This document shows, piece after piece, positions 1 through 64,000 of a stretch of 64,000 bases of DNA. Positions within the stretch are counted from its first letter, which is position 1; each line of letters starts with the position of its first letter. The position numbers and the translations under genes are program-made. The notes under the pieces are model-generated. The model made no database searches and was not told the origin of the DNA. It saw only the letters and a list, made by a program, of their open reading frames with translations. Source of the DNA: a virus; the IMG/VR virus record IMGVR_UViG_3300027804_000050, positions 32,001-96,000 of that record. One strand, given 5' to 3'.

Positions 1-7
1 GCAACAA

Positions 8-355
8 TTGATAACTGCTCTACAGCCAAAGAAAATGGTGACAGACGAGATCGTTGTTGTAGATGGATTAGTTAGAACTTTAGATTTAATAGTTACGGTT
101 AAAGTTGATAGAAAATTACAACCAAAAGATCAATTGATAAAGAGTAAAGTTAGAAATGCCATCCTAGATTTCATGGCAGTAGATAACAGAGAATTTGGAG
201 AGACTCTTGTAGTCGCAGATTTAAATAGAGTAATTTTTGAAATAGAAGAAGTTAGGATTTCATCTATCGACAATGTCCCAGAAAATATCAAGGTTGAATT
301 CAATGAATTGATTCAACTTAATAACTTATTGATAAAAATTGATTATCTAGACTGA
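8..355 (+). CDS. Baseplate wedge protein (gp6/baseplate J-like), C-terminal part; gene starts before window
   Basis: FGETLVVADL and NIKVEFNELIQL resemble baseplate J/gp6 C-termini; stop overlaps next start (TGATG). Confidence 0.7.
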   Translation: MITALQPKKMVTDEIVVVDGLVRTLDLIVTVKVDRKLQPKDQLIKSKVRNAILDFMAVDNREFGETLVVADLNRVIFEIEEVRISSIDNVPENIKVEFNELIQLNNLLIKIDYLD

Positions 356-3300
356 TGAATACTTTCAATCCTTCTCCTAACCAATACTTTAAGAGAAACT
401 TCGTAGAGGTTTTGGAGATTCTTTCTCCCAAAATTTACGAAGCCAAAGACATTGAATTGAGTGGAGTAGGAATTCAAGAAGACGATCAGATAATAAATAC
501 TCAAATAGCTGCTGCGGCAAGAATCGGGTCAATACTTCCTGTTTCAGGAAGAAATGATATATCTTCAATAAGCCAATTTTTTATAAAACAAAACGCTCTT
601 ACTTTTATAAATCCTCAAACTTTCGAAGATGATATTCTATATCCATTAGGGTACACTCTAGAACAATTTGAAACTGAAGAATCTTTTGTTCAATTCTTAT
701 CAGCAACCTTACAACCAAAGATAAAAACAAATGATCCAAGTCTAGCAACTAATACAAGTGGAGTCTTTGGAGCCACAGCATCTGCTGTCCATGACTATCT
801 CATAGATAGTTTAGGATGGATGTATATCTTAAACAATACTAGTGGAGTTTGGAATTATCAACCATCTGCATATGTGACTAGCCAACTCTCAGGATTGTAT
901 TTATCTAGAGATATTAAAGATTTAGATGGAATAATTGGATTCAATAGACATTTATGGTATAATTATTCTAGTTATATTCCAACTTCTTATTTATCCTCTA
1001 CCTCAACATATACAAGTGGAACACAGCAGTTAGATAAATTAGAAACAATGCTTGAGGCAATATTTTCTCAAGCATTCATGGACAAGCAAGACTTTAGGGT
1101 AAAAGATGCATTTAATGATTATATTGATGGACTAGGATTAATTACAGATTTAAAACCAAAAGGTCCACATAGAAAATTATTAAAAGCAATGGCTTACTCC
1201 ATGGCAGATGTTAATGACCATGTTGAAAAATTAGCATCTTTATATGACATAGAAAGTTGTCCTGAGGAGTATTTAGAGCAGTTAGCTGGGTTAATTGGTT
1301 GGAAGTTATTGGGACCAGACTCATCAAAATGGAGACAACAACTAAGATCTGCAACAGAAGCGTACAAGAAAAAAGGAACCTCTGTTGGAATACAATTCGT
1401 CCTAAATTCGATCATTAGTGATGTTCTAATTGATGCATCAGGAGCACTAACTGAGTTATGGGAATCCTATGTTCCTTTCATGCTTTGGTATATGTTGGCT
1501 ACAGATTCCATATATGTAAAAAATGCTCAAACATGGACTAAACAAAGAGCAGAATCACTAGGAATTTACAACTACAATAGCAGTAGTTTTATTGATAATA
1601 TACAATCAATAGTGGATTCTATATTATTAGAAGCTTATATAAAATTCCCTGAAAACTTTATTTATCAAGGTAAACCTTGGCCCGTATACAAGATGTTGGA
1701 GCTTGGTAATGATACGGGAGAGCCTATTGGAACTTATACTGTAATAAATGATCCAATAGCAAAAGCTTATTTACGAGTTGATAAAAATCGTAGAACCTAC
1801 AGAAGTTTAAAGGTACAGCAAAATAATCAAGACTTAGCTTATACCAATTCATTCGGAACAGAACCAGATGGAGAAGGGGTTTACATAGCTGGAACATCTA
1901 TTCCTACAATTGAAAAACCCGTTTACTTATCTGCAACTGGAGATAAAAACTTTGTATTTAATTTTAGAAATTACAATAATTTTCCAATACCCCCATTTGA
2001 AGAAATAAAATATTACAAGGAATGTAAGGTAAACGAAGAACTGGTAGATTTTTTAGTTGAGAAAACTAGATGCTTAGGAATTTCTGATTCTCTAACGGAT
2101 GCCTTTGGAACTTATTTAAGAAACAATACTTATAAACTAGGGAATGTATACGGATCGATAAATGATTTCTTGATGTTCTTCTCTTCGATGCAAAATCCGA
2201 CTAATTATTTTGAAGTCTTGGATATGCAGCAGGGGATGGATTTTGATGTTTTGAGTTTATGGAATAGTAAGTCTTCCCATGTTTTGATTAATTACAGTGC
2301 TACAAACTTTAATTTTACAAAACGAGATATTACAGGTGATAGTAAATATGCGTTAACTCAGACAAAAGATGTATTGAATAAATTCCTTCCCGCGCATGCA
2401 ATACCTATTTTATTAGTTGATGCTTCCTCTCCTGTAGAAGATTACATAACTACAAATACAAATTTTGATTCCATAGAAATCAAAGATCAGCAAACCATGT
2501 TCTCATTGGTTAGTGGGGCTATGGCAGGGTATGAGTCCTCTGGAGTAAGTATGAGGACTATTTTTACTGGGACACTTGGGGGCACATTGACTCCTGAGGG
2601 AATGACTACTTTTACAAGAGAGCAAGCAAATCAACTTGATGATATTCTTGTTAGCTCTACAACATATACAAATACAACTCCTAGAAAATCTTTAAGAAGA
2701 AGAAATTATAAGTTTGTCTTACCACAAGAAAAATATTATGATAGAACAGGATTCAATCAACCAATTTCGTTTGACGGATCTTCAGCCTTCTCAAGAGAAC
2801 AGACAAAAGGATTCCTAGTTTTAGGTTATGTACCATCATCTAATTCTTTCTATCCAGTAGTAGATTACACTAATCCTTCTGGAGTTTGGGACAAGTGTGA
2901 AAATCTAACATCTGATAATACATTCTTTGGAGTGGACACTAGTAATACTTTCCCATGCAGAGGAGCTTTTGAATTAGATTCAGATTCTAAGATGCCGGAA
3001 ATAGGTAGTAGACATGATAGATATATTGATAGATGCCAAATCCCTCATATCTATAGGACCATGCATGGTATAAAGGAAAAAGAAGCTTTAGCTAGAGCAG
3101 ACATCCAAGTCTCTACGAATGTTTCATATAATGAAGATTCACATTGGAAAAATCAATCTTTGAGTTTAGCTAACACATACATCAATAGTGGTGTCATGGG
3201 AATAAACTCTTATTATGACTACGAAAACTTTAAGTTTGGTAGGGGGATCCATTTACTTTATAGAGATTATAAAAAATATTTCAATCATGGATTAGGATTC

Positions 3301-4689
3301 TCTAGCATTGATGAGACTGGAGCAAATATTTTCTCACATGTTTTCGGTCCTACACTTTACAATGCTAATTTCTCTGTTGAAGGCTCTGCTGTAGTCTCTC
3401 AAGAAGGGGATTATATCGCTTCATCGTTGGATGCTATAGTTCCAATCGGATATGGAGAAGGGTCGGGAGTATTTACCACTTGTGCTGTTAATAATGGTTA
3501 TGCCTCAGGAACTTATATTGCTAGTACTATAAATTCAATGATTGTGCCTCTAGAAGGTACATTTAGCTCGACAGGATTTGGAAATGCTGAATTTAGAAAC
3601 CCCCACATTCTAAGTGGAATTGAATTTGTGCAAACTTCTGGAGCATCTAGATTTAATAGATTTGAATTGATAAAACTAGATCAATCATTATTTAATCAGA
3701 ATGATGATCAATTCTTAGCAAATAAACTTTTTATTAAATCGTATTCAATAAATGGATTGCCAAGATTAAGATTTGATTTATCAGGATACGGCCCAAGAGC
3801 CAATACTTTAATTAAGGATCATTATTTTAACTTAAATGTTAAAGCTCAGATAGGTAACGATTCTGTAACAAACTATGGTGGAGGTGCCATGGGAGTCTGG
3901 ATACATACGGATTTGATTACTGCTGAAAATGGGCAAAAATTAATGTGGTGCTGGACTCCAAGGAATCAATGGGAATTGATAGTTTATGATAATTTAACTC
4001 AAAGAACTTTATTAAATGATTTAGCTCATATAAAGAACTTTAGGCAATTCTCCGTTGTTAACGATCCTGAGTTTAGGACAGATATTAGACAAAGATGTTT
4101 AGGTAATGAAGTTCAAGAATATGAGACTGTCACTGAGTTACCTGCTAAAAATACTTTTGATTATTTTAAGGAAAATTATCTAGAAAATTTTGACATACCT
4201 TTTGATACAAGAAATTATACACTCTATAATAACTATGAGTACTTAGAAATCATACCAGTTCCAGAACATTACTATAAAATTAGAAATTTAGTTCATGGAC
4301 AAGATATTAACTATTATGTAGAAATCTTTAAAATGAATCAATCTGATTCAAATAAATATCTTTTAATTAGCGATATATCTCTACAAGATCTTACATTAAA
4401 ACAAAATTCAGGGTTCCAGTTAAATTACGGAGTGGAGACAAGTTCTATCCCATTGGTTCCCTTTGTTGATGAAGCTAGATTCTATACTAATAAAGAAGAA
4501 CTGAGATCAATATTAAAATTCTTTAATGAGTTGGTTGAGGACCCTTACACTAGTAGGGTTGCAGCAAATTCGTCAGGAACACTAGATACAAGTGGTGGCA
4601 GCAGAATTAACTATAAGATACATCCTGATTTAGTTGCTTTAGCAGGTGGAGGAGCATCACAAATAACAAGTTTGGATACTAGAAATTAA
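355..4689 (+). CDS. Large baseplate/tail protein (gp7-like, P2 gpI-type domain)
   Basis: LYDIESCPEEYLEQLAGLIGW...YKKKGT and FLPAH motifs typical of tail-I/gp7; follows gp6-like gene. Confidence 0.65.
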   Translation: MNTFNPSPNQYFKRNFVEVLEILSPKIYEAKDIELSGVGIQEDDQIINTQIAAAARIGSILPVSGRNDISSISQFFIKQNALTFINPQTFEDDILYPLGYTLEQFETEESFVQFLSATLQPKIKTNDPSLATNTSGVFGATASAVHDYLIDSLGWMYILNNTSGVWNYQPSAYVTSQLSGLYLSRDIKDLDGIIGFNRHLWYNYSSYIPTSYLSSTSTYTSGTQQLDKLETMLEAIFSQAFMDKQDFRVKDAFNDYIDGLGLITDLKPKGPHRKLLKAMAYSMADVNDHVEKLASLYDIESCPEEYLEQLAGLIGWKLLGPDSSKWRQQLRSATEAYKKKGTSVGIQFVLNSIISDVLIDASGALTELWESYVPFMLWYMLATDSIYVKNAQTWTKQRAESLGIYNYNSSSFIDNIQSIVDSILLEAYIKFPENFIYQGKPWPVYKMLELGNDTGEPIGTYTVINDPIAKAYLRVDKNRRTYRSLKVQQNNQDLAYTNSFGTEPDGEGVYIAGTSIPTIEKPVYLSATGDKNFVFNFRNYNNFPIPPFEEIKYYKECKVNEELVDFLVEKTRCLGISDSLTDAFGTYLRNNTYKLGNVYGSINDFLMFFSSMQNPTNYFEVLDMQQGMDFDVLSLWNSKSSHVLINYSATNFNFTKRDITGDSKYALTQTKDVLNKFLPAHAIPILLVDASSPVEDYITTNTNFDSIEIKDQQTMFSLVSGAMAGYESSGVSMRTIFTGTLGGTLTPEGMTTFTREQANQLDDILVSSTTYTNTTPRKSLRRRNYKFVLPQEKYYDRTGFNQPISFDGSSAFSREQTKGFLVLGYVPSSNSFYPVVDYTNPSGVWDKCENLTSDNTFFGVDTSNTFPCRGAFELDSDSKMPEIGSRHDRYIDRCQIPHIYRTMHGIKEKEALARADIQVSTNVSYNEDSHWKNQSLSLANTYINSGVMGINSYYDYENFKFGRGIHLLYRDYKKYFNHGLGFSSIDETGANIFSHVFGPTLYNANFSVEGSAVVSQEGDYIASSLDAIVPIGYGEGSGVFTTCAVNNGYASGTYIASTINSMIVPLEGTFSSTGFGNAEFRNPHILSGIEFVQTSGASRFNRFELIKLDQSLFNQNDDQFLANKLFIKSYSINGLPRLRFDLSGYGPRANTLIKDHYFNLNVKAQIGNDSVTNYGGGAMGVWIHTDLITAENGQKLMWCWTPRNQWELIVYDNLTQRTLLNDLAHIKNFRQFSVVNDPEFRTDIRQRCLGNEVQEYETVTELPAKNTFDYFKENYLENFDIPFDTRNYTLYNNYEYLEIIPVPEHYYKIRNLVHGQDINYYVEIFKMNQSDSNKYLLISDISLQDLTLKQNSGFQLNYGVETSSIPLVPFVDEARFYTNKEELRSILKFFNELVEDPYTSRVAANSSGTLDTSGGSRINYKIHPDLVALAGGGASQITSLDTRN

Positions 4690-5765
4690 TGCGTGGAGTA
4701 GTAGAAATATATTCGATTGAGGATAACACCCCTAAATTACTTTATTCAGAAAGTAATTTAATTGTAGACGGGGCGGGTAAAACTATTGTAGATGCACTAA
4801 CAACTTTTGACGGAGTTTCGGGAATATCTAGTGGATCGGCTATTCTAAACGCTTCAAATTACACCATCCAAGCAATTACTTTCGGTGCCCCATCAGGTGC
4901 TTATTTAAGAAATATACATAACACTACCTACCCATTATTAATAAGTGGGCTATCAAACACAAAATTAACTGTTCTACGAGATGGAGTAACTTCAACCTCC
5001 TTTACTCCACAAATAGATGTTCTCCCTAGTTATCCTAATCCTCTGGATAAAAAGTTAGAATTATCAGCATCTCCTTCAGGATCTTGGTCTGGAATTACAA
5101 TAAAACTTCCATATACTACTAGTGCAGGGGTAACAATTGAAGATCAAGGTCATCATTTAAATATTGCTAGTTTACCTTCCTTGTACAATCAATTTGGAGC
5201 ATCATCACCTCTGGCTGTTTTATTTGGTAATTATGCTTTTTCAGCAGCAGCAAATACCGTTTCAGCTATATTAATTTCTTCTATAAATCAGCTAGATTCA
5301 AATACTGGACAACCTAGTTCTTTTGTAGTTACAGGTAATTTAGCAGCAGGTATAAATTATAATGGTAGATCATTGATAGATTATCATGGATTTATACACA
5401 TGATTAGTCCGTCTGCAAATGTTAATATTAATTTTACTACTACAAATAGTAGTGGACTACAATTAAGTGCTCAAACAACATTTAGCTCTACAGGAGAATT
5501 AGTTTATGGAACCCGAATTTCCCCAACTGATATTGTTGCTTTAAACATAAATGGTGGTATATATCACATGGGATTATGGACAATTGATTTAAATAAGTCT
5601 ATTCAAGCTGGTAATTTCCCTCCATATTCTTTTAGTCAACTAAATAATCCTAGGAAGTATAGATTATTTTGCAAAAAAACTTTTACTAAAAATATAATTG
5701 AGTTTGGAACATTCAGCACTGCACCCTCTGAATTGCAGATAGTTTGGAGAATTAAGTTCTTATGA
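4689..5765 (+). CDS. Baseplate/tail structural protein
   Basis: N-terminal GxVxI...NLIVxG motif shared with next ORF; W-x-I-x-F C-terminus; context. Confidence 0.55.
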   Translation: MRGVVEIYSIEDNTPKLLYSESNLIVDGAGKTIVDALTTFDGVSGISSGSAILNASNYTIQAITFGAPSGAYLRNIHNTTYPLLISGLSNTKLTVLRDGVTSTSFTPQIDVLPSYPNPLDKKLELSASPSGSWSGITIKLPYTTSAGVTIEDQGHHLNIASLPSLYNQFGASSPLAVLFGNYAFSAAANTVSAILISSINQLDSNTGQPSSFVVTGNLAAGINYNGRSLIDYHGFIHMISPSANVNINFTTTNSSGLQLSAQTTFSSTGELVYGTRISPTDIVALNINGGIYHMGLWTIDLNKSIQAGNFPPYSFSQLNNPRKYRLFCKKTFTKNIIEFGTFSTAPSELQIVWRIKFL

Positions 5766-6358
5766 ATTTTATAGAAGATTTAGGAATAAATGGACATTTA
5801 ACTATCACGAAAGTTAATCGGGATGGTTCGGAAGAACTTATATTCGATGACCATAATATTATTGTTTCAGGAATGGGAGTTGGATTAGCTTTCTTATTTG
5901 CTGGACTAGGCTCAACTAAGATAACTGATTTTCATTTAGACAGAGTCCAAATTGGAGTTTCTGGAAATTCCAGTTTAGAAACTAGTACAACCTTCCAACT
6001 ATCTGGTCCATTATCATCTACAGCAGAATACGGAGTAAATTCTGATCAAAATGTTGTTCAATCAAATCAATTAGTAAACGGAACATCTGTTTCTAATAAA
6101 TTTTTTATAAAATTACCTAGAAGCAAAGTAACTAGAATAAATGATAACTCTGTAAGATATACAATTGTTTTAGATGAAGATGCCTGTAACAGTTCAACTA
6201 TAAGAAATAATTTACCTATAAATGAAATAGGATTGTTTATGAAAAACCCTCAAGGAGCAGCAACAGATAGTTCCTTGTTAGTTGCATATAGATATTTTAG
6301 CAATATACTAAAGACTGACGATTTTAGTCTCATTTTTAGATGGACAATAAACTTCTGA
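5762..6358 (+). CDS. Baseplate/tail-fibre attachment protein
   Basis: HNIIVSG, INEIGLF, K.DDFSLIFRWTINF motifs of tail-collar/baseplate proteins. Confidence 0.6.
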   Translation: MNFIEDLGINGHLTITKVNRDGSEELIFDDHNIIVSGMGVGLAFLFAGLGSTKITDFHLDRVQIGVSGNSSLETSTTFQLSGPLSSTAEYGVNSDQNVVQSNQLVNGTSVSNKFFIKLPRSKVTRINDNSVRYTIVLDEDACNSSTIRNNLPINEIGLFMKNPQGAATDSSLLVAYRYFSNILKTDDFSLIFRWTINF

Positions 6359-6359
6359 T

Positions 6360-9300
6360 ATGGCTTTCAATAAAAACGATATTTACACTTCTAGCGGGAG
6401 CTTAAGAGTATACAACTCTTGGACTCCTTATGTCAGCAAGTTTGATACTAGTTCCTTCTATAACTGGGAACAGGATAACTTACCTCTTTATGATCTTGAA
6501 GAAAGAACTTATGAACTTTGGGAATATGCAGGCTTCCCAACTTCGAGTATCACTGGTTTAGCTTTGACAGTTAGTGCTGATACTCCCGCTCTAACTCTAG
6601 CTCAAAATAGAAATATTTATACTTCAGTAAGTGCCGCAGTAGCATCATTACCAAGGGTTATTAGATTTCCAGTTTTGATTGAAGTTGCTAATTTTGGTGA
6701 TCTAGGACCTTTAGAATTACATGATTTCCAAATAGTAGAAAATGGATCTATAGAAATAATAAATAGAAATTATGTTAAAGCATACACTGCATCTAGCACT
6801 GTAGGGCAGGTAGGAACAGTATACGGCAATACTTATATTACTAGAGTTGATAGTTTAGATATAAGTGCTAGTATTTACTCTTCAGTAGGCTCCACCTCTT
6901 GTGTTAATATTTCTTCAACTGTTTTTAGCGGGTCTAACGACACTAGATTTACTTCAGTAAATTCAGTATTATATCCAAAAGTAACTGATAGAAAAGCACC
7001 TTTATCGGTTACTATAAGAGACTCCGCTGCCATAGGAACAACTTCAAATCGATTCCCACTAGGAGCTTATGAAACAACCTCCCCCACTGATTTAACTGTT
7101 TCAAACGGTGGTGATTTCTCAGCAATGTCAAATTACCCAGTTGGAATGATATCCAGAGATGTAGTTGCTACAACTAATGATGTTTTCGGTTTAATATATG
7201 GTAACAATTTATCTCGGATGTCAGTGAAAAACTGTTCTGGGAAAATATACATTAGAAACTTTTTCGTAGATGGTCAAAATACTAATTTAACTACAGCCAC
7301 TAAAGTAGGTATAGAAATTCTAAATTCAGATGTTATTTTAGAAAATTGTACAGCAGTAAGGTGTCGGGAAGCTGGATTTGCATTCAATAATTCTAAAGTA
7401 ATTCTCTCTAGAGGAGCTTTTGCTTATAGAAATTATGGACTAAGCAGTTTGTCTGTGAGAGAAACAACAAAATCTTGTGGATTTAAAGTACTGAATAGTG
7501 AAGTAATTTTGAGTGCATTAGTAGGTGGGGCATCTACAGAAGCTAGAGATTATCAAGCTAGTGGATATGATATAATGTTCATGGCTTCAAGAAATCCAAT
7601 TGGTTTCTTATTAGAAAATTCTAAACTATCGGGAGGTTTAAATAGATCGGATAGTGCAACACCTTCTCAAAACTCAACTTTTGCAGCAGAGTATAATAAT
7701 TTAGTAGGTGTAAAAGCATTTAATTCAATTTTAGATCTAAATGGTTTGATTGATATTTATCAAAATAAAGTGGGTATTGAATTAAATAATTCTAATCTCC
7801 TCGTTGATGAATTAACAGTTGATAGGCATACAAATGAAGGATTGATTGCTAGAAATTCAACCATATCTTATATTAAATCTGGTTATCCGATTGCTTATGG
7901 TTCAGTTAGAAGAGCCATAGAGTTCTATCTCAATGGTCAGCATTTAGTTTTAAATAATAATTCAAAACTAAAATATACAAGACAAAATGATCTTCCTGCT
8001 CTTTCTACTGGAGGAATGCTTTTCAAAGATTCACATGGAGTTAGTTATTTAACTGGCGGGGCTTGGCAAAAAATACCCGGAATAAAAGTAGACTCTAATT
8101 CAACAGCAGAGTTTGTTGAAGCTCAACTATTAAATCAAAATGGTAATTATGATGACCAAGCTTCTCATTATGGAACTGTGTTAAATTGTACAAATAATTC
8201 AACAGGATCTCTATACGGAACTAGCAATCACTGCACCATGGCTTTAGGAACATCTGGAAGCTATGAAAAACAATCTAAGATGTCTACTTTATATGCAGGA
8301 TCTAATTCAAAAATAACAATTGCTGGGCCTACAGTAGTAGGTCAGGGTGGGGTCGCCATATTGGCTGAAGATGGATCTACAATAGAAATCGGTCCTGCAA
8401 AAGATAATGAAACAGGTGAATTAGCTGTAAGTTCCTTCGCTTTAGCCAATGCTGCAAATCATACTAGTGTTGATTTACATGCAACCAGAGCTTGCTTGGT
8501 TGCGAATAGAAATTCAACAATTGATATGCATGATTTAGGTAGTTATAGAAATACTTGGATAGGGACTGTTGGTGCAACGGTAGCAGATTATGATTATGAT
8601 GTCGCAGATTTATCAAGTTATGTTGGTTCTGGATCTTTAAGATTCTTAGCTAATCCAATGGACTCTAATGCTGTAACTCAAAATACTACTAATACAATAG
8701 CATATGCAGAAACAACTAATCCAACATTCACTACAGATGCAAATACAAATACTTACAGGTATTTAGCAGATTTCTCTAAAACTTTAGGAGGGGTTTGTGT
8801 TAGAGCGTTGGGTAATAGTACTGTCCATGTTAACAATGTTCACTTTGGAAAAGGCCCAAATGCCAGTCCATTAGATGGATTAGTTTACAATGCAAGTGGA
8901 TCTGATTGTGATAGACTTTTAATTTGGAATATCGCGGATAGTTCAAAACTTTCTGTAGCACATGTTTCGGTTAGTGGTCAATATCCTGCCGATGCCGGAT
9001 ATCATGGTCCTCAATCTTATTGGACATCTAGTAATAATGGTTCTACTACTGGAACTGCAACTGTAGTGTATGGAGCACCATCTTCTACACCAGACTTTGG
9101 AGCATTAAGCGTTCTAGATCCTTTTGGAGCAGGTGGAAGTTCGGTTTCTTCAGTATGGAAATCCACTTCTGGTGTTTCTATAAATGATCCGTTTGACAGA
9201 TTCTATCCTGTACTAGGCAACATAGATACATCAACTGTATCGGCTTTAACTCAGCGTGCAGGTATACCGATTAGTGGAATAACTGTAAGTGGTATACAAT

Positions 9301-9854
9301 TAGGAACTAGCTCCACCTCTCTGTATAATAATCAAGGTGTATTTAGAATTTACTTCTCACCTAAGTCTGAATGTAAATACTTAGCTCATGATCTAAGTGG
9401 TTATGAAAATGGGCCTTTAGATTATAGAACTAACAAATATAGTAGATCTTTCTCCGCTCAAACAGGAGTTGTTTATCAGTTGTTTGCACAAGGCTACGGA
9501 TTATCTGCACCTGTGTCAGGAATTTCTACTACACCTGAATTGAGTTCTATTTACCCAACATTATTAAAATTAAGTAGGGACTCAAACGGAGATGGAATTC
9601 CAGATACTTTGTACACTTCTGGATACTATTATTGTAAGGAGTTCTTAGATGATGATCCAACACAAGTTATGTTGGATGAATCAGCAGCTAACCTTTTTGC
9701 CAATGCTAAAAATTGTGCGGTTGGAATGGGTGGAAGACCAAGGAGAGTAACTATTTACAAGGCTGGAACTGATGAACAGTTTAGTGAATCCAATACTGGA
9801 GACATTTATGGATTCAAATCAGCAAATGTATTCGATCTAAAGAGAGATAATTGA
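6360..9854 (+). CDS. Tail spike/fibre with probable parallel beta-helix
   Basis: Repeating G-(I/F)-x-x-x-N-S-x-(V/I)-x-L units; S/T/G/N-rich; DSNGDGIPD Ca-type motif. Confidence 0.6.
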   Translation: MAFNKNDIYTSSGSLRVYNSWTPYVSKFDTSSFYNWEQDNLPLYDLEERTYELWEYAGFPTSSITGLALTVSADTPALTLAQNRNIYTSVSAAVASLPRVIRFPVLIEVANFGDLGPLELHDFQIVENGSIEIINRNYVKAYTASSTVGQVGTVYGNTYITRVDSLDISASIYSSVGSTSCVNISSTVFSGSNDTRFTSVNSVLYPKVTDRKAPLSVTIRDSAAIGTTSNRFPLGAYETTSPTDLTVSNGGDFSAMSNYPVGMISRDVVATTNDVFGLIYGNNLSRMSVKNCSGKIYIRNFFVDGQNTNLTTATKVGIEILNSDVILENCTAVRCREAGFAFNNSKVILSRGAFAYRNYGLSSLSVRETTKSCGFKVLNSEVILSALVGGASTEARDYQASGYDIMFMASRNPIGFLLENSKLSGGLNRSDSATPSQNSTFAAEYNNLVGVKAFNSILDLNGLIDIYQNKVGIELNNSNLLVDELTVDRHTNEGLIARNSTISYIKSGYPIAYGSVRRAIEFYLNGQHLVLNNNSKLKYTRQNDLPALSTGGMLFKDSHGVSYLTGGAWQKIPGIKVDSNSTAEFVEAQLLNQNGNYDDQASHYGTVLNCTNNSTGSLYGTSNHCTMALGTSGSYEKQSKMSTLYAGSNSKITIAGPTVVGQGGVAILAEDGSTIEIGPAKDNETGELAVSSFALANAANHTSVDLHATRACLVANRNSTIDMHDLGSYRNTWIGTVGATVADYDYDVADLSSYVGSGSLRFLANPMDSNAVTQNTTNTIAYAETTNPTFTTDANTNTYRYLADFSKTLGGVCVRALGNSTVHVNNVHFGKGPNASPLDGLVYNASGSDCDRLLIWNIADSSKLSVAHVSVSGQYPADAGYHGPQSYWTSSNNGSTTGTATVVYGAPSSTPDFGALSVLDPFGAGGSSVSSVWKSTSGVSINDPFDRFYPVLGNIDTSTVSALTQRAGIPISGITVSGIQLGTSSTSLYNNQGVFRIYFSPKSECKYLAHDLSGYENGPLDYRTNKYSRSFSAQTGVVYQLFAQGYGLSAPVSGISTTPELSSIYPTLLKLSRDSNGDGIPDTLYTSGYYYCKEFLDDDPTQVMLDESAANLFANAKNCAVGMGGRPRRVTIYKAGTDEQFSESNTGDIYGFKSANVFDLKRDN

Positions 9855-9855
9855 T

Positions 9856-12429
9856 ATGGCAAAATTTACATTCTCAGATAGTCAGTATAAGTTTACCGAG
9901 CCTGTAAGATATTTTAAGGCTAACGATCCTTACTATTTTGAAGTTGATAATATTCCTATTAAGCAACTTCAAGAAAACTGCTTATGGTTGAGGGATCAAC
10001 TTAGAAAACTTGGTGGAGGAAGGAGAACTGGACCAGAAACGGAGACTAATGGAGAGACTAGACCCGGTAGAGGACCCGGAGGGTCTAGTGATGGACCTGT
10101 AGATAGACCTTCGAATGGAACTCTAGAAATCACAAGAAGAGATATAGATGAATTAAGACCTTACGCAACAGGTGGGGATAGAGTTGTAAGAGTTAGACCC
10201 GGAAGATACACTGCTAGAGTCAACGATGTCGGTAATGAACCTCTACAATACTTAGTAAAAATTATAGGTCAAGAATTACAGGATACGGAACTTTATAAGA
10301 CTTTTACTTTAAATTCAACTAATGATACTTTTAATACTTTAGTTATAAATAGTATTAATAAGTTAAAGCAAACTGTTGCATCCAATGCGCTTCACATGAA
10401 TGGTTTAGCAGAAAGGGCATTTACTTGGGCAGTTAGAGACATTGATACTCCCAGTGATTATGGTCAACTAGCAACTGATGCTTTAGAATATGCAGGTCTA
10501 GGTGGAGTGGGATTGTTAGGACCTTTTGTATATTCACAAGCTCTCCTTTGGTATAAGGATTCAGGTTCAACTGACGGGTTCTATATTCTACCTAATTACC
10601 ACCCAACAAGCGTTGCCATTGGTTTTGCAAAACTTCCAACATTAGAAAACCATCTAATAAAAAGATGGAGAGGTGTTGCTAGAACAGCTATCGTTGATGT
10701 TCCTGAAGAACTCTCCATAGAAATTCCACAATTTAGTCGAGAAGACTTTTTCTATACAGATGAAAATGGAGCTAAACAATATTTAAATGCTACCCATAGA
10801 ATAGATATGGTTTTTATCTATTCAAAACCTGTCGATGCATCTGGCGTATCTATACTGCAAAATGGTACGGTGGTTCAAATAACCTCACCTGTTCTTGGAG
10901 TTGTCAGAGGTGCAGGAATAGGTATGAATTTTGAGCCAAAGACCTCAACTCAATATCAGCCTCAACCATCTTTAGATGCTCAAGGAAATCCAACAATCCT
11001 AGCTAGCGTCGCAGATCAATCAGCAGAAAATATAGGATTCTTACAATCTTCTGGAACTGAGCAAAGCTTTACCGTTAAGGGGTCTTTCCCTGCCCCAGAC
11101 GATTTGCTAAATATCGCACCTCTGCTTTCTCAAGATTTAGAAGATAATGCTATAGAATTAATTGGTCAATCAATTCTTCCTGTAGCTTATATTTTCGTTG
11201 ATGGTGATTCCGAAGAAATAGCAGGTACTAGAGTTATTGCCGAGTCCGATGTAATTGACATTAGACCTTTACTAAGAACCACAGAATTAACATACAATGA
11301 AAGGGCTGGACTTGCTGCTGCAATTCCACAAATTTCTTTGGCTAATCCAGTTGTAGGAAAATCTGTTTTAGATAAAGAAATGAAGAGAATGTCTGAATAT
11401 GTGGCAAACAAAATATCCGAAATTCAAACAAATACTCAAACCCAAGATGCTAATAATGGAAAACTTTTAGCCACAGGTTATGTATTTGGTGGATTAAATT
11501 ATGGAGTAGAGGGAGCGTTATTCCACTATTACAAGCAAAAATTTGCAAATGATGGAAATGAAACAAATGATTCTGATATTTATATAAGAAATTATATTCA
11601 ATCTAGATATGGATATGCTAATTTTGACACTGGTGTATTAGATTTCCCTACATATCCTGATTGGGATATTTCTCGTTGGTGTTTAGACGGTAACTTCCAG
11701 AATAAAGGTGTGTTTCCTAATGATAGAATAACCCCTGTTATATCTCACCAGCCTAACCCCGGTTCTATAAACGAGGCAGACCGCTTTGTAAAAGCAGGAA
11801 GCTATAGGGATGCTGTCACCAATGCGGGGCTAACTTTAACTGGTGGAGTTCCCAATAGAGTTAATAATTTTACTAATACAGAAATTTCTCAATCGGGAGG
11901 TGGTGATAATGAAATGGGTCAACATAAAATAAATTTTATGTATATTTCAAAAAGAATATTGTTTAATCGTCCTTCTTGGATGTTAGATTACCACATAGAT
12001 GCAGAGTTAATTAATAGTTTAGGATTAACATACAGAGGCTCAGGATTGAATAATCCAGACGGAGAAGCAGATCAAGCAGCATATACTGGAATTTGGATTG
12101 AAAAAGGATTTAACGAATTTACTATTTATGTAGGATTCGTGACTATGGATAATTTGCGCGGTAGTGGGGCAACACAAGATTTACTTCCACACAGGAACAG
12201 AGATAGCCAAAGATTTGCATCTTTTATTGTTCCTGTAAGAGATATTTTATACTCTGATGTTAATGCAGATTCTTCATGTGGGGCAGGATTCCTTGGTAAT
12301 GTTAGGGTTGGTAAATGCACTTACCCAACAATAAAATGGAAGATGACAGGAGTATCTCAAAATTCTGCTGCATATCATTACGCTAATTTAAACTCTGCTA
12401 ATCCTTTGATTGCTCTCAATGGAGTGTGA
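9856..12429 (+). CDS. Tail fibre/baseplate-associated protein
   Basis: DNIPIKQLQEN motif shared with previous ORF (DNLPLYDLEER); context. Confidence 0.5.
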   Translation: MAKFTFSDSQYKFTEPVRYFKANDPYYFEVDNIPIKQLQENCLWLRDQLRKLGGGRRTGPETETNGETRPGRGPGGSSDGPVDRPSNGTLEITRRDIDELRPYATGGDRVVRVRPGRYTARVNDVGNEPLQYLVKIIGQELQDTELYKTFTLNSTNDTFNTLVINSINKLKQTVASNALHMNGLAERAFTWAVRDIDTPSDYGQLATDALEYAGLGGVGLLGPFVYSQALLWYKDSGSTDGFYILPNYHPTSVAIGFAKLPTLENHLIKRWRGVARTAIVDVPEELSIEIPQFSREDFFYTDENGAKQYLNATHRIDMVFIYSKPVDASGVSILQNGTVVQITSPVLGVVRGAGIGMNFEPKTSTQYQPQPSLDAQGNPTILASVADQSAENIGFLQSSGTEQSFTVKGSFPAPDDLLNIAPLLSQDLEDNAIELIGQSILPVAYIFVDGDSEEIAGTRVIAESDVIDIRPLLRTTELTYNERAGLAAAIPQISLANPVVGKSVLDKEMKRMSEYVANKISEIQTNTQTQDANNGKLLATGYVFGGLNYGVEGALFHYYKQKFANDGNETNDSDIYIRNYIQSRYGYANFDTGVLDFPTYPDWDISRWCLDGNFQNKGVFPNDRITPVISHQPNPGSINEADRFVKAGSYRDAVTNAGLTLTGGVPNRVNNFTNTEISQSGGGDNEMGQHKINFMYISKRILFNRPSWMLDYHIDAELINSLGLTYRGSGLNNPDGEADQAAYTGIWIEKGFNEFTIYVGFVTMDNLRGSGATQDLLPHRNRDSQRFASFIVPVRDILYSDVNADSSCGAGFLGNVRVGKCTYPTIKWKMTGVSQNSAAYHYANLNSANPLIALNGV

Positions 12430-12432
12430 TAA

Positions 12433-15400
12433 GTGACTGAAACACCATCTTTTGAGTGTGGTAAATTCTATCCCGGTCAAGGTCCGGGTAACAGGAGAGA
12501 TTATGAACCTCCGGTTACTCCAAAACGACATCCTAGAAGAAGGAGAAGAGATGGCGAACCTTGGGGTCCAAAAGGTCCTATTAGGGATAAACCTCCAACA
12601 AGATTAGTATTAAGAACCTGCTGGATTTGTAAAGAACGGCCAGCAACAGACCCAGATGGATTTGCTTGCGGTAGAGATGGACTTCCTGCTGCTAATGGTC
12701 CATGCAGATGCAGATTAAGAACTGATAGATTTTGTGAAAAAAAAGAAACTTGGGTTCCTGATTTGCCCGGAGCAACAAACTGTCCTACTAATCAATTTCA
12801 AACAGAAGCAGCTTGTGCATCAGTTTGTAGAGATGGTGTAGATGTAGTTTGCCCAGAATTTCCTTGTATTTATTATCTGTGCTGCATAAAAGAAGCAAAC
12901 GAAGAAAGAGTCCCTTGTCCTGAGTATGGTCCGGGATGTACTTGCCCTAAATTAACTGAAGCAACTTGTGAGATAGATGATGCAGGTACTATTGGATTAA
13001 ATGAACAGTGCCCACCTCCTCCAGTTGGGTGTCTCAATGGTGGTATTTTAGTTGCTTGGTCTTTAAATAATACACAAGCATGTAATAGCCCAGAATGTAG
13101 AGATAGACTAGGACCACCAAGATGTCCAGAACCAGATAGACCTTCTACTGAACCGCAATCCTTTTTCTGCCCACCTAAAACTTGTGTTTATTGTGATATT
13201 AGACCTCCTCAAGGAGATGAGGGATCTTGGAGTCAGTGTGTTCCTCCTAATAATCCTTTATGTAGATGTAGGATAACTCAAGTAAGAGAATGTAAAACGG
13301 TTCAACTACAAGGAACTAGAAATCCAGTTACGGGAGAATGTGAATATCCTCCAATTACTAATCCTTTTAGTTATGGTTGCGAACCAGAATCTTTAAATGC
13401 ATGTTTAGCTGGTTGCAGACCTATTATAGAAGAAGACTGTAACTTCGGAGAGCGTCGAGGACCTTTACCTCCGGGACCCGGGCCATCAACTCCGGGAGGT
13501 CCTACTGGCCCCGGACCATCAACTCCCGGTCCCGGAGAGTCTACGGGAACTTCCCCTATATCTAAAAATTGTAAGTTTTGTATACAAACAATAACAACTG
13601 GGTATGAACCCTGCGTTGGCCCAAATGGGCAACCAAATTGTAGATGTCAAAAAATTTATAATAGAATTTGTGAAACAAAACAAGTATTTAGAAGACCAAA
13701 TGGAACATTTCCTAACTGCACTACTGTTCAACCAACAGGAACAATAGTTAACTCTCCACCATATTCAAGTTGTGCCCCTATTGACGGGCAACCTTGTACA
13801 AATAAGAGAGGTCCCCCGCAATGTCCTGAGGAACCTAGTAGACTAGGGGAAACAACTGGAACTCCTCTTCCACAATCAGTGACTTGGTATGTTTGTTTAA
13901 GAGCTACAACAGCTTCTACTGGAGTTGGAGCAGTTTTAGCAGGAGGATGTTTTGCTAGATCATCAGTAAATAGACCCCCTAATGGATATGCAACATTAGT
14001 AGAATGTGAAAATGTATGTTCTAGACCACAAGGTGAACCTACAGGAACAGGGACGGGCGGTGGTCCAGTCCCACTAGTAGAAAGATATTCTTGCAATCAA
14101 ATAAATGGAAAGTGTAGAAGAGTTTTTGTTCCACAAAATCAAACAACTGGAACTTATGCTACTTTAGCTGCATGTGAAAGAGAATGTAAACTTAGAGCCG
14201 AAGGCTCTGAAATAGTTAATACTACAAATTTACCTGATCCAATAGGAACTTATTTTAGATGTAATAAAGCTACAGGAAATTGCTCTCCTGTATTTACAAC
14301 AAAAACAACAGCCGATAGGGAAGGTTATTTCTCAGATGTAAATGCCTGTAGATTAAGATGTAGATCAAATACGGCAGAAGCAGATAGATTGTCTAGAACT
14401 ACTTTAGGAGGCATTAGCCAAGTTGAAATTGGAGAAGGTAGTAATGGAGGAATTATTTCTGATCCTACTGAATTAAGAACTTATTACAAATGTATCAATG
14501 GCACATGTATTACAAGCACTGCAACTCCTCAACAAGCAACAAATCCAAACTATCATACTACATTACAAGCATGTTTAAACTATTGTCAAAATAATAAAAA
14601 TTCAGGGCCTATTTCTGTAAATAGATTAGGTGAGGGTATTTTAACTGACCCAATTATTTTAGATGATGGTGGGGCAGATGATGGGCCAGTAATAATTGAA
14701 AGAACTCCTCCTTTAGACGACATAGGAGAAACTACTTTGCCTAACGGAGAAAATAATCCGAATAGACCTAAAGTAAATCCTTCTGATGCAAATGTATCTA
14801 CACGCCCTTATTATGAATTACCTGAGAATAATGGTGCTGGAACAGTAAATTTAGATCCAGCAGCAGCAGTGTATGTTCCTCCTGTGTTAGATTTTTCTGA
14901 AGCAGTTGTTGTGAACTATAGACAAACCGATTTATTTGCGGAATATATTCATGAAGCAATAAATTATTATTTAGATAAAAACAATACTTCAGAGGATTGG
15001 AGATCTTATTACTCATCAGATTTAACTATACAAAATATAGAAAGAAGTTTAAAACCCTCTGCAATTAAAATCTTTGAAGCAATCACTGATCAAAAAGGTG
15101 ATTTAATTGGAAAAGAATATTTCTTAGAAGTTATTAGAGGAAAATTAATTAATGGAACTATCTCTGATTTTAATCTACCCTACTATAGAAAATTAGCAGA
15201 GAAAAGTAAAAAGAGAGTAGTTAAACCAATTAAGCAACAGGATCAAATTGTTAATACATTGCAAGCATTCGCATATCTTGAAAATAAATTAATTCCTTTG
15301 GATCCTGACAAAGGCACTGGCAGAACTTCAAAACTCACTCCATTGATAAAAACTTTAGCAACTGATTTGGAAAAATCATTGACGGTAATTGTTAATGATG

Positions 15401-16662
15401 AGGAAAGAAAGTTTTATATCAATGATGATGATATTGTAGTTGGTAGAGCTAATTTAAAAATCTCAGATGGAGATTATATCACGGTTGGAGTTGGAACTGG
15501 TCAAAGAAGAATTTATCTAGACACAGAAAAAGATCATGCATATCTTATTTCAGATTTAGATAAAGAAATAGCTTTAAATTTATTAGGTGGCGATTCTTCA
15601 ATTAGATTAACTGCATCAGCAACATTTGCGGTTAATTTGGAATTTAACTATCCATTAACTGGTGCTAGAGAAAATGTTTATTTCTTAAAGTTAAAAACAG
15701 AATCTGTAGTTACAGATAGAGCTACCGAATATATTGATAATACTACAGCAAGATATGATTTATGTTCTATAAATACTCAACAGGATTTAGACGCAATTAA
15801 TGAATATGTAAAGTTTAAGGCAAACCATTATCTCTTCCCTGTTCATCCAGATGATGTATTCTTAGATTATGTTGTTTCTTCAGGCCACTTATATTTACAA
15901 CAACAGGATATTAGATTTGATGGGCATGCTAGAAAAACTAATAAAAATATACCGTTATTAGTAAGACAACTTCCTTGGTATATCTTGCTCTTCCCAACAA
16001 ACAAAGAAGAAAATAATCCTTTTGATATTCAGTCTGATTTAATAGAATTTGAAAGTGGTGCAAGAACTACAAGAGAATTAATATTTGAAATGAGTATAGA
16101 CTCTGATGAGTATGATGCTAATATTACGACAGCTAAGTTTGTTAATATAGGCACTGTTTATCCAGACGAAAATGTTTACGGCGAATATGACTTAGACTCC
16201 AGAAAAGTTATATTCGATCCAAGTAGCACATTCTTCTCGTCTGGATATAAAGAAGAAAAGACTACGCAAAGACCAAGAACGCCGTTAAGAAAGATAAAAG
16301 AAATAATTTCTGAACTAAATAATAATTATGTTCTTGATCGAGGACTAACAACCTTTGATGTTTTCTCTCGTCTTAATTTTACAGACTTTAATAAATTTAT
16401 ATCTAATAGAACTAATAAAGTTATTTTTGATAAGATAAAAGAGGGCGCGATAGAAAATGTTAAAGTGTATGAAGTTACTAAATACTCTGGGGATGCTTAT
16501 TTGAATAAGACTGCGTTACTTAGGAGACGCTCTGCGGCAACAACTGATACTTACCCTCAAATAAGATCATTGAACTCAGGTGAATATATAGAGCCACCCA
16601 CGCAGACAGAAGCTCCAAGGATCATAACTTCAACCCCCAAGCAAATAAAGCCATTACAATAA
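12433..16662 (+). CDS. Cys/Pro-rich repeat virion protein
   Basis: GTG start; N-terminal half has about 8 Cys modules, most ending in CxxxC; lies directly before PAAR. Confidence 0.5.
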   Translation: MTETPSFECGKFYPGQGPGNRRDYEPPVTPKRHPRRRRRDGEPWGPKGPIRDKPPTRLVLRTCWICKERPATDPDGFACGRDGLPAANGPCRCRLRTDRFCEKKETWVPDLPGATNCPTNQFQTEAACASVCRDGVDVVCPEFPCIYYLCCIKEANEERVPCPEYGPGCTCPKLTEATCEIDDAGTIGLNEQCPPPPVGCLNGGILVAWSLNNTQACNSPECRDRLGPPRCPEPDRPSTEPQSFFCPPKTCVYCDIRPPQGDEGSWSQCVPPNNPLCRCRITQVRECKTVQLQGTRNPVTGECEYPPITNPFSYGCEPESLNACLAGCRPIIEEDCNFGERRGPLPPGPGPSTPGGPTGPGPSTPGPGESTGTSPISKNCKFCIQTITTGYEPCVGPNGQPNCRCQKIYNRICETKQVFRRPNGTFPNCTTVQPTGTIVNSPPYSSCAPIDGQPCTNKRGPPQCPEEPSRLGETTGTPLPQSVTWYVCLRATTASTGVGAVLAGGCFARSSVNRPPNGYATLVECENVCSRPQGEPTGTGTGGGPVPLVERYSCNQINGKCRRVFVPQNQTTGTYATLAACERECKLRAEGSEIVNTTNLPDPIGTYFRCNKATGNCSPVFTTKTTADREGYFSDVNACRLRCRSNTAEADRLSRTTLGGISQVEIGEGSNGGIISDPTELRTYYKCINGTCITSTATPQQATNPNYHTTLQACLNYCQNNKNSGPISVNRLGEGILTDPIILDDGGADDGPVIIERTPPLDDIGETTLPNGENNPNRPKVNPSDANVSTRPYYELPENNGAGTVNLDPAAAVYVPPVLDFSEAVVVNYRQTDLFAEYIHEAINYYLDKNNTSEDWRSYYSSDLTIQNIERSLKPSAIKIFEAITDQKGDLIGKEYFLEVIRGKLINGTISDFNLPYYRKLAEKSKKRVVKPIKQQDQIVNTLQAFAYLENKLIPLDPDKGTGRTSKLTPLIKTLATDLEKSLTVIVNDEERKFYINDDDIVVGRANLKISDGDYITVGVGTGQRRIYLDTEKDHAYLISDLDKEIALNLLGGDSSIRLTASATFAVNLEFNYPLTGARENVYFLKLKTESVVTDRATEYIDNTTARYDLCSINTQQDLDAINEYVKFKANHYLFPVHPDDVFLDYVVSSGHLYLQQQDIRFDGHARKTNKNIPLLVRQLPWYILLFPTNKEENNPFDIQSDLIEFESGARTTRELIFEMSIDSDEYDANITTAKFVNIGTVYPDENVYGEYDLDSRKVIFDPSSTFFSSGYKEEKTTQRPRTPLRKIKEIISELNNNYVLDRGLTTFDVFSRLNFTDFNKFISNRTNKVIFDKIKEGAIENVKVYEVTKYSGDAYLNKTALLRRRSAATTDTYPQIRSLNSGEYIEPPTQTEAPRIITSTPKQIKPLQ

Positions 16663-16663
16663 T

Positions 16664-16963
16664 ATGCCATTTAGTTTAATAGGAAATACAGAAGTTTTAA
16701 ATTGTGGGGCTGTTCAAGAGGTTCAATCTCAAGGAACTGTCTTTGTTGCAAATAAGTTAGTTGTGGTTGTAGGAGATTTAACCACCCCACACCCAACAGC
16801 TAAATACCCAGCAGTAATAAAAAACCCAGCAAATACTTCTAAAGTTTTTATTAACAATATACCTATCGTAGTAGAAGAAGATGGTATTCCGGGGCATGGC
16901 TCAAGTCCACATTCCCCAAGGAATAAATATGTGGATAATGGTCATAATGTAAAAGCATACTAA
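16664..16963 (+). CDS. PAAR-like spike tip protein
   Basis: TVFVAN...VGD...PH and KVFINN...D...GH...H repeats. Confidence 0.8.
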   Translation: MPFSLIGNTEVLNCGAVQEVQSQGTVFVANKLVVVVGDLTTPHPTAKYPAVIKNPANTSKVFINNIPIVVEEDGIPGHGSSPHSPRNKYVDNGHNVKAY

Positions 16964-16998
16964 AAAAATAAAAAAATATATTATTTGTAATATCTATA

Positions 16999-17005
16999 CT
17001 ACATA
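16999..17005 (+). promoter_or_regulatory. Putative late promoter CTACATA
   Basis: CTAYATA-like motif recurs in intergenic gaps before structural operons. Confidence 0.4.
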
Positions 17006-17039
17006 AGTTAGAGCTTACAATTTTAATTGGAGAAAAGCT

Positions 17040-17585
17040 ATGAAACATGTTAATTTAAATGATGAATTCCGTAACAAGCTCCTTGAGTCAGCCGCTTGGG
17101 GTAAGATTGGCCTAAACATTAACGAAGGCAAGGTTGAAGAGGGCCAAGAAAGCCTTACTGAGGAAACTGACGCTCAAGGTTACGAAATAATTCAAGACCA
17201 AGAGGAAGAGTCTATTGATGAAGGCTCCGCTCATGTTTGCCCACTATGCACCTCGCTATTACCAGAAGCAATAGAAGAGGAAAGAGTTCTAGAGCACTTA
17301 GAGATAATTGCTAATGTTCTAGATCGCATAACACAGGTAAACGAAAGCGAAGAAGACCTAGAGTCCGTCATAGCTGAATGTGTTCGTGAAGTTCTATTAG
17401 AATCGGATGACGATATAATAGACGAAGACGAAGACATTTCCGAAGAAGAATATGAGCAAGAAGACTCCGACGACGATGATGTCGTTGAAGAGGAAATGGA
17501 TAAGGGTTATATGTCATCTTCCAAAGCTGGTAAAGGCAAAATGGGCAAGATGATGAAGGGAAAGAAGTCTAAGAAGTCTTGCTGA
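17040..17585 (+). CDS. Acidic head-associated protein (putative prohead core)
   Basis: GGAG RBS; LNDE/LLE/INE/LTE motifs; CPLC; acidic body with basic tail. Confidence 0.5.
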   Translation: MKHVNLNDEFRNKLLESAAWGKIGLNINEGKVEEGQESLTEETDAQGYEIIQDQEEESIDEGSAHVCPLCTSLLPEAIEEERVLEHLEIIANVLDRITQVNESEEDLESVIAECVREVLLESDDDIIDEDEDISEEEYEQEDSDDDDVVEEEMDKGYMSSSKAGKGKMGKMMKGKKSKKSC

Positions 17586-17600
17586 TTTTGATTTGATAAA

Positions 17601-17631
17601 AGCAGTCAAGTGAAATACCTTGACTGCTATT
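17601..17631 (+). terminator. Hairpin/putative terminator
   Basis: AGCAGTCAAG...CTTGACTGCT 10-bp stem; weak U tract. Confidence 0.45.
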
Positions 17632-17650
17632 CTAACTTTAGGGTCCCGCT

Positions 17651-18085
17651 ATGAAACATTATCATTTAGAAGATATTTATAGAGATTTACTAATAACAAA
17701 TTCCTATTGGAAAAAGGCTAATTTAGTTCTTGAATCCGAAGAAATGGAAAAATCAATCCAAGCGGCTGGCGGGGACCCCGAAGCTTACAAAGAAATAAAA
17801 GCTAAAAAACAAAAAGCCGCTGCAAAACCTAAAGTAAGCCCAAAAGTTATACAAAAAAGATTAGATCAATTATCTACAATGAGAGACGAGGCAGAGGCAG
17901 CAGAAGCTGCTGGAGTTAAAGATCCTTTAGATAGACCTTTAATTAAAAACCCTCATACTAATGCAGATGCTAGAGCAGCATTAGTAGCTCAAGATGAAGC
18001 AATGAAAAAAGCCGCTGCTTCTAGAAGAGCAGGTAATATTAGGAAAGAGATACTAAGCAGAAAAAACCCAAGTAAAAAATCATGA
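17651..18085 (+). CDS. Basic putative internal head protein
   Basis: N-terminal segment ending LVLE followed by K/A-rich region. Confidence 0.45.
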   Translation: MKHYHLEDIYRDLLITNSYWKKANLVLESEEMEKSIQAAGGDPEAYKEIKAKKQKAAAKPKVSPKVIQKRLDQLSTMRDEAEAAEAAGVKDPLDRPLIKNPHTNADARAALVAQDEAMKKAAASRRAGNIRKEILSRKNPSKKS

Positions 18086-18537
18086 GTACTTTAAAAAATT
18101 CTGGGATGAGCATAGGCTCTTATGCAGAACAGTTGATCATGAATGAAATGACAACTCCTAAGAAGGCTTTGTCATTTGTTAATAAAACTCCTGAAGTTGA
18201 AAAACAATTAGATATATCTGAAACAGTGGTTCCTGATGAATTCATGAATCAAGTTTTAGGAAAAAAATCAATACCTAAAAAACAGGTTAAGCAAGAGAAA
18301 AAAGTTATTGTTGAAAATGTTGAACCAAAGCAAACTCTGCTTACAGAAGAAAAGGCTGATGTTCTAATAAATCTTTTAGAGGAAGTTAAAACTCTTCTAG
18401 AAATGACTGGGACTGGATGTTGTGGCTGTAACATGGGAGGATCTATGCAAGTTGCTCCTTCCGGTGGCAAGAAGAAAAAATCTGATACTGTTCTTCTTTT
18501 TGCTCAAAAACTAAAAGGTATAAGGAATAAAAAATGA
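18082..18537 (+). CDS. Hypothetical head-region protein
   Basis: ATGA overlap; LLTE/LLEE/LLEM motifs. Confidence 0.5.
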   Translation: MSTLKNSGMSIGSYAEQLIMNEMTTPKKALSFVNKTPEVEKQLDISETVVPDEFMNQVLGKKSIPKKQVKQEKKVIVENVEPKQTLLTEEKADVLINLLEEVKTLLEMTGTGCCGCNMGGSMQVAPSGGKKKKSDTVLLFAQKLKGIRNKK

Positions 18538-18947
18538 ACTTGGTCGAAATACTAGACTTGTTATTAGAAGCCCGTGGATCTGAATCGGGTCGTTCTTATT
18601 ATACATCTAGAGAAGGAACCAAGAAAGAAAAACACTTAGCCACTAAAGCTAAGGTCACAACCTACAACAGTATAAAACAAGCACTAGCCCAAGCTAGGTA
18701 TGGAGATATTTTTAGCACCAAAGCCGCAAATAGGCTCTATGTTGTTTCTAAAGGCAAATGGGGTTCTAAGAGTGGAAGAGGTAAAATAGCTAAAGGTTTT
18801 ACTCCCGGAAGTTCAACTCCTAACTCTAGCTTCTCCTCAGTTAAGAAACACGCTGCAAGAACTAAACTGAGATATGGGGATGGTGATAAAAAACTAGCAG
18901 CAAAGTATGGCAGTAGAAGTTTAAAAAAGAAATTTGGGGTGAAGTAA
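18534..18947 (+). CDS. Highly basic putative internal head protein
   Basis: MNLVEILDLLLEA leader then K/R/S/G-rich body. Confidence 0.5.
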   Translation: MNLVEILDLLLEARGSESGRSYYTSREGTKKEKHLATKAKVTTYNSIKQALAQARYGDIFSTKAANRLYVVSKGKWGSKSGRGKIAKGFTPGSSTPNSSFSSVKKHAARTKLRYGDGDKKLAAKYGSRSLKKKFGVK

Positions 18948-18948
18948 T

Positions 18949-20040
18949 ATGATTATCACAGATGTGTTTTTAATAGAAAGATTACAAGTTATCAATGAAG
19001 GTACAGAAGGAAAAACCATGAAAGTTCGTGGAGTTTTCCAACGCGCAGAAGAATCTAACAGCAATGGTAGAATCTATCCCCAAAATGTACTGAGCAAGCA
19101 ATTAGACAAACTTCAACCATTAATTGAAGGTAGAAGATTGTGTGGCGAGTTGGATCACCCCACTAATGATACCGTAAAGCTATCTAATGCTTCTCACTTG
19201 ATTACCAAACTTGAAATGAAGGGTAATGAAGTTATAGGAGAGGCTGAAATACTTAATACTCCTGCTGGATTAACAGCCCGTGCATTGATAAATGGGGGAG
19301 TTAAGATAGGAATCTCTTCCAGAGGAATGGGAACTTTATCAGAAAGTTCCGATGGAAAAAAGATTGTAAATGAAGATTTTAATCTTATAACATTTGATCT
19401 TGTTGCGGATCCTTCCACTCGTGGTGCATATCCAGAACTTAGCGAATCAAAAAGATCTAAGTTTATAAATGAATCTAAAACTAAGTTACAAAAAGAATCT
19501 AATCTACTTAAGTTAATAAAAAGAAAACTTGATGAAGCATATAATCAATACAATGATGTAAGAGTTGATGAAAGATTAACTGCCAAGCAAAGTAAGTATT
19601 TAGATTATGATAAGGATGGATCTCTTGAGTCTTCAGATTTTGCATCTCTTCGTGCTTCAAAAAGATTGAAAAAATTTAGAAAAGGGAAAAACCAATCTAA
19701 ATTAAAAAAAAAATTAAAGGAAGCTTACCAAATAGATCCAGAAAGAGTTGATGAGTTAGTCGCGGGACTCGGGCAAACAATAGGTAATATTGCTGGACGA
19801 GTTCAAAGTGCCCCCTCTAGATTTATGAAAAGTTTTAAAAAATCATATAAAGAAGGGTTAAAGGGTAAAAAACTGCCCCCTCCTAAAGTAGACCCCGCTG
19901 CTCCAAAACCTGAAGGAGGGTTTTTTAAAAGAACATTAGGTGGGTTAATGGGAGGAGCTATGAGAGGTTTTGATAGGAGTTATTCTGGAAAACCAGTATT
20001 TGGTACAGAAGACAAAGAAGAGTCTAAAGAAAAAGTCTAA
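18949..20040 (+). CDS. gp21: Prohead core protease (T4 gp21-like) with long C-terminal extension
   Basis: NGRIYP, GELDHP, GISSRGMG, FDLVADPS motifs. Confidence 0.93.
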   Translation: MIITDVFLIERLQVINEGTEGKTMKVRGVFQRAEESNSNGRIYPQNVLSKQLDKLQPLIEGRRLCGELDHPTNDTVKLSNASHLITKLEMKGNEVIGEAEILNTPAGLTARALINGGVKIGISSRGMGTLSESSDGKKIVNEDFNLITFDLVADPSTRGAYPELSESKRSKFINESKTKLQKESNLLKLIKRKLDEAYNQYNDVRVDERLTAKQSKYLDYDKDGSLESSDFASLRASKRLKKFRKGKNQSKLKKKLKEAYQIDPERVDELVAGLGQTIGNIAGRVQSAPSRFMKSFKKSYKEGLKGKKLPPPKVDPAAPKPEGGFFKRTLGGLMGGAMRGFDRSYSGKPVFGTEDKEESKEKV

Positions 20041-20060
20041 TTAATATATTAGGTAGGTAC

Positions 20061-20096
20061 TTATACATTTTTTAAAAAAAATTAAAAAATGTATAA
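20061..20096. repeat. 15-bp perfect AT-rich inverted repeat
   Basis: TTATACATTTTTTAA-6nt-TTAAAAAATGTATAA. Confidence 0.8.
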
Positions 20097-20133
20097 ATCT
20101 ATAGTATCTATTTAAAGCTAGGAGCATTATTCC

Positions 20134-20772
20134 ATGGATAAAAAGTTAACAAACATAGCGCAAGTTCTACCTGAAGGATTAGATGAATCTACGGTAGAAA
20201 AAATATTCACCTTAGTCGATTCGGTAATAAACGAACAAGTTGAATCAAAAGTTAAGTTATTAGAAGCAAAAGTTAATGCATTCCTAAGAACAAAAATTGA
20301 TCAACTAAAAGAGCAAGCACTTGCCGAATTAGTCGAAGAGAATGAAGTTTTCAGAAATGCAAAACTATTTGAATCTGTTAGAACCTTGATGACTCTAGAA
20401 TTATCACAAAACGATGAGTCTAGCTTAGTCACAGAAATGAAAGAGCAATCTGATGAATTAGAACAAGAAGTATCGACTCTTAGTGAGCAGATAAACAAAC
20501 TAATTCTAGAAAACGAAAAATTGCAAAACACAATCAAGGTTTTATCAAATAAAGTAAACCTTTCCGAGCAAAAGACGAGAAAGCTTGAAAAGGACAGAAT
20601 GAAATTGGTCGAAGAAGTAAAGAATCTAGAAGCCTCTGCTGATGAACCTTTTGTATCATCTGAGAAGGCTGTTTTGATTTCTGAATCTGAAAGACCAGTT
20701 TCGATTAGAGAACAGGTCGGTAACCCGTTCTTATCCCCAGAGGCTATGAAATTAATGCCTTTTTCTCGTTGA
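20134..20772 (+). CDS. gp22: Prohead scaffold protein (T4 gp22-like)
   Basis: Coiled coil between protease and capsid genes; AGGAG RBS. Confidence 0.75.
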   Translation: MDKKLTNIAQVLPEGLDESTVEKIFTLVDSVINEQVESKVKLLEAKVNAFLRTKIDQLKEQALAELVEENEVFRNAKLFESVRTLMTLELSQNDESSLVTEMKEQSDELEQEVSTLSEQINKLILENEKLQNTIKVLSNKVNLSEQKTRKLEKDRMKLVEEVKNLEASADEPFVSSEKAVLISESERPVSIREQVGNPFLSPEAMKLMPFSR

Positions 20773-20788
20773 TTAGGAATTTCTAAAT

Positions 20789-22423
20789 ATGGACTCGATG
20801 TATATTCACGATGAAAAATTAACGCAGAAGTGGGGGCCTGTACTTGAAGGCATTAACAACGACTACGACCGTAGAGTTACAGCCCAACTTCTAGAGAACC
20901 AAGCTAAGGCAATAGTGGAAGATAAACTCCGCGAAGAGCTTTCAACAGGAGCCACCACAACTGGTCACCTAGGAACTTTCGCCAAGTTTGCTTTCCCACT
21001 CGTAAGAAGAGTATTCCCTGAGCTAATTGCCAAGAACTTCGTTGGTGTTCAACCAATGCAAGCTCCAGTAAGCCAAGTTTTCTACCTCGGTCACAGCCGC
21101 AAGTATGGTACTAATGAAGCTCAAACTGTTTACAGCAAGTACAACCTAACCTACCGTGGTTTGACCTCAAACCCAATAGGTTCTGCTTCTGGAACAGATG
21201 CTGGTACATTCTACACTGGTTCAACCGCAGGAACAGGAACTGGTCTTGATGGTGATGTTGCCGTAACTGGCTTCGACATCTCCAATGTGTTGCAAACTTT
21301 AACGGGTGGACAAATAACTGGTAATGGTGCTCCATCAGGAACCTTTGGTGGTAAGATAGCTGCATTCCCTAATGCTTCTGCAACTTATGCTTGGATCATG
21401 AGTGCTGGAGAGCGTTTAGAGGGAACAGGTATTCCTGAGCTAACCATGCACATTGAACAAGAAGCCGTCATTGCTCGTACTCGCAAGATGCGTGCATTGT
21501 GGACTCTTGAAGCTTCACAAGATCTCAAGGCTTACCATAACCTCGATCTCGAAAGAGAACTAACCGATCTTCTCTCCAAGGAACTTCAACTTGAAATAGA
21601 CCGCGAATTAATTGAAGATCTTCGTATGATTGCTTATGGATTCAATCGTACTGATACAACTGCTAAACTAGGTGGTGCTTCACTCCAAAATATGGATAAG
21701 AGTTACCTAGATTTTGGAACATTTGATGGTCTTGCTAACAAGAGCACTGCTGCTACCGGAACATTTGTTCCCGGACAGTTCACATATGATTTCACTGGAC
21801 TAGCAGCTACCGCCACAGGCAATGAATTTGGTTCACTACCTTCAAACAGAAATGTTTTCATCGTGGACTTCGGTGCCTTTACAGGAACCTTAAATCCCCG
21901 TCACCTTGGAGAAGTTTATGCTAATCTCTTAGCAGTAATCAACTTTGCTGCTCAAGATATCTACAAGACCACAATGCGTGGTCCCGGTAGCTGGCTACTA
22001 ACTTCGCCTGTAGTTGCATCACTTCTAGAGAGTGCTGCCAAGCTAGAAGGTGGTATTGCTAGAGAAGATGGTCCAACTAACATCGCTGCAAACTCAATCC
22101 AGTTCAGAGGTAAGTTCATGGGACGCTACGATCTCTATGTAGACCCAATGTTCCCCGATGATGAAATAATGGTTGGTTATAAGGGTTCAAATGCAATGGA
22201 TGCTGGTTACATCTATGCTCCTTACATCCCACTACAACAGCTACCAACTGTCACAGATCCTGAGAGCTTCCAACCAAGAAAGGGTATCCTAACCCGCTAT
22301 GGTAAGGTTGCTATCGAGCCTAATACAAGATTCTACCGTATTATTAGAATCGTAGGCCCCTCACTAAACTTCTTAACTTACCCCTTCGTTGCGGTGACTA
22401 AGAAGTTTGGTAGCTCACTCTGA
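20789..22423 (+). CDS. gp23: Major capsid protein (T4 gp23-like)
   Basis: LLENQ, VGVQPM, QDLKAYH, EIDRE, YAPYIPL, FQPRKGILTRYG motifs. Confidence 0.96.
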   Translation: MDSMYIHDEKLTQKWGPVLEGINNDYDRRVTAQLLENQAKAIVEDKLREELSTGATTTGHLGTFAKFAFPLVRRVFPELIAKNFVGVQPMQAPVSQVFYLGHSRKYGTNEAQTVYSKYNLTYRGLTSNPIGSASGTDAGTFYTGSTAGTGTGLDGDVAVTGFDISNVLQTLTGGQITGNGAPSGTFGGKIAAFPNASATYAWIMSAGERLEGTGIPELTMHIEQEAVIARTRKMRALWTLEASQDLKAYHNLDLERELTDLLSKELQLEIDRELIEDLRMIAYGFNRTDTTAKLGGASLQNMDKSYLDFGTFDGLANKSTAATGTFVPGQFTYDFTGLAATATGNEFGSLPSNRNVFIVDFGAFTGTLNPRHLGEVYANLLAVINFAAQDIYKTTMRGPGSWLLTSPVVASLLESAAKLEGGIAREDGPTNIAANSIQFRGKFMGRYDLYVDPMFPDDEIMVGYKGSNAMDAGYIYAPYIPLQQLPTVTDPESFQPRKGILTRYGKVAIEPNTRFYRIIRIVGPSLNFLTYPFVAVTKKFGSSL

Positions 22424-22440
22424 TCTGACTGATTAATTAA

Positions 22441-22476
22441 AAGAGGCAAGGAAATAAAATTCCTTGCCTCTTTTTT
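22441..22476 (+). terminator. Intrinsic terminator
   Basis: AAGAGGCAAGGAA/TTCCTTGCCTCTT stem plus T tract after capsid gene. Confidence 0.85.
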
Positions 22477-22481
22477 GTTAC

Positions 22482-22488
22482 CTATATA
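22482..22488 (+). promoter_or_regulatory. Putative late promoter CTATATA
   Basis: Directly after terminator and before GGGAG RBS. Confidence 0.45.
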
Positions 22489-22502
22489 CATTAGGGAGTT
22501 TT

Positions 22503-22727
22503 ATGTTCAAATATAGATCTAGATGTAAATGGAATCAATTATTAAGTATAAATAATAAAATAATAGAAATAAGACCGGGAGAATTTTTTGAATCCTCCCA
22601 AGAACTAGACTCCCCTTTCTTAGAGTTAGTAGCAGAAAAGAAGATAATATTTGAACCCAAGAAAAAAAAGGTGATAGAAGATGACATTTCCAGTGATAGC
22701 CAAGCCAAGAATAATGGGGTACGGTGA
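22503..22727 (+). CDS. Small hypothetical virion-associated protein
   Basis: ATG at 22503 with GGGAG RBS; EIRPGE motif. Confidence 0.55.
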   Translation: MFKYRSRCKWNQLLSINNKIIEIRPGEFFESSQELDSPFLELVAEKKIIFEPKKKKVIEDDISSDSQAKNNGVR

Positions 22728-23556
22728 TACTTTTGGAAGCTATGGTGGTAGACTTCTAACAGACACTAAGACTAATGGCGAAATAAAGACTGAAGAATTA
22801 AACACTGGATTGTTGGAAGACGGTGTTGAGTTCAACAGATTTGAACTATCTATCCGTGATTATATCTTGGCTAGACTTGGTCATCCTGTTGTGCGAGTTG
22901 AACTTAGTCCTTTTCAATTGAAAAGTTCAATTGAAGAATCAATAAACAAATTTTCTTATCATGCACCTTTTTGGAATCGCCAATTTGCGGTTTTTGAAAC
23001 ATCGGCTGGAATAAACCAGTACATATTACCACCACATATAGCACATAATCTAACTTATGTTGTTTATAGAAAAACACTACTTACACTACAACAAGCAACA
23101 CATGATTTAGAATATGATTTCTTTATTAAGTATTTCCAAGATAATTTCATTTATGGTGATTTTAGACTTGGAGATTTTTATCTTCTCCAAACCCACTTGG
23201 AACTTGCTAGAAAAGTTCTAGGTCAAGAAGGTGCATTTGATCTTTTAAATGGGAACATTTTGCAAGTGTATCCAGCACCAATCATAAATGGGGATGAAGT
23301 TATTTTAGAATTCAGAGCTATTGATACAAACACCATTCACCCTGCGTATAGAAATTGGATACAAAAATATGCTCTTGCGATAGCCAAAGGAATCCTTGGT
23401 GAAATAAGAGGTAAGTATTCAAGTCTACCATCCCCCGGTGGAGGTGCTAATTTAAATGGTGCTGCCCTGACTCAAGCAAGCCAAATGGAAAAAAAAGAGT
23501 TAGAAGAACAACTTCGAAGTGAATTCGAAGAACCCCCAACATTCACAGTATGGTGA
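22681..23556 (+). CDS. gp13: Neck protein (T4 gp13-like)
   Basis: LGHPVVRVEL, WIQKYALA, KYSSLPSPGG...LNG motifs. Confidence 0.88.
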   Translation: MTFPVIAKPRIMGYGDTFGSYGGRLLTDTKTNGEIKTEELNTGLLEDGVEFNRFELSIRDYILARLGHPVVRVELSPFQLKSSIEESINKFSYHAPFWNRQFAVFETSAGINQYILPPHIAHNLTYVVYRKTLLTLQQATHDLEYDFFIKYFQDNFIYGDFRLGDFYLLQTHLELARKVLGQEGAFDLLNGNILQVYPAPIINGDEVILEFRAIDTNTIHPAYRNWIQKYALAIAKGILGEIRGKYSSLPSPGGGANLNGAALTQASQMEKKELEEQLRSEFEEPPTFTVW

Positions 23557-23559
23557 TAT

Positions 23560-24105
23560 ATGCCTTTGAAATCTGGATCAAGTAAAAAAGTAGTTAGTGG
23601 TAATATAAAAGAGTTGATGTCTGCTTATAAGAAAAAAGGTAAGATTGGAACTAGTAAGCCTAAAAATAAAAGAGCAGCACAAAAACAATCAGTTGCGATT
23701 GCACTTTCAAAAGCAAGAGAAGCCATTGAATTAGCTGGAAATCTTTTATTAGAAGAACCTCAGTATAAAAAAGGTATGAAGAGATTAGGTCAAAAAGCAG
23801 CAGAGGAATTTGCTAAGTCTGAAAAAGCCACAGCACAAGGAGAAGGAAGATATCATGCTCAAAAAGCACTTGGTTTTATTAAGGCTGGAAAACGAGCTAA
23901 AGCAGCACAAGCAAAAACACAAGCAGGCAGACAAGATTCTTCAACCGAGCACATAGGAACTCAATTAATAGAAAAACTTTGTGCCAAAGGAAAGGCTGCT
24001 GCAAAACGCAAGTTTGATGTTTACCCATCTGCTTATGCCAACATGTATGCTTCCGCTGTTTGTTCTGGTAAAGTTACACCCGGAGGAAAAAAAGATAACA
24101 AATGA
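23560..24105 (+). CDS. Basic modular putative internal head protein
   Basis: MPLKSGSSKKVVSGNIKE...AIALSKA and AKRKFDVYPSAYAN modules common in large phages. Confidence 0.55.
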   Translation: MPLKSGSSKKVVSGNIKELMSAYKKKGKIGTSKPKNKRAAQKQSVAIALSKAREAIELAGNLLLEEPQYKKGMKRLGQKAAEEFAKSEKATAQGEGRYHAQKALGFIKAGKRAKAAQAKTQAGRQDSSTEHIGTQLIEKLCAKGKAAAKRKFDVYPSAYANMYASAVCSGKVTPGGKKDNK

Positions 24106-24923
24106 ATCTTAATGAAGATTTAAGAAAATGGGTTGCTGAAAAATGGGTTGACATTGGAGCACCAAAAAAAGGTGGGGGATTCAAACCATGTGGTAGGCAA
24201 AAAGGAGAAAAGCGTAGAGGCTATCCTAAATGTGTTCCTCTAGCTAAAGCTACTTCAATGTCTCAAAAGCAAAGAAGATCAGCAGTAAAAAGAAAAAGAG
24301 CTGCCCCTAACGATGGGCCAAAACCAGATTTTGTTTCAACAGAAGGGAAAAATGAAATGAACGATTCAATTCAATCTTATTTAAATATTTTTGGAACTTT
24401 ATTATCAGAAGTTAGTATAACAGGGGCACAATTTGCTACAGGAATTAGGGGAAATCCTTCAAGAAAAAAACTAGGACAAGAAGAAATTATTGTTAGGGGT
24501 GTGACGGGTAATTCTATATCAGTTTCTCCAAATGACCCTAGATATAAACAATTTCAAACTAGACTAGGGAAAGATAAACCCACAACTCTTTATTCTGGAA
24601 CTAAAATTCGTTCAGTTAGCAGTAGAGGAGATAAAGTTTCAGAAGGTAAAAGTCCAGCATGGCAAAGAAGCGAAGGTAAGAATCCAGAGGGGGGATTAAA
24701 TAAAAAAGGAATAGCATCATATAGAGCAGCTAACCCCGGTTCAAAACTTTCTATGGCAGTTACAACAAAACCTTCTAAGTTGAAAAAAGGATCTAAGGCT
24801 GCAAAGAGAAGAAGATCTTTTTGTGCCAGAATGAGTGGTATGAAGAAAAGATTAACTTCAGCAAAGACGGCAAAAGACCCAAATAGCAGAATAAATAAAT
24901 CATTGAGAAAATGGAACTGCTGA
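24102..24923 (+). CDS. Basic modular protein (DUF5872-like and DUF6321-like modules)
   Basis: LRKW..EKWVD...PCGR...YPKCVP; AWQR.EGKNPEGGLN...RSFCARM...RKWNC. Confidence 0.6.
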   Translation: MNLNEDLRKWVAEKWVDIGAPKKGGGFKPCGRQKGEKRRGYPKCVPLAKATSMSQKQRRSAVKRKRAAPNDGPKPDFVSTEGKNEMNDSIQSYLNIFGTLLSEVSITGAQFATGIRGNPSRKKLGQEEIIVRGVTGNSISVSPNDPRYKQFQTRLGKDKPTTLYSGTKIRSVSSRGDKVSEGKSPAWQRSEGKNPEGGLNKKGIASYRAANPGSKLSMAVTTKPSKLKKGSKAAKRRRSFCARMSGMKKRLTSAKTAKDPNSRINKSLRKWNC

Positions 24924-24926
24924 TAA

Positions 24927-25499
24927 ATGACAAATAAAAAAGAAAATTTTAAAATAACTACAAAACTCCCAGAACTTCCAGACATAGATTCTGAAGGATC
25001 GGAGCTAAGTTTATTTGACCAAAATAATCCAGATTTGAACTTATTCAACTTAGTAGACGATGAACTGATAAAACTCAGTGGTAGTAAAATGTACTTCTAT
25101 AAATACAATCAATCAGTTGATTTTGATCCTGTTTACATGGAATCAAAAAACAAACCAGTATCTAGAATTCCTATTTTAGTTCATGGTCATTATGAACCAG
25201 AAGCTTTGAGTGAGAACCTAACAAATTTCGGTGTAGAACTATCAAGTGATCAAGTTTTTACTTTTAACAAATCTTATATCGAACGCAAGTTAGGCAGATC
25301 AGTTATACCCGGAGATATTATTAAACCACTATTTCAAAATCAGAAATATCAAGTCTTTCAGGTAGTAGAAGATTCTTTTGAAGCATACGGAGTTTATCAT
25401 TTGGTTTGCAATGCTAAACTTCTTAGAGATGCTGAAGGCACTGTCAATACTCCATTAACAAAAGTGGATGATCCTTTGGGAGGGTATAGCCACGAATGA
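24927..25499 (+). CDS. gp14: Neck protein (T4 gp14-like)
   Basis: DELIKLSG, DPVYME, FGVE, PGDII motifs; position. Confidence 0.75.
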   Translation: MTNKKENFKITTKLPELPDIDSEGSELSLFDQNNPDLNLFNLVDDELIKLSGSKMYFYKYNQSVDFDPVYMESKNKPVSRIPILVHGHYEPEALSENLTNFGVELSSDQVFTFNKSYIERKLGRSVIPGDIIKPLFQNQKYQVFQVVEDSFEAYGVYHLVCNAKLLRDAEGTVNTPLTKVDDPLGGYSHE

Positions 25500-26242
25500 A
25501 TTCTTCAGCCATAGAAATAGTTCTTAGAAATCAATCTATACTTGGAGAAACTGAAATAGGAACTTTGAGTAGTAGAAGTGATAGTTATTTAACGAGAGAA
25601 TCTTATATTAGGAATGAAATTCTAAGAATAACAAAAAAAGAATCAATCATCTCTGGTATGTACAAAGAGTTGCTTCGAGCAATGATTGATTTCTTTTCTG
25701 ACATGGTTTGTATTGATGATGAGAATAAAGTTATCCAAATTAGATGCATCTATGCCAACCCAGAGAGAGCAATAGCAAAGATAAAACAAGAAAATAATAT
25801 AATTTTACCATTAGTATCAGTATCCCAAGACAAATCAAAAGTTGATTTAGCTAGATCCAGATACAAAACCTTGCTAGTGCATGAAACAAAATACGACCCT
25901 GTTAAAAATAGAGCTATTAGAATTTTAAGTTTAGCTCCAGTTCCAATAGAAATTACTTATAATGTTAATGTTTGGTGTAAATATAAATCAGATTTGGATC
26001 AAATCGTAGAACAGATAAACTTAAAATTTAATCCAGATGCAGATTTATCAATCCCCGGTCATACATTAATTAAGGCTTATCTAGGGGAGGATACTTCGGC
26101 CTCTTCTGATTTAGAAGCAACTGATAAGGAAGATAGAGTAATTAAAAGAACTTATTCCGTAAATATATCAACTTACTTAAATAATCCTAAGTTTATTATA
26201 ACATCCAATGGAGCTATAGAAAGACTTAATTTAGAATTTTAA
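25496..26242 (+). CDS. gp15: Tail completion/sheath stabiliser (T4 gp15-like)
   Basis: YANPER, ILP, PVPIEITY, DQIVEQI..KFNP motifs. Confidence 0.8.
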   Translation: MNSSAIEIVLRNQSILGETEIGTLSSRSDSYLTRESYIRNEILRITKKESIISGMYKELLRAMIDFFSDMVCIDDENKVIQIRCIYANPERAIAKIKQENNIILPLVSVSQDKSKVDLARSRYKTLLVHETKYDPVKNRAIRILSLAPVPIEITYNVNVWCKYKSDLDQIVEQINLKFNPDADLSIPGHTLIKAYLGEDTSASSDLEATDKEDRVIKRTYSVNISTYLNNPKFIITSNGAIERLNLEF

Positions 26243-26297
26243 AAAAATATTTCTAAAATAGTTCTGAGTCCTAGTACATAAACATGAGAGGTAATAT

Positions 26298-26474
26298 ATG
26301 AAATTAGTTAAAAACACTAGTCTACAAGCTTTCACAATCTATTTTTCAACAGAGAGTGGATGCGATGAAAGATGGTTGAAGCCCGGAGAAGGTGTAGTTG
26401 TCCCTGACCATTACATCACAGAACAAGTATTAAACTTAGCCAAAAAAAGAATACTCAAAGTAGTTAACGCCTGA
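26298..26474 (+). CDS. Small 58-aa protein not in ORF track (MKLVKNTSLQ...LKPGE...KVVNA)
   Basis: GAGG RBS; open frame fills the gap before the sheath gene. Confidence 0.7.
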   Translation: MKLVKNTSLQAFTIYFSTESGCDERWLKPGEGVVVPDHYITEQVLNLAKKRILKVVNA

Positions 26475-26486
26475 TAGGAGATAATT

Positions 26487-28616
26487 ATGCCAAACTTTGT
26501 TAGCCCCGGTGTTTATGTTATAGAAAAGGACCTTTCAGAGTACACACCATCTCTGAATAGCTCCGTTGTTGGAATCGTAGGATTTGCATCTAAAGGTCCA
26601 ACAAACGAAGCTACATTGATCACAAGCCAAAATCAACTCATTGATACCTTTGGTGCTCCTAGCGAAGATATCTTCGGTCAAGGTCTAGAAGGTGCTTTAG
26701 AAGTTCTAGAGACAACCAATTCAATGTATTTTGTCAGAGCCGCTGCAACCTCAGCAGTCGAAGCTTCTGCCGCAGTTACTTTTGGTGCTTGCCCTGCCAT
26801 TATAGTATCAAGTAATCAATTTGGAGTAACTAGTAATCTTTACCTAGATATTCAAGTAAAGAATAATGCTGGTATAGAACAGTTTGCTTCAGCTAAACAA
26901 TTTAATATACCATCAGGAACTTTAACTGCTGGAGATCCTGATGTTTGCCAAGCAAGAGCATTAAAGAAAATAATTGGGGGTAGTTTAGACGCTGATGTTG
27001 TAGGTGTCTTTGACAATAATTCTACAACAGGATTAGGAGTTTCTGGAGCATTAGTCGGATCTTTCGCTGGTTCTGGGGCTTCTTTAAGTGTAACTGCTTA
27101 CTCAAACTCAACAAGAACTACTGGAGTTGCAGCCCTTTTCCCAGTAAACCATGCTGTAGGAACAACAAACTTCGGAGCTTCAGGCACTGGAGTTTCTTCA
27201 ATTACTGTTTTTGGAGCAGCCTTTGATGCTTTAACATCTAGCGGACTAACTTATTTCGTAGAAACTCTTTACCCCGGTGCTGGATACAATGCAGGAACCA
27301 CCGTTGATGGTGATACCAGTGGTAATTCTGTAACTGTCAGAGGTCTTGGTGCAGGTAACTTTGCTATAGATATAAATGAAAATGGTGCTGTAGTTGAAAA
27401 CTTCAAAGCCTCACTATTTGCTAGCGGAGCATTCCTTGAAGATGTAATTAATACTGGATCCACGAACACCACTTCAAGATATATTCAAGGAAACTTGTAT
27501 GCTGAAAATGGTGATATAGCTAGTGTAACTCCACTTAACAACTTTGCTAGCCAAGCTAGTGCTTTAGTTGGAGCAACCTTCGATCTTCTCAAGGGAACAC
27601 AACCAAACGCAGTTACTGGTGCTAGTTTAATTCAAGCAAGATTCGTTAAGCCTGTTGAAGGAACATATAATTTTGCTGGTGGAGATAACGGTATACCTTC
27701 TGATACTAACGGCAAAGCCACAGTATTGATTGGGGATGCAGCATCAGAACCCAAGACTGGTATCTATGCTCTAGATGACGATCTTCTCAATATTAGCATT
27801 GCACTAATCCCCGGTGTCTATAATCAAAGTGTTCAGAATGCCCTTGTAACATTGGCTGAACAAACTCAGAATTTCATCGCTCTGGTTTCTCCTCCTTACG
27901 GAATAGGAACAGTTCAGGATGCAATTGACTGGTCAAATGGTAAGTCTAGCAGCACTGCTGGATCGCGCACTGCTGCAATCAATAGCTCGTATGCAGCCAT
28001 CTACTTCCCACATGTTAAGGTGTTCAGCACCTTTGATGGTAAGGATCGTTGGTATGATCCAACAATCTTCGCTGCAAGACAGATGGCATTTACCGATAGT
28101 GTATCTGAAACTTGGTTTGCTCCCGCTGGATTCGTTCGTGGTAGATTAACCAAGCCAACCGATGTTGAAGTTAAACTCAACCAAGGTGATAGAGATACTA
28201 TGTATAGCGGCGGTAATGTTCTCAACCCAGTTGTTAACTTTGCCCAGCAAGGTATAACAATCTTCGGTCAAAGAACTGCCCAAAGAGATCCTTCTGCACT
28301 TGACAGAGTAAACATCAGAAGAATGATGATCTACATCAGAAAGGTAATCCTAGCTTCAACAAGAAGACTAGTGTTTGAACCTAACGACGAGTTTACTTGG
28401 GCAAGAGTTGAAAGCTTGCTAAACCCATTCTTCGCTGACATTGCTCAGAGAAGAGGTATTACACAATTCAAGGTTGTTTGTGACTCCACTACAAACACTC
28501 CAATAAGAATTGATAGAAATGAAATGTGGTGCAAGGTTTTAATCAAACCAACTAAGACTGCTGAGATTGTGGTCTTTGAACTTAATTTAACAAGTCAATC
28601 TGCACAAATAGGTTGA
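26487..28616 (+). CDS. gp18: Tail sheath protein
   Basis: FVSPGVYVIEKD, WFAPAG..RG, FGQRT, RVNIRR, FEPND motifs. Confidence 0.96.
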   Translation: MPNFVSPGVYVIEKDLSEYTPSLNSSVVGIVGFASKGPTNEATLITSQNQLIDTFGAPSEDIFGQGLEGALEVLETTNSMYFVRAAATSAVEASAAVTFGACPAIIVSSNQFGVTSNLYLDIQVKNNAGIEQFASAKQFNIPSGTLTAGDPDVCQARALKKIIGGSLDADVVGVFDNNSTTGLGVSGALVGSFAGSGASLSVTAYSNSTRTTGVAALFPVNHAVGTTNFGASGTGVSSITVFGAAFDALTSSGLTYFVETLYPGAGYNAGTTVDGDTSGNSVTVRGLGAGNFAIDINENGAVVENFKASLFASGAFLEDVINTGSTNTTSRYIQGNLYAENGDIASVTPLNNFASQASALVGATFDLLKGTQPNAVTGASLIQARFVKPVEGTYNFAGGDNGIPSDTNGKATVLIGDAASEPKTGIYALDDDLLNISIALIPGVYNQSVQNALVTLAEQTQNFIALVSPPYGIGTVQDAIDWSNGKSSSTAGSRTAAINSSYAAIYFPHVKVFSTFDGKDRWYDPTIFAARQMAFTDSVSETWFAPAGFVRGRLTKPTDVEVKLNQGDRDTMYSGGNVLNPVVNFAQQGITIFGQRTAQRDPSALDRVNIRRMMIYIRKVILASTRRLVFEPNDEFTWARVESLLNPFFADIAQRRGITQFKVVCDSTTNTPIRIDRNEMWCKVLIKPTKTAEIVVFELNLTSQSAQIG

Positions 28617-28628
28617 TAAGGAGAAACT

Positions 28629-29219
28629 ATGGCAACATACAGTGAATATCGTGGTTCGATAGCTTCGACAAGCCCAACACCACTTAAAATCTCAACTTCC
28701 TTAGATGCTATAAGAAGCTATCAATTTGAAGTTGATTTCAGAAACATCCCTGCCTTGGGGGATTACAAAGAAGGCGATTTACAAATAGGTGTAAATAAGG
28801 TAACTTCCTTTGGTCCCAAGATTGAACCTATCGAAATTAATAGAGTGAATGATATTGTAAAATATCCCGGTAAGATGAAATTCGAACCAATCACAATAAC
28901 TTTCGATAATCAGTTACTACTCCCACAATATGCTCACCTTTGGGAGTATATCAAGGCTGTATATAATCCTCTAACTGGAACATATCATAATCCAGCCTCA
29001 GGAGCTAGAAACATTGCTACAATCAAAGCTTCTAGAATAATTGTTCGTCAACTAAGCGGACAGAATACCCCAATATCGGAAACAACTTTCTGGGGCGTAT
29101 TCCCTATGGAATATGCAATATCAGAAATGAAGTATTCTGAATCGACTAGTGTTAACACCATTGATGTTAAGTTCTCCTTCGACACAATGGATATTAGAAC
29201 TGTTGGAAAGGCTCCCTGA
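28629..29219 (+). CDS. gp19: Tail tube protein
   Basis: Follows sheath; KYPGK..FEPITITF and GVFP motifs. Confidence 0.8.
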   Translation: MATYSEYRGSIASTSPTPLKISTSLDAIRSYQFEVDFRNIPALGDYKEGDLQIGVNKVTSFGPKIEPIEINRVNDIVKYPGKMKFEPITITFDNQLLLPQYAHLWEYIKAVYNPLTGTYHNPASGARNIATIKASRIIVRQLSGQNTPISETTFWGVFPMEYAISEMKYSESTSVNTIDVKFSFDTMDIRTVGKAP

Positions 29220-29241
29220 TTTAAGTTTAGATTAATAATAG

Positions 29242-29275
29242 ATACCCAATCTAAGAATCTTAGATTGGGTATTTT
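29242..29275 (+). terminator. Terminator / near-perfect palindrome
   Basis: ATACCCAATCTAAGA-A-TCTTAGATTGGGTAT then TTT. Confidence 0.75.
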
Positions 29276-29283
29276 CCTTAGAG

Positions 29284-29291
29284 CTATAATA
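29284..29291 (+). promoter_or_regulatory. Putative -10-type promoter CTATAATA (leaderless)
   Basis: TATAAT 5 nt before ATG; no SD. Confidence 0.5.
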
Positions 29292-29295
29292 GTAT

Positions 29296-31788
29296 ATGGA
29301 TTACTTAAGCCAATTATTAGAAAGCTACGATAAGCTCAAGAAAAGAAAATTTAAATTAGTTTACATTGAAGAAGCGGCTGTTCAATTAGATCCTGAAGCT
29401 CAAAAAAAAGTAGACACTTATATTGCAACTGCACAATCAAAAGCTGAAGTACCTTCTCCTGATAATAAAACTCCAGTAGTAGAAGTTCCAGAAAGTAATG
29501 TTTGGGTAGCTAAAGAAGGTAAGACTGCGGGACAAGTTGTGTTTGATGGATTCCCCGGTCCAAGAAAAGGAAAAGCTTTTGCTTTGTCAGGGTCATCTAA
29601 TGCAAAACAAAATTATAATGATTTTGTTAAATTATTATCAGGCCAACAATCCGATTCGCAACAACAAGCTAGTGCAGAGGATCAAACTGTAGCAACTCCT
29701 ATTGTTCCTGAAGTTCCACAAATAGACGATATTTCTGCCGATACTCTTCAAAATTCTTTTAATGCTTTAAAAAATTATTGTAGAGATAATAATTATAATT
29801 CTCCAATATGTAAAGAAAAAGGTTTTGGAAAAACAAGCACATCTACAGGAAATATTTTTACAGGTAAAGATTCGACAAGTGTATACGGAAGATTAGCTTT
29901 AGGAGCGCGAATAGTGTATGATCCTGTTCAACAGGGTTTAGTACAACAAAAATTAGATGATGCTAATATAGATATTGCAACTGAAGCATATAGAAAATTA
30001 GTGGATGCTGCAATAAAAAAAGAAAATAGTTGTGAAGATTTTACAAAATCAATTGGATTAATTTATGGCAAGGATGGAGAAACTTTATCAAAAATTCTAC
30101 TAAAAACAAATTCAGGAGATGATGCTGAAGGAGTTTTGGTTAAAGCAGGCGCATATGAAACGGCTTTGCTTTCAATGGCTCATAAAAATTGTACCTCTGC
30201 TAAAAGAAAACAAAGAACAACTTTATCAATTGTGCAAGATGGATCTAAGAGCCAAATAAAAGGATCTTTATCTGAAGCAACTGTAGATTTTCATTATCTA
30301 ATGTTACGATATAAATCAAATATTTCATTAAAAGAAAAAGAAGACATTAGAAAATTCATGGCTCAATATCTACAAGATAAAATTTTTACCATACAAAAAT
30401 TAGCTCAAGATTTAAGTAATATAGAAGAAACTGCTACTGATGTTGAAACTACTTTTATGAATGAAGTATTACAAGAAGAAGCTTTAAAATCTTCTAATAC
30501 ATTAGAACTACAGAAATTTTTAGCAAGAGAATTATTTTACCAAAGAAAAATAATAAATGATTTTTTCCCTAACGCAGTTTGTGCTTTCAATTCTGCTGAA
30601 GCTGGTCCACCAAAAACAGGAGAAAGACCTGATAGACAATTTATCTACACCTCAAAACAGTTAGCCATACAAGATTTCTTACAAAGAAATCCTAATTCTG
30701 TAGCAGAGGAAGTTGAACTAGAAGAAGTTACTTTGCGACAATTGAGACAAGTAATAAAAGCTAGATGTGGTGGAGATCCTAATTGTAAATCTCAAAAAGA
30801 TTTTGATGCAATGCTTAGGTCTGGTGGTCTTTATGAAGCTGGTGATTCAACCAAAGTTTTTTTTATCTCTGCTGGATTAAAGAGATATTCGCAATTAGAT
30901 CACATTACATTAGGCACAGTAGCAAGTACAAATAGAATGGATGATTTATTTACTCCAAATTATACTGGAGATTCTCAACTTTCTGAAGGATTTTTAGATT
31001 TAGTAGATCGAAGATTAGAATTAGATTCAACTTCTTATGAAAGTATGATGGCTTTCCATGAAGATTCAAAAAAAGAAAGAAAAACTATTGAATCAACTAT
31101 AACATCAAATTACACTGTAGATACAGGAAAAAAACCTGATTTAGCAGATCCTATTCAAGTAATAAAAAGAGTATCAAGTATCATAGGAGAAAAAACTTTA
31201 AAAACAAATGAGTATGCTTCAGAAATTTTAAAGCTAACGGAAAAGGCTACAAAACTAAAAAAAGATTCAGAGGGTAATATCATTGATAAAACTTCTGTTA
31301 TACCTAGATTAAGCCATAAACTAGTAAAATTTAAATTAATTAATAAACTTCAGAACTCTTTGAGTTCAATGAATTTAAAAGAGAAAAAAGCTTGTGAAGA
31401 CTATTTATTGAGACAATTATTAATTACTGGATCTACAAAAGATTCGAATATGTATCAAACAATTATACCAGATAATGGGAAAAGTTCAGTCATAAGACAT
31501 AACGAAATTTTTGATACCATTTTAACATCTAGAAAAAAAGGTAAATTAAAAATAGAAGTAACTGGATCGGGAGCTAGATTTATTGATGCAGAGTCCAATC
31601 TATTTATAGACTTGAATATGAGCACTTCTGGAAAAGATGGAATTAGTTTTAAAGCTAAACTAAATAAAAATACAATAGAAAAATTAAATAAAATTCAACC
31701 AACACAAGTTAGTGAACAAGAACAATTAGAATTATTCAAAGAATTTTTTAAGATACAAGAAAAGATATTAAAATCAATTAATCAATAA
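29296..31788 (+). CDS. Large hypothetical protein, possibly head-packaged
   Basis: 830-aa ORF; N-terminal QLLES...YIEE motif. Confidence 0.55.
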   Translation: MDYLSQLLESYDKLKKRKFKLVYIEEAAVQLDPEAQKKVDTYIATAQSKAEVPSPDNKTPVVEVPESNVWVAKEGKTAGQVVFDGFPGPRKGKAFALSGSSNAKQNYNDFVKLLSGQQSDSQQQASAEDQTVATPIVPEVPQIDDISADTLQNSFNALKNYCRDNNYNSPICKEKGFGKTSTSTGNIFTGKDSTSVYGRLALGARIVYDPVQQGLVQQKLDDANIDIATEAYRKLVDAAIKKENSCEDFTKSIGLIYGKDGETLSKILLKTNSGDDAEGVLVKAGAYETALLSMAHKNCTSAKRKQRTTLSIVQDGSKSQIKGSLSEATVDFHYLMLRYKSNISLKEKEDIRKFMAQYLQDKIFTIQKLAQDLSNIEETATDVETTFMNEVLQEEALKSSNTLELQKFLARELFYQRKIINDFFPNAVCAFNSAEAGPPKTGERPDRQFIYTSKQLAIQDFLQRNPNSVAEEVELEEVTLRQLRQVIKARCGGDPNCKSQKDFDAMLRSGGLYEAGDSTKVFFISAGLKRYSQLDHITLGTVASTNRMDDLFTPNYTGDSQLSEGFLDLVDRRLELDSTSYESMMAFHEDSKKERKTIESTITSNYTVDTGKKPDLADPIQVIKRVSSIIGEKTLKTNEYASEILKLTEKATKLKKDSEGNIIDKTSVIPRLSHKLVKFKLINKLQNSLSSMNLKEKKACEDYLLRQLLITGSTKDSNMYQTIIPDNGKSSVIRHNEIFDTILTSRKKGKLKIEVTGSGARFIDAESNLFIDLNMSTSGKDGISFKAKLNKNTIEKLNKIQPTQVSEQEQLELFKEFFKIQEKILKSINQ

Positions 31789-32293
31789 ATATATTATCTG
31801 GATATTTTAATATTTCATCTAGTAAATTTATCTCATACTGCTCAAACCCTATGGTATTATAGAGTCTGGGCAGTATGTTTTTTTTCGAGATTGTTACTGT
31901 AGGTTGTCTATCTTGTTGAAAAATAATTATAAAATCTTTTTTAGCATTTACAGAATCTCTTTCAGCTTTTATTATAAAATCCCATAATTCTGAACTCTTA
32001 TTAAATAGACTACTAATACTTACTTTGTTATATCCTTTTTTACACTCAATGATATATTTAAATTTTAAAGGAGTAATCAAATCGCCATAAACTTTCAGAT
32101 GATCTGGAAGACTGTGTGTGGTGGCGAAGGCTCCCGAACCCGGAGTTCTGGCAAACTCTATTGTATTGAATCTATCATTAAGTAGGGAACATATTTTTCT
32201 TTCAAATGTGTTTCCCTTGGAGCGGCTGTTAATCTTTTTCTTTTTGGAAAGTTTTTCTTTAATCAAATTTAAATCATAGGAATCTTGTAACAT
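31778..32293 (-). CDS. Holliday junction resolvase (PD-(D/E)XK)
   Basis: NSRSKGNTFER, RTPGSGA, GDL, IECK motifs. Confidence 0.8.
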   Translation of the reverse strand: MLQDSYDLNLIKEKLSKKKKINSRSKGNTFERKICSLLNDRFNTIEFARTPGSGAFATTHSLPDHLKVYGDLITPLKFKYIIECKKGYNKVSISSLFNKSSELWDFIIKAERDSVNAKKDFIIIFQQDRQPTVTISKKNILPRLYNTIGFEQYEINLLDEILKYPDNIFID

Positions 32294-32692
32294 ATGGAAC
32301 CTCAGAACTATTATAGTACAACTGCTCCTGAAGAAAAGGTCTTCAAGGCAGAAGTTAAACCAAATGAAACCGTAAGCTTTGATTTTTCAAAGTGGAAGAT
32401 ACGAAACCAAACTCGTAGAAATGGATTGAATATGAGACTGATTATTAATCTAGATAAAGATCAATCATTGGCTTTCAAGAACTTCACAAAGATTGTGAAG
32501 CCTCAGGAGGTATCTGATGATGATTTCATAAAGACTATTTTCCTAACTGGAGTTGAGACTATGAACGATAAGCTCACTCAACTGATAAAGCAATATGCAA
32601 AGGAAAATAAAGCTGATCTAGAATCCTCGGGAATCTCTGTCATCGAAGGAGATGATGGTGATGTTACGCTCGCAGAAACCCCAAACCAATGA
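32294..32692 (+). CDS. Hypothetical protein (start uncertain)
   Basis: Open frame with phage-like codon use. Confidence 0.55.
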   Translation: MEPQNYYSTTAPEEKVFKAEVKPNETVSFDFSKWKIRNQTRRNGLNMRLIINLDKDQSLAFKNFTKIVKPQEVSDDDFIKTIFLTGVETMNDKLTQLIKQYAKENKADLESSGISVIEGDDGDVTLAETPNQ

Positions 32693-32699
32693 TTTGAAT

Positions 32700-33017
32700 A
32701 TGTTTAAACTCACTTTTCTGAGTAAGGAAAACGACCTTAACAAAGTACTCAGAAATCAAAAGAGAGACAGGAATACAATCAATTTATTGTTTGTATCCTT
32801 GTGGGACGAGCATTGCAACATTCTCCTTGATAAGTTGAAGGAGAAGTACAAGGATGATTTTGGAGAGGAAATTTTTGTCGTAGATAGCTTTCACATGCCT
32901 CATAGTTTTGTAATTTATGAAGTTGTGAAGGTTCCTCAACTAGTGGTTGTAGGCAAGGTGCATACTCAGATCGAAGAGTACTTACCTAAGATTTATGATT
33001 ACTTCCGTCTGGAGTGA
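32700..33017 (+). CDS. Thioredoxin-fold protein lacking canonical CxxC (WDEHC)
   Basis: LLFVSLWDEHC...YEVVKVPQLVV matches Trx topology including cis-Pro motif. Confidence 0.6.
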   Translation: MFKLTFLSKENDLNKVLRNQKRDRNTINLLFVSLWDEHCNILLDKLKEKYKDDFGEEIFVVDSFHMPHSFVIYEVVKVPQLVVVGKVHTQIEEYLPKIYDYFRLE

Positions 33018-33354
33018 TATCCTCTGTCTTAGAATCAATGTAATTCTTAATCTTTGTTTCATATCGTTTGTTTTTTGTATAAAGTAACTTCAAATTATGA
33101 ATAATAATTGTAGTGAAATAATTAAAAGCTGTACCTTTACTGTGGTTAAAGTTTGGTAGAGTTTTTAATATCAACAAAAAACAATCTTGCTTGGCATCAT
33201 CCTTGTCAAGTTTAAACTTAAAGGATTCTATAATGTTCTCCACGAGTATGTCGAACATCTTAATAAGTTCGGCTTCGTGAGCTTTAGGGTCCTTTTTGTA
33301 TTTTTTAATTAACTTTTCGAAATCCTTGTTATTTATATAATTTTTCTGACTCAT
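32986..33354 (-). CDS. gp55: Late-transcription sigma factor (T4 gp55-like)
   Basis: NYINNKDF, QDC, NF...KGTAFNYFTTI motifs. Confidence 0.75.
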   Translation of the reverse strand: MSQKNYINNKDFEKLIKKYKKDPKAHEAELIKMFDILVENIIESFKFKLDKDDAKQDCFLLILKTLPNFNHSKGTAFNYFTTIIIHNLKLLYTKNKRYETKIKNYIDSKTEDITPDGSNHKS

Positions 33355-33370
33355 AGCCTATCATACCTAT
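33355..33370. promoter_or_regulatory. Putative bidirectional leaderless promoter
   Basis: TATCAT (+) and TATGAT (-) overlap; each lies 5-6 nt from an ATG. Confidence 0.5.
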
Positions 33371-34393
33371 ATGGATCTAGAAAGACTGTATAAGGGTCTG
33401 GTTATTGCTCCAGATAACCCTCTTTGCTCAGGCTGTGTCATTTTGACTAAGACAAAGCCTTGCTATGCTGTTTTAGATTATGAACAGCAGGATCAATCCG
33501 ATGTCCTATTCCTATCTGATTCATTAAAGTCCAGATTTGGAAAGACTTATGCATTTACTGATGCAGAAGAAGAGATAATCAAACAAATTTTTAATAAACC
33601 GTTCGCCACGGCTGCTTCTGTTAAGTGCCCTTCTGTTAAAGAAGGCGATATGAATCCAGCCAGCATGAATGCTTGTCGCAATCATCTTAACGCCACTATA
33701 GATAAAATTAAACCAAAGTTGGTTTATGCTTGTGGCAACCTTGCCATGAAGATGTTAATTAAGAAAAGTGGCATAACAGATAAGAGGGGTAATTCCTACG
33801 ACTTCGAAACTCCTAATGGGCATAAGTGTGTGGTAGTTCCTATCCTACATCCTTATGCCATTATTCAAGAACCTAGGCACAAGCCAGTTTTTGAAACTGA
33901 TATAGCTAATGGATATAACAAACATATCTTGGGGAATGTTAAGCAAACTAAGATGGATTATACTTTGGTTGAATCCATAGCATCCCTGACAGATTTTTGT
34001 TATTGGCTAAAGAAATACGAAAAACCTATTGCTGTAGATATCGAAACCACTGGGCTAGACTTTCTGAAGGATAGCATTATGACAATTGCTATTGCTACAG
34101 ATGAGCGTTCTGCCGTAATCCCTATTCATCATAAGGAACACGATTGGTCCAAAGTATCTGATTATGTTGATCATGCTGAAATCTATGATCTAATCAGGTA
34201 CGGTTTGAATAGCAAAGCAATTAAAGTTTTACACAATGCAAAGTTCGATCTCAAGTTCATGAAGAAGTGTGGTATTAATTTTGGTCCTATTGCGGATACT
34301 AAAATGATGGCTCACATGGTAAATGAAGAGGGTAAGAATTCCTTGAAGGATCTTGTCAAGCAATATTTCCCTGAGTACTTGGAGAAACTCTAA
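33371..34393 (+). CDS. polA: DNA polymerase A part 1: family-4 UDG-like domain plus 3'-5' exonuclease N-part
   Basis: CxxC...VKC...C...HP; AVDIETTGL (ExoI); HNAKFD (ExoII). Confidence 0.85.
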   Translation: MDLERLYKGLVIAPDNPLCSGCVILTKTKPCYAVLDYEQQDQSDVLFLSDSLKSRFGKTYAFTDAEEEIIKQIFNKPFATAASVKCPSVKEGDMNPASMNACRNHLNATIDKIKPKLVYACGNLAMKMLIKKSGITDKRGNSYDFETPNGHKCVVVPILHPYAIIQEPRHKPVFETDIANGYNKHILGNVKQTKMDYTLVESIASLTDFCYWLKKYEKPIAVDIETTGLDFLKDSIMTIAIATDERSAVIPIHHKEHDWSKVSDYVDHAEIYDLIRYGLNSKAIKVLHNAKFDLKFMKKCGINFGPIADTKMMAHMVNEEGKNSLKDLVKQYFPEYLEKL

Positions 34394-34887
34394 TGCTTGG
34401 TATTGAAAACCCTAATAAGTTTGATTGGGCCAACATATCTTTGTCTGCTTGTGCTAATGGAAATTATGCAGACGCACACTACACTTTGCAAATTTATCAT
34501 ATCTTGTATGAAAGAATGCAGGAACTGGGGATGACTAAATTATATGATAATGTAATCTCCCCTGCGATCAATGAGTTTGCAGATATAGAATATCATGGCA
34601 TCAATGTATCCACTAATAAATTAAATGAGGTTGGTAAAGTTCTTCGTGATGCTAACATTGAAGCAGAGGATTTCTTGTACACTTGTAAAGGTGTGCAAAA
34701 AACAGACAACCTATCCTCTAATAATGATCTAATCGAAGTTATGTATACACGAGAAGGCGGGTTGGAGTTGTATCCACCTGATAAGACTGCAAAAGGATCC
34801 CCTTCTGTCTCTGCCCCAACATTAACAATCCTACTAGACTTTATTAATCAGGAGCTAGAATCCCGTGGCAAAGTGGAAAAATCGTGA
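34393..34887 (+). CDS. polA: DNA polymerase A part 2: ExoIII plus thumb N-part
   Basis: ADAHYTLQIY; IEYHGINV; NLSS; KTAKGSPSV. Confidence 0.8.
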   Translation: MLGIENPNKFDWANISLSACANGNYADAHYTLQIYHILYERMQELGMTKLYDNVISPAINEFADIEYHGINVSTNKLNEVGKVLRDANIEAEDFLYTCKGVQKTDNLSSNNDLIEVMYTREGGLELYPPDKTAKGSPSVSAPTLTILLDFINQELESRGKVEKS

Positions 34888-35977
34888 AGAAAATAAGGAT
34901 ATCGCCAAGTCGGTTGTCTCCCACAAGACAATTGAACAATTGCGTGAATCCAAAAAGTTTATTGAAGGATTGCTTGAACTACGCAAGTCTGAAAAGTTGG
35001 AAAAGACTTACATTCAAGGAACTAAATCTGCCATTGAATACAATGGTAACAATAAAGTTTATGTAGACTTCCGTTTTGATGGGACCGCCACAGGGCGGTT
35101 ATCTTGTGCTGCGTATTCTGCAAAGGAAGATATGGGGGTATCTTTCCATACTTTGCCTAGAGATACTAAGCATAATATTAGATCCATATTTGTAGCTCCT
35201 AAAGGTCATGCTTTTATCACCGTGGACTATGCAGCCATGGAACTTAGAGTTCTAGCTCATATTGCCAAGGAAAAGATTATGCAAAAAGCATTCATTGATG
35301 GGGCTGACCTGCATACTTACACAGCCGAGCTACTCTTTAATAAAAAGACCATCAGCAAGGAAGAGCGTCAGATTGCAAAGACTGTATCCTTCTTGATTGT
35401 ATATGGTGGAGGTGCCTTTAATCTTTCAGAAACAATGGGTATCCCCATGAAGAGGGCAGAAAAGATTATCGAAAACTACAGGAAAGTGTACCCCGGTATT
35501 TTCTCTTACATGGAGCATGTAAACAGATTCATTAGAGAAAATCATTATGCTTATACCATCTTCGGTCGCCGTAGAAATCTTCCTGATGTAACTTCAGAAG
35601 ACCAGACCGTAGTCAATAGAGCACTTCGTCAAGGACTAAATTTTACAATTCAAAGCACAGCATCAGATATACTTCTATGTGGATTGCTAGGCTGCTGCAA
35701 GGAGTTTAGCAAAAAAGGATTCCTAGCTCGTCCAGTAGCTACGGTGCATGACAGCTTGGAGGTAATTTGTCCTTTTAATGAAGTAGAACAAGTTTTGGAA
35801 ATTATCCATGAACAACTTGTGAATGTGCCTATAATAAAGCAAGTGTTCAATCTTGAGTTTTCTGTGCCTCTTAAGATTGATGCTGAGGTAGGTCATTCGT
35901 TCGGGGATGGCAAAGAAGTTCACTATCTTAATGGCAAGGTACAGAACATAACTGAAATCCTAGACTATATAAAATGA
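34865..35977 (+). CDS. polA: DNA polymerase A part 3: palm and fingers
   Basis: TATGRLS, DYAAMELR (A), RQIAKTVSFLIVYG (B), VHDS (C); AGGAG 10 nt before GTG. Confidence 0.92.
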   Translation: MAKWKNREENKDIAKSVVSHKTIEQLRESKKFIEGLLELRKSEKLEKTYIQGTKSAIEYNGNNKVYVDFRFDGTATGRLSCAAYSAKEDMGVSFHTLPRDTKHNIRSIFVAPKGHAFITVDYAAMELRVLAHIAKEKIMQKAFIDGADLHTYTAELLFNKKTISKEERQIAKTVSFLIVYGGGAFNLSETMGIPMKRAEKIIENYRKVYPGIFSYMEHVNRFIRENHYAYTIFGRRRNLPDVTSEDQTVVNRALRQGLNFTIQSTASDILLCGLLGCCKEFSKKGFLARPVATVHDSLEVICPFNEVEQVLEIIHEQLVNVPIIKQVFNLEFSVPLKIDAEVGHSFGDGKEVHYLNGKVQNITEILDYIK

Positions 35978-36654
35978 GAGTTGATTGTTTAGATAAAGGA
36001 TATGTTGAGTTAATTACTCATACAGAAAAGGGGGATTTACTTGTCGTTAACGCTGCTAGATGTTCCTTTGATAAAGAACATAAAGAATTTGATAATGAAA
36101 GAGATATTAAACTTATCTCTTATCTTGCACGGCATGGGCATCTTTTACCCTTCAGACATCCCCACGCAACTTTCCGTATCCACTGCCCTATTTTTGTCCT
36201 TCGCCAGTTAGGCAAGCATCAAGTAGGTTTTAGTTGGTCAGAAGTTTCCAGAAGGTATATAACTACGGAGCCAGAGTTTCATGTACCAGAGAACTGGAGA
36301 TCTAAGGCTCCCAATGTAAAGCAGGGAAGTTCTGAAGAAATATCTTATTGGAGCAAAAACTGCAAGGATGATGCTAACTTTTTAATTAAAGATGCACTAT
36401 TCTATTACAATATGATGCTCAAAAATGGGGTTTGTCCTGAGCAAGCTAGAATGATTCTACCACAATCAATGTACACTACCACAGTCGTTACAGGTAGTCT
36501 TTTGGGGTGGCATCATTTATTTGATCAGAGGACAGATGCACACGCTCAAAAAGAAACCCAAGACTACGCCAAAGCTATTGGATTTATAATGAACAACATA
36601 TATCCTATTAGCTGGAAAGCCCTATGTGATGAAAAAAACGCAGATAATCGGTGA
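35974..36654 (+). CDS. thyX: Flavin-dependent thymidylate synthase
   Basis: VVNAARCSF, KHQVGFSWSEVSRRY, EQARMILPQ, HAQKE. Confidence 0.93.
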   Translation: MRVDCLDKGYVELITHTEKGDLLVVNAARCSFDKEHKEFDNERDIKLISYLARHGHLLPFRHPHATFRIHCPIFVLRQLGKHQVGFSWSEVSRRYITTEPEFHVPENWRSKAPNVKQGSSEEISYWSKNCKDDANFLIKDALFYYNMMLKNGVCPEQARMILPQSMYTTTVVTGSLLGWHHLFDQRTDAHAQKETQDYAKAIGFIMNNIYPISWKALCDEKNADNR

Positions 36655-37618
36655 TGTTCATCTTGATGATCGATACATAGGATATTTAGATTTTCAAGTA
36701 CAAACAATAAAAAAGATAATCGACTCAGAAAATTGCCAAGATATTATTTTTCTAGGAGATTTATTTGAAAAAAGATCTCCTAGTCCAAAAGTTTTACTAG
36801 CACTTCAAACTATTTTAGATTATATACCCAGAGATAAAAAAGTATATCTTCTAAGAGGTAACCATTGTTCGCAAACCAAAGCGGACGATGGTCTTACAGC
36901 ATTATCTTTGTTTGAATATAAAAGAAATGTTACTGTAATAAAACACACGAGATCTGTAAATGGCTATACTTTTATTCCTCATTACGAAAACGAAAGAACT
37001 ATTATCGAAGACCTTTCTAGGGTTCCTGATGCTGATATCGTTTTGGGGCATTTTGGCTTTAATGGTTGCCTTAATCCTATGGGGGACCCTGATTTTAATA
37101 TTTCAGTGGATATGTTTACCAATAGAACTTTTTTGGGGCACATTCATCACTATAAAGAAACAAAAGAAATCACAATAGTTGGAACGCCATACAGCACCTC
37201 ATTCCAAGAAGCAAACAAAGATAGTTACTATGCTGTAGTTGACACTAAGGGTAACTATAAGATGAAGCCTATAAATTTCGGTATTCGTCATTTGGTAATG
37301 GATTTGAGCGAAGTTGTACAGAACAAGGAATTTATCGAAAATGATAATTACTATACTATTTTGAGAGTAATGGTTAACACTTTGGATAAGGATCAAGATA
37401 ATTTACGAGAGATTCTAGACCAAGTAAGACCTATGCATATTGATATTAAATATAAGCCAATTGTGGACGAAAAGAAACCACAAAGCACTTATGATCCAGA
37501 ACAAATTATAACCAGAGTGGATGAAAATTTAATCCTAGACTACATAAACAATACCAATACAACTTTAAGCAAGCAGGAACTAATGGATGGTTTGAAGGTT
37601 ATAAATGAAAATCAATAG
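36626..37618 (+). CDS. SbcD/Mre11/gp47-like nuclease
   Basis: GDVH, GDLF, GNH, GHF, GHIH phosphoesterase motifs. Confidence 0.88.
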   Translation: MMKKTQIIGDVHLDDRYIGYLDFQVQTIKKIIDSENCQDIIFLGDLFEKRSPSPKVLLALQTILDYIPRDKKVYLLRGNHCSQTKADDGLTALSLFEYKRNVTVIKHTRSVNGYTFIPHYENERTIIEDLSRVPDADIVLGHFGFNGCLNPMGDPDFNISVDMFTNRTFLGHIHHYKETKEITIVGTPYSTSFQEANKDSYYAVVDTKGNYKMKPINFGIRHLVMDLSEVVQNKEFIENDNYYTILRVMVNTLDKDQDNLREILDQVRPMHIDIKYKPIVDEKKPQSTYDPEQIITRVDENLILDYINNTNTTLSKQELMDGLKVINENQ

Positions 37619-39224
37619 AATAGAAATAAAGAATTTCTATTCCATTCGTGACATCAAAATTAATTTTGATAATCACAGTGGGATAGTTTTAATTGAAGGT
37701 AAGAACAAGGACATTGGTGGGTCCAACGGATCTGGCAAGAGTTCCATAATCGAGGCTGTTGTATGGGGGATCTTTGGTAGAACGATTCGTAAATCTACCG
37801 AGGAAGCCCTGATCAATGTATACGATACTAAAAATTGCTCTGTTCAGATTACATTAAATAACAATATAACTATCCACCGGAGCAAGAAACCCACATTTCT
37901 TAAGTTTTTTGTGGGAGAAGAGGACAAGACTCAGGATAGCAGTTTAAAAACTCAAGAGCTTATAGAGAGTATTTTAAATAGTAACTATAAGACTTTCTTA
38001 GCATCAACTATTTTTGGACAACATAATAATGTTGATTTCATTGATGCTTCCCCAGAGGACAAGAGATTAATAATTAAGAATTTCTTAAATCTAGATGAGA
38101 TATTTAATAAAAGAGATTCTGTAAAAGATTTAAAATCTAATTATAATAATGAACTAAAGACTTTAGAAGCTTTAGCCTCTGACACTACCTCAAGTTTAAA
38201 TAAACTTTCTTCTAAGTTAAATGATATAGATGAAGGAGAAAGAAAATTTTTACAAGATAATGATTTAGAGGAAGATGATTTGCTGAAATATGATATTGAT
38301 AAAATTTTACGGTTAGAATCTGAAAGGGATGATTTGAATCGTAAAATCAAAGAAGAGGAAAAACTTATTTCACAAACTTTAAAGTCTATTGATATTTGTG
38401 AAAAAGAAATATCATCTTTAGAAAATAAAAAGATTTCTAAATGCCCAACCTGTGGTAATGAATCTAAGATAAATGTAAAAGAAAAAATAAAAAAATTACA
38501 AGGGGATCTTTATATTTACAAGAATGTTCACCATTTAGAACAAACAAAGTATCTTGCAGAATACAAAACTTCTTTATCTAAGATACACATACCCCTACCA
38601 TCATCTAAATATAAAATAATTAATGAGTGGAAGGATCTTAAATCTAAAAAAGATTATTTATTAGAATCTAAAAAGGAATTGGAGACTAAATTAGATGACT
38701 TGGCAAAAGATAAATCTAAACTTCTTCGTAGTTTAGAAGTGATGAAGTTTTGGGAAAAAGCATTTTCTGAAACAGGTTTAATTAAATACATTATAAGAAA
38801 CATCTTAAACTTCTTCAATGGAAAAGTAAATTATTACTTATCTTATCTTTCCAATGGTAAATTTATCATCAAATTTGACGAAGAATTAAATGAGAAAATC
38901 TATACAAATGGAAAACAATTGTCTTTTATATCCCTATCGGGTGGAGAAAAGCGCAAGATTAGCCTAGCTGTGATGCTGGGTCTTCAAAGCTTACTCACTA
39001 ATACAAAACGAGATAGCACTAACTTGATGTTTTTGGATGAAGTAGGTGAGAATTTAGATCAAGATGGTCTGGATGGACTCTACATACTTCTATCCGAATT
39101 GAAGAAAGATAAGACTTTATTCATAATAACACACAACAACTATCTTAAATCTTTAATTGATGGTTGCAAGGTGCTAACCGTAACAAAACAACATGGCGTG
39201 TCGTATCTTTCAAGGAGATCATAA
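37605..39224 (+). CDS. SbcC/Rad50/gp46-like ATPase
   Basis: NGSGKS, CPTC hook, LSGGE, LDE, ITH. Confidence 0.92.
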   Translation: MKINRIEIKNFYSIRDIKINFDNHSGIVLIEGKNKDIGGSNGSGKSSIIEAVVWGIFGRTIRKSTEEALINVYDTKNCSVQITLNNNITIHRSKKPTFLKFFVGEEDKTQDSSLKTQELIESILNSNYKTFLASTIFGQHNNVDFIDASPEDKRLIIKNFLNLDEIFNKRDSVKDLKSNYNNELKTLEALASDTTSSLNKLSSKLNDIDEGERKFLQDNDLEEDDLLKYDIDKILRLESERDDLNRKIKEEEKLISQTLKSIDICEKEISSLENKKISKCPTCGNESKINVKEKIKKLQGDLYIYKNVHHLEQTKYLAEYKTSLSKIHIPLPSSKYKIINEWKDLKSKKDYLLESKKELETKLDDLAKDKSKLLRSLEVMKFWEKAFSETGLIKYIIRNILNFFNGKVNYYLSYLSNGKFIIKFDEELNEKIYTNGKQLSFISLSGGEKRKISLAVMLGLQSLLTNTKRDSTNLMFLDEVGENLDQDGLDGLYILLSELKKDKTLFIITHNNYLKSLIDGCKVLTVTKQHGVSYLSRRS

Positions 39225-41125
39225 TGATTACACAACTCAATAAACTAGGACAAGAAATTTTTGAATCGCGTTATGCTTACCCCGGCGAAACTAAGTGGGC
39301 AGATCGGGCTAAGTCTATTTCTAAGGTTATAGCCTCCGCTGAAAAGGATGAAGACAAAGAACGGGTAGAGCGTTCTTTCTATGAGTCTATCGGATCTGGG
39401 GATTTTATTCCCGGGGGTAGAATTATTTATGGATCTGGTAGAGGAAGAAAGCAAAATCTACTGAATTGCTTTGTTATCATCCCAGAAGATAATGTAGATT
39501 CCATCGGCAAAACCGTTATGGATATGTATAAGATTTCTTGTGCCGGGGGTGGTGTAGGCTTTAATGTCAGCAAGATCCGTCCAAGAGGGGATGATATTGG
39601 CAATGTAGCTAATTCTGCTCCCGGAGCGGTTTCCGTGTTGCAAATGATCAATGAGGTTGGTAACCATGTTCGTGCTGGTAAGAATCGCAGAACAGCACTA
39701 ATGGGAATTCTAAATGTAACCCACCCAGACATACTAGAATTCCTCCATGTCAAGTTAGACCAAAAGCAACTAACCAATTTTAATATTTCTGTTGCGATAA
39801 CGAATCGTTTCCTAGAAGCTATTGAATTTAATGAACCTTGGTATTTTACATTTAATAACAAGGTCTATGAATGCTATGATGTTCGTAGATACAATACAGA
39901 ACAAAATAGAGACGAAAAGATAACGGTTGTTGCGTTAAATGAGCAGGATGCCATTGCTCGTGCAAATAATTTCCATAAGCAACATTGGTTGGATCAATTC
40001 CAAATTATTGGAAAGCAAGATTTTAGAGCTAGAGATTTGTGGAATAAGATTTGGACTAATGCTGTTGAAAGCGGGGATCCCGGTATTTACAATATTGATC
40101 TAGCTAACAACTATACCAATGTATCTTATTTTGAAAAACTAGACTCTACCAATCCTTGCGGTGAAATTAGTCTACCTAGTTATGGTAATTGCTGTCTAGG
40201 TAACATTAACCTAAGCAACATGGTTAATGAAGATGGTACAGATGTAGACTGGAAGCGGTTAGCCAAGACCATCAGAACAGGTGTTCGATTCTTAGACAAT
40301 GTTTTAACGGTAAACTCTTTCCCTACTGAAGAGTGCAAGTTGGTTGGCGAGCGTTCTAGAAGAATTGGATTAGGTGTCACAGGCTTGCACTATATGCTAA
40401 TCAAGCTTGGGATTAAGTATGGATCAGAAAAGTGTTTAGAATTCCTTGAACGGTTGTTCTCCACTATCCGAGACGAAGCTTATATGCAATCCGTATATCT
40501 AGCTAGAGATAAGTCCCCATTCCCTGCCTTCGATCCTAAGATGTATTTGAAGGAGGAGTTTGCCAAGACACTACCAGCTAGAATTCGTATGCTTATTAAG
40601 AGATATGGCATCAGAAACGCAGTTATGTTGACAATACCACCCTGCGGAACTATTTCCATGCTGCACGGTGTTTCTAGTGGCATTGAACCCATCTTTGCGG
40701 CTATGTATCATCGTCGGTGGAGACACGCGAATGTTTGGAAAGAGGAAGTTGTTGTTGATCCTTTGTTCCAAGAATACTACAACAATGGCAAGAAGTTAGA
40801 TGTTTTCGTAGGAGCTTATGATGTGACTCCAGAAGAACATATTAAGGTTCAAGCTACTATTCAAAAGTATATTGATTCTTGTATTAGCAAGACAATCAAC
40901 CTACCTTCCACGGCCAAGCCTGAAGATTTCAATCAGTCTTCATTGGAGTATGCCCAATATCTAAAGGGTTTAACGGTTTATCGTGCTGGGTCCAAGGGAC
41001 AGGAACCTTTGGCGGCAATCCTTTTAACAAAGGAAAATATTGAAAAGTACATGGGTAAGCCCGTAGAGGTTGGAGTTGCTGACGGACAAGCGTGTTCAAT
41101 GACTGGAGGAGGTTGTGGTAGCTGA
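39224..41125 (+). CDS. nrdJ: Ribonucleotide reductase, probably class II (B12-dependent)
   Basis: TNPCGEI, CCLGNINL, RRIGLG, PCGT, ISKTIN; C-terminal Cys pair; no beta subunit nearby; TAATG start. Confidence 0.85.
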   Translation: MITQLNKLGQEIFESRYAYPGETKWADRAKSISKVIASAEKDEDKERVERSFYESIGSGDFIPGGRIIYGSGRGRKQNLLNCFVIIPEDNVDSIGKTVMDMYKISCAGGGVGFNVSKIRPRGDDIGNVANSAPGAVSVLQMINEVGNHVRAGKNRRTALMGILNVTHPDILEFLHVKLDQKQLTNFNISVAITNRFLEAIEFNEPWYFTFNNKVYECYDVRRYNTEQNRDEKITVVALNEQDAIARANNFHKQHWLDQFQIIGKQDFRARDLWNKIWTNAVESGDPGIYNIDLANNYTNVSYFEKLDSTNPCGEISLPSYGNCCLGNINLSNMVNEDGTDVDWKRLAKTIRTGVRFLDNVLTVNSFPTEECKLVGERSRRIGLGVTGLHYMLIKLGIKYGSEKCLEFLERLFSTIRDEAYMQSVYLARDKSPFPAFDPKMYLKEEFAKTLPARIRMLIKRYGIRNAVMLTIPPCGTISMLHGVSSGIEPIFAAMYHRRWRHANVWKEEVVVDPLFQEYYNNGKKLDVFVGAYDVTPEEHIKVQATIQKYIDSCISKTINLPSTAKPEDFNQSSLEYAQYLKGLTVYRAGSKGQEPLAAILLTKENIEKYMGKPVEVGVADGQACSMTGGGCGS

Positions 41126-41595
41126 TGCCCACCTATCAATATCTTTGTGAGGACTGCATCATCGTATGGGAGAAGGAAGCTTCCATAGGTAAGGCACCCA
41201 AGAAAATAAAGTGTTTGGAATGTGATTCCCGCTGCGAAAGATTTTACGATGAAATTAACTTTTCATTTGCAGATGATGGTTGTGGCGGGGTACAAAACAA
41301 AGGTGCTATGGACTTCCATAGCGTGAAGCAAAGATATCGTAAATTTGCTGTAAATGGCTTTGATAAAGATTCTGCAAATAGATTCTTAAAAAGATCCATT
41401 GCTGAGTCTGGAGACAGATTAGCAGAAAAAGAAGGTCGATATAAAAAAGTAGATTTTAACTGGGAAAAAATGGCAAAAGACGGTATAGTTAAACGCCTAT
41501 CTGATAAAGAAACTAGCGACAAAATCGACAGATCAAAAAAAATCACTGAAGACATCTCTAATAGACACAGGGCTGTAACTAAGAAGAAAAAATAA
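41125..41595 (+). CDS. FmdB-like zinc-ribbon protein
   Basis: MPTYQYLCEDC...CLEC. Confidence 0.7.
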   Translation: MPTYQYLCEDCIIVWEKEASIGKAPKKIKCLECDSRCERFYDEINFSFADDGCGGVQNKGAMDFHSVKQRYRKFAVNGFDKDSANRFLKRSIAESGDRLAEKEGRYKKVDFNWEKMAKDGIVKRLSDKETSDKIDRSKKITEDISNRHRAVTKKKK

Positions 41596-41597
41596 CA

Positions 41598-42911
41598 ATG
41601 GCATATCAATTTAACGAGAATATTCAAAGAGCTATCCTTTACTTTTTGAAGGCAGATAATGATTTCTACCTACAAATTGTAAATCTGGTTAAGCCAGAGT
41701 ACTTTGAGTTTCCGTCCCACTCTAAGATCTTTAGTACTGTAGTGGCTTACTATGACAAGTATCATAGTTTGCCTTCGGATCTTTTTATCATCGAGGATGT
41801 AAAAAAGAATCTTGGAGCTAGGGAAAATATTTCGGATTATGAAGACGAACTGAATTACATCAATTCGTTGGATACCTCTACTATCACCAACCCAGATTAT
41901 GTTGTTGATCTAATTGAATCCTTCGCAAAGAAGGAGGCCATGAAAGCAGCAATCGCAGAAAGCATTACCTTGATTAAAGAAAACAAGGTAGAGCAAGTGG
42001 AGGAGATCGTCAGGAAGGCTTTGCTGGTGGGTAAAGCCGTTGATATAGGCCAAGATTACTTTACAGATTTTTCTGACCGTTGGAATAGGACTTTTAGCAC
42101 CGATAAAACGGCTATAAAGTTTAGGACTGTATTTTCCTCCATCAACAAATCGTTGGAGGGCGGGTTGGGATCCAAGGAGCTTGCTATGGTAGTGGCTCCT
42201 CCGGGTGTAGGTAAGTCCTTGTACTTAGTAAATCAAGGAGTCCAAAGTCTCATTGATGGCAATAATGTTCTTTACATTTCTTTGGAGATGAGCGAAGACA
42301 AGATTGCTCAAAGATTCGATTCGATCATGACATTGGTTCCACAAGCCAAGCTTAAGGATCCTAAGCACCAACTTACCGTTAAGGAACGCCTTAACCTTTT
42401 CCAAAATGAGTTTAAAGGTAGGTTGATGATTAAGGAGTACCCTACTCTAATGGCATCTGTTAATACAGTCAGAAGTCTTTTAGTCCAACTTAAGAATCAT
42501 AACGATTTCGTTCCGCAAGTCCTGATCGTAGATTATCTAGAACTGATGCGTTCCACAAGGGATATTCAACATGAATATCAGGCTCAACAAAGAATCGCAG
42601 AAGAGCTTCGTGGCCTAGCCATGGAACAAAACATCCTTGTTTGGACTGCGACACAGACTAATCGTCAAGGTAGGATGAAAAGTATTATCACGGATGTTGA
42701 GCTAGGAGATTCTTATGGTAAGATTCGTCCCTGCGATTTTTCTATGTCTCTAAATCAAACCGAAGAAGAGTTTGACAATGGCTTCATGCGAGTATATATT
42801 ATGAAGTCTAGAAATGGTGTTCCCCGTATTACGATTCCAGCTAAGGTAGATTATAATCTACTTAAGATGTCCGAATCTGAGGAACCTCTAAGGAGTTTGG
42901 AACATGAGTGA
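41598..42911 (+). CDS. Replicative helicase (DnaB/gp41-like)
   Basis: APPGVGKS, SLEM, IKEYPT, VDY, TATQTNR. Confidence 0.92.
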   Translation: MAYQFNENIQRAILYFLKADNDFYLQIVNLVKPEYFEFPSHSKIFSTVVAYYDKYHSLPSDLFIIEDVKKNLGARENISDYEDELNYINSLDTSTITNPDYVVDLIESFAKKEAMKAAIAESITLIKENKVEQVEEIVRKALLVGKAVDIGQDYFTDFSDRWNRTFSTDKTAIKFRTVFSSINKSLEGGLGSKELAMVVAPPGVGKSLYLVNQGVQSLIDGNNVLYISLEMSEDKIAQRFDSIMTLVPQAKLKDPKHQLTVKERLNLFQNEFKGRLMIKEYPTLMASVNTVRSLLVQLKNHNDFVPQVLIVDYLELMRSTRDIQHEYQAQQRIAEELRGLAMEQNILVWTATQTNRQGRMKSIITDVELGDSYGKIRPCDFSMSLNQTEEEFDNGFMRVYIMKSRNGVPRITIPAKVDYNLLKMSESEEPLRSLEHE

Positions 42912-43215
42912 TATTACATCAAGAGAAGTTTTTATACGAGTAAAAAATTATCCAAGTCGTTTAAGCGTTCAACGCTCTGGGATTTGGGGATTTGAAAATT
43001 ATGCAAACTATGTTATAACCCATGTTATTGAAGGTGTGTCTTATTATAAGATGCCTTTTAATTTTGGAGTTTGTTTGTCTAATCAGTTTAATCCTGCCAT
43101 TTTGGCTATCATAGGTAATGCTGGAGATTATCTGGTTGTAGAACAATCTGGGGTTTTGTCAATTTTAACTGAAGAAAAGTTTTTACAGCAAAATCCTAAC
43201 TTAGTAGGTAGATGA
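42904..43215 (+). CDS. Hypothetical protein (PGDYG-like motif)
   Basis: GNAGDYLV...F pattern. Confidence 0.45.
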   Translation: MSDITSREVFIRVKNYPSRLSVQRSGIWGFENYANYVITHVIEGVSYYKMPFNFGVCLSNQFNPAILAIIGNAGDYLVVEQSGVLSILTEEKFLQQNPNLVGR

Positions 43216-43216
43216 T

Positions 43217-43648
43217 ATGAAGAGTTTGAAGGATTTTCTACAAGAATTTAACTGGGAAGGCTATCATATTCTTAGCGAAGAATTGTTGAAGTTTGATGAT
43301 CATTCTGTCGATGCAGAATTGTCTCACCAAGCTTCTACTTACTCATTCTTCCATGCTGTAATGTGTTTAGCCAAAAAGGAACTTTCCGATGCTGAGGCTG
43401 AACATATGCAGTTCATGTCTAGACTTCGTAGGGACATAAAGAATGATAGCTCATCCAAGCAGACCGCCAAGGATTTGGATGATGCTGTTCTGTCCGACGA
43501 TAAAAACAGAGAACACCAGAACCGAGTCAACGAACTGTCGTTTAGATACGAACTGTTGAAGGGACTGGTTAGGGCACTTGAGCAGAAGAAGGATATGCTG
43601 CAACAGGTGTCCGCTAACAAGCGTGAAGAAACTAAACTTTACAAGTAA
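43217..43648 (+). CDS. UvsY-like recombination mediator
   Basis: Helical 143 aa; ALEQKKDML..VSA..R; next to SSB. Confidence 0.6.
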   Translation: MKSLKDFLQEFNWEGYHILSEELLKFDDHSVDAELSHQASTYSFFHAVMCLAKKELSDAEAEHMQFMSRLRRDIKNDSSSKQTAKDLDDAVLSDDKNREHQNRVNELSFRYELLKGLVRALEQKKDMLQQVSANKREETKLYK

Positions 43649-43662
43649 CAGGAGAACTAACT

Positions 43663-44415
43663 ATGGGTATTGACCTTAATGCACTGCGTAAGAAGCACGA
43701 AGAATTGATGGGTAAGAACAAGGGTGGATCTAGCTCTGATGATTTCATCAAGAAGTTCTACCAAGTTAAGGATGGATCTAATACGATTAGAATCCTTCCT
43801 TCTAAGATTGAAGATAAGGAGTTCTACGCTGAGACTAAGATCCATCGCATTCCAATGGAAAATGGTCAAGTGAAGAATGTGCATTGCCGTAAGATTCATA
43901 ATGAATCTTGCCCATTGTGCGACCTTTATTACAGTCTTTGGAAGACTGGAAAGAAGGAAGATGAGGCCCTTGCTCGCCTGATCAAGCCTCGTTCTCGTTA
44001 TTATATGAACATTCTGGATAGGGAAACTAATGAGGTTAAAATTCTCTCCATTGGCATGATCCTATTCCAGAAGATTGTTGGTGCTATGATTGATTCTGAT
44101 TTCGGTGACATCACGGACCTTGAAAAGGGTCACGATTTCAAGATCGTCAAGCACATGGAAGGTCAATGGCCTCGCTATGACCAATCTCAACCTCGCCCGA
44201 AGTCTTCTCCATTGGGGACTAAGGCTGAAATTGCCAAGATCATGGATACCCTCCACGATATCCATGGACTTGTCAAGCTAGAGGAATATGAAGAAGTTAA
44301 GCGTATCTCCGAAGCTCTTGCTATTGGGGGTAAGCTAACTCCTTCGGATAAGGACTCCGCTAGCGGCGAAGGTGATGAAGATGGTGGAGATTATATTTCT
44401 AAACTAAGGAGCTGA
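43663..44415 (+). CDS. ssDNA-binding protein (gp32-like)
   Basis: IRILP, H...C...CPLC, DITD..GHDF, YDQS; acidic tail. Confidence 0.85.
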   Translation: MGIDLNALRKKHEELMGKNKGGSSSDDFIKKFYQVKDGSNTIRILPSKIEDKEFYAETKIHRIPMENGQVKNVHCRKIHNESCPLCDLYYSLWKTGKKEDEALARLIKPRSRYYMNILDRETNEVKILSIGMILFQKIVGAMIDSDFGDITDLEKGHDFKIVKHMEGQWPRYDQSQPRPKSSPLGTKAEIAKIMDTLHDIHGLVKLEEYEEVKRISEALAIGGKLTPSDKDSASGEGDEDGGDYISKLRS

Positions 44416-44416
44416 T

Positions 44417-45043
44417 ATGATAAAAAACTTTGTTATTGCTTGTGCCTTAACCATAGGCATGATATCTTGTAAGGGTGCTGGATTTAGTTTTGGTGGCGAT
44501 ACCACCGATCCAGTAGCACCTCTCGTAATAACTGAAAATACTAATGTTACACCTGAATCCATCCAAACTAAGCAATCAGTACCCATTCCGATTGAAACTT
44601 TAGGTGGTGATGTAGGTGATGCACTTAAACGAGAGTTTGCAAACAGAGGAACTTCACCTGTTATTACGACTAAAGACCATGTAATCAACACTCCGGGGGC
44701 CATGATGGTGACTCTGGATGCCAATGCTACACAAGAGGTACTATCCCCGAGTGTCGTAAGCATGATTGCAGGAGTATTTGGGGGGCTACTACCGGGGTCC
44801 GCACCATGGATGGAGTTGTTGATAGTAATCCTACCGTTCCTATCGAGTCGATTCCGCAAGCACACTGTTACAGCAGTTCGGCGTATCGTGCCCGGTGTTC
44901 AAGGACCTAATAACGATGGTAAAGTGCCAGACTTTGATGACATTCGAGAGGCTGTCTTGGATATAACTAAGGCAGTAACTCTAGCACCAAAGGAAGCACC
45001 CGATGTGATAACTCCTCAAAAAAGTGAACAAATTAACGGTTGA
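44417..45043 (+). CDS. Putative lipoprotein/membrane protein
   Basis: Signal peptide ending ISC; internal hydrophobic hairpin. Confidence 0.6.
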   Translation: MIKNFVIACALTIGMISCKGAGFSFGGDTTDPVAPLVITENTNVTPESIQTKQSVPIPIETLGGDVGDALKREFANRGTSPVITTKDHVINTPGAMMVTLDANATQEVLSPSVVSMIAGVFGGLLPGSAPWMELLIVILPFLSSRFRKHTVTAVRRIVPGVQGPNNDGKVPDFDDIREAVLDITKAVTLAPKEAPDVITPQKSEQING

Positions 45044-45063
45044 ATTAAATAAATAAGACTATA

Positions 45064-45098
45064 ATAAAAGCAGGGTATTCCCCTGCTTTTATTTTTTT
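45064..45098 (+). terminator. Intrinsic terminator
   Basis: ATAAAAGCAGGG-TATTC-CCCTGCTTTTAT plus T run. Confidence 0.75.
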
Positions 45099-46265
45099 AT
45101 GAGTGATAAATTAAAAATACTTGTATGTCCTGCCAATGAAGGTGGTTGTGCTTATTATAGAGCTATAGTTCCGTATAAAAAACTAGCTGAACTTTACCCT
45201 GATAAGGTTGAAGTTAGGATGAATTTCAATCCTCTTGGCATGGATCCAAGTAGTGGTCGCTGGATTCCTGACTGGGATTTTGCCGATATGAAGTGGGCAG
45301 ATATAGTTATGGTTAGTAACCTCAGTAATTATGGAGGTAACTATACAGCCAGAATAGTGGGCAAAGCAAAAGAGTTTGGCAAGTTTGTTCATTATGATAC
45401 TGATGATTTATTGACAGACTTGTATAAAGGACATAGACTTTATAGTGTATACCAAGAAAAGGGTCTTAGCGAGATAACCAAGTTTATCTATCATCATTCT
45501 GATTTGGTTTCTGTGACTCAAAGAAAATTTGCAGATAGAATAAGACCTTTCTGCACGAAGTATTTGGCTATCATCAAAAATTCAATTGACTATAATCTTC
45601 CTTGCTGGAATATGCAAAGAGTCTTGTTAAAGAAGAACATTTGCAGATTTGGTTGGGCTGGAGGAATCCACCACGAACAGGATCTACATGTATTTGCAGG
45701 AGTCCCTGCAATGGTAAACCAAAGAGTAGGTCCACAGAATTGTAGATGGGATTTCTATGGGCATCCTCCACCAGACACCAAAAAGGATGATTGGCAAGTT
45801 AGTGTTTGGCAAAATTATAAAGCTAAATTCCTTGCTAACATGAAACGCGATACTAATTTTGGAATTCATTATGCTCTTCCAACAGATAGATACGGATCTT
45901 TCTTCACTAATATGGATGTTGCTTTAGCTCCTTTGGAGATGAATGATTTTAATGATTCCAAATCAGAAATTAAGGTAGCAGAGTGTGGAAGATATCAAAT
46001 CCCTTTAGTGGCATCTAATGTAGGTTGCTATGATGAATGGATAGTGAATGGGGAGACGGGATACCTGATTGATCATGATGCACCTAAAACTGAGTGGGTG
46101 CGTGTCCTCACTAAGATAGCTAAGGAAAGAGATCAGCGTGAAGCTATGGGAAGAGCTTTACACAAACTTACAGAAGAAAATTTTGATCTAAACAAAGTTG
46201 TTGTAAAGAGATTAGAAATTTATGAACAACTTTTAAGAAAACCTATTGAGGTTCAGGTAGTATGA
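45099..46265 (+). CDS. GT-B glycosyltransferase (GT4-like)
   Basis: GCAYYR, YDTDD, GWAG, DVALAPL...FN..KSEIK..E, VASNVG. Confidence 0.85.
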   Translation: MSDKLKILVCPANEGGCAYYRAIVPYKKLAELYPDKVEVRMNFNPLGMDPSSGRWIPDWDFADMKWADIVMVSNLSNYGGNYTARIVGKAKEFGKFVHYDTDDLLTDLYKGHRLYSVYQEKGLSEITKFIYHHSDLVSVTQRKFADRIRPFCTKYLAIIKNSIDYNLPCWNMQRVLLKKNICRFGWAGGIHHEQDLHVFAGVPAMVNQRVGPQNCRWDFYGHPPPDTKKDDWQVSVWQNYKAKFLANMKRDTNFGIHYALPTDRYGSFFTNMDVALAPLEMNDFNDSKSEIKVAECGRYQIPLVASNVGCYDEWIVNGETGYLIDHDAPKTEWVRVLTKIAKERDQREAMGRALHKLTEENFDLNKVVVKRLEIYEQLLRKPIEVQVV

Positions 46266-46900
46266 AATATAAATTTTCAATTATAGTTCCTCATTACGAT
46301 GGAGTAATTTCAGATGAATTGTTTTTAAGAGGAGTCAATTCTTTGAAGTCTCAAACCTTTAAAGACTTTGAAGTACTGATCTATCATGATGGACCAACTT
46401 CTAGGCCGATTCCTGAAATTGATTTACCAAATTCTAAAATAATTGTTACTAAAAAAAGATATAATGATTGGGGGCATTCCCTCAGGCATATGGGAATTAT
46501 GGAATGTGAAGGTGAGTATGTAATTCATTTTAACCCAGACAATATTCTTTATGATAATGCATTAGAAGAATTATATAAATTAAGCGAACAAGAACTTGAT
46601 AAATTTTCCCCAAATAATGAAATATTAATATTCCCAATATTAATGATTGGAATGAGATATAATGGATTTAGTCTCATAAGGGAAAAACATAAAGCGGATA
46701 AACAATGGTTAATTTTAACTGGATTTCCTACAATAAAGCATAATATTGACTGTATGCAATTAGTAATGAGAACTCGTACTTGGAGAGGTTTTGGAGGGTG
46801 GAAAGATAAAACAGAAGACTCAGATGGTATAATGTATCAAAAATTTGTGCAAGTTTATGGTGCTAGATACTGTAATAAAATATTAGGGGAACATTGGTAA
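46262..46900 (+). CDS. GT2-family glycosyltransferase
   Basis: FSIIVPHY, SL..QTFKDFEVLI.HDG, GEYVIHFNPDN. Confidence 0.85.
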   Translation: MKYKFSIIVPHYDGVISDELFLRGVNSLKSQTFKDFEVLIYHDGPTSRPIPEIDLPNSKIIVTKKRYNDWGHSLRHMGIMECEGEYVIHFNPDNILYDNALEELYKLSEQELDKFSPNNEILIFPILMIGMRYNGFSLIREKHKADKQWLILTGFPTIKHNIDCMQLVMRTRTWRGFGGWKDKTEDSDGIMYQKFVQVYGARYCNKILGEHW

Positions 46901-46940
46901 TAAATGGTGCCAGATACTGTAATTTTATTCTAGGGGAGCA
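46857..46940 (+). repeat. Imperfect 37-bp direct repeat of the GT2 3' end
   Basis: 46857-46893 vs 46904-46940. Confidence 0.8.
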
Positions 46941-46943
46941 CAG

Positions 46944-47633
46944 ATGAATAAGATAGCTATTGTAACTTCTGTTGTTGGCGTTTCTGGTTTTGATATGTAT
47001 ACCCCGAAACACGCTAATGCAGACTATTTTTTATTTACAGAACAGGATTGTTCTTTTCCCGGATGGACCGTTAGAAAATTATATCCTTTTTCACTTGATA
47101 AAAAATATGAAAACAGGAGAACAGCTAAAATACCAAAAATACTAACTCATCAATTATTACCAACATATAATTATTATATTTGGCATGATTATACAAATTA
47201 TGTTTCTTTAGATCCAGAAAAAATAATTAGTGATTATCTTAAAGATTCTGATTTTGCATTTTTCAATCACCCACACAGAAACTGCTTGTATGATGAAGCT
47301 ATCGAAGTTCTTAGAAGCAGGTTAGATCATAATGAAAAAATAAATATGCAAATAAAATATTACACAGAGATGAAAGTAAAAGAAAAAAACAATTTTTTTG
47401 AGGCAACTACATTTGTCAGAAGAAATAACGATGTTTGTAACAAAGTATGTACCTTTTGGTATGAACATATGGATAAATTTTCATCTAGAGATCAGATAAG
47501 TCTTCCAGCCGCATTACAAGAGTACTCTCCAAAAATTTCAATATTACCCGGAAATACTAGCATTTATTTTGGTAATAACAATATAATCCCTGCATTCAGG
47601 GATACTTTAAGAATGCAAGGGAAAGTTAGATAA
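46944..47633 (+). CDS. DUF616-like glycosyltransferase
   Basis: KIL.H, YIWHD, HP.RNCLYDE, RDQIS. Confidence 0.8.
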   Translation: MNKIAIVTSVVGVSGFDMYTPKHANADYFLFTEQDCSFPGWTVRKLYPFSLDKKYENRRTAKIPKILTHQLLPTYNYYIWHDYTNYVSLDPEKIISDYLKDSDFAFFNHPHRNCLYDEAIEVLRSRLDHNEKINMQIKYYTEMKVKEKNNFFEATTFVRRNNDVCNKVCTFWYEHMDKFSSRDQISLPAALQEYSPKISILPGNTSIYFGNNNIIPAFRDTLRMQGKVR

Positions 47634-48973
47634 TGTGTAGTATATTGATAACTAATAAAAAAATTGAAGATCTTGATTCAGTAAATAAATATTTAAAATT
47701 ACGAGGTCCAGATTATACCAATCAACTTAGTTTAAACGGAATTAATTTTATTCATAATTTGCTTCACATGACAGGTGACTTCAAAACTCAACCGTTCATT
47801 GATGGGGATACTGTTTGTTTGTTTAATGGAGAAATATACAATTACAAATCTTTCGGTGATTTTTCAACTGATGGAGAATGTCTAATTCCATTATACAAGC
47901 AGTTTGGAACAAATTTTATTAAACAATTAGATGGAGAATTTTGTTTAGTTTTAATTGATTTTAACAAAGATATTCTTTTATTTTCAACAGATGTTTTTTC
48001 TACTAAGCCGTTGTGGTATTCTATTGATAATGATGATTTCGGAATAGCTTCTTATGAATCCGCACTACAAAAACTAAATTTTAAAAACATAAAAAAATTA
48101 AAAGCAAATACTACTCAAATTAGAAAATTATCTGAATTAAATTTCTCGGTATGGTATCAGTCCGTATATGAGTTTTTTTTATCTCAGTACAAGAATACTT
48201 ACGATGATTGGACATCTGCTTTTAAAAAATCAATTAAAAAAAGATATGTTACTAGCAATCAAAAAGTTTTTATAGGACTTAGTAGTGGATATGACTCTGG
48301 TGCCATTTGCTGTGAATTATTAGAGCAAAAAGTTGATTTTCACGCATATAGTGTATTAGGAAGAGAGAATCCTAATATATTACGACAACGACATGACTTA
48401 ATAAAATCTCCCGCTCAAGGGTTTATTTTCCGAGCATCTCAGGCAGACTATGCGAAAGCACAACTTCACCTGAGTGAAAATGTAGAAGAATTCAACTATA
48501 AAATATACTCCCAAAGTAGTGAATATAACGAATTTGGTTTAAGTGTAAAAAGAGATGGGGGATCTAATGGTTTGTCTTTTGTGTGTCAAAAAGCAAAAGA
48601 AAACGATAGAAAAATTTATTTGTCCGGTCAAGGAGCAGATGAGATTTGTTCTGATTATGGATTTAATGGGGTAAAAAAATACCCACATTCAAACTTTGGG
48701 GGATTGTTTCCTGAAAACCTATCTTCTATATTTCCTTGGGCCAGTTTCTATGAAAGTTCTCAGTTATCGTATCTGATGAAGGAAGAATACATATCTGGCT
48801 CATTTGGTTTAGAAGGTAGATATCCATTCTTGGATAAAGATCTTGTTCAAGAATTTTTGTGGTTGTCTGCGAATCTAAAAAACAAAAACTATAAGGCTCC
48901 GATTTATAATTACTTGACAGAACATAACTTTCCTTTTTCGAAGGAAGAAAAAATAGGATTTAGTTTATATTGA
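47633..48973 (+). CDS. Asparagine synthetase B-like glutamine amidotransferase
   Basis: N-terminal Cys2, RGPD, NGEIYN, SSGYDS, GQGADE, RYPFLD. Confidence 0.9.
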   Translation: MCSILITNKKIEDLDSVNKYLKLRGPDYTNQLSLNGINFIHNLLHMTGDFKTQPFIDGDTVCLFNGEIYNYKSFGDFSTDGECLIPLYKQFGTNFIKQLDGEFCLVLIDFNKDILLFSTDVFSTKPLWYSIDNDDFGIASYESALQKLNFKNIKKLKANTTQIRKLSELNFSVWYQSVYEFFLSQYKNTYDDWTSAFKKSIKKRYVTSNQKVFIGLSSGYDSGAICCELLEQKVDFHAYSVLGRENPNILRQRHDLIKSPAQGFIFRASQADYAKAQLHLSENVEEFNYKIYSQSSEYNEFGLSVKRDGGSNGLSFVCQKAKENDRKIYLSGQGADEICSDYGFNGVKKYPHSNFGGLFPENLSSIFPWASFYESSQLSYLMKEEYISGSFGLEGRYPFLDKDLVQEFLWLSANLKNKNYKAPIYNYLTEHNFPFSKEEKIGFSLY

Positions 48974-48993
48974 ATTTACGGAGTGGCATTGAT

Positions 48994-49833
48994 ATGAATA
49001 AATTATATATTCAGTGTGATGGTGGTTTTGGTAATAGATTCAATGTTCTATGTTTTGGTCTTTACTTGTCAAAAATTTTGAATTATTCTCCTGTGGTCGT
49101 CTGGCCCCTCAACAATTGGTGTGGAGCCTCTTTTTTTGATTTATTTGAAAAAGGGTCTTTACAATTTTGTGAAAGATCAAGTATTAATCTTGACAATACA
49201 ATCAACATAGTACATGAGAATCAATTTGAATTAAAAACATTCATTAACATAAATTCAATTATTAATATACAACAAATTCAAAACCTATGCCAAGGAAAAG
49301 ATATTTTTTACTTTAATAACTTAATTCCTTGGAGATTAGTTTCTGAATTTGATTCTTTTAAAAATACTATACTGGACATAAAGTTTAAAAAAGAAATAGT
49401 TGATGCAGCAAAAAGAATTATTTTAGAAAATTGTCAAACACAACCTTTTTTTGGCATACACATAAGAAAAACTGATTTTGGTGGTAGAAGTGATTCTGTA
49501 GAACCTCAATTGATGAGCATAGTTCAACAAAACTGTGAGCATAAATTTTTTATATGTTCAGACGACGAAATTACAGAAAACAAATTTTTACAAAATAAAA
49601 ATGTTTTTAGATATGAAAAACAGGACTATGTAAAAAAATTACTGGATGGTAGCTGGAATTCCACCATTGTGGATTCAAATAAAAACTCATTTGCTTTTAA
49701 TGTGGATAGATCAAAACAAAGTGTAGTAGATGCAGTAGTTGATCTATTGATATTATCTAAATCAACTATAATATCTCCAGATGTCGGAAGTACTTTCATG
49801 CATACCGCTAGATTATTAGGAAAGTGTTATTAA
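48994..49833 (+). CDS. Fucosyltransferase-like GT (GT11/GT23/NodZ-like)
   Basis: GGFGNR, GIHIRKTD, FICSDD, DLLILS...STF. Confidence 0.75.
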   Translation: MNKLYIQCDGGFGNRFNVLCFGLYLSKILNYSPVVVWPLNNWCGASFFDLFEKGSLQFCERSSINLDNTINIVHENQFELKTFININSIINIQQIQNLCQGKDIFYFNNLIPWRLVSEFDSFKNTILDIKFKKEIVDAAKRIILENCQTQPFFGIHIRKTDFGGRSDSVEPQLMSIVQQNCEHKFFICSDDEITENKFLQNKNVFRYEKQDYVKKLLDGSWNSTIVDSNKNSFAFNVDRSKQSVVDAVVDLLILSKSTIISPDVGSTFMHTARLLGKCY

Positions 49834-49837
49834 TTTT

Positions 49838-50647
49838 ATGAGCTTAGATCTACTAAAAAATTCAGAAGTTTTTACTCAAATTAATTTTGATTATCCGTTT
49901 GGAAAAAAGCATAATTCAATCAATTACAATTTGTCTAATTACTTTCATAAAGTTTATTCACAACATGGGGAAGATGGATTATTAAATTATTTATTTTCTA
50001 TTATTACTCCTAGAAAAAAATATTATGTAGATTTTGGTGCTGCTGATGGACATTTTTTAGCGAATACTAAATTTTTAAGAGAACATCTTGGCTGGACAGG
50101 ATTGTTGATGGAAGGAGATCCTAATTTAGTAAACAGGTCTAATGGTTTGGTAAAACAAGAATTAGTGACCCCAGATAATATCATGAACTTATTTGAAAAA
50201 CATAATGTTCCTGAGGATTTTGATTTTTTGTCTATTGACATAGATGGTGATGACATTTATGTTTTTGATTCTATAGACACACAAAAATACAAACCGTCTG
50301 TAATCATTGCAGAATATAATCCGGGATTACCCAATCATTTACCTCTTGCAATAGAAAAAGGAAAATCGGATTATTTTATAAATCCACACTTACCAAAAAA
50401 TAAATATTTTCCCTGTTATCATGGGTGTAATATTAATGCTTGGTATACAATGTCTAAAAGAAAAGGATATACGATTATTACTACCTGTGGAGTTAATGTG
50501 GTCATGGTTAGAGATGACCATGTAAATAAATTTAATGTTCCATCATTAGAAGATTTAGTTTACCCACCATATTTTGTTAAGGAACAAGATAGATTTAACT
50601 TATTTTTAGAGTTAAATGATAATTACAGATGGAAAATAATATCGTAG
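49838..50647 (+). CDS. FkbM-like SAM methyltransferase
   Basis: YSQHGEDG, VDFGAADG, LSIDIDG, EYN. Confidence 0.75.
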   Translation: MSLDLLKNSEVFTQINFDYPFGKKHNSINYNLSNYFHKVYSQHGEDGLLNYLFSIITPRKKYYVDFGAADGHFLANTKFLREHLGWTGLLMEGDPNLVNRSNGLVKQELVTPDNIMNLFEKHNVPEDFDFLSIDIDGDDIYVFDSIDTQKYKPSVIIAEYNPGLPNHLPLAIEKGKSDYFINPHLPKNKYFPCYHGCNINAWYTMSKRKGYTIITTCGVNVVMVRDDHVNKFNVPSLEDLVYPPYFVKEQDRFNLFLELNDNYRWKIIS

Positions 50648-50663
50648 TTTTAAAGGAGTAACA

Positions 50664-51212
50664 ATGTATAATATTTATGGATCAACATTACCAATAGAAA
50701 CACTAAGTAAGTATATGTCTAGGGTATTCATAGAAACGGGTACGAATAATGCTCAAGGCGTTCGCACTGCGCTTCATTGTAATTTTGAAAAAATAATTTC
50801 AATAGAGATTGATTCTCAAAAACAGAAAAATAATGCGGAATCACTTAAAAAGGAAATAGTATCTGGAAAAGTTGATTTAATATCTGGGGATGTAATAGAT
50901 TATTTTCCAAAAGTTTTAGAGTCTTTAAATGATACGGCAACATTTTTCTTTGATGCTCATTGGGATTTTGGAGTTAAAGGTAAAACTGTATGCAGTCTAA
51001 ATTTTGAACTAGATGAATTAAAAAAACATCATATAAAAAATCACATAATTTTAATAGACGATAGAAGATGTTTTGGACCTAATCACCATTGGGGTTCAGA
51101 TATAAATGAATCTGTTATAATAAAAAAAATACTAGAAATAAATCCTAACTATACTGTAGTCTACGAAGACAACACTGTAGCCAAAAATGATCTAATTGTA
51201 GCATTTATATGA
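50664..51212 (+). CDS. Class I SAM methyltransferase-like protein
   Basis: FIETGT, SIEID, GD, FFDAH, IDD. Confidence 0.65.
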   Translation: MYNIYGSTLPIETLSKYMSRVFIETGTNNAQGVRTALHCNFEKIISIEIDSQKQKNNAESLKKEIVSGKVDLISGDVIDYFPKVLESLNDTATFFFDAHWDFGVKGKTVCSLNFELDELKKHHIKNHIILIDDRRCFGPNHHWGSDINESVIIKKILEINPNYTVVYEDNTVAKNDLIVAFI

Positions 51213-52180
51213 AAAAGAAAATACTAGTTTGTGGTGGTGGTGGATTCATAGGACATCATCTTGCTCGTAGACTTCACAACCAAGGACATACAGTCGTTGT
51301 TGCTGATATCAAAGATAAGAATGAATATATAGGAGCCGTCAGATTTTGCAAAAATTATGTATCAGTAGATCTTACAAAAGAATTAGCTTGGAAAGAATTG
51401 GATACTTTGTACAGGGGCTTCGATGAAGTATATCAATTAGCTGCTGATATGGGTGGAGCAGGCTACATCTTTACAGGCGAAAATGATTTTAATGTAATGA
51501 CTAATTCTGCCCAAATAAACTTAAACGCTGTTATATGGGCAGTGAAATGGAAAGCAAAAATTTTCTATTCATCTTCAGCTTGTATGTATCCTGCATATAA
51601 TCAAGAAGATCCAAACAATCCAAACTGCAAAGAAGATTCAGCGTACCCAGCAGCACCAGATTCAGAATACGGCTGGGAAAAGCTGTTCTCGGAACGCCTG
51701 TATTTAACAGCCAACAGAAACATGGGATTGGATGTTCGTATCGCCAGATTCCATAATATTTTTGGTCCAGAAGGAACTTGGAAGGGTGGCAAGGAAAAAG
51801 CCCCTGCTGCCATATGCAGAAAAGTTGCAGAAGCACAAAATGGCACTTCCATTGAAATTTGGGGGGACGGTTTACAAACTAGATCGTTCCTTTATATAGA
51901 TGAATGTGTGGATGGCGTCTTAAGATTGATGGAGTCAGATTTTATGGGGCCTGTCAATATAGGATCTGATGAAATGATAAGTATTAATGATTTAGCTAAA
52001 ATGACTATAAGCATATCAGGAAAAGACTTATCAATTAAAAATATACCCGGACCAGAAGGAGTTAGAGGAAGAAACAGTGATAACACCTTAATAAACTCCA
52101 AATTAAATTGGAAACCTTCTCAACCTTTAAAGGTTGGTATGCTAAAAACATATGATTGGATAAAAAATCAAATCTCTTAA
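51209..52180 (+). CDS. NAD-dependent epimerase, GDP-mannose 3,5-epimerase-like
   Basis: GGGGFIG, LAADMGG, SSACMYP, YGWEK, RFHNIFGPEGTWKGGKEKAPAA. Confidence 0.88.
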   Translation: MKKKILVCGGGGFIGHHLARRLHNQGHTVVVADIKDKNEYIGAVRFCKNYVSVDLTKELAWKELDTLYRGFDEVYQLAADMGGAGYIFTGENDFNVMTNSAQINLNAVIWAVKWKAKIFYSSSACMYPAYNQEDPNNPNCKEDSAYPAAPDSEYGWEKLFSERLYLTANRNMGLDVRIARFHNIFGPEGTWKGGKEKAPAAICRKVAEAQNGTSIEIWGDGLQTRSFLYIDECVDGVLRLMESDFMGPVNIGSDEMISINDLAKMTISISGKDLSIKNIPGPEGVRGRNSDNTLINSKLNWKPSQPLKVGMLKTYDWIKNQIS

Positions 52181-52188
52181 CTATCATA
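52181..52188 (+). promoter_or_regulatory. Putative leaderless promoter CTATCATA
   Basis: TATCAT 5 nt before the MazG ATG. Confidence 0.45.
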
Positions 52189-52192
52189 AAAC

Positions 52193-52525
52193 ATGGACTT
52201 TAACGAATATCAACAAAAAGCAAAACAATTCGCTATTTATAAAGATAAGATAGTATACCCCACATTAGGGCTGGCTTCCGAGGCTGGTGAGGTGTGTGGT
52301 AAAATTAAAAAGATTATGCGAGATACAGACGGTATTCATAATCTGAAATATAAATATGATAGAGTGTTAGAGATAAAATCTGAGCTAGGGGATGTCCTCT
52401 GGTATATCGCTAACATCGCAGAAGATTTGGATATTCCCCTGCAAGACATTGCAGAAGAGAATATAGGAAAGCTACAGGACCGAAAGGATCGAGACAAGAT
52501 CCAAGGATCTGGAGATAATAGGTGA
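52193..52525 (+). CDS. mazG: MazG-like nucleotide pyrophosphohydrolase
   Basis: LGLASEAGEV, ELGDVLWY, N..KL..R, GSGDNR. Confidence 0.9.
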   Translation: MDFNEYQQKAKQFAIYKDKIVYPTLGLASEAGEVCGKIKKIMRDTDGIHNLKYKYDRVLEIKSELGDVLWYIANIAEDLDIPLQDIAEENIGKLQDRKDRDKIQGSGDNR

Positions 52526-52528
52526 CTT

Positions 52529-53302
52529 ATGAAAAAATACTTACTCGCAGCACTTGCACTTTTACTAGTCGCAGTGCCTATCATTTACTCCCAAGCTAGA
52601 AGAAACCGTGTTGTAACCATTACACCACAGTCACACCCAGCTACTCCTGAGAATGGGTACGACTACGATTTCGACGATCTAACTGGTAGTCGAAACTGTT
52701 GGTTCTACTACGGTCAGGATGAGGAATGCGAAACCAAGTTTATTCGCTTCCCTGCTTATACAGGCACAGCCCCTCTTAAGGAAGTCAGGCTACACCTACG
52801 CTGGCACTTAAGCTATTCAGGTAAGTTTGAAAATATTTCTCCAACTCATACTTGGGGAGGCACTAATGCGTCCAATGATGGCATCAACCCCCTCAACGGA
52901 TTGCCTTGGGGGTTTAACTGGTATACTTGGAGTTGGAGCAATTTTGAAAGCGGAGCTATGGCTCCTCTAATTGCTCTGCCAAGTGTCACGATTGATGACT
53001 GCTATTATGGCGAAATCGCACCTTTCGATGGGACTTTAGATTATCAAGGCCCCAGTGGAAAGACTGCAATCGTGGAATGGGATCAATGTTTACAACCTAA
53101 CTATTGGACAGAAGGCATCAACATTATCCAACATCCTTTCTATCTACAACACTTCACTGATTCTGATGGTGTAGTTGGACTTACCTTTAAGTCAGGTGCA
53201 TTTGCACAGATAGAACATCCTTTGGGTGATGCTGGTATGCCATACGAGTACTTTACATATTGGGATATTCGTTTGGACAGAATCGAATACATAACATATT
53301 GA
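52529..53302 (+). CDS. Secreted protein, choice-of-anchor-E-like
   Basis: Signal peptide; FDGTLDYQGPSG motif. Confidence 0.5.
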   Translation: MKKYLLAALALLLVAVPIIYSQARRNRVVTITPQSHPATPENGYDYDFDDLTGSRNCWFYYGQDEECETKFIRFPAYTGTAPLKEVRLHLRWHLSYSGKFENISPTHTWGGTNASNDGINPLNGLPWGFNWYTWSWSNFESGAMAPLIALPSVTIDDCYYGEIAPFDGTLDYQGPSGKTAIVEWDQCLQPNYWTEGINIIQHPFYLQHFTDSDGVVGLTFKSGAFAQIEHPLGDAGMPYEYFTYWDIRLDRIEYITY

Positions 53303-53319
53303 TATAATTGCAAAAAATT

Positions 53320-53357
53320 ACTCCTACCAACTTTAATAGGTTGGTAGGAGTTTTTTT
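53320..53357 (+). terminator. Intrinsic terminator
   Basis: ACTCCTACCAAC/GTTGGTAGGAGT plus T run. Confidence 0.85.
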
Positions 53358-53744
53358 ATGGATGATGTACCGCCGCCGATGCGTGTGGCAAAAAAGCAAG
53401 CGCATAAGTCTAGGTCTAGGTTTAAAATAGGTGCTGTGATTGCCAAAGGAAACAGGATCCTTGTAGCGGCACATAACATTATGAAAACTCACCCTGAGTT
53501 TGGTTCAGGGAAATTCATGAACCTTCATGCGGAGGGTAATGCTATTTACAAGGCTGTAAGACAGGGGTTAGATCTAAGTGGTTCTACGATCTATATTTAT
53601 AGGAAAAATAACAATTTAGCTAAACCCTGCAAGTTTTGCCAAGCTTTAATTAAGAAATACGGAATCACAAATGTGGTTTACAGTGGAGATTTACATGGAT
53701 CAATCAGTAATAAAGAAACTAAAGACTGCCGGATTGCTGTCTGA
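53358..53744 (+). CDS. Zn-dependent cytidine/dCMP deaminase family protein
   Basis: IGAVI, HAE, PCKFC. Confidence 0.85.
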   Translation: MDDVPPPMRVAKKQAHKSRSRFKIGAVIAKGNRILVAAHNIMKTHPEFGSGKFMNLHAEGNAIYKAVRQGLDLSGSTIYIYRKNNNLAKPCKFCQALIKKYGITNVVYSGDLHGSISNKETKDCRIAV

Positions 53745-54684
53745 AACAACCACCGACTTAGGGTTTATTCCTACAGGTAGTTATGCGTTGAACAAAATCA
53801 TCTCTGGTGATTATTCTAAAGGCATACCTATTGGAATGATAACTCAAATTCATGGTGAGGCTTCTACAGCAAAAACTGTTTTTGCTACTCATATTTTAAG
53901 GGAAGCTCAAGCACTTAATCACTACACCATGCTCGTGGATAGTGAGAATGCATATAATCCAACTTTTGCTGAGAAGCTAGGCTTGGATCCCAAGAAGTTG
54001 ATTTACGCTGCTCCAGAAACCTTGGAGGAGTGCTTCAATGTTATAGAGGATACCATCAAGTCCATTAGGGAATCCGACAAGGATACTCCTATTGTGGTTG
54101 TATATGATAGTATTGCAGTATCCCCATCTAAAGCTGAGTATGAGGCAGAAGGCTACGAGGCAAATAATATGCAAGGGGCTGTAAGGGCCAAAGCCACAGG
54201 TTCTTGCTTAAGAAAGATAAATCCTTTGATGCGTAAGTACAAAGTAGCCTTGGTAATCATTAACCAAATTAGGAACAAGGTTGGTGTAATGTATGGTAGT
54301 CCAGACACGATGGCAGCAGGGGGCAAGTCCTTGGAGTACTACCTAGGTGTCAATCTTAAAACAGTATCTAATAAAACCTCCGATCTACTAAAAGATGAGG
54401 CTGGCAAAGTTGTAGGTATTAAAGGATCCATTAGGAACACTAAAAATAAAGTTAGTGTACCATTTAAGGAATGTGAATTTGAACTTATTTACAATGATGG
54501 GATAAATCCTTTTACAGGACTTTTACCTTTGCTTGAACAGGATAACTTAGTTCAAAGGGCTGGAGCATGGTATACTGTGGCTGGAACGGATAAAAAGTTC
54601 CAATCCAAGGATTTTATCGATATGCTTAGAAATCCTAAGGAACAAGCTTTCCAACAAATACGAGATTTAGTTAAAATTAACTAA
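53695..54684 (+). CDS. uvsX: RecA/UvsX recombinase
   Basis: IPTGS..LN, GEASTAKT, DSE, DSIA, INQIR, KNKV; GGAG RBS before 53695. Confidence 0.9.
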   Translation: MDQSVIKKLKTAGLLSETTTDLGFIPTGSYALNKIISGDYSKGIPIGMITQIHGEASTAKTVFATHILREAQALNHYTMLVDSENAYNPTFAEKLGLDPKKLIYAAPETLEECFNVIEDTIKSIRESDKDTPIVVVYDSIAVSPSKAEYEAEGYEANNMQGAVRAKATGSCLRKINPLMRKYKVALVIINQIRNKVGVMYGSPDTMAAGGKSLEYYLGVNLKTVSNKTSDLLKDEAGKVVGIKGSIRNTKNKVSVPFKECEFELIYNDGINPFTGLLPLLEQDNLVQRAGAWYTVAGTDKKFQSKDFIDMLRNPKEQAFQQIRDLVKIN

Positions 54685-54723
54685 ACTTATTAAAATGATG
54701 AACTATTATATTTATAAGGGACC

Positions 54724-54990
54724 ATGAAAGAACAAGATCTATACAATCAATTGGAAACCCTAATCGATTCTGCATTTAAGAACCTATATAAGGAGAAGAC
54801 TAATATGCAACCATCTCAGAAGACTCAAGTTAATGTTAACAGCAATACCGAAGCCACCAAGGCTAAGTACTCCAACATTCAGGAGTACACTCAAGCTACG
54901 GGCAAGCGTTTCCGTATGACCAAAGAGCAAACTCAGCGTGGCATTTCCCGTGAAGAAGCTTTTAGAGAATTTATGCAGCTATCTGACTGA
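54724..54990 (+). CDS. Hypothetical protein
   Basis: CTATTATA at 54703 and AGGG RBS. Confidence 0.6.
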   Translation: MKEQDLYNQLETLIDSAFKNLYKEKTNMQPSQKTQVNVNSNTEATKAKYSNIQEYTQATGKRFRMTKEQTQRGISREEAFREFMQLSD

Positions 54991-54991
54991 A

Positions 54992-55186
54992 ATGGGGAAG
55001 ACTTTCCGTAGAAACTCAGAGGACAGTTACAAATATGGTGGGAATAAAAGACCCAAACCAAAACCTAAGCGTCATCCACCTAAACATCAGTCTTCAGACT
55101 CAGGTGAAAAGGAATGGCGAAAAACCTTTGGGGAAATAAATGGAATACTGGAAGATGATAATGGAAAACACCCAGACAAGTCCTGA
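54992..55186 (+). CDS. Small basic hypothetical protein (MGKTFRR)
   Basis: Starts 1 nt after previous stop. Confidence 0.5.
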   Translation: MGKTFRRNSEDSYKYGGNKRPKPKPKRHPPKHQSSDSGEKEWRKTFGEINGILEDDNGKHPDKS

Positions 55187-55430
55187 ACCTCTAAACACTC
55201 AATTAATTTTTGAGTGGGAGCCAATAGATTTCAAAGTCCACGCCGATGATTTTACATTGCCCATGCCAATGTGGCAGTTCAATGATCTAGTAACATATTA
55301 TGTTCAAAAATCAATGGCTAAAGACCTAGATAATATAGAATGGAGTGCTAGTTATGGCTACGACATACATACCCAAGACCCCACACTTCGCACAGACGAA
55401 GATTCAGAAGATAGCCAAGAAGCTGATTGA
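55140..55430 (+). CDS. Hypothetical protein
   Basis: Open frame in operon. Confidence 0.45.
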   Translation: MEYWKMIMENTQTSPEPLNTQLIFEWEPIDFKVHADDFTLPMPMWQFNDLVTYYVQKSMAKDLDNIEWSASYGYDIHTQDPTLRTDEDSEDSQEAD

Positions 55431-55689
55431 AGAATCCGAAGAGGATCGTCAGTTAGCTTTAGATGCTCATCGTTATTTCAAAGAGCGAGTAGAAGAAAAT
55501 CCAGCAGACAATGTGTCAAAATCATTGATGGTGGACTGTCTTAAAGTAGCTCAAACATCGAAGCAGTACACCGTAAGGGTAATTACTTTGATGACAAAGA
55601 TGAACGAAGAGAATATGCCAGAAAGAACCAAGGCTAGTGGAAATACAACCTCTGTATTTTCAGAACTGGATAATATGGTAGATGAGTGA
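55354..55689 (+). CDS. Hypothetical helical protein
   Basis: GGAG before ATG 55354; overlaps next start. Confidence 0.55.
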   Translation: MATTYIPKTPHFAQTKIQKIAKKLIEESEEDRQLALDAHRYFKERVEENPADNVSKSLMVDCLKVAQTSKQYTVRVITLMTKMNEENMPERTKASGNTTSVFSELDNMVDE

Positions 55690-57190
55690 TAATAACACAT
55701 ATAAGTTGGTTTGTGAAGGTATTGATCTAGTTATCCCAGTAAAAGTTTTATCCTTGAAAGAGGAGCAAGAACTTTATGCTCAGATACGAGAGAAAATATC
55801 TAAAACAGAAACAGCTTTTGTATTTCACGAGTATAAGGAATACTTAGCCAAGAAGCTAATCATTGGATATGAAAATCTCTTGGCTGAGTATTCCGATGGC
55901 GAAGAATCGGATACATATCAATTGTTGATAGCCAATATGTACATGGCTATCACAGTTGCATATCCTCCTTTGTCATTGGACTTCGTATGCACTGATTTAA
56001 ATACTGAAAAGTTCATGCAAGCCACAGACTTGATGGAACCTTCTCAGTTTCTAAAGAACTTGGCAGCTAACCTCAAGACTAAGTTAGCCAAGGAAACAAA
56101 AAAGAAAATCGTTAAGCATAAGATAGTTGGCCCACAGGTTTTGAAGACCAAGGACAACTTTAGTAAGCTTGAATCTCAAATAAAAAATAACATCATCGGC
56201 CAAGATCACGCTGTTGATGTAGTAGTTAAGCATTTGAAACTAATGTCAACTGGCTTGACTCAGTTTTCTACATTGTTCTTTGTAGGCCCAACAGGTGTAG
56301 GCAAGACAGAACTATCCAAGATCATTGGAGAAAGATACAGTGGAAACTTTTTCAAAATTAACTGTGCGGAGTATGCAGGAGCACATGAATATGCCAAGTT
56401 GATAGGATCTCCACCGGGCTATGTTGGTCATACTGACAGGAGTCTCCTCAAGGAGAAGGCTGAGATATCTAACAAGTGGGTATTCTTGTTTGATGAAATA
56501 GAGAAAGCTGATGGCAAATTCCAAGACTTCTTACTATCTTTGTTGGATGATGGAACTTGCACCGATAACATGGGCAATGTATTGGATTTCAGCAAATCTT
56601 TGTTTATCTTTACATCTAATCAAGGGGTATCTGAAATTAAGTATGCTTCGATAGGATTTGGAAAGAGCGAACCCAGCAAGAAAGCCATACAAAGCACTAT
56701 CCTAGAATCTGTAAAGAAAAAGTTTAGCCCTGAATTCATGAACCGAATTGATGATGTAGTTTTCTTCAATTCGTTAAGCAGGGACGATGTTAGAAGCATT
56801 GTTAAATTAAAACTAAAATCCTACCCTGTTGAAATAACTGAGCAGTTGGTAGATTATGTGATTGATAATTCCTATTCATATGAATATGGAGCTAGGAATG
56901 TAGCTAGGTACATTAAAAATAATCTAGCTACACTTGTAGCAGATAGTATTCTTGAGGATAGCACCAAGAAAAAGAAGCAGTACAAGTTAGTATTCCCAAG
57001 TGGTAGACCTGAAGTTTTAAAATCACATGAAGAAAAAAAATCAACGCAAGAGAGTAACACGGGCGAGATACTGGAAGTTCATGTCGGGGGAGAGATTAAA
57101 ACTTCACCCAGACATGAAACTGGAGGAGAAGCAACTGGTTCTACAGTGCGCCTTAAAGACGCTGAAAGGCCAATATCCATCAATAAATAG
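55682..57190 (+). CDS. ClpA/ClpB-type AAA+ ATPase with a single (D2-like) domain
   Basis: IIGQD.AV, GPTGVGKTE, LIGSPPGYVG, FDEIEKA, PEFMNRID, YGAR. Confidence 0.88.
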   Translation: MSDNNTYKLVCEGIDLVIPVKVLSLKEEQELYAQIREKISKTETAFVFHEYKEYLAKKLIIGYENLLAEYSDGEESDTYQLLIANMYMAITVAYPPLSLDFVCTDLNTEKFMQATDLMEPSQFLKNLAANLKTKLAKETKKKIVKHKIVGPQVLKTKDNFSKLESQIKNNIIGQDHAVDVVVKHLKLMSTGLTQFSTLFFVGPTGVGKTELSKIIGERYSGNFFKINCAEYAGAHEYAKLIGSPPGYVGHTDRSLLKEKAEISNKWVFLFDEIEKADGKFQDFLLSLLDDGTCTDNMGNVLDFSKSLFIFTSNQGVSEIKYASIGFGKSEPSKKAIQSTILESVKKKFSPEFMNRIDDVVFFNSLSRDDVRSIVKLKLKSYPVEITEQLVDYVIDNSYSYEYGARNVARYIKNNLATLVADSILEDSTKKKKQYKLVFPSGRPEVLKSHEEKKSTQESNTGEILEVHVGGEIKTSPRHETGGEATGSTVRLKDAERPISINK

Positions 57191-57227
57191 ATTAAGTTTA
57201 ATTGACTGGATATTGGATAATATTTAA
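57027..57227 (+). CDS. Small basic hypothetical protein overlapping the ATPase tail
   Basis: Ends just before terminator. Confidence 0.4.
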   Translation: MKKKNQRKRVTRARYWKFMSGERLKLHPDMKLEEKQLVLQCALKTLKGQYPSINRLSLIDWILDNI

Positions 57228-57237
57228 TTTTTTAAAT

Positions 57238-57266
57238 AAAAAGCTCACAAAACAAGTGGGCTTTTT
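57238..57266 (+). terminator. Intrinsic terminator
   Basis: AAAAAGCTCAC...GTGGGCTTTTT. Confidence 0.65.
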
Positions 57267-57292
57267 ATCTATATAAAAGAGAGGTGTATTCT

Positions 57293-57442
57293 ATGGGATT
57301 AATTAAGAAGTATAGAGATGAGGCTAAAAAGGTAGAGACTGTCGTTGAGCCTGTTAAGCCTGTGGTTGAAGTTAAGATAGAGACTGAAACTAAGGAAGAC
57401 AAGCCTAAAACTCTTACGAAGAAAACTAAAAAGGAAGAATGA
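57293..57442 (+). CDS. 49-aa K/E-rich protein not in ORF track
   Basis: CTATATA at 57269, GAGGTG RBS, ATGA overlap with next gene. Confidence 0.6.
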   Translation: MGLIKKYRDEAKKVETVVEPVKPVVEVKIETETKEDKPKTLTKKTKKEE

Positions 57443-58449
57443 ATATGAATAATAATTACAGCTTAACAAACGAGTATTCTGAAAGATATGAAAAACTCAT
57501 GGCTTCTTTATCAGAAGCCAAGGCTGATGCTGGGTTATCTCCAGAAGAAAAAGCAAAGAAAAGAGATGAAAGAAAGTTTGGAAAATCTTGGGAAGCAGAG
57601 GGCGGAAAACCCAGTTCTACAGAGATGAGAAGAGCTACCCATGCTTCTAAGCGTAGAGAGGCAACAGGTAAAGAAACTCCTGAAGACCAAGCAAAGCGTG
57701 CAAAGGCAGTTGCAGAAAGACAAGCTGCTGGACAAAGCAAATCAGGAACTCAAGTTCAAAAGTTAACGGGACATCAAAGAGGTGGTAAAAAGAGATCTAT
57801 AAAAGCTAAACTAGCTAAAGGTCCTTCTAAGCCACTCCCAATTCCTGACCATCATCAAAATTACTTTGATCTTTTAAATTCTTTGTTAGAGGGCAAAGCA
57901 GAAAGGATGATACGAAGCGGTAACCCTGATAAAAGAATGAAAGGCTTAGTAAAATCGGGCAAAGAAATGACAAAAAGAGCTTTAAGAGGTGGAATGAATC
58001 CCGAAATAGCACGGACATCGTACTCAAGTAAGGTTTCACCTGAAGAGAGAGTAGAAGCCAGTCGTGAAATAGGAAGAGCCTCCGCTGAAAAAATGTTTAG
58101 TGGGAGGCTGGCCGCAGCCGGGATAAAGCCACCTGCCAAGAAAAGAGAAGATAGTTCAAACAGAACTTATAATGATCTTTTAAGTTCTTTGTTAGGTGAG
58201 GCTGGTAAGGCAGGTGCTCACTGGCAGGCTGGTGATACACCTGATAAGGATACTATAATTGTTAAAAAGATAGGGGACAGAGGTCCGGGCGATATAAAAA
58301 AGACAATTCCTATTCCAGCATCAAATAAGAAAAAGTTTGAAGCAGCCAAAAAAGCCTTCCCAACATTGTCTAGAGGTAGCTCTTCATCTACCGAAGCAGG
58401 AGGTGCATTTGCTGGTTCAGCGCGAAGACCTAGACCAACTAGTTCCTAA
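57439..58449 (+). CDS. Basic putative internal head polyprotein
   Basis: Repeated Y.DLL.SLL(G)E linkers separating basic segments. Confidence 0.55.
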   Translation: MNMNNNYSLTNEYSERYEKLMASLSEAKADAGLSPEEKAKKRDERKFGKSWEAEGGKPSSTEMRRATHASKRREATGKETPEDQAKRAKAVAERQAAGQSKSGTQVQKLTGHQRGGKKRSIKAKLAKGPSKPLPIPDHHQNYFDLLNSLLEGKAERMIRSGNPDKRMKGLVKSGKEMTKRALRGGMNPEIARTSYSSKVSPEERVEASREIGRASAEKMFSGRLAAAGIKPPAKKREDSSNRTYNDLLSSLLGEAGKAGAHWQAGDTPDKDTIIVKKIGDRGPGDIKKTIPIPASNKKKFEAAKKAFPTLSRGSSSSTEAGGAFAGSARRPRPTSS

Positions 58450-58499
58450 GACTGGTAAGAAAAAGTAATAGCTAATCTGCTAAGTGTAGAAACAGTAAC

Positions 58500-58529
58500 G
58501 AGGCCACCTTTTAGGTGGCCTCAGCTTTT
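58500..58529 (+). terminator. Hairpin/terminator
   Basis: GAGGCCACCT...AGGTGGCCTC then CTTTT. Confidence 0.7.
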
Positions 58530-58586
58530 AAAATGATTAAATTGTTTAAAAAGACCAAGAGTGTTCTATTATAGTCTGTAGAACAC

Positions 58587-58662
58587 GCGACTGTAGCTCA
58601 GGGGTTAGAGCAGAGTTCTTATAAAGCTAAGGTCGGTGGTTCAATTCCACCCAGTCGCACCA
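58587..58662 (+). tRNA. tRNA-Ile (anticodon TAT)
   Basis: Cloverleaf GCGACTG/CAGTCGC, loop CTTATAA, TTCAATT, CCA. Confidence 0.85.
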
Positions 58663-58666
58663 ATCA

Positions 58667-58718
58667 CAGCAGGAGTAGCCAACTCGTAAGACTGGCTGAC
58701 AGAACTCAACTCCTGCTG
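58667..58718 (+). ncRNA. Unassigned structured mini-RNA / tRNA-like remnant
   Basis: 10-bp outer stem, AGCCA/TGGCT inner stem, GTAA tetraloop. Confidence 0.45.
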
Positions 58719-58732
58719 CTCTTTTAAAACAT

Positions 58733-58809
58733 GGCCTAGTAGTCCAATCGGCAGAGACAACAGACTTAAAATCTGTCAAGTGTGAGTTCGACCCTCACCT
58801 AGGCTACCA
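58733..58809 (+). tRNA. tRNA-Leu (TAA), short variable loop
   Basis: ACAGA-CTTAAAA-TCTGT; TTCGA; CCA. Confidence 0.88.
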
Positions 58810-58814
58810 TACAC

Positions 58815-58891
58815 GACCCCATAGCTTAATTGGAGAAAGCAATTGCCTTCTAAGCAATAGACTCCCTGTTCAAGTCAGGGTGGGGTTACCA
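58815..58891 (+). tRNA. tRNA-Arg (TCT)
   Basis: ATTGC-CTTCTAA-GCAAT; CCA. Confidence 0.9.
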
Positions 58892-58896
58892 TACAT

Positions 58897-58972
58897 TCCC
58901 AGATAGCTCAATCGGTAGAGCATCTGACTGTTAATCAGAGGGTTGCAGGATCGTACCCTGCTCTGGGAGCCA
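58897..58972 (+). tRNA. tRNA-Asn (GTT)
   Basis: TCTGA-CTGTTAA-TCAGA; T-loop ATCGTAC; CCA. Confidence 0.9.
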
Positions 58973-58973
58973 T

Positions 58974-59048
58974 GCGAGTATCGTATAAAGGCTATTACCT
59001 CAGCCTTCCAAGCTGAAGATAAGGGTTCGATTCCCTTTACTCGCTCCA
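58974..59048 (+). tRNA. tRNA-Gly (TCC)
   Basis: TCAGC-CTTCCAA-GCTGA; U73; CCA. Confidence 0.92.
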
Positions 59049-59053
59049 TACAC

Positions 59054-59129
59054 GAGTTCGTAGCTCAGTCGGCAGAGCAACTGGCTTTTAACCAGTAGGT
59101 CGAGGGTTCGACCCCCTCCGAACTCACCA
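59054..59129 (+). tRNA. tRNA-Lys (TTT)
   Basis: ACTGG-CTTTTAA-CCAGT; CCA. Confidence 0.92.
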
Positions 59130-59162
59130 CTCAAATCCTAATCACCAAAAAGTCAAAGTCTT

Positions 59163-59507
59163 ATGCAAAAAGTAGAAATAGTAGATAACATGACGATGTT
59201 AAACATCGAGGAACTAGATTTTAAGATAAACCATTACCGTAACTTCGATAAAAAGAAGATAATCAAGAATGGCGGTTATACGGTCATATCTTTTGTACGA
59301 AATGGGTTGCCATTTTCGATCACCGCAAGATGTTCTGCGAGTGATACTTATGACAAAAGAAAGGGATTGTTCCAATGTTTTTCCAAGTATTGTGATAAAT
59401 TCCTTGGCCGTGCAGTCTTTAATGTTTCTAGAGACTTTAGTGGAACCTATGTTGTGTATGTAGGTTCACCGAAGACATCCGAAACCGTAAGCAGAGGAGA
59501 GTTTTGA
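59163..59507 (+). CDS. Hypothetical protein
   Basis: GGYTV...ARCS..D.YDKRKG motif seen in small phage proteins. Confidence 0.55.
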   Translation: MQKVEIVDNMTMLNIEELDFKINHYRNFDKKKIIKNGGYTVISFVRNGLPFSITARCSASDTYDKRKGLFQCFSKYCDKFLGRAVFNVSRDFSGTYVVYVGSPKTSETVSRGEF

Positions 59508-59509
59508 AC

Positions 59510-59665
59510 ATGACTTGGTACGAGGTCACTATGGTAACTTCTGGTTGGGCCAAAAGGGTTGAGCTTATTAAAGCACCGACTCAATCGGAAGCAATTGAAA
59601 TTGCCAAAAAAAGATGGCCTGACTGTGGTTGTAGCGGATGTAGAGTTATTGACATGAAATACTGA
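59510..59665 (+). CDS. 51-aa hypothetical protein not in ORF track
   Basis: GGAG upstream; MTWYEVT...KAPTQSEAIEIAKK. Confidence 0.55.
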   Translation: MTWYEVTMVTSGWAKRVELIKAPTQSEAIEIAKKRWPDCGCSGCRVIDMKY

Positions 59666-59673
59666 TAAAAAAG

Positions 59674-59701
59674 TTGACACGGCAGGATACTAAGGTATAA
59701 T
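59674..59701 (+). promoter_or_regulatory. Consensus sigma70 (early) promoter
   Basis: TTGACA-16nt-TATAAT. Confidence 0.85.
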
Positions 59702-59713
59702 CATAGCACGACC

Positions 59714-60115
59714 ATGCAAACCTTCCTACCCTACAGCGACTTCGAGGATTCCGCACGCTGCCTAGACTATCGTCGTCTAGGTAAACAACGAGTGGAAGCC
59801 ATGCAGCTTCACAACATCCTTACCAATCGTACAACCACCAAGGGTTGGAGAAGTCATCCTGCACTTAAGATGTGGGAAGGCTATGCTCCAGCCCTTGCAC
59901 ATTATATGAATGTGTGTATTGACGAGTGGGTTCGTAGAGGCTACAATAACACTATGGAAAAGCGTGATGACCGTAACCTTGTGCTACCACCTTGGTTAGA
60001 TGATACTCGCATCCATATCTCTCACCGTTCCAACTTGTTGCGTAAGGACGAGAAGTTCTATTCGCAGTATAATTGGAATCTCCCGTCCACCATGGAATAC
60101 TACTGGCCTATCTGA
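59714..60115 (+). CDS. Pyrimidine-dimer DNA glycosylase family protein (DenV-like/MSMEG_6728-like)
   Basis: MQTFLPY, LD.RRLGKQRVE, HPA..MW, PPWL, SHRSNL. Confidence 0.85.
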   Translation: MQTFLPYSDFEDSARCLDYRRLGKQRVEAMQLHNILTNRTTTKGWRSHPALKMWEGYAPALAHYMNVCIDEWVRRGYNNTMEKRDDRNLVLPPWLDDTRIHISHRSNLLRKDEKFYSQYNWNLPSTMEYYWPI

Positions 60116-60116
60116 A

Positions 60117-61130
60117 ATGCAAAACCACAAACTATCCGTATCTTACGACGATGTATTAATTGTTCCCAAGTACTCTAAGATTGGGAGCAGGGCTGAATGT
60201 GATCTTACTCCTGAAATCAGGGTTGGGGATCATGTTGTAGTCAAACCCAAACTTGGCATCCCGATCATGTCTGCCAACATGGATACCATTACTGGTCTTG
60301 AAATGGCTAGAGCTATGGATCAGGTTTTGGGTTTAGGAATCCTGCATAGGAATATTTTTATTCCTGATGTAATCAAATTGAAAGAAGAACTTGGGTATGT
60401 GGTTGCCGCTGTAGGCTCGATCCATACTGATAAGAAGCGTATCGATACATATTTGGATCATAGCATCCCTATGTGCGTTGATATTGCTCATGGTCATTCC
60501 GAAAACATGAGGAAGACTTTAGATTATATTTGTGAAAGGAACAATCAACTTTTGATTGCTGGAAATGTTTGTACTCCCAAGGGAGTTGAAGATCTATTCA
60601 ACTGGGGAGCAGATATCGTCAAAGTTGGAGTTGGTGGAGGGTCTGCCTGCACTACTAGAATTAAGACTGGTTGTGGGTATCCTCAATTTGCAGCTTTGGA
60701 GAGCATTTGGGATGAATTCCAAGGAGAGATTCCCATTATTGCAGATGGGGGGATTAAAACCGCAGGAGATGCGGCGAAAGCTATTGCAATCGGAGCGGAT
60801 TTCGTTATGATTGGCGGTATGCTCGCAGGAACTGACAAGACCCCTTTCTGGAATCCTAATACCAGTTTCACGACCTTCCGTGGAATGGCCTCCATGTCCG
60901 CTAAGGCAGATACTGGATTGCCTCTCGTACATGAGGAGGGTATTTCTACTCAAGTTAAAACCAAGCCTGAGGGTAGCACCCTGTCCGTTGTCCGTGGCCT
61001 TTGCGATGGAATTAGATCTGCAATGAGTTATTGTGGATCTAAGAACATGAAGAGTTTCCGTGGAGAACAGAACTTTGTCTACATCAGCCAAGCAACTCAA
61101 AAAGAAAACCATGCCCACATCCAACTATGA
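60117..61130 (+). CDS. GMP reductase/IMP dehydrogenase family, likely GMP reductase
   Basis: YDDVL, ANMDT, DIAHG, KVGVG.GS.CTTR, ADGG, RGMAS; no CBS domain, no RY flap. Confidence 0.85.
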   Translation: MQNHKLSVSYDDVLIVPKYSKIGSRAECDLTPEIRVGDHVVVKPKLGIPIMSANMDTITGLEMARAMDQVLGLGILHRNIFIPDVIKLKEELGYVVAAVGSIHTDKKRIDTYLDHSIPMCVDIAHGHSENMRKTLDYICERNNQLLIAGNVCTPKGVEDLFNWGADIVKVGVGGGSACTTRIKTGCGYPQFAALESIWDEFQGEIPIIADGGIKTAGDAAKAIAIGADFVMIGGMLAGTDKTPFWNPNTSFTTFRGMASMSAKADTGLPLVHEEGISTQVKTKPEGSTLSVVRGLCDGIRSAMSYCGSKNMKSFRGEQNFVYISQATQKENHAHIQL

Positions 61131-61365
61131 AAGGATGATTGAAAATATGAAACAAGATATGGTCAATCACCCTCAACACTATACCCAAGGTAAGTTTGAG
61201 GTTATCGATATCATTGAAGATCAAAAACTTTGCTATCATCTCGGCAATGTTGTTAAGTATGTGTTGCGAGCGCAGCATAAAGGAAAGCAACTGGAAGATT
61301 TGTCCAAAGCCAAGTGGTATCTGGAACGCAAAATTCAACTCCTCCAAAAGGAACAAGCTAAGTGA
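61111..61365 (+). CDS. DUF3310 (T7 gp1.7-like nucleotide kinase family)
   Basis: DMVNHP.HY, E.IDII, GNV.KY..R..K, EDL.KA.WYL. Confidence 0.85.
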   Translation: MPTSNYERMIENMKQDMVNHPQHYTQGKFEVIDIIEDQKLCYHLGNVVKYVLRAQHKGKQLEDLSKAKWYLERKIQLLQKEQAK

Positions 61366-61958
61366 AGACTACCCTAACTTCTGAACAATGGGATGCCATC
61401 GAACAAAAGTATGGCAACCTGATGTACACGATCTGCAAGCACATTTCTGGGGATCACACCTTGTGTTCCGTTGAAGATTTGCGCTCTGATCTAAACATCA
61501 TTGCAATCGAAGCTGTGGAGACTTTCCGCAAGAAGAATACACAAAGCAGCTTTGAGGAATTTTTCAATAGCAAGGGCTTTGATCGATACATCAAATCCTG
61601 CCTTTGGAATTACAAGGCTAATCGAGGTTCTAAGATCACCAAGAAGAAAGTCTTGTATTCCAACTTGAGCATTGAATCCAACTTTGATGATTCGGAGTCG
61701 TTTGCAGATCTAGATCTGAACTTCCGAGACAAGAGTTCTGCCAGTTACATTGAAATGAATGTTGACCTTGAGGAGTTCATGTGCAATATGTCGGATTACC
61801 AGAAACATTTGGTGTCCGTGATTGTTGAAAACCCTGACCTAATTAAGCCTAACGGAAAGATTAATCGGTTGGAATTGTCGGGAATCGAAAACAAGCATTG
61901 GACGGTTATTGACAAGGAGATCGGTGATCTTTCCAAGCGGATTGGAGTACCTCTATGA
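61362..61958 (+). CDS. Sigma-factor-like protein
   Basis: KY..LM..I, EDL, EAVE.F, F..YI...LWN region-2-like pattern. Confidence 0.5.
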   Translation: MKTTLTSEQWDAIEQKYGNLMYTICKHISGDHTLCSVEDLRSDLNIIAIEAVETFRKKNTQSSFEEFFNSKGFDRYIKSCLWNYKANRGSKITKKKVLYSNLSIESNFDDSESFADLDLNFRDKSSASYIEMNVDLEEFMCNMSDYQKHLVSVIVENPDLIKPNGKINRLELSGIENKHWTVIDKEIGDLSKRIGVPL

Positions 61959-62302
61959 ATATTTACATCTCTGGCCCGATTACTAATTACAAGAATGCAG
62001 ATACTAACTTCAAGGAAGCTGAAGCCTTGATGAGGAAAATGTATCCTAATGCCAAGATCTACAATCCCATCAACATCCCCACCCCAAAATACACTCAAGA
62101 TGATTGGGGAACAGAAGGGGTTTGGTCGTATTATATGCATGAAAGCATCAAGTTGATGATGGAATGTGACACGATCTATCTTTTAAATGGATGGAGTTCT
62201 AGTAAAGGGGCTACCATTGAATTTAATCTAGCTTGGGCACTAGATATGACAATCTTGTACGAAACTGACATTAAAAAGATGAGGAATGATGAACCCCAAT
62301 AA
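61955..62302 (+). CDS. DUF4406 (nucleoside deoxyribosyltransferase-like fold)
   Basis: IYISGPIT, NP, CD.IYLL.GW..SKGA..E. Confidence 0.85.
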   Translation: MNIYISGPITNYKNADTNFKEAEALMRKMYPNAKIYNPINIPTPKYTQDDWGTEGVWSYYMHESIKLMMECDTIYLLNGWSSSKGATIEFNLAWALDMTILYETDIKKMRNDEPQ

Positions 62303-62489
62303 CCAAAAAGTCAAAGTTTCAATGACCTTTGAATGGGAGTTCGACCATAAACAATGGTGTGAACTAAAGTCTTGGTCTGAGACTCGGGAAGAGATTGTGA
62401 ATAGGATGCGTTTTGATGGTATAGACGCATTCTATCATCTAAACCAAATGTGCCGACCAAAATGGAATTTAGAAACAAAACAGGAATGA
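62286..62489 (+). CDS. Hypothetical protein
   Basis: Overlapping operon arrangement. Confidence 0.5.
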   Translation: MMNPNNQKVKVSMTFEWEFDHKQWCELKSWSETREEIVNRMRFDGIDAFYHLNQMCRPKWNLETKQE

Positions 62490-62695
62490 TTCCTGTTTTC
62501 AATCTTCCGAGTCAGATAACTATGATTTGGCAAGATGATAGCTGGAATTACTTTTGGTTGTATGATATCAAAGATAACTGGGTTATTGTATCACCCAGAA
62601 AAGATCCAGATGGAAATGAACCTAAGACTTACGAACCAATGTTAATCCCCATGAGTAACATTGTATCTATAATTTTCACGGAGAAACTAGGATGA
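62486..62695 (+). CDS. Hypothetical protein
   Basis: ATGA overlaps at both ends. Confidence 0.5.
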   Translation: MIPVFNLPSQITMIWQDDSWNYFWLYDIKDNWVIVSPRKDPDGNEPKTYEPMLIPMSNIVSIIFTEKLG

Positions 62696-62964
62696 ATTCA
62701 GAATTTAGTTGGTGGATTGCAATCGCATTGTTTTTCACCTATGTTGTAATTGATTACTTGTATGCCCTGTACTATCTTCTTGTTGCAAAGAGAGATGCAT
62801 TCAGGGCTGGCCTTGTTGCAGCAGGTATGTATGTACTATTAACATATGGAGTGCTTGCATACACTAAGAATCCTTGGTATATTGTAAGTATTGCGTTAGG
62901 TTCTTTTGTAGGAACCTATGTGGCAGTTAAATATTTTCCCGAAAAATTGAGTGACAAGGGTTAA
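62692..62964 (+). CDS. Small three-TM membrane protein
   Basis: Hydrophobic helices; GSFVGTY motif. Confidence 0.65.
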   Translation: MNSEFSWWIAIALFFTYVVIDYLYALYYLLVAKRDAFRAGLVAAGMYVLLTYGVLAYTKNPWYIVSIALGSFVGTYVAVKYFPEKLSDKG

Positions 62965-63250
62965 GACCTTGTCTATAATAGATGGCATGAACGCACAATC
63001 TAATTTTAAGAAGATCTGGCAAGTGGAGATTACCTTCAATGACACGAAGCCTCCCCACTTGTATCTAATGACTAACTTTACCAATAACATTGATGCTGCG
63101 GTTGACCAACTCAAGCGTCAAGTTAAGTGGTTCAAGCCTGAAACCATCAAGTCGGCCAAGGCAGTCCAGTATGTTCTGGAAGCTGTTGACGAGGTTGACT
63201 ATACTGATTCCCTGCACACCCTGACCGTTACACCTATCGAAGGAGAATGA
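62951..63250 (+). CDS. Hypothetical protein
   Basis: Open frame in operon. Confidence 0.5.
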   Translation: MTRVKTLSIIDGMNAQSNFKKIWQVEITFNDTKPPHLYLMTNFTNNIDAAVDQLKRQVKWFKPETIKSAKAVQYVLEAVDEVDYTDSLHTLTVTPIEGE

Positions 63251-63675
63251 ATATGTTTAAGACCATGATCGCTACTGTTGCCCTCGCCTCTATCGCCCAA
63301 ACGCAAGTTGGGAATATCTTCTGCACCTCGTATCCCAATAACACGGGACAAGTTGCACATATGAGCTTCTGCGATGTACAACTGACTTGCATGAATCTCA
63401 CCAATGCTACGCCTAACGGCTATGCACAACTTATCTACGGAAGCACGGCTTTTAACAGCCCCTTCGGTAATGGTCACTTGTGTGTGAATCCTTTGGGAGG
63501 TTTCTATCGTGTTGGTAGTCCTGTGCCTGTTAGTGCATTGGGAACTGCTTCGGTTAGCCTGCCACAAGAGATTTTTGCAACTGGGGCTGTGACCCACTTC
63601 CAATGGATGTATAGGGATATTCAAAGCACGGGATACACATTCAATACTAGCAACGCCCTGCGTTGGCCTCTGTGA
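63247..63675 (+). CDS. Secreted protein consisting of a planctomycete-type C-terminal domain
   Basis: Signal peptide; FC...PN.TG; PFGNG.LCV; FQW.YRD; FN.SNAL. Confidence 0.6.
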   Translation: MNMFKTMIATVALASIAQTQVGNIFCTSYPNNTGQVAHMSFCDVQLTCMNLTNATPNGYAQLIYGSTAFNSPFGNGHLCVNPLGGFYRVGSPVPVSALGTASVSLPQEIFATGAVTHFQWMYRDIQSTGYTFNTSNALRWPL

Positions 63676-63691
63676 AAATCAAGGAGAGCAA

Positions 63692-63919
63692 ATGGCTAAT
63701 CAAGACCCCCCGTTTGATAAGGTAGCGTATCACGCGAGTGCCTTGCACGCCACTTGCAAGTACATTATTGAGAATACGAAAGTTAAGCCTAACTATGAAG
63801 CCACCGTCAACCATTATCACGCTCTGACCTTGGCGACTTTGGAGATGCTGGAGCGTATGCAAGCCTCCATCGACGAGTACAATAACTGGAATATCTACGG
63901 TGAGAACTGGGAAGATTGA
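63692..63919 (+). CDS. Hypothetical protein
   Basis: AGGAG RBS. Confidence 0.55.
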   Translation: MANQDPPFDKVAYHASALHATCKYIIENTKVKPNYEATVNHYHALTLATLEMLERMQASIDEYNNWNIYGENWED

Positions 63920-63920
63920 T

Positions 63921-64000
63921 ATGACACTTAACTACGAGCGTTATAATTCTGTTAAATCTACTCGTAAGTTCTTGTTAGCACTTATGAGTCCATCCGAAAC
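63921..64000 (+). CDS. Hypothetical protein, truncated by window end
   Basis: ATG 1 nt after previous stop; frame open to the end. Confidence 0.4.
   Translation, partial: MTLNYERYNSVKSTRKFLLALMSPSE

What the first reader, a model, noticed from the sequence alone, without database searches (positions are those of the whole stretch)
33371..35977. Family A DNA polymerase built from three separate genes
Seen: PolA motifs are spread over three adjacent ORFs. The first break falls inside the 3'-5' exonuclease (ExoI/II in ORF1, ExoIII in ORF2) at a clean TAATG stop-start overlap. The second falls at the thumb tip, where ORF3 has its own AGGAG-N10-GTG start and both pieces carry extra residues absent from E. 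coli Pol I. There is no intron- or intein-sized spacer. Known: T4-like phages normally use PolB with a clamp. Inference: this is a heterotrimeric PolA replicase whose proofreading site is assembled in trans, not a pseudogene or assembly error.
Basis: partly seen in the sequence, partly recalled or inferred. Interest (0 to 1): 0.8.

Follow-up and report, generated by a model that had tools for sequence, protein, structure and literature searches.

The report
Three-gene split family A DNA polymerase
This uncultured marine T4-like phage, like hundreds of relatives, encodes its only DNA polymerase as three separately translated genes cut inside the proofreading domain and at the thumb tip, so the enzyme most likely works as a three-subunit complex and is not a broken gene.

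Summary
ORF1 (33371-34393) carries a UDG-like domain plus ExoI and ExoII. ORF2 (34393-34887) carries ExoIII plus the first half of the thumb. ORF3 (34865-35977, GTG start) carries the rest of the thumb plus motifs A, B and C. They lie in frames 2, 1 and 2.

Both break points are kept exactly in every IMG/VR relative where the junction lies on the contig (45-98% identity). There are 261 stand-alone ORF2 protein clusters and 497 ORF1 clusters. At break 1 some relatives carry unrelated genes, one on the opposite strand, which rules out a frameshift or assembly error there. At break 2 AGGAG-N10-GTG is invariant.

All three ORFs are under strong purifying selection (dN/dS 0.02-0.09). This is the only polymerase found in the 95%-complete 106-kb genome.

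New here: the fission was stepwise. Sister lineages (L026, L029, L030) have break 1 only. In a tree the three-part forms are one clade nested inside the two-part forms, next to contiguous UDG-PolAs. Break 2 maps to a loop in a lineage-specific thumb-tip insertion.

A complex model supports assembly, but it may reflect likeness to solved one-chain enzymes. Nothing has been shown biochemically.

The scan found the same architecture before in another genome (e1-6017031). I rate it a new variant of a known kind (genes in pieces), of moderate to high interest.

The parts
33371..34393 (+). ORF1, 340 aa: UDG-like domain plus the N-terminal three quarters of the 3'-5' exonuclease domain
33425..33931 (+). 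Family-4-UDG-like domain (residues 19-187). The four Cys C19, C22, C86 and C102 are invariant in the close family. The GE(A/G)PG catalytic motif is replaced by LSDS, and HPY is kept
   Evidence: Pfam PF03167 E 3.9e-7; PDB 4zbx E 2.4e-13; invariant columns
33962..34369 (+). Exonuclease part 1 (Pfam exo1 model positions 2-128 of 173), with ExoI VDIETTGL at 34034-34057 and ExoII HNAKFDLKF at 34232-34258
34381..34395 (+). Junction 1: GGAG (34381-34384), 8 nt, then the TAATG stop/start overlap (34391-34395)
34393..34887 (+). ORF2, 164 aa, the bridging subunit: ExoIII segment GNYADAHYTLQ (34459-34491, D27 = Klenow D501), the N-terminal helices of the polymerase domain and the first half of the thumb
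34850..34887 (+). Junction 2: AGGAG (34850-34854), 10 nt, GTG start of ORF3 (34865-34867), and a 23-nt ORF2/ORF3 overlap up to the ORF2 stop TGA (34885-34887)
34865..35977 (+). ORF3, 370 aa: second half of the thumb (helix I), palm and fingers; motif A DYAAMELR at 35225-35260, motif B RQIAKTVSFLIVYGG at 35366-35410, motif C VHDS at 35744-35761

Best explanation
The three adjacent genes encode one UDG-exonuclease-polymerase enzyme of family A as three polypeptides. These are translated separately and most likely reassemble into the phage's replicative, proofreading DNA polymerase.

Shown by computation:
- The genes are distinct and the break points are conserved.
- Each downstream piece has its own start signal. 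ORF2 has GGAG-N8 in front of a TAATG overlap. ORF3 has an invariant AGGAG-N10-GTG, and the overlapping Arg codon is always CGT.
- All three pieces are under purifying selection.
- The catalytic carboxylates of the exonuclease are divided: D223, E225 and D293 in ORF1, D27 in ORF2.
- ORF2 alone spans the exonuclease/polymerase domain boundary.

Inferred:
- The pieces are made from one transcript in near-equal amounts by translational coupling.
- ORF2 acts as a staple. Its N-terminal helix completes the exonuclease fold of ORF1, and its C-terminal helix packs against the N-terminal helices of ORF3 to complete the thumb.
- The complex polymerises and proofreads.
- The UDG-like domain is structural or base-sensing rather than a glycosylase, because its catalytic motif is lost while the four conserved cysteines that I read as Fe-S ligands are kept.

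History (tree plus synteny): a one-chain UDG-PolA was first cut in the ExoII-ExoIII loop. That cut is ancestral to a large clade of ~100-120 kb marine myoviruses. Later, in one subclade, it was cut again in the loop of a lineage-specific thumb-tip insertion.
For: - Breaks conserved: 23 IMG/VR loci at 45-98% identity keep the ORF arrangement, and every junction that lies on a contig is identical.
- Break 1 occurs in four states: a TAATG overlap; a 490-545 bp insert with a minus-strand gene; a ~190 bp insert with a 62-aa ORF; and a 92-aa ORF in L026.
- There are 261 stand-alone ORF2 clusters of 159-165 aa. There are 497 ORF1 clusters; the top 120 are 332-345 aa apart from one 213-aa fragment, and none is near 500 aa.
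- In the profile search, stand-alone ORF2 proteins give way to 515-563 aa proteins that begin at the ORF2 N-terminus, and then to contiguous 809-869 aa enzymes.
- The genomic context of three two-part forms shows ORF1 just upstream in the same synteny.
- Tree: split forms make one clade (100/100); three-part forms make one clade (100/99) with the two-part P0231 as sister (91/93); contiguous UDG-PolAs are the sister clade.
- dN/dS is 0.087, 0.017 and 0.041 for ORF1, ORF2 and ORF3. Between more distant pairs pN is 0.08-0.23 against a saturated pS of 0.71-0.86.
- It is the only polymerase detected: one PF00476 match and no PF00136 match in the 95%-complete genome.
- Complex model: score 0.91, best of 3 controls 0.69. 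That mark was reached by 58 of 80 solved complexes and 2 of 110 mismatched pairs. Runs agree in at least 89% of contacts and the partner's pLDDT is at least 84. ORF2 residues 23-39 touch ORF1 residues 219-228, 237-244, 286-295 and 305-317. ORF2 residues 141-158 touch ORF3 residues 17-46. This pass may come from likeness to solved one-chain PolA structures.
- In the AlphaFold2 model of the natural ORF2+3 fusion P0231, residues 1-45 (the ExoIII segment without ORF1) have pLDDT below 50. The site homologous to break 2 (residues 177/178) lies in a coil, 169-182, between two helices.
Against: - There is no biochemical, proteomic or transcript evidence.
- The complex prediction cannot separate true binding from memory of contiguous enzymes.
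- The ExoIII tyrosine is missing (glycine at that position), and motif C reads HDS rather than HDE, so activity levels are unknown. Contiguous relatives share HDS or HDA.
- The 10-nt spacer between AGGAG and GTG is on the long side.
- AGGAG also encodes a conserved Glu-Glu/Gln-Glu, so part of its conservation may be due to the protein.
- 'Two-part' status for P0253, P0259, P0270 and P0281 is inferred from the protein N-terminus alone.
Confidence: 0.8

Rival explanations
1. Recoding: a programmed frameshift or ribosomal bypass joins ORF2 to ORF3 (+1), or ORF1 to ORF2 (-1), so that one or two longer chains are made.
For: The frames differ by one base at both junctions and the ORFs overlap. A Shine-Dalgarno-like AGGAG upstream of a shift site is a feature of +1 frameshifting in prfB (my knowledge). 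T4 gene 60 shows that T4-like phages can bypass (my knowledge).
Against: At break 1 several lineages carry 190-545 bp, including an opposite-strand gene, between the pieces. The ORF2 frame is open for only 6 codons upstream of its ATG and holds no slippery heptamer. At break 2 the only place where a shift could occur is 2-8 codons long. Its sequence differs between lineages (GGG TAA, GAG TAA, GGC TAA, GGC AAA) and the position of the ORF2 stop moves, whereas GTG and the CGT codon are invariant. The ORF3 frame has a stop 3 codons upstream of GTG in most lineages.
Confidence: 0.04
2. Sequencing or assembly error, or a decaying pseudogene.
For: Single-base frame changes are the commonest assembly artefact, and no reads could be inspected.
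Against: The same breaks appear in independent assemblies from many samples, with hundreds of protein clusters. dN/dS is 0.02-0.09 in every piece. It is the only polymerase found in the genome.
Confidence: 0.01
3. The pieces are real genes but no longer form one enzyme. For example, ORF3 (with or without ORF2) acts as an exonuclease-free polymerase, and ORF1 has drifted to another role as a UDG-like or nuclease-like accessory protein.
For: ORF3 holds all polymerase catalytic motifs. The UDG-like motif A is lost and the UDG cysteines are lost altogether in L029 and L030. The ExoIII tyrosine is absent.
Against: The four exonuclease carboxylates stay invariant across both chains. ORF1 lacks the last 45 positions of the exonuclease fold, and ORF2's first 45 residues model poorly without it. 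ORF3 lacks half of the thumb and the N-terminal helices of the polymerase domain. Gene order and tight coupling are conserved. In the control with ORF3 replaced, ORF2 still docks on ORF1 with a score of 0.69.
Confidence: 0.1
4. The pieces are joined after transcription or translation, by a group I or II intron or by a split intein.
For: SPO1-type phage PolA genes carry group I introns (cited in PMC2988022). Contiguous relatives P0252, P0256 and P0277 carry inteins with HNH or LAGLIDADG domains.
Against: The window has no spacer at either junction. There is no Rfam match at E<=0.1 in five loci, including those with inserts. The flanks align to Klenow without the ~100+35 aa that split inteins need. 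The inserts match no Pfam family above its cut-off.
Confidence: 0.01

Closest known systems
Split exo|pol family A polymerase of S-SBP1-like T7-like cyanophages (Czernecki et al. 2023, PMC10201439)
   Same: A phage PolA encoded as separate adjacent genes. It arose by gene fission (a frameshift plus a new start) and is predicted to reassemble into the normal fold.
   Different: That split makes two pieces, cut at the boundary between the exonuclease and polymerase domains. Here there are three pieces and both cuts lie inside a domain: between ExoII and ExoIII, and at the thumb tip. The exonuclease active site is therefore composite. This enzyme also belongs to a different PolA clade, fused to a UDG-like domain.
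UDG-fused PolAs: N4-like cluster 17 and SPO1, SP-10, SP-15 (PMC10201439)
   Same: The domain order is family-4-UDG-like, then 3'-5' exonuclease, then polymerase. The nearest cultured matches of ORF1 are PolAs of SPO1-like Bacillus phages. The sister clade in the tree consists of one-chain UDG-PolAs.
   Different: Those enzymes are single polypeptides; this one is three. The UDG motif A is lost here while the four cysteines are kept.
Genes-in-pieces of T4-related phages: gp43 PolB split into 43A/43B in Aeromonas phages 25 and 44RR, and NrdA in Aeh1 (PMC2988022)
   Same: An essential replication enzyme of a T4-like phage is cut into separately translated chains. In those cases the chains co-purify and are active, and the break point can hold an inserted gene or an untranslated spacer.
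   Different: Those cases involve a family B polymerase or RNR, cut into two pieces, and the inserts are homing endonucleases. Here it is a family A polymerase in three pieces, and the inserts at break 1 match no nuclease family.
Split DNA polymerase of OM43 phages MEP401/MEP402 (PMC10580990)
   Same: [quoted passage not shown]
   Different: Those are podovirus-type genomes related to Zobellviridae, with two pieces. The break position was not compared here.

Membership tests
Family A DNA polymerase (PF00476) | Polymerase-domain profile match, with motif A (DYxxxELR), motif B (RxxxKxxxFxxxYG) and the motif C aspartate (HD) | tested here: met
   ORF3 scores E 8.6e-79 against PF00476 and E 7e-41 against Taq. 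Motifs were located. The second acidic residue of motif C is Ser, as in contiguous relatives.
Family A DNA polymerase (PF00476) | Complete polymerase domain on one polypeptide | tested here: not met
   Model positions 1-56 are missing from ORF3, and the corresponding helices are in ORF2.
DEDD 3'-5' exonuclease of PolA (PF01612) | Four carboxylates: ExoI DxE, ExoII D and ExoIII D | tested here: met
   D223, E225 and D293 are invariant in ORF1 and D27 is invariant in ORF2, but they lie on two chains.
DEDD 3'-5' exonuclease of PolA (PF01612) | ExoIII tyrosine (YxxxD, DEDDy type) | tested here: not met
   The position four residues before D27 is an invariant Gly23, followed by an invariant Asn24.
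Family 4 uracil-DNA glycosylase (PF03167) | Fold match and four Fe-S cysteines | tested here: met
   PF03167 scores 30.7 bits against a cut-off of 24.3. PDB 4zbx matches at E 2.4e-13. C19, C22, C86 and C102 are invariant. Assigning them as Fe-S ligands rests on my knowledge of family 4.
Family 4 uracil-DNA glycosylase (PF03167) | Catalytic motif A GE(A/G)PG | tested here: not met
   The corresponding segment reads FLSDSL in the family. The motif definition is from my knowledge and from PMC10201439.
S-SBP1-type split PolA | Cut at the exonuclease/polymerase domain boundary, giving two genes | tested here: not met
   The cuts fall near Klenow residue ~475 and near residues ~610-615, both inside domains, and there are three genes.
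Intein- or intron-interrupted polymerase gene | Intervening intein or ribozyme sequence | tested here: not met
   There is no spacer in the window, no Rfam hit and no Hint or intein domain in the three ORFs.

The most novel reading that the evidence does not exclude
The fission may be more than a neutral accident. The 18-kDa middle subunit could be an exchangeable staple that couples or uncouples proofreading from synthesis. The free, highly charged termini created at the thumb tip lie at the same site where T7 polymerase carries its thioredoxin-binding loop. They could serve as a docking site for DNA or for a processivity or helicase partner, which would give a clamp-less T4-like phage a new route to processive replication.
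Probability: 0.12. Interest if true: 0.8.

Novelty: new variant of a known kind. Interest (0 to 1): 0.58.

Why it matters
This is a natural, widely distributed case of a family A polymerase that tolerates two cuts inside its domains. One cut divides the exonuclease active site between two chains. The intermediate two-piece stage still exists in sister lineages.

- It gives a testable series for how multi-subunit enzymes arise by fission: one chain, then two, then three.
- It offers ready-made split points for engineering split Pol I-type enzymes.
- It warns annotation and PolA marker-gene surveys that these abundant marine phages will be scored as having truncated or broken polymerases.
- It shows a T4-type virion module paired with a SPO1-type UDG-PolA replicase and no PolB.

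Tried and rejected
- Megablast of the locus against GenBank phages found no match. tblastn of ORF2 found a single weak hit, so there is no cultured close relative.
- A word-based search for longer proteins containing ORF2 found none. The exhaustive profile search later found them, so one search was a sensitivity miss.
For P0253 this returned only an unrelated locus, L027.
No read-level check of the junctions and no RNA evidence were possible, and read laying was not used.
- The Rfam scan for introns found nothing.
- Pfam scans of the genes inserted at break 1 found nothing above cut-off, and no homing endonuclease.
- The promoter/terminator scan found no plus-strand sites inside 33371-35977, and counts were below the shuffled expectation. 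This is only weakly informative. The scan of the L005 insert found nothing.
- The literature search for 'split into three' returned only irrelevant hits. The paper on DNA polymerase swapping did not cover this case.
- I considered -1 frameshifting at TAATG and +1 frameshifting or bypass at junction 2, and rejected both for the reasons given under rival explanations.
Full report
**Observation.** The window is part of a 106,108-bp IMG/VR virus record, estimated 95% complete. They are in frames 2, 1 and 2.

- Pfam finds a UDG-superfamily domain and DNA_pol_A_exo1 in ORF1. The exonuclease match stops at model position 128 of 173.
- Pfam finds nothing in ORF2.
- Pfam finds DNA_pol_A model positions 57-380 of 381 in ORF3.
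- A profile of ORF2 homologues matches Klenow fragment chain residues 159-292 (E 2e-8). That covers the ExoIII helix, the start of the polymerase domain and the first thumb helices.
- ORF3 matches Taq and Klenow from the thumb's helix I to the C-terminus (E about 1e-40).

Junction 1 is TAATG (34391-34395) with GGAG 8 nt upstream. Junction 2 is AGGAG (34850-34854), 10 nt, then GTG (34865), with a 23-nt overlap of ORF2 and ORF3.

**The split is real.** A scan of IMG/VR with ORF3 returned 23 related loci at 69-98% identity.

- tblastn of all three pieces shows the same three-frame arrangement wherever the contig is long enough. ORF1 diverges down to 45% and ORF2 down to 51%.
- Junction 2 is nearly invariant. 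AGGAG-N10-GTG is present in every locus, and the ORF2 arginine codon that contains the GT of GTG is always CGT.
- The ORF2 stop lies 8 nt into ORF3 in most lineages. In the window's clade a T-to-A change has removed it and added five codons.
- Junction 1 exists in several states. It is the TAATG overlap in the window's clade and in L014, L015 and L022. It is a 490-545 bp insert carrying a 166-207 aa lipoprotein-like gene on the opposite strand in L005-L013. It is a ~190 bp insert with a 62-aa ORF in L018-L020.

An opposite-strand gene between the pieces cannot be reconciled with a frameshift, a sequencing error or ribosomal bypass. No intron family matches any of these loci, and the inserts match no Pfam family above cut-off.

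Protein searches show the scale. There are 261 clusters (at 90% identity) of stand-alone ORF2 proteins, 159-165 aa long, from JGI, ENA, Tara, Logan and NCBI. There are 497 clusters of ORF1; the best 120 are 332-345 aa apart from one 213-aa fragment, and none is the ~500 aa expected of an ORF1+ORF2 fusion.

**The pieces are under selection and are needed.** Between the window and its 98% relative L002, dN/dS is 0.087 for ORF1, 0.017 for ORF2 and 0.041 for ORF3. Between more distant pairs, synonymous sites are saturated (pS 0.71-0.86) while pN is 0.08-0.23. The genome has a single family A match and no family B polymerase.

The virion module is T4-like. It has a gp23-type capsid protein about 30% identical to those of cyanomyophages, a tail sheath, a tail tube and a prohead protease. 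The replication neighbours are ThyX, SbcD, SbcC, RNR and a DnaB-type helicase.

**Where the cuts fall.**

- Break 1 lies between ExoII and ExoIII. ORF1 residues 198-320 align to Klenow chain residues 7-129, and ORF2 position 8 aligns to chain residue 159. The cut therefore falls in the surface loop that precedes the ExoIII helix.
- D223, E225 (ExoI) and D293 (ExoII) are invariant in ORF1. D27 (ExoIII, aligned to Klenow D501) is invariant in ORF2. The metal-binding site can exist only if the two chains associate.
- The ExoIII tyrosine is not present. Its position is an invariant glycine followed by an invariant asparagine.
- Break 2 lies at the thumb tip. The C-terminus of ORF2 and the N-terminus of ORF3 both map to about Klenow chain residues 287-292. 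An alignment with relatives shows about 30 extra residues there.

**Stepwise origin (new in this follow-up).** An exhaustive profile search with ORF2 finds three tiers of hits.

1. Stand-alone proteins of 157-181 aa, down to E about 1e-20.
2. Proteins of 515-563 aa whose first residues are the ORF2 N-terminus (MLT...) and which continue without a break into the polymerase domain.
3. Contiguous UDG-exo-pol enzymes of 809-869 aa.

I fetched the genomic context for three of the 515-563 aa forms. L026, L029 and L030 show the same synteny as the window: PDDEXK nuclease, small genes, a divergent sigma-like gene, then ORF1 of 330-332 aa. Next comes either a 92-aa inserted ORF (L026), the same TAATG-type overlap (L029) or a 3-nt gap (L030). 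The fused ORF2+3 gene follows. These lineages therefore have break 1 but not break 2.

In L026 the thumb-tip insertion is present as continuous peptide. In an AlphaFold2 model of that protein (mean pLDDT 78), the site homologous to break 2 (residues 177/178) lies in a 14-residue coil between two helices. Its first 45 residues, the orphan ExoIII segment, are modelled with pLDDT below 50.

A maximum-likelihood tree of the polymerase domain (26 rows, LG+C20) gives the following:

- all split forms in one clade (100/100);
- the three-part forms in one clade (100/99), with the two-part L026 protein as sister (91/93);
- contiguous UDG-PolAs as the sister clade (100/99).

If the root lies among the Pol I-like rows, break 1 arose once and break 2 arose once later. 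The tree is drawn at midpoint, so the order of events rests on that assumption. For four of the 'two-part' rows, the status is inferred from the N-terminus alone.

Inteins with HNH or LAGLIDADG domains interrupt three contiguous relatives. This polymerase clade is therefore a frequent target of mobile elements, but none is present at the window's breaks.

**Assembly.** A three-chain model (ESMFold2, with my own alignments) scores 0.91 for ORF2 against the other two chains, and the best of 3 controls scores 0.69. That mark was reached by 58 of 80 solved complexes and 2 of 110 mismatched pairs. The runs agree in at least 89% of contacts, and the partner's pLDDT is at least 84.

- The best control kept ORF2 and ORF1 and replaced ORF3, so ORF2 still docks on ORF1.
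- ORF2 residues 23-39 touch ORF1 residues 219-228, 237-244, 286-295 and 305-317, which are the ExoI and ExoII elements.
- ORF2 residues 141-158 touch ORF3 residues 17-46.

Solved one-chain PolA structures resemble this complex. The pass therefore shows that the pieces still fit the canonical fold, not that they bind. Precedent from T4-related phages shows that split polymerases can work: the gp43 43A and 43B chains co-purify and are active (PMC2988022).

**Comparison with the known.** Czernecki et al. 2023 (PMC10201439) describe the exo|pol separation in S-SBP1-like T7-like phages as the first split PolA. They also describe UDG-PolA fusions (N4-like, SPO1). Split polymerases are also noted in OM43 phages (PMC10580990).

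I found no description of a three-gene PolA, or of a PolA cut inside the exonuclease domain. The library holds only open-access papers, so that absence is weak evidence.

The scan itself has met this architecture before in another genome (e1-6017021, and e1-6017031 with a follow-up report). My independent tests agree with that report and add the two-part intermediates and the order of events.

**Verdict.** The feature is real and conserved, and very probably a functional three-subunit UDG-like/exonuclease/polymerase. It is a new variant of the known genes-in-pieces phenomenon. I rate interest at about 0.58. The main open points are direct proof of assembly and activity, and whether the split has any functional meaning beyond neutral fission.

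Noticed in passing
window 32986-33370: A 122-aa gene on the minus strand has a weak Sigma70_r2 match (E 8.9e-5, below cut-off). It starts only 16 nt from the ORF1 start codon. This head-to-head pair with a 13-26 nt gap is conserved in L005, L009, L026, L029 and L030, so both promoters must lie inside the neighbour's coding sequence.
   Followed up: partly
L005 2949-3572 (-), L009 3005-3505 (-): The gene inserted at break 1 encodes a protein with an N-terminal lipoprotein-like signal (LSSC), a Gly/Ala-rich stretch, a hydrophobic segment and a charged C-terminus. It matches no Pfam family. It could be a spanin or an exclusion protein, which I read by eye only. In these loci ORF2 is preceded by TATAAT-like AT-rich sequence directly before its ATG and by no Shine-Dalgarno sequence.
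   Followed up: partly
L029 786-1781, L030 2505-3497: In the more distant two-part lineages the N-terminal ~190 aa of ORF1 no longer match UDG in Pfam, and the CxxC pair of the conserved cysteines is no longer recognisable. The domain has degenerated but its length is kept, which suggests a structural role.
   Followed up: partly
P0252, P0256, P0277 (contiguous UDG-PolA relatives): These contiguous relatives carry inteins with HNH or LAGLIDADG domains inserted in conserved polymerase motifs.
   Followed up: partly
window 35974-36654 and 36626-39224: ThyX overlaps the ORF3 stop (ATGA) and is followed by SbcD-like and SbcC-like genes. ThyX is absent at this position in L029 and L030, where SbcD follows the polymerase directly.
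   Followed up: no
window 31778-32293 (-): A phage PDDEXK endonuclease gene (PF24608, E 8.5e-23) is conserved at the same place upstream of the polymerase cluster in L026 and L030.
   Followed up: no
window 34459-34470 (ORF2 G23-N24): An invariant Gly-Asn replaces the ExoIII tyrosine in all split lineages examined. Contiguous relatives P0258 and P0263 keep a Tyr four residues before the Asp. I did not test whether Asn24 takes over the tyrosine's role.
   Followed up: no
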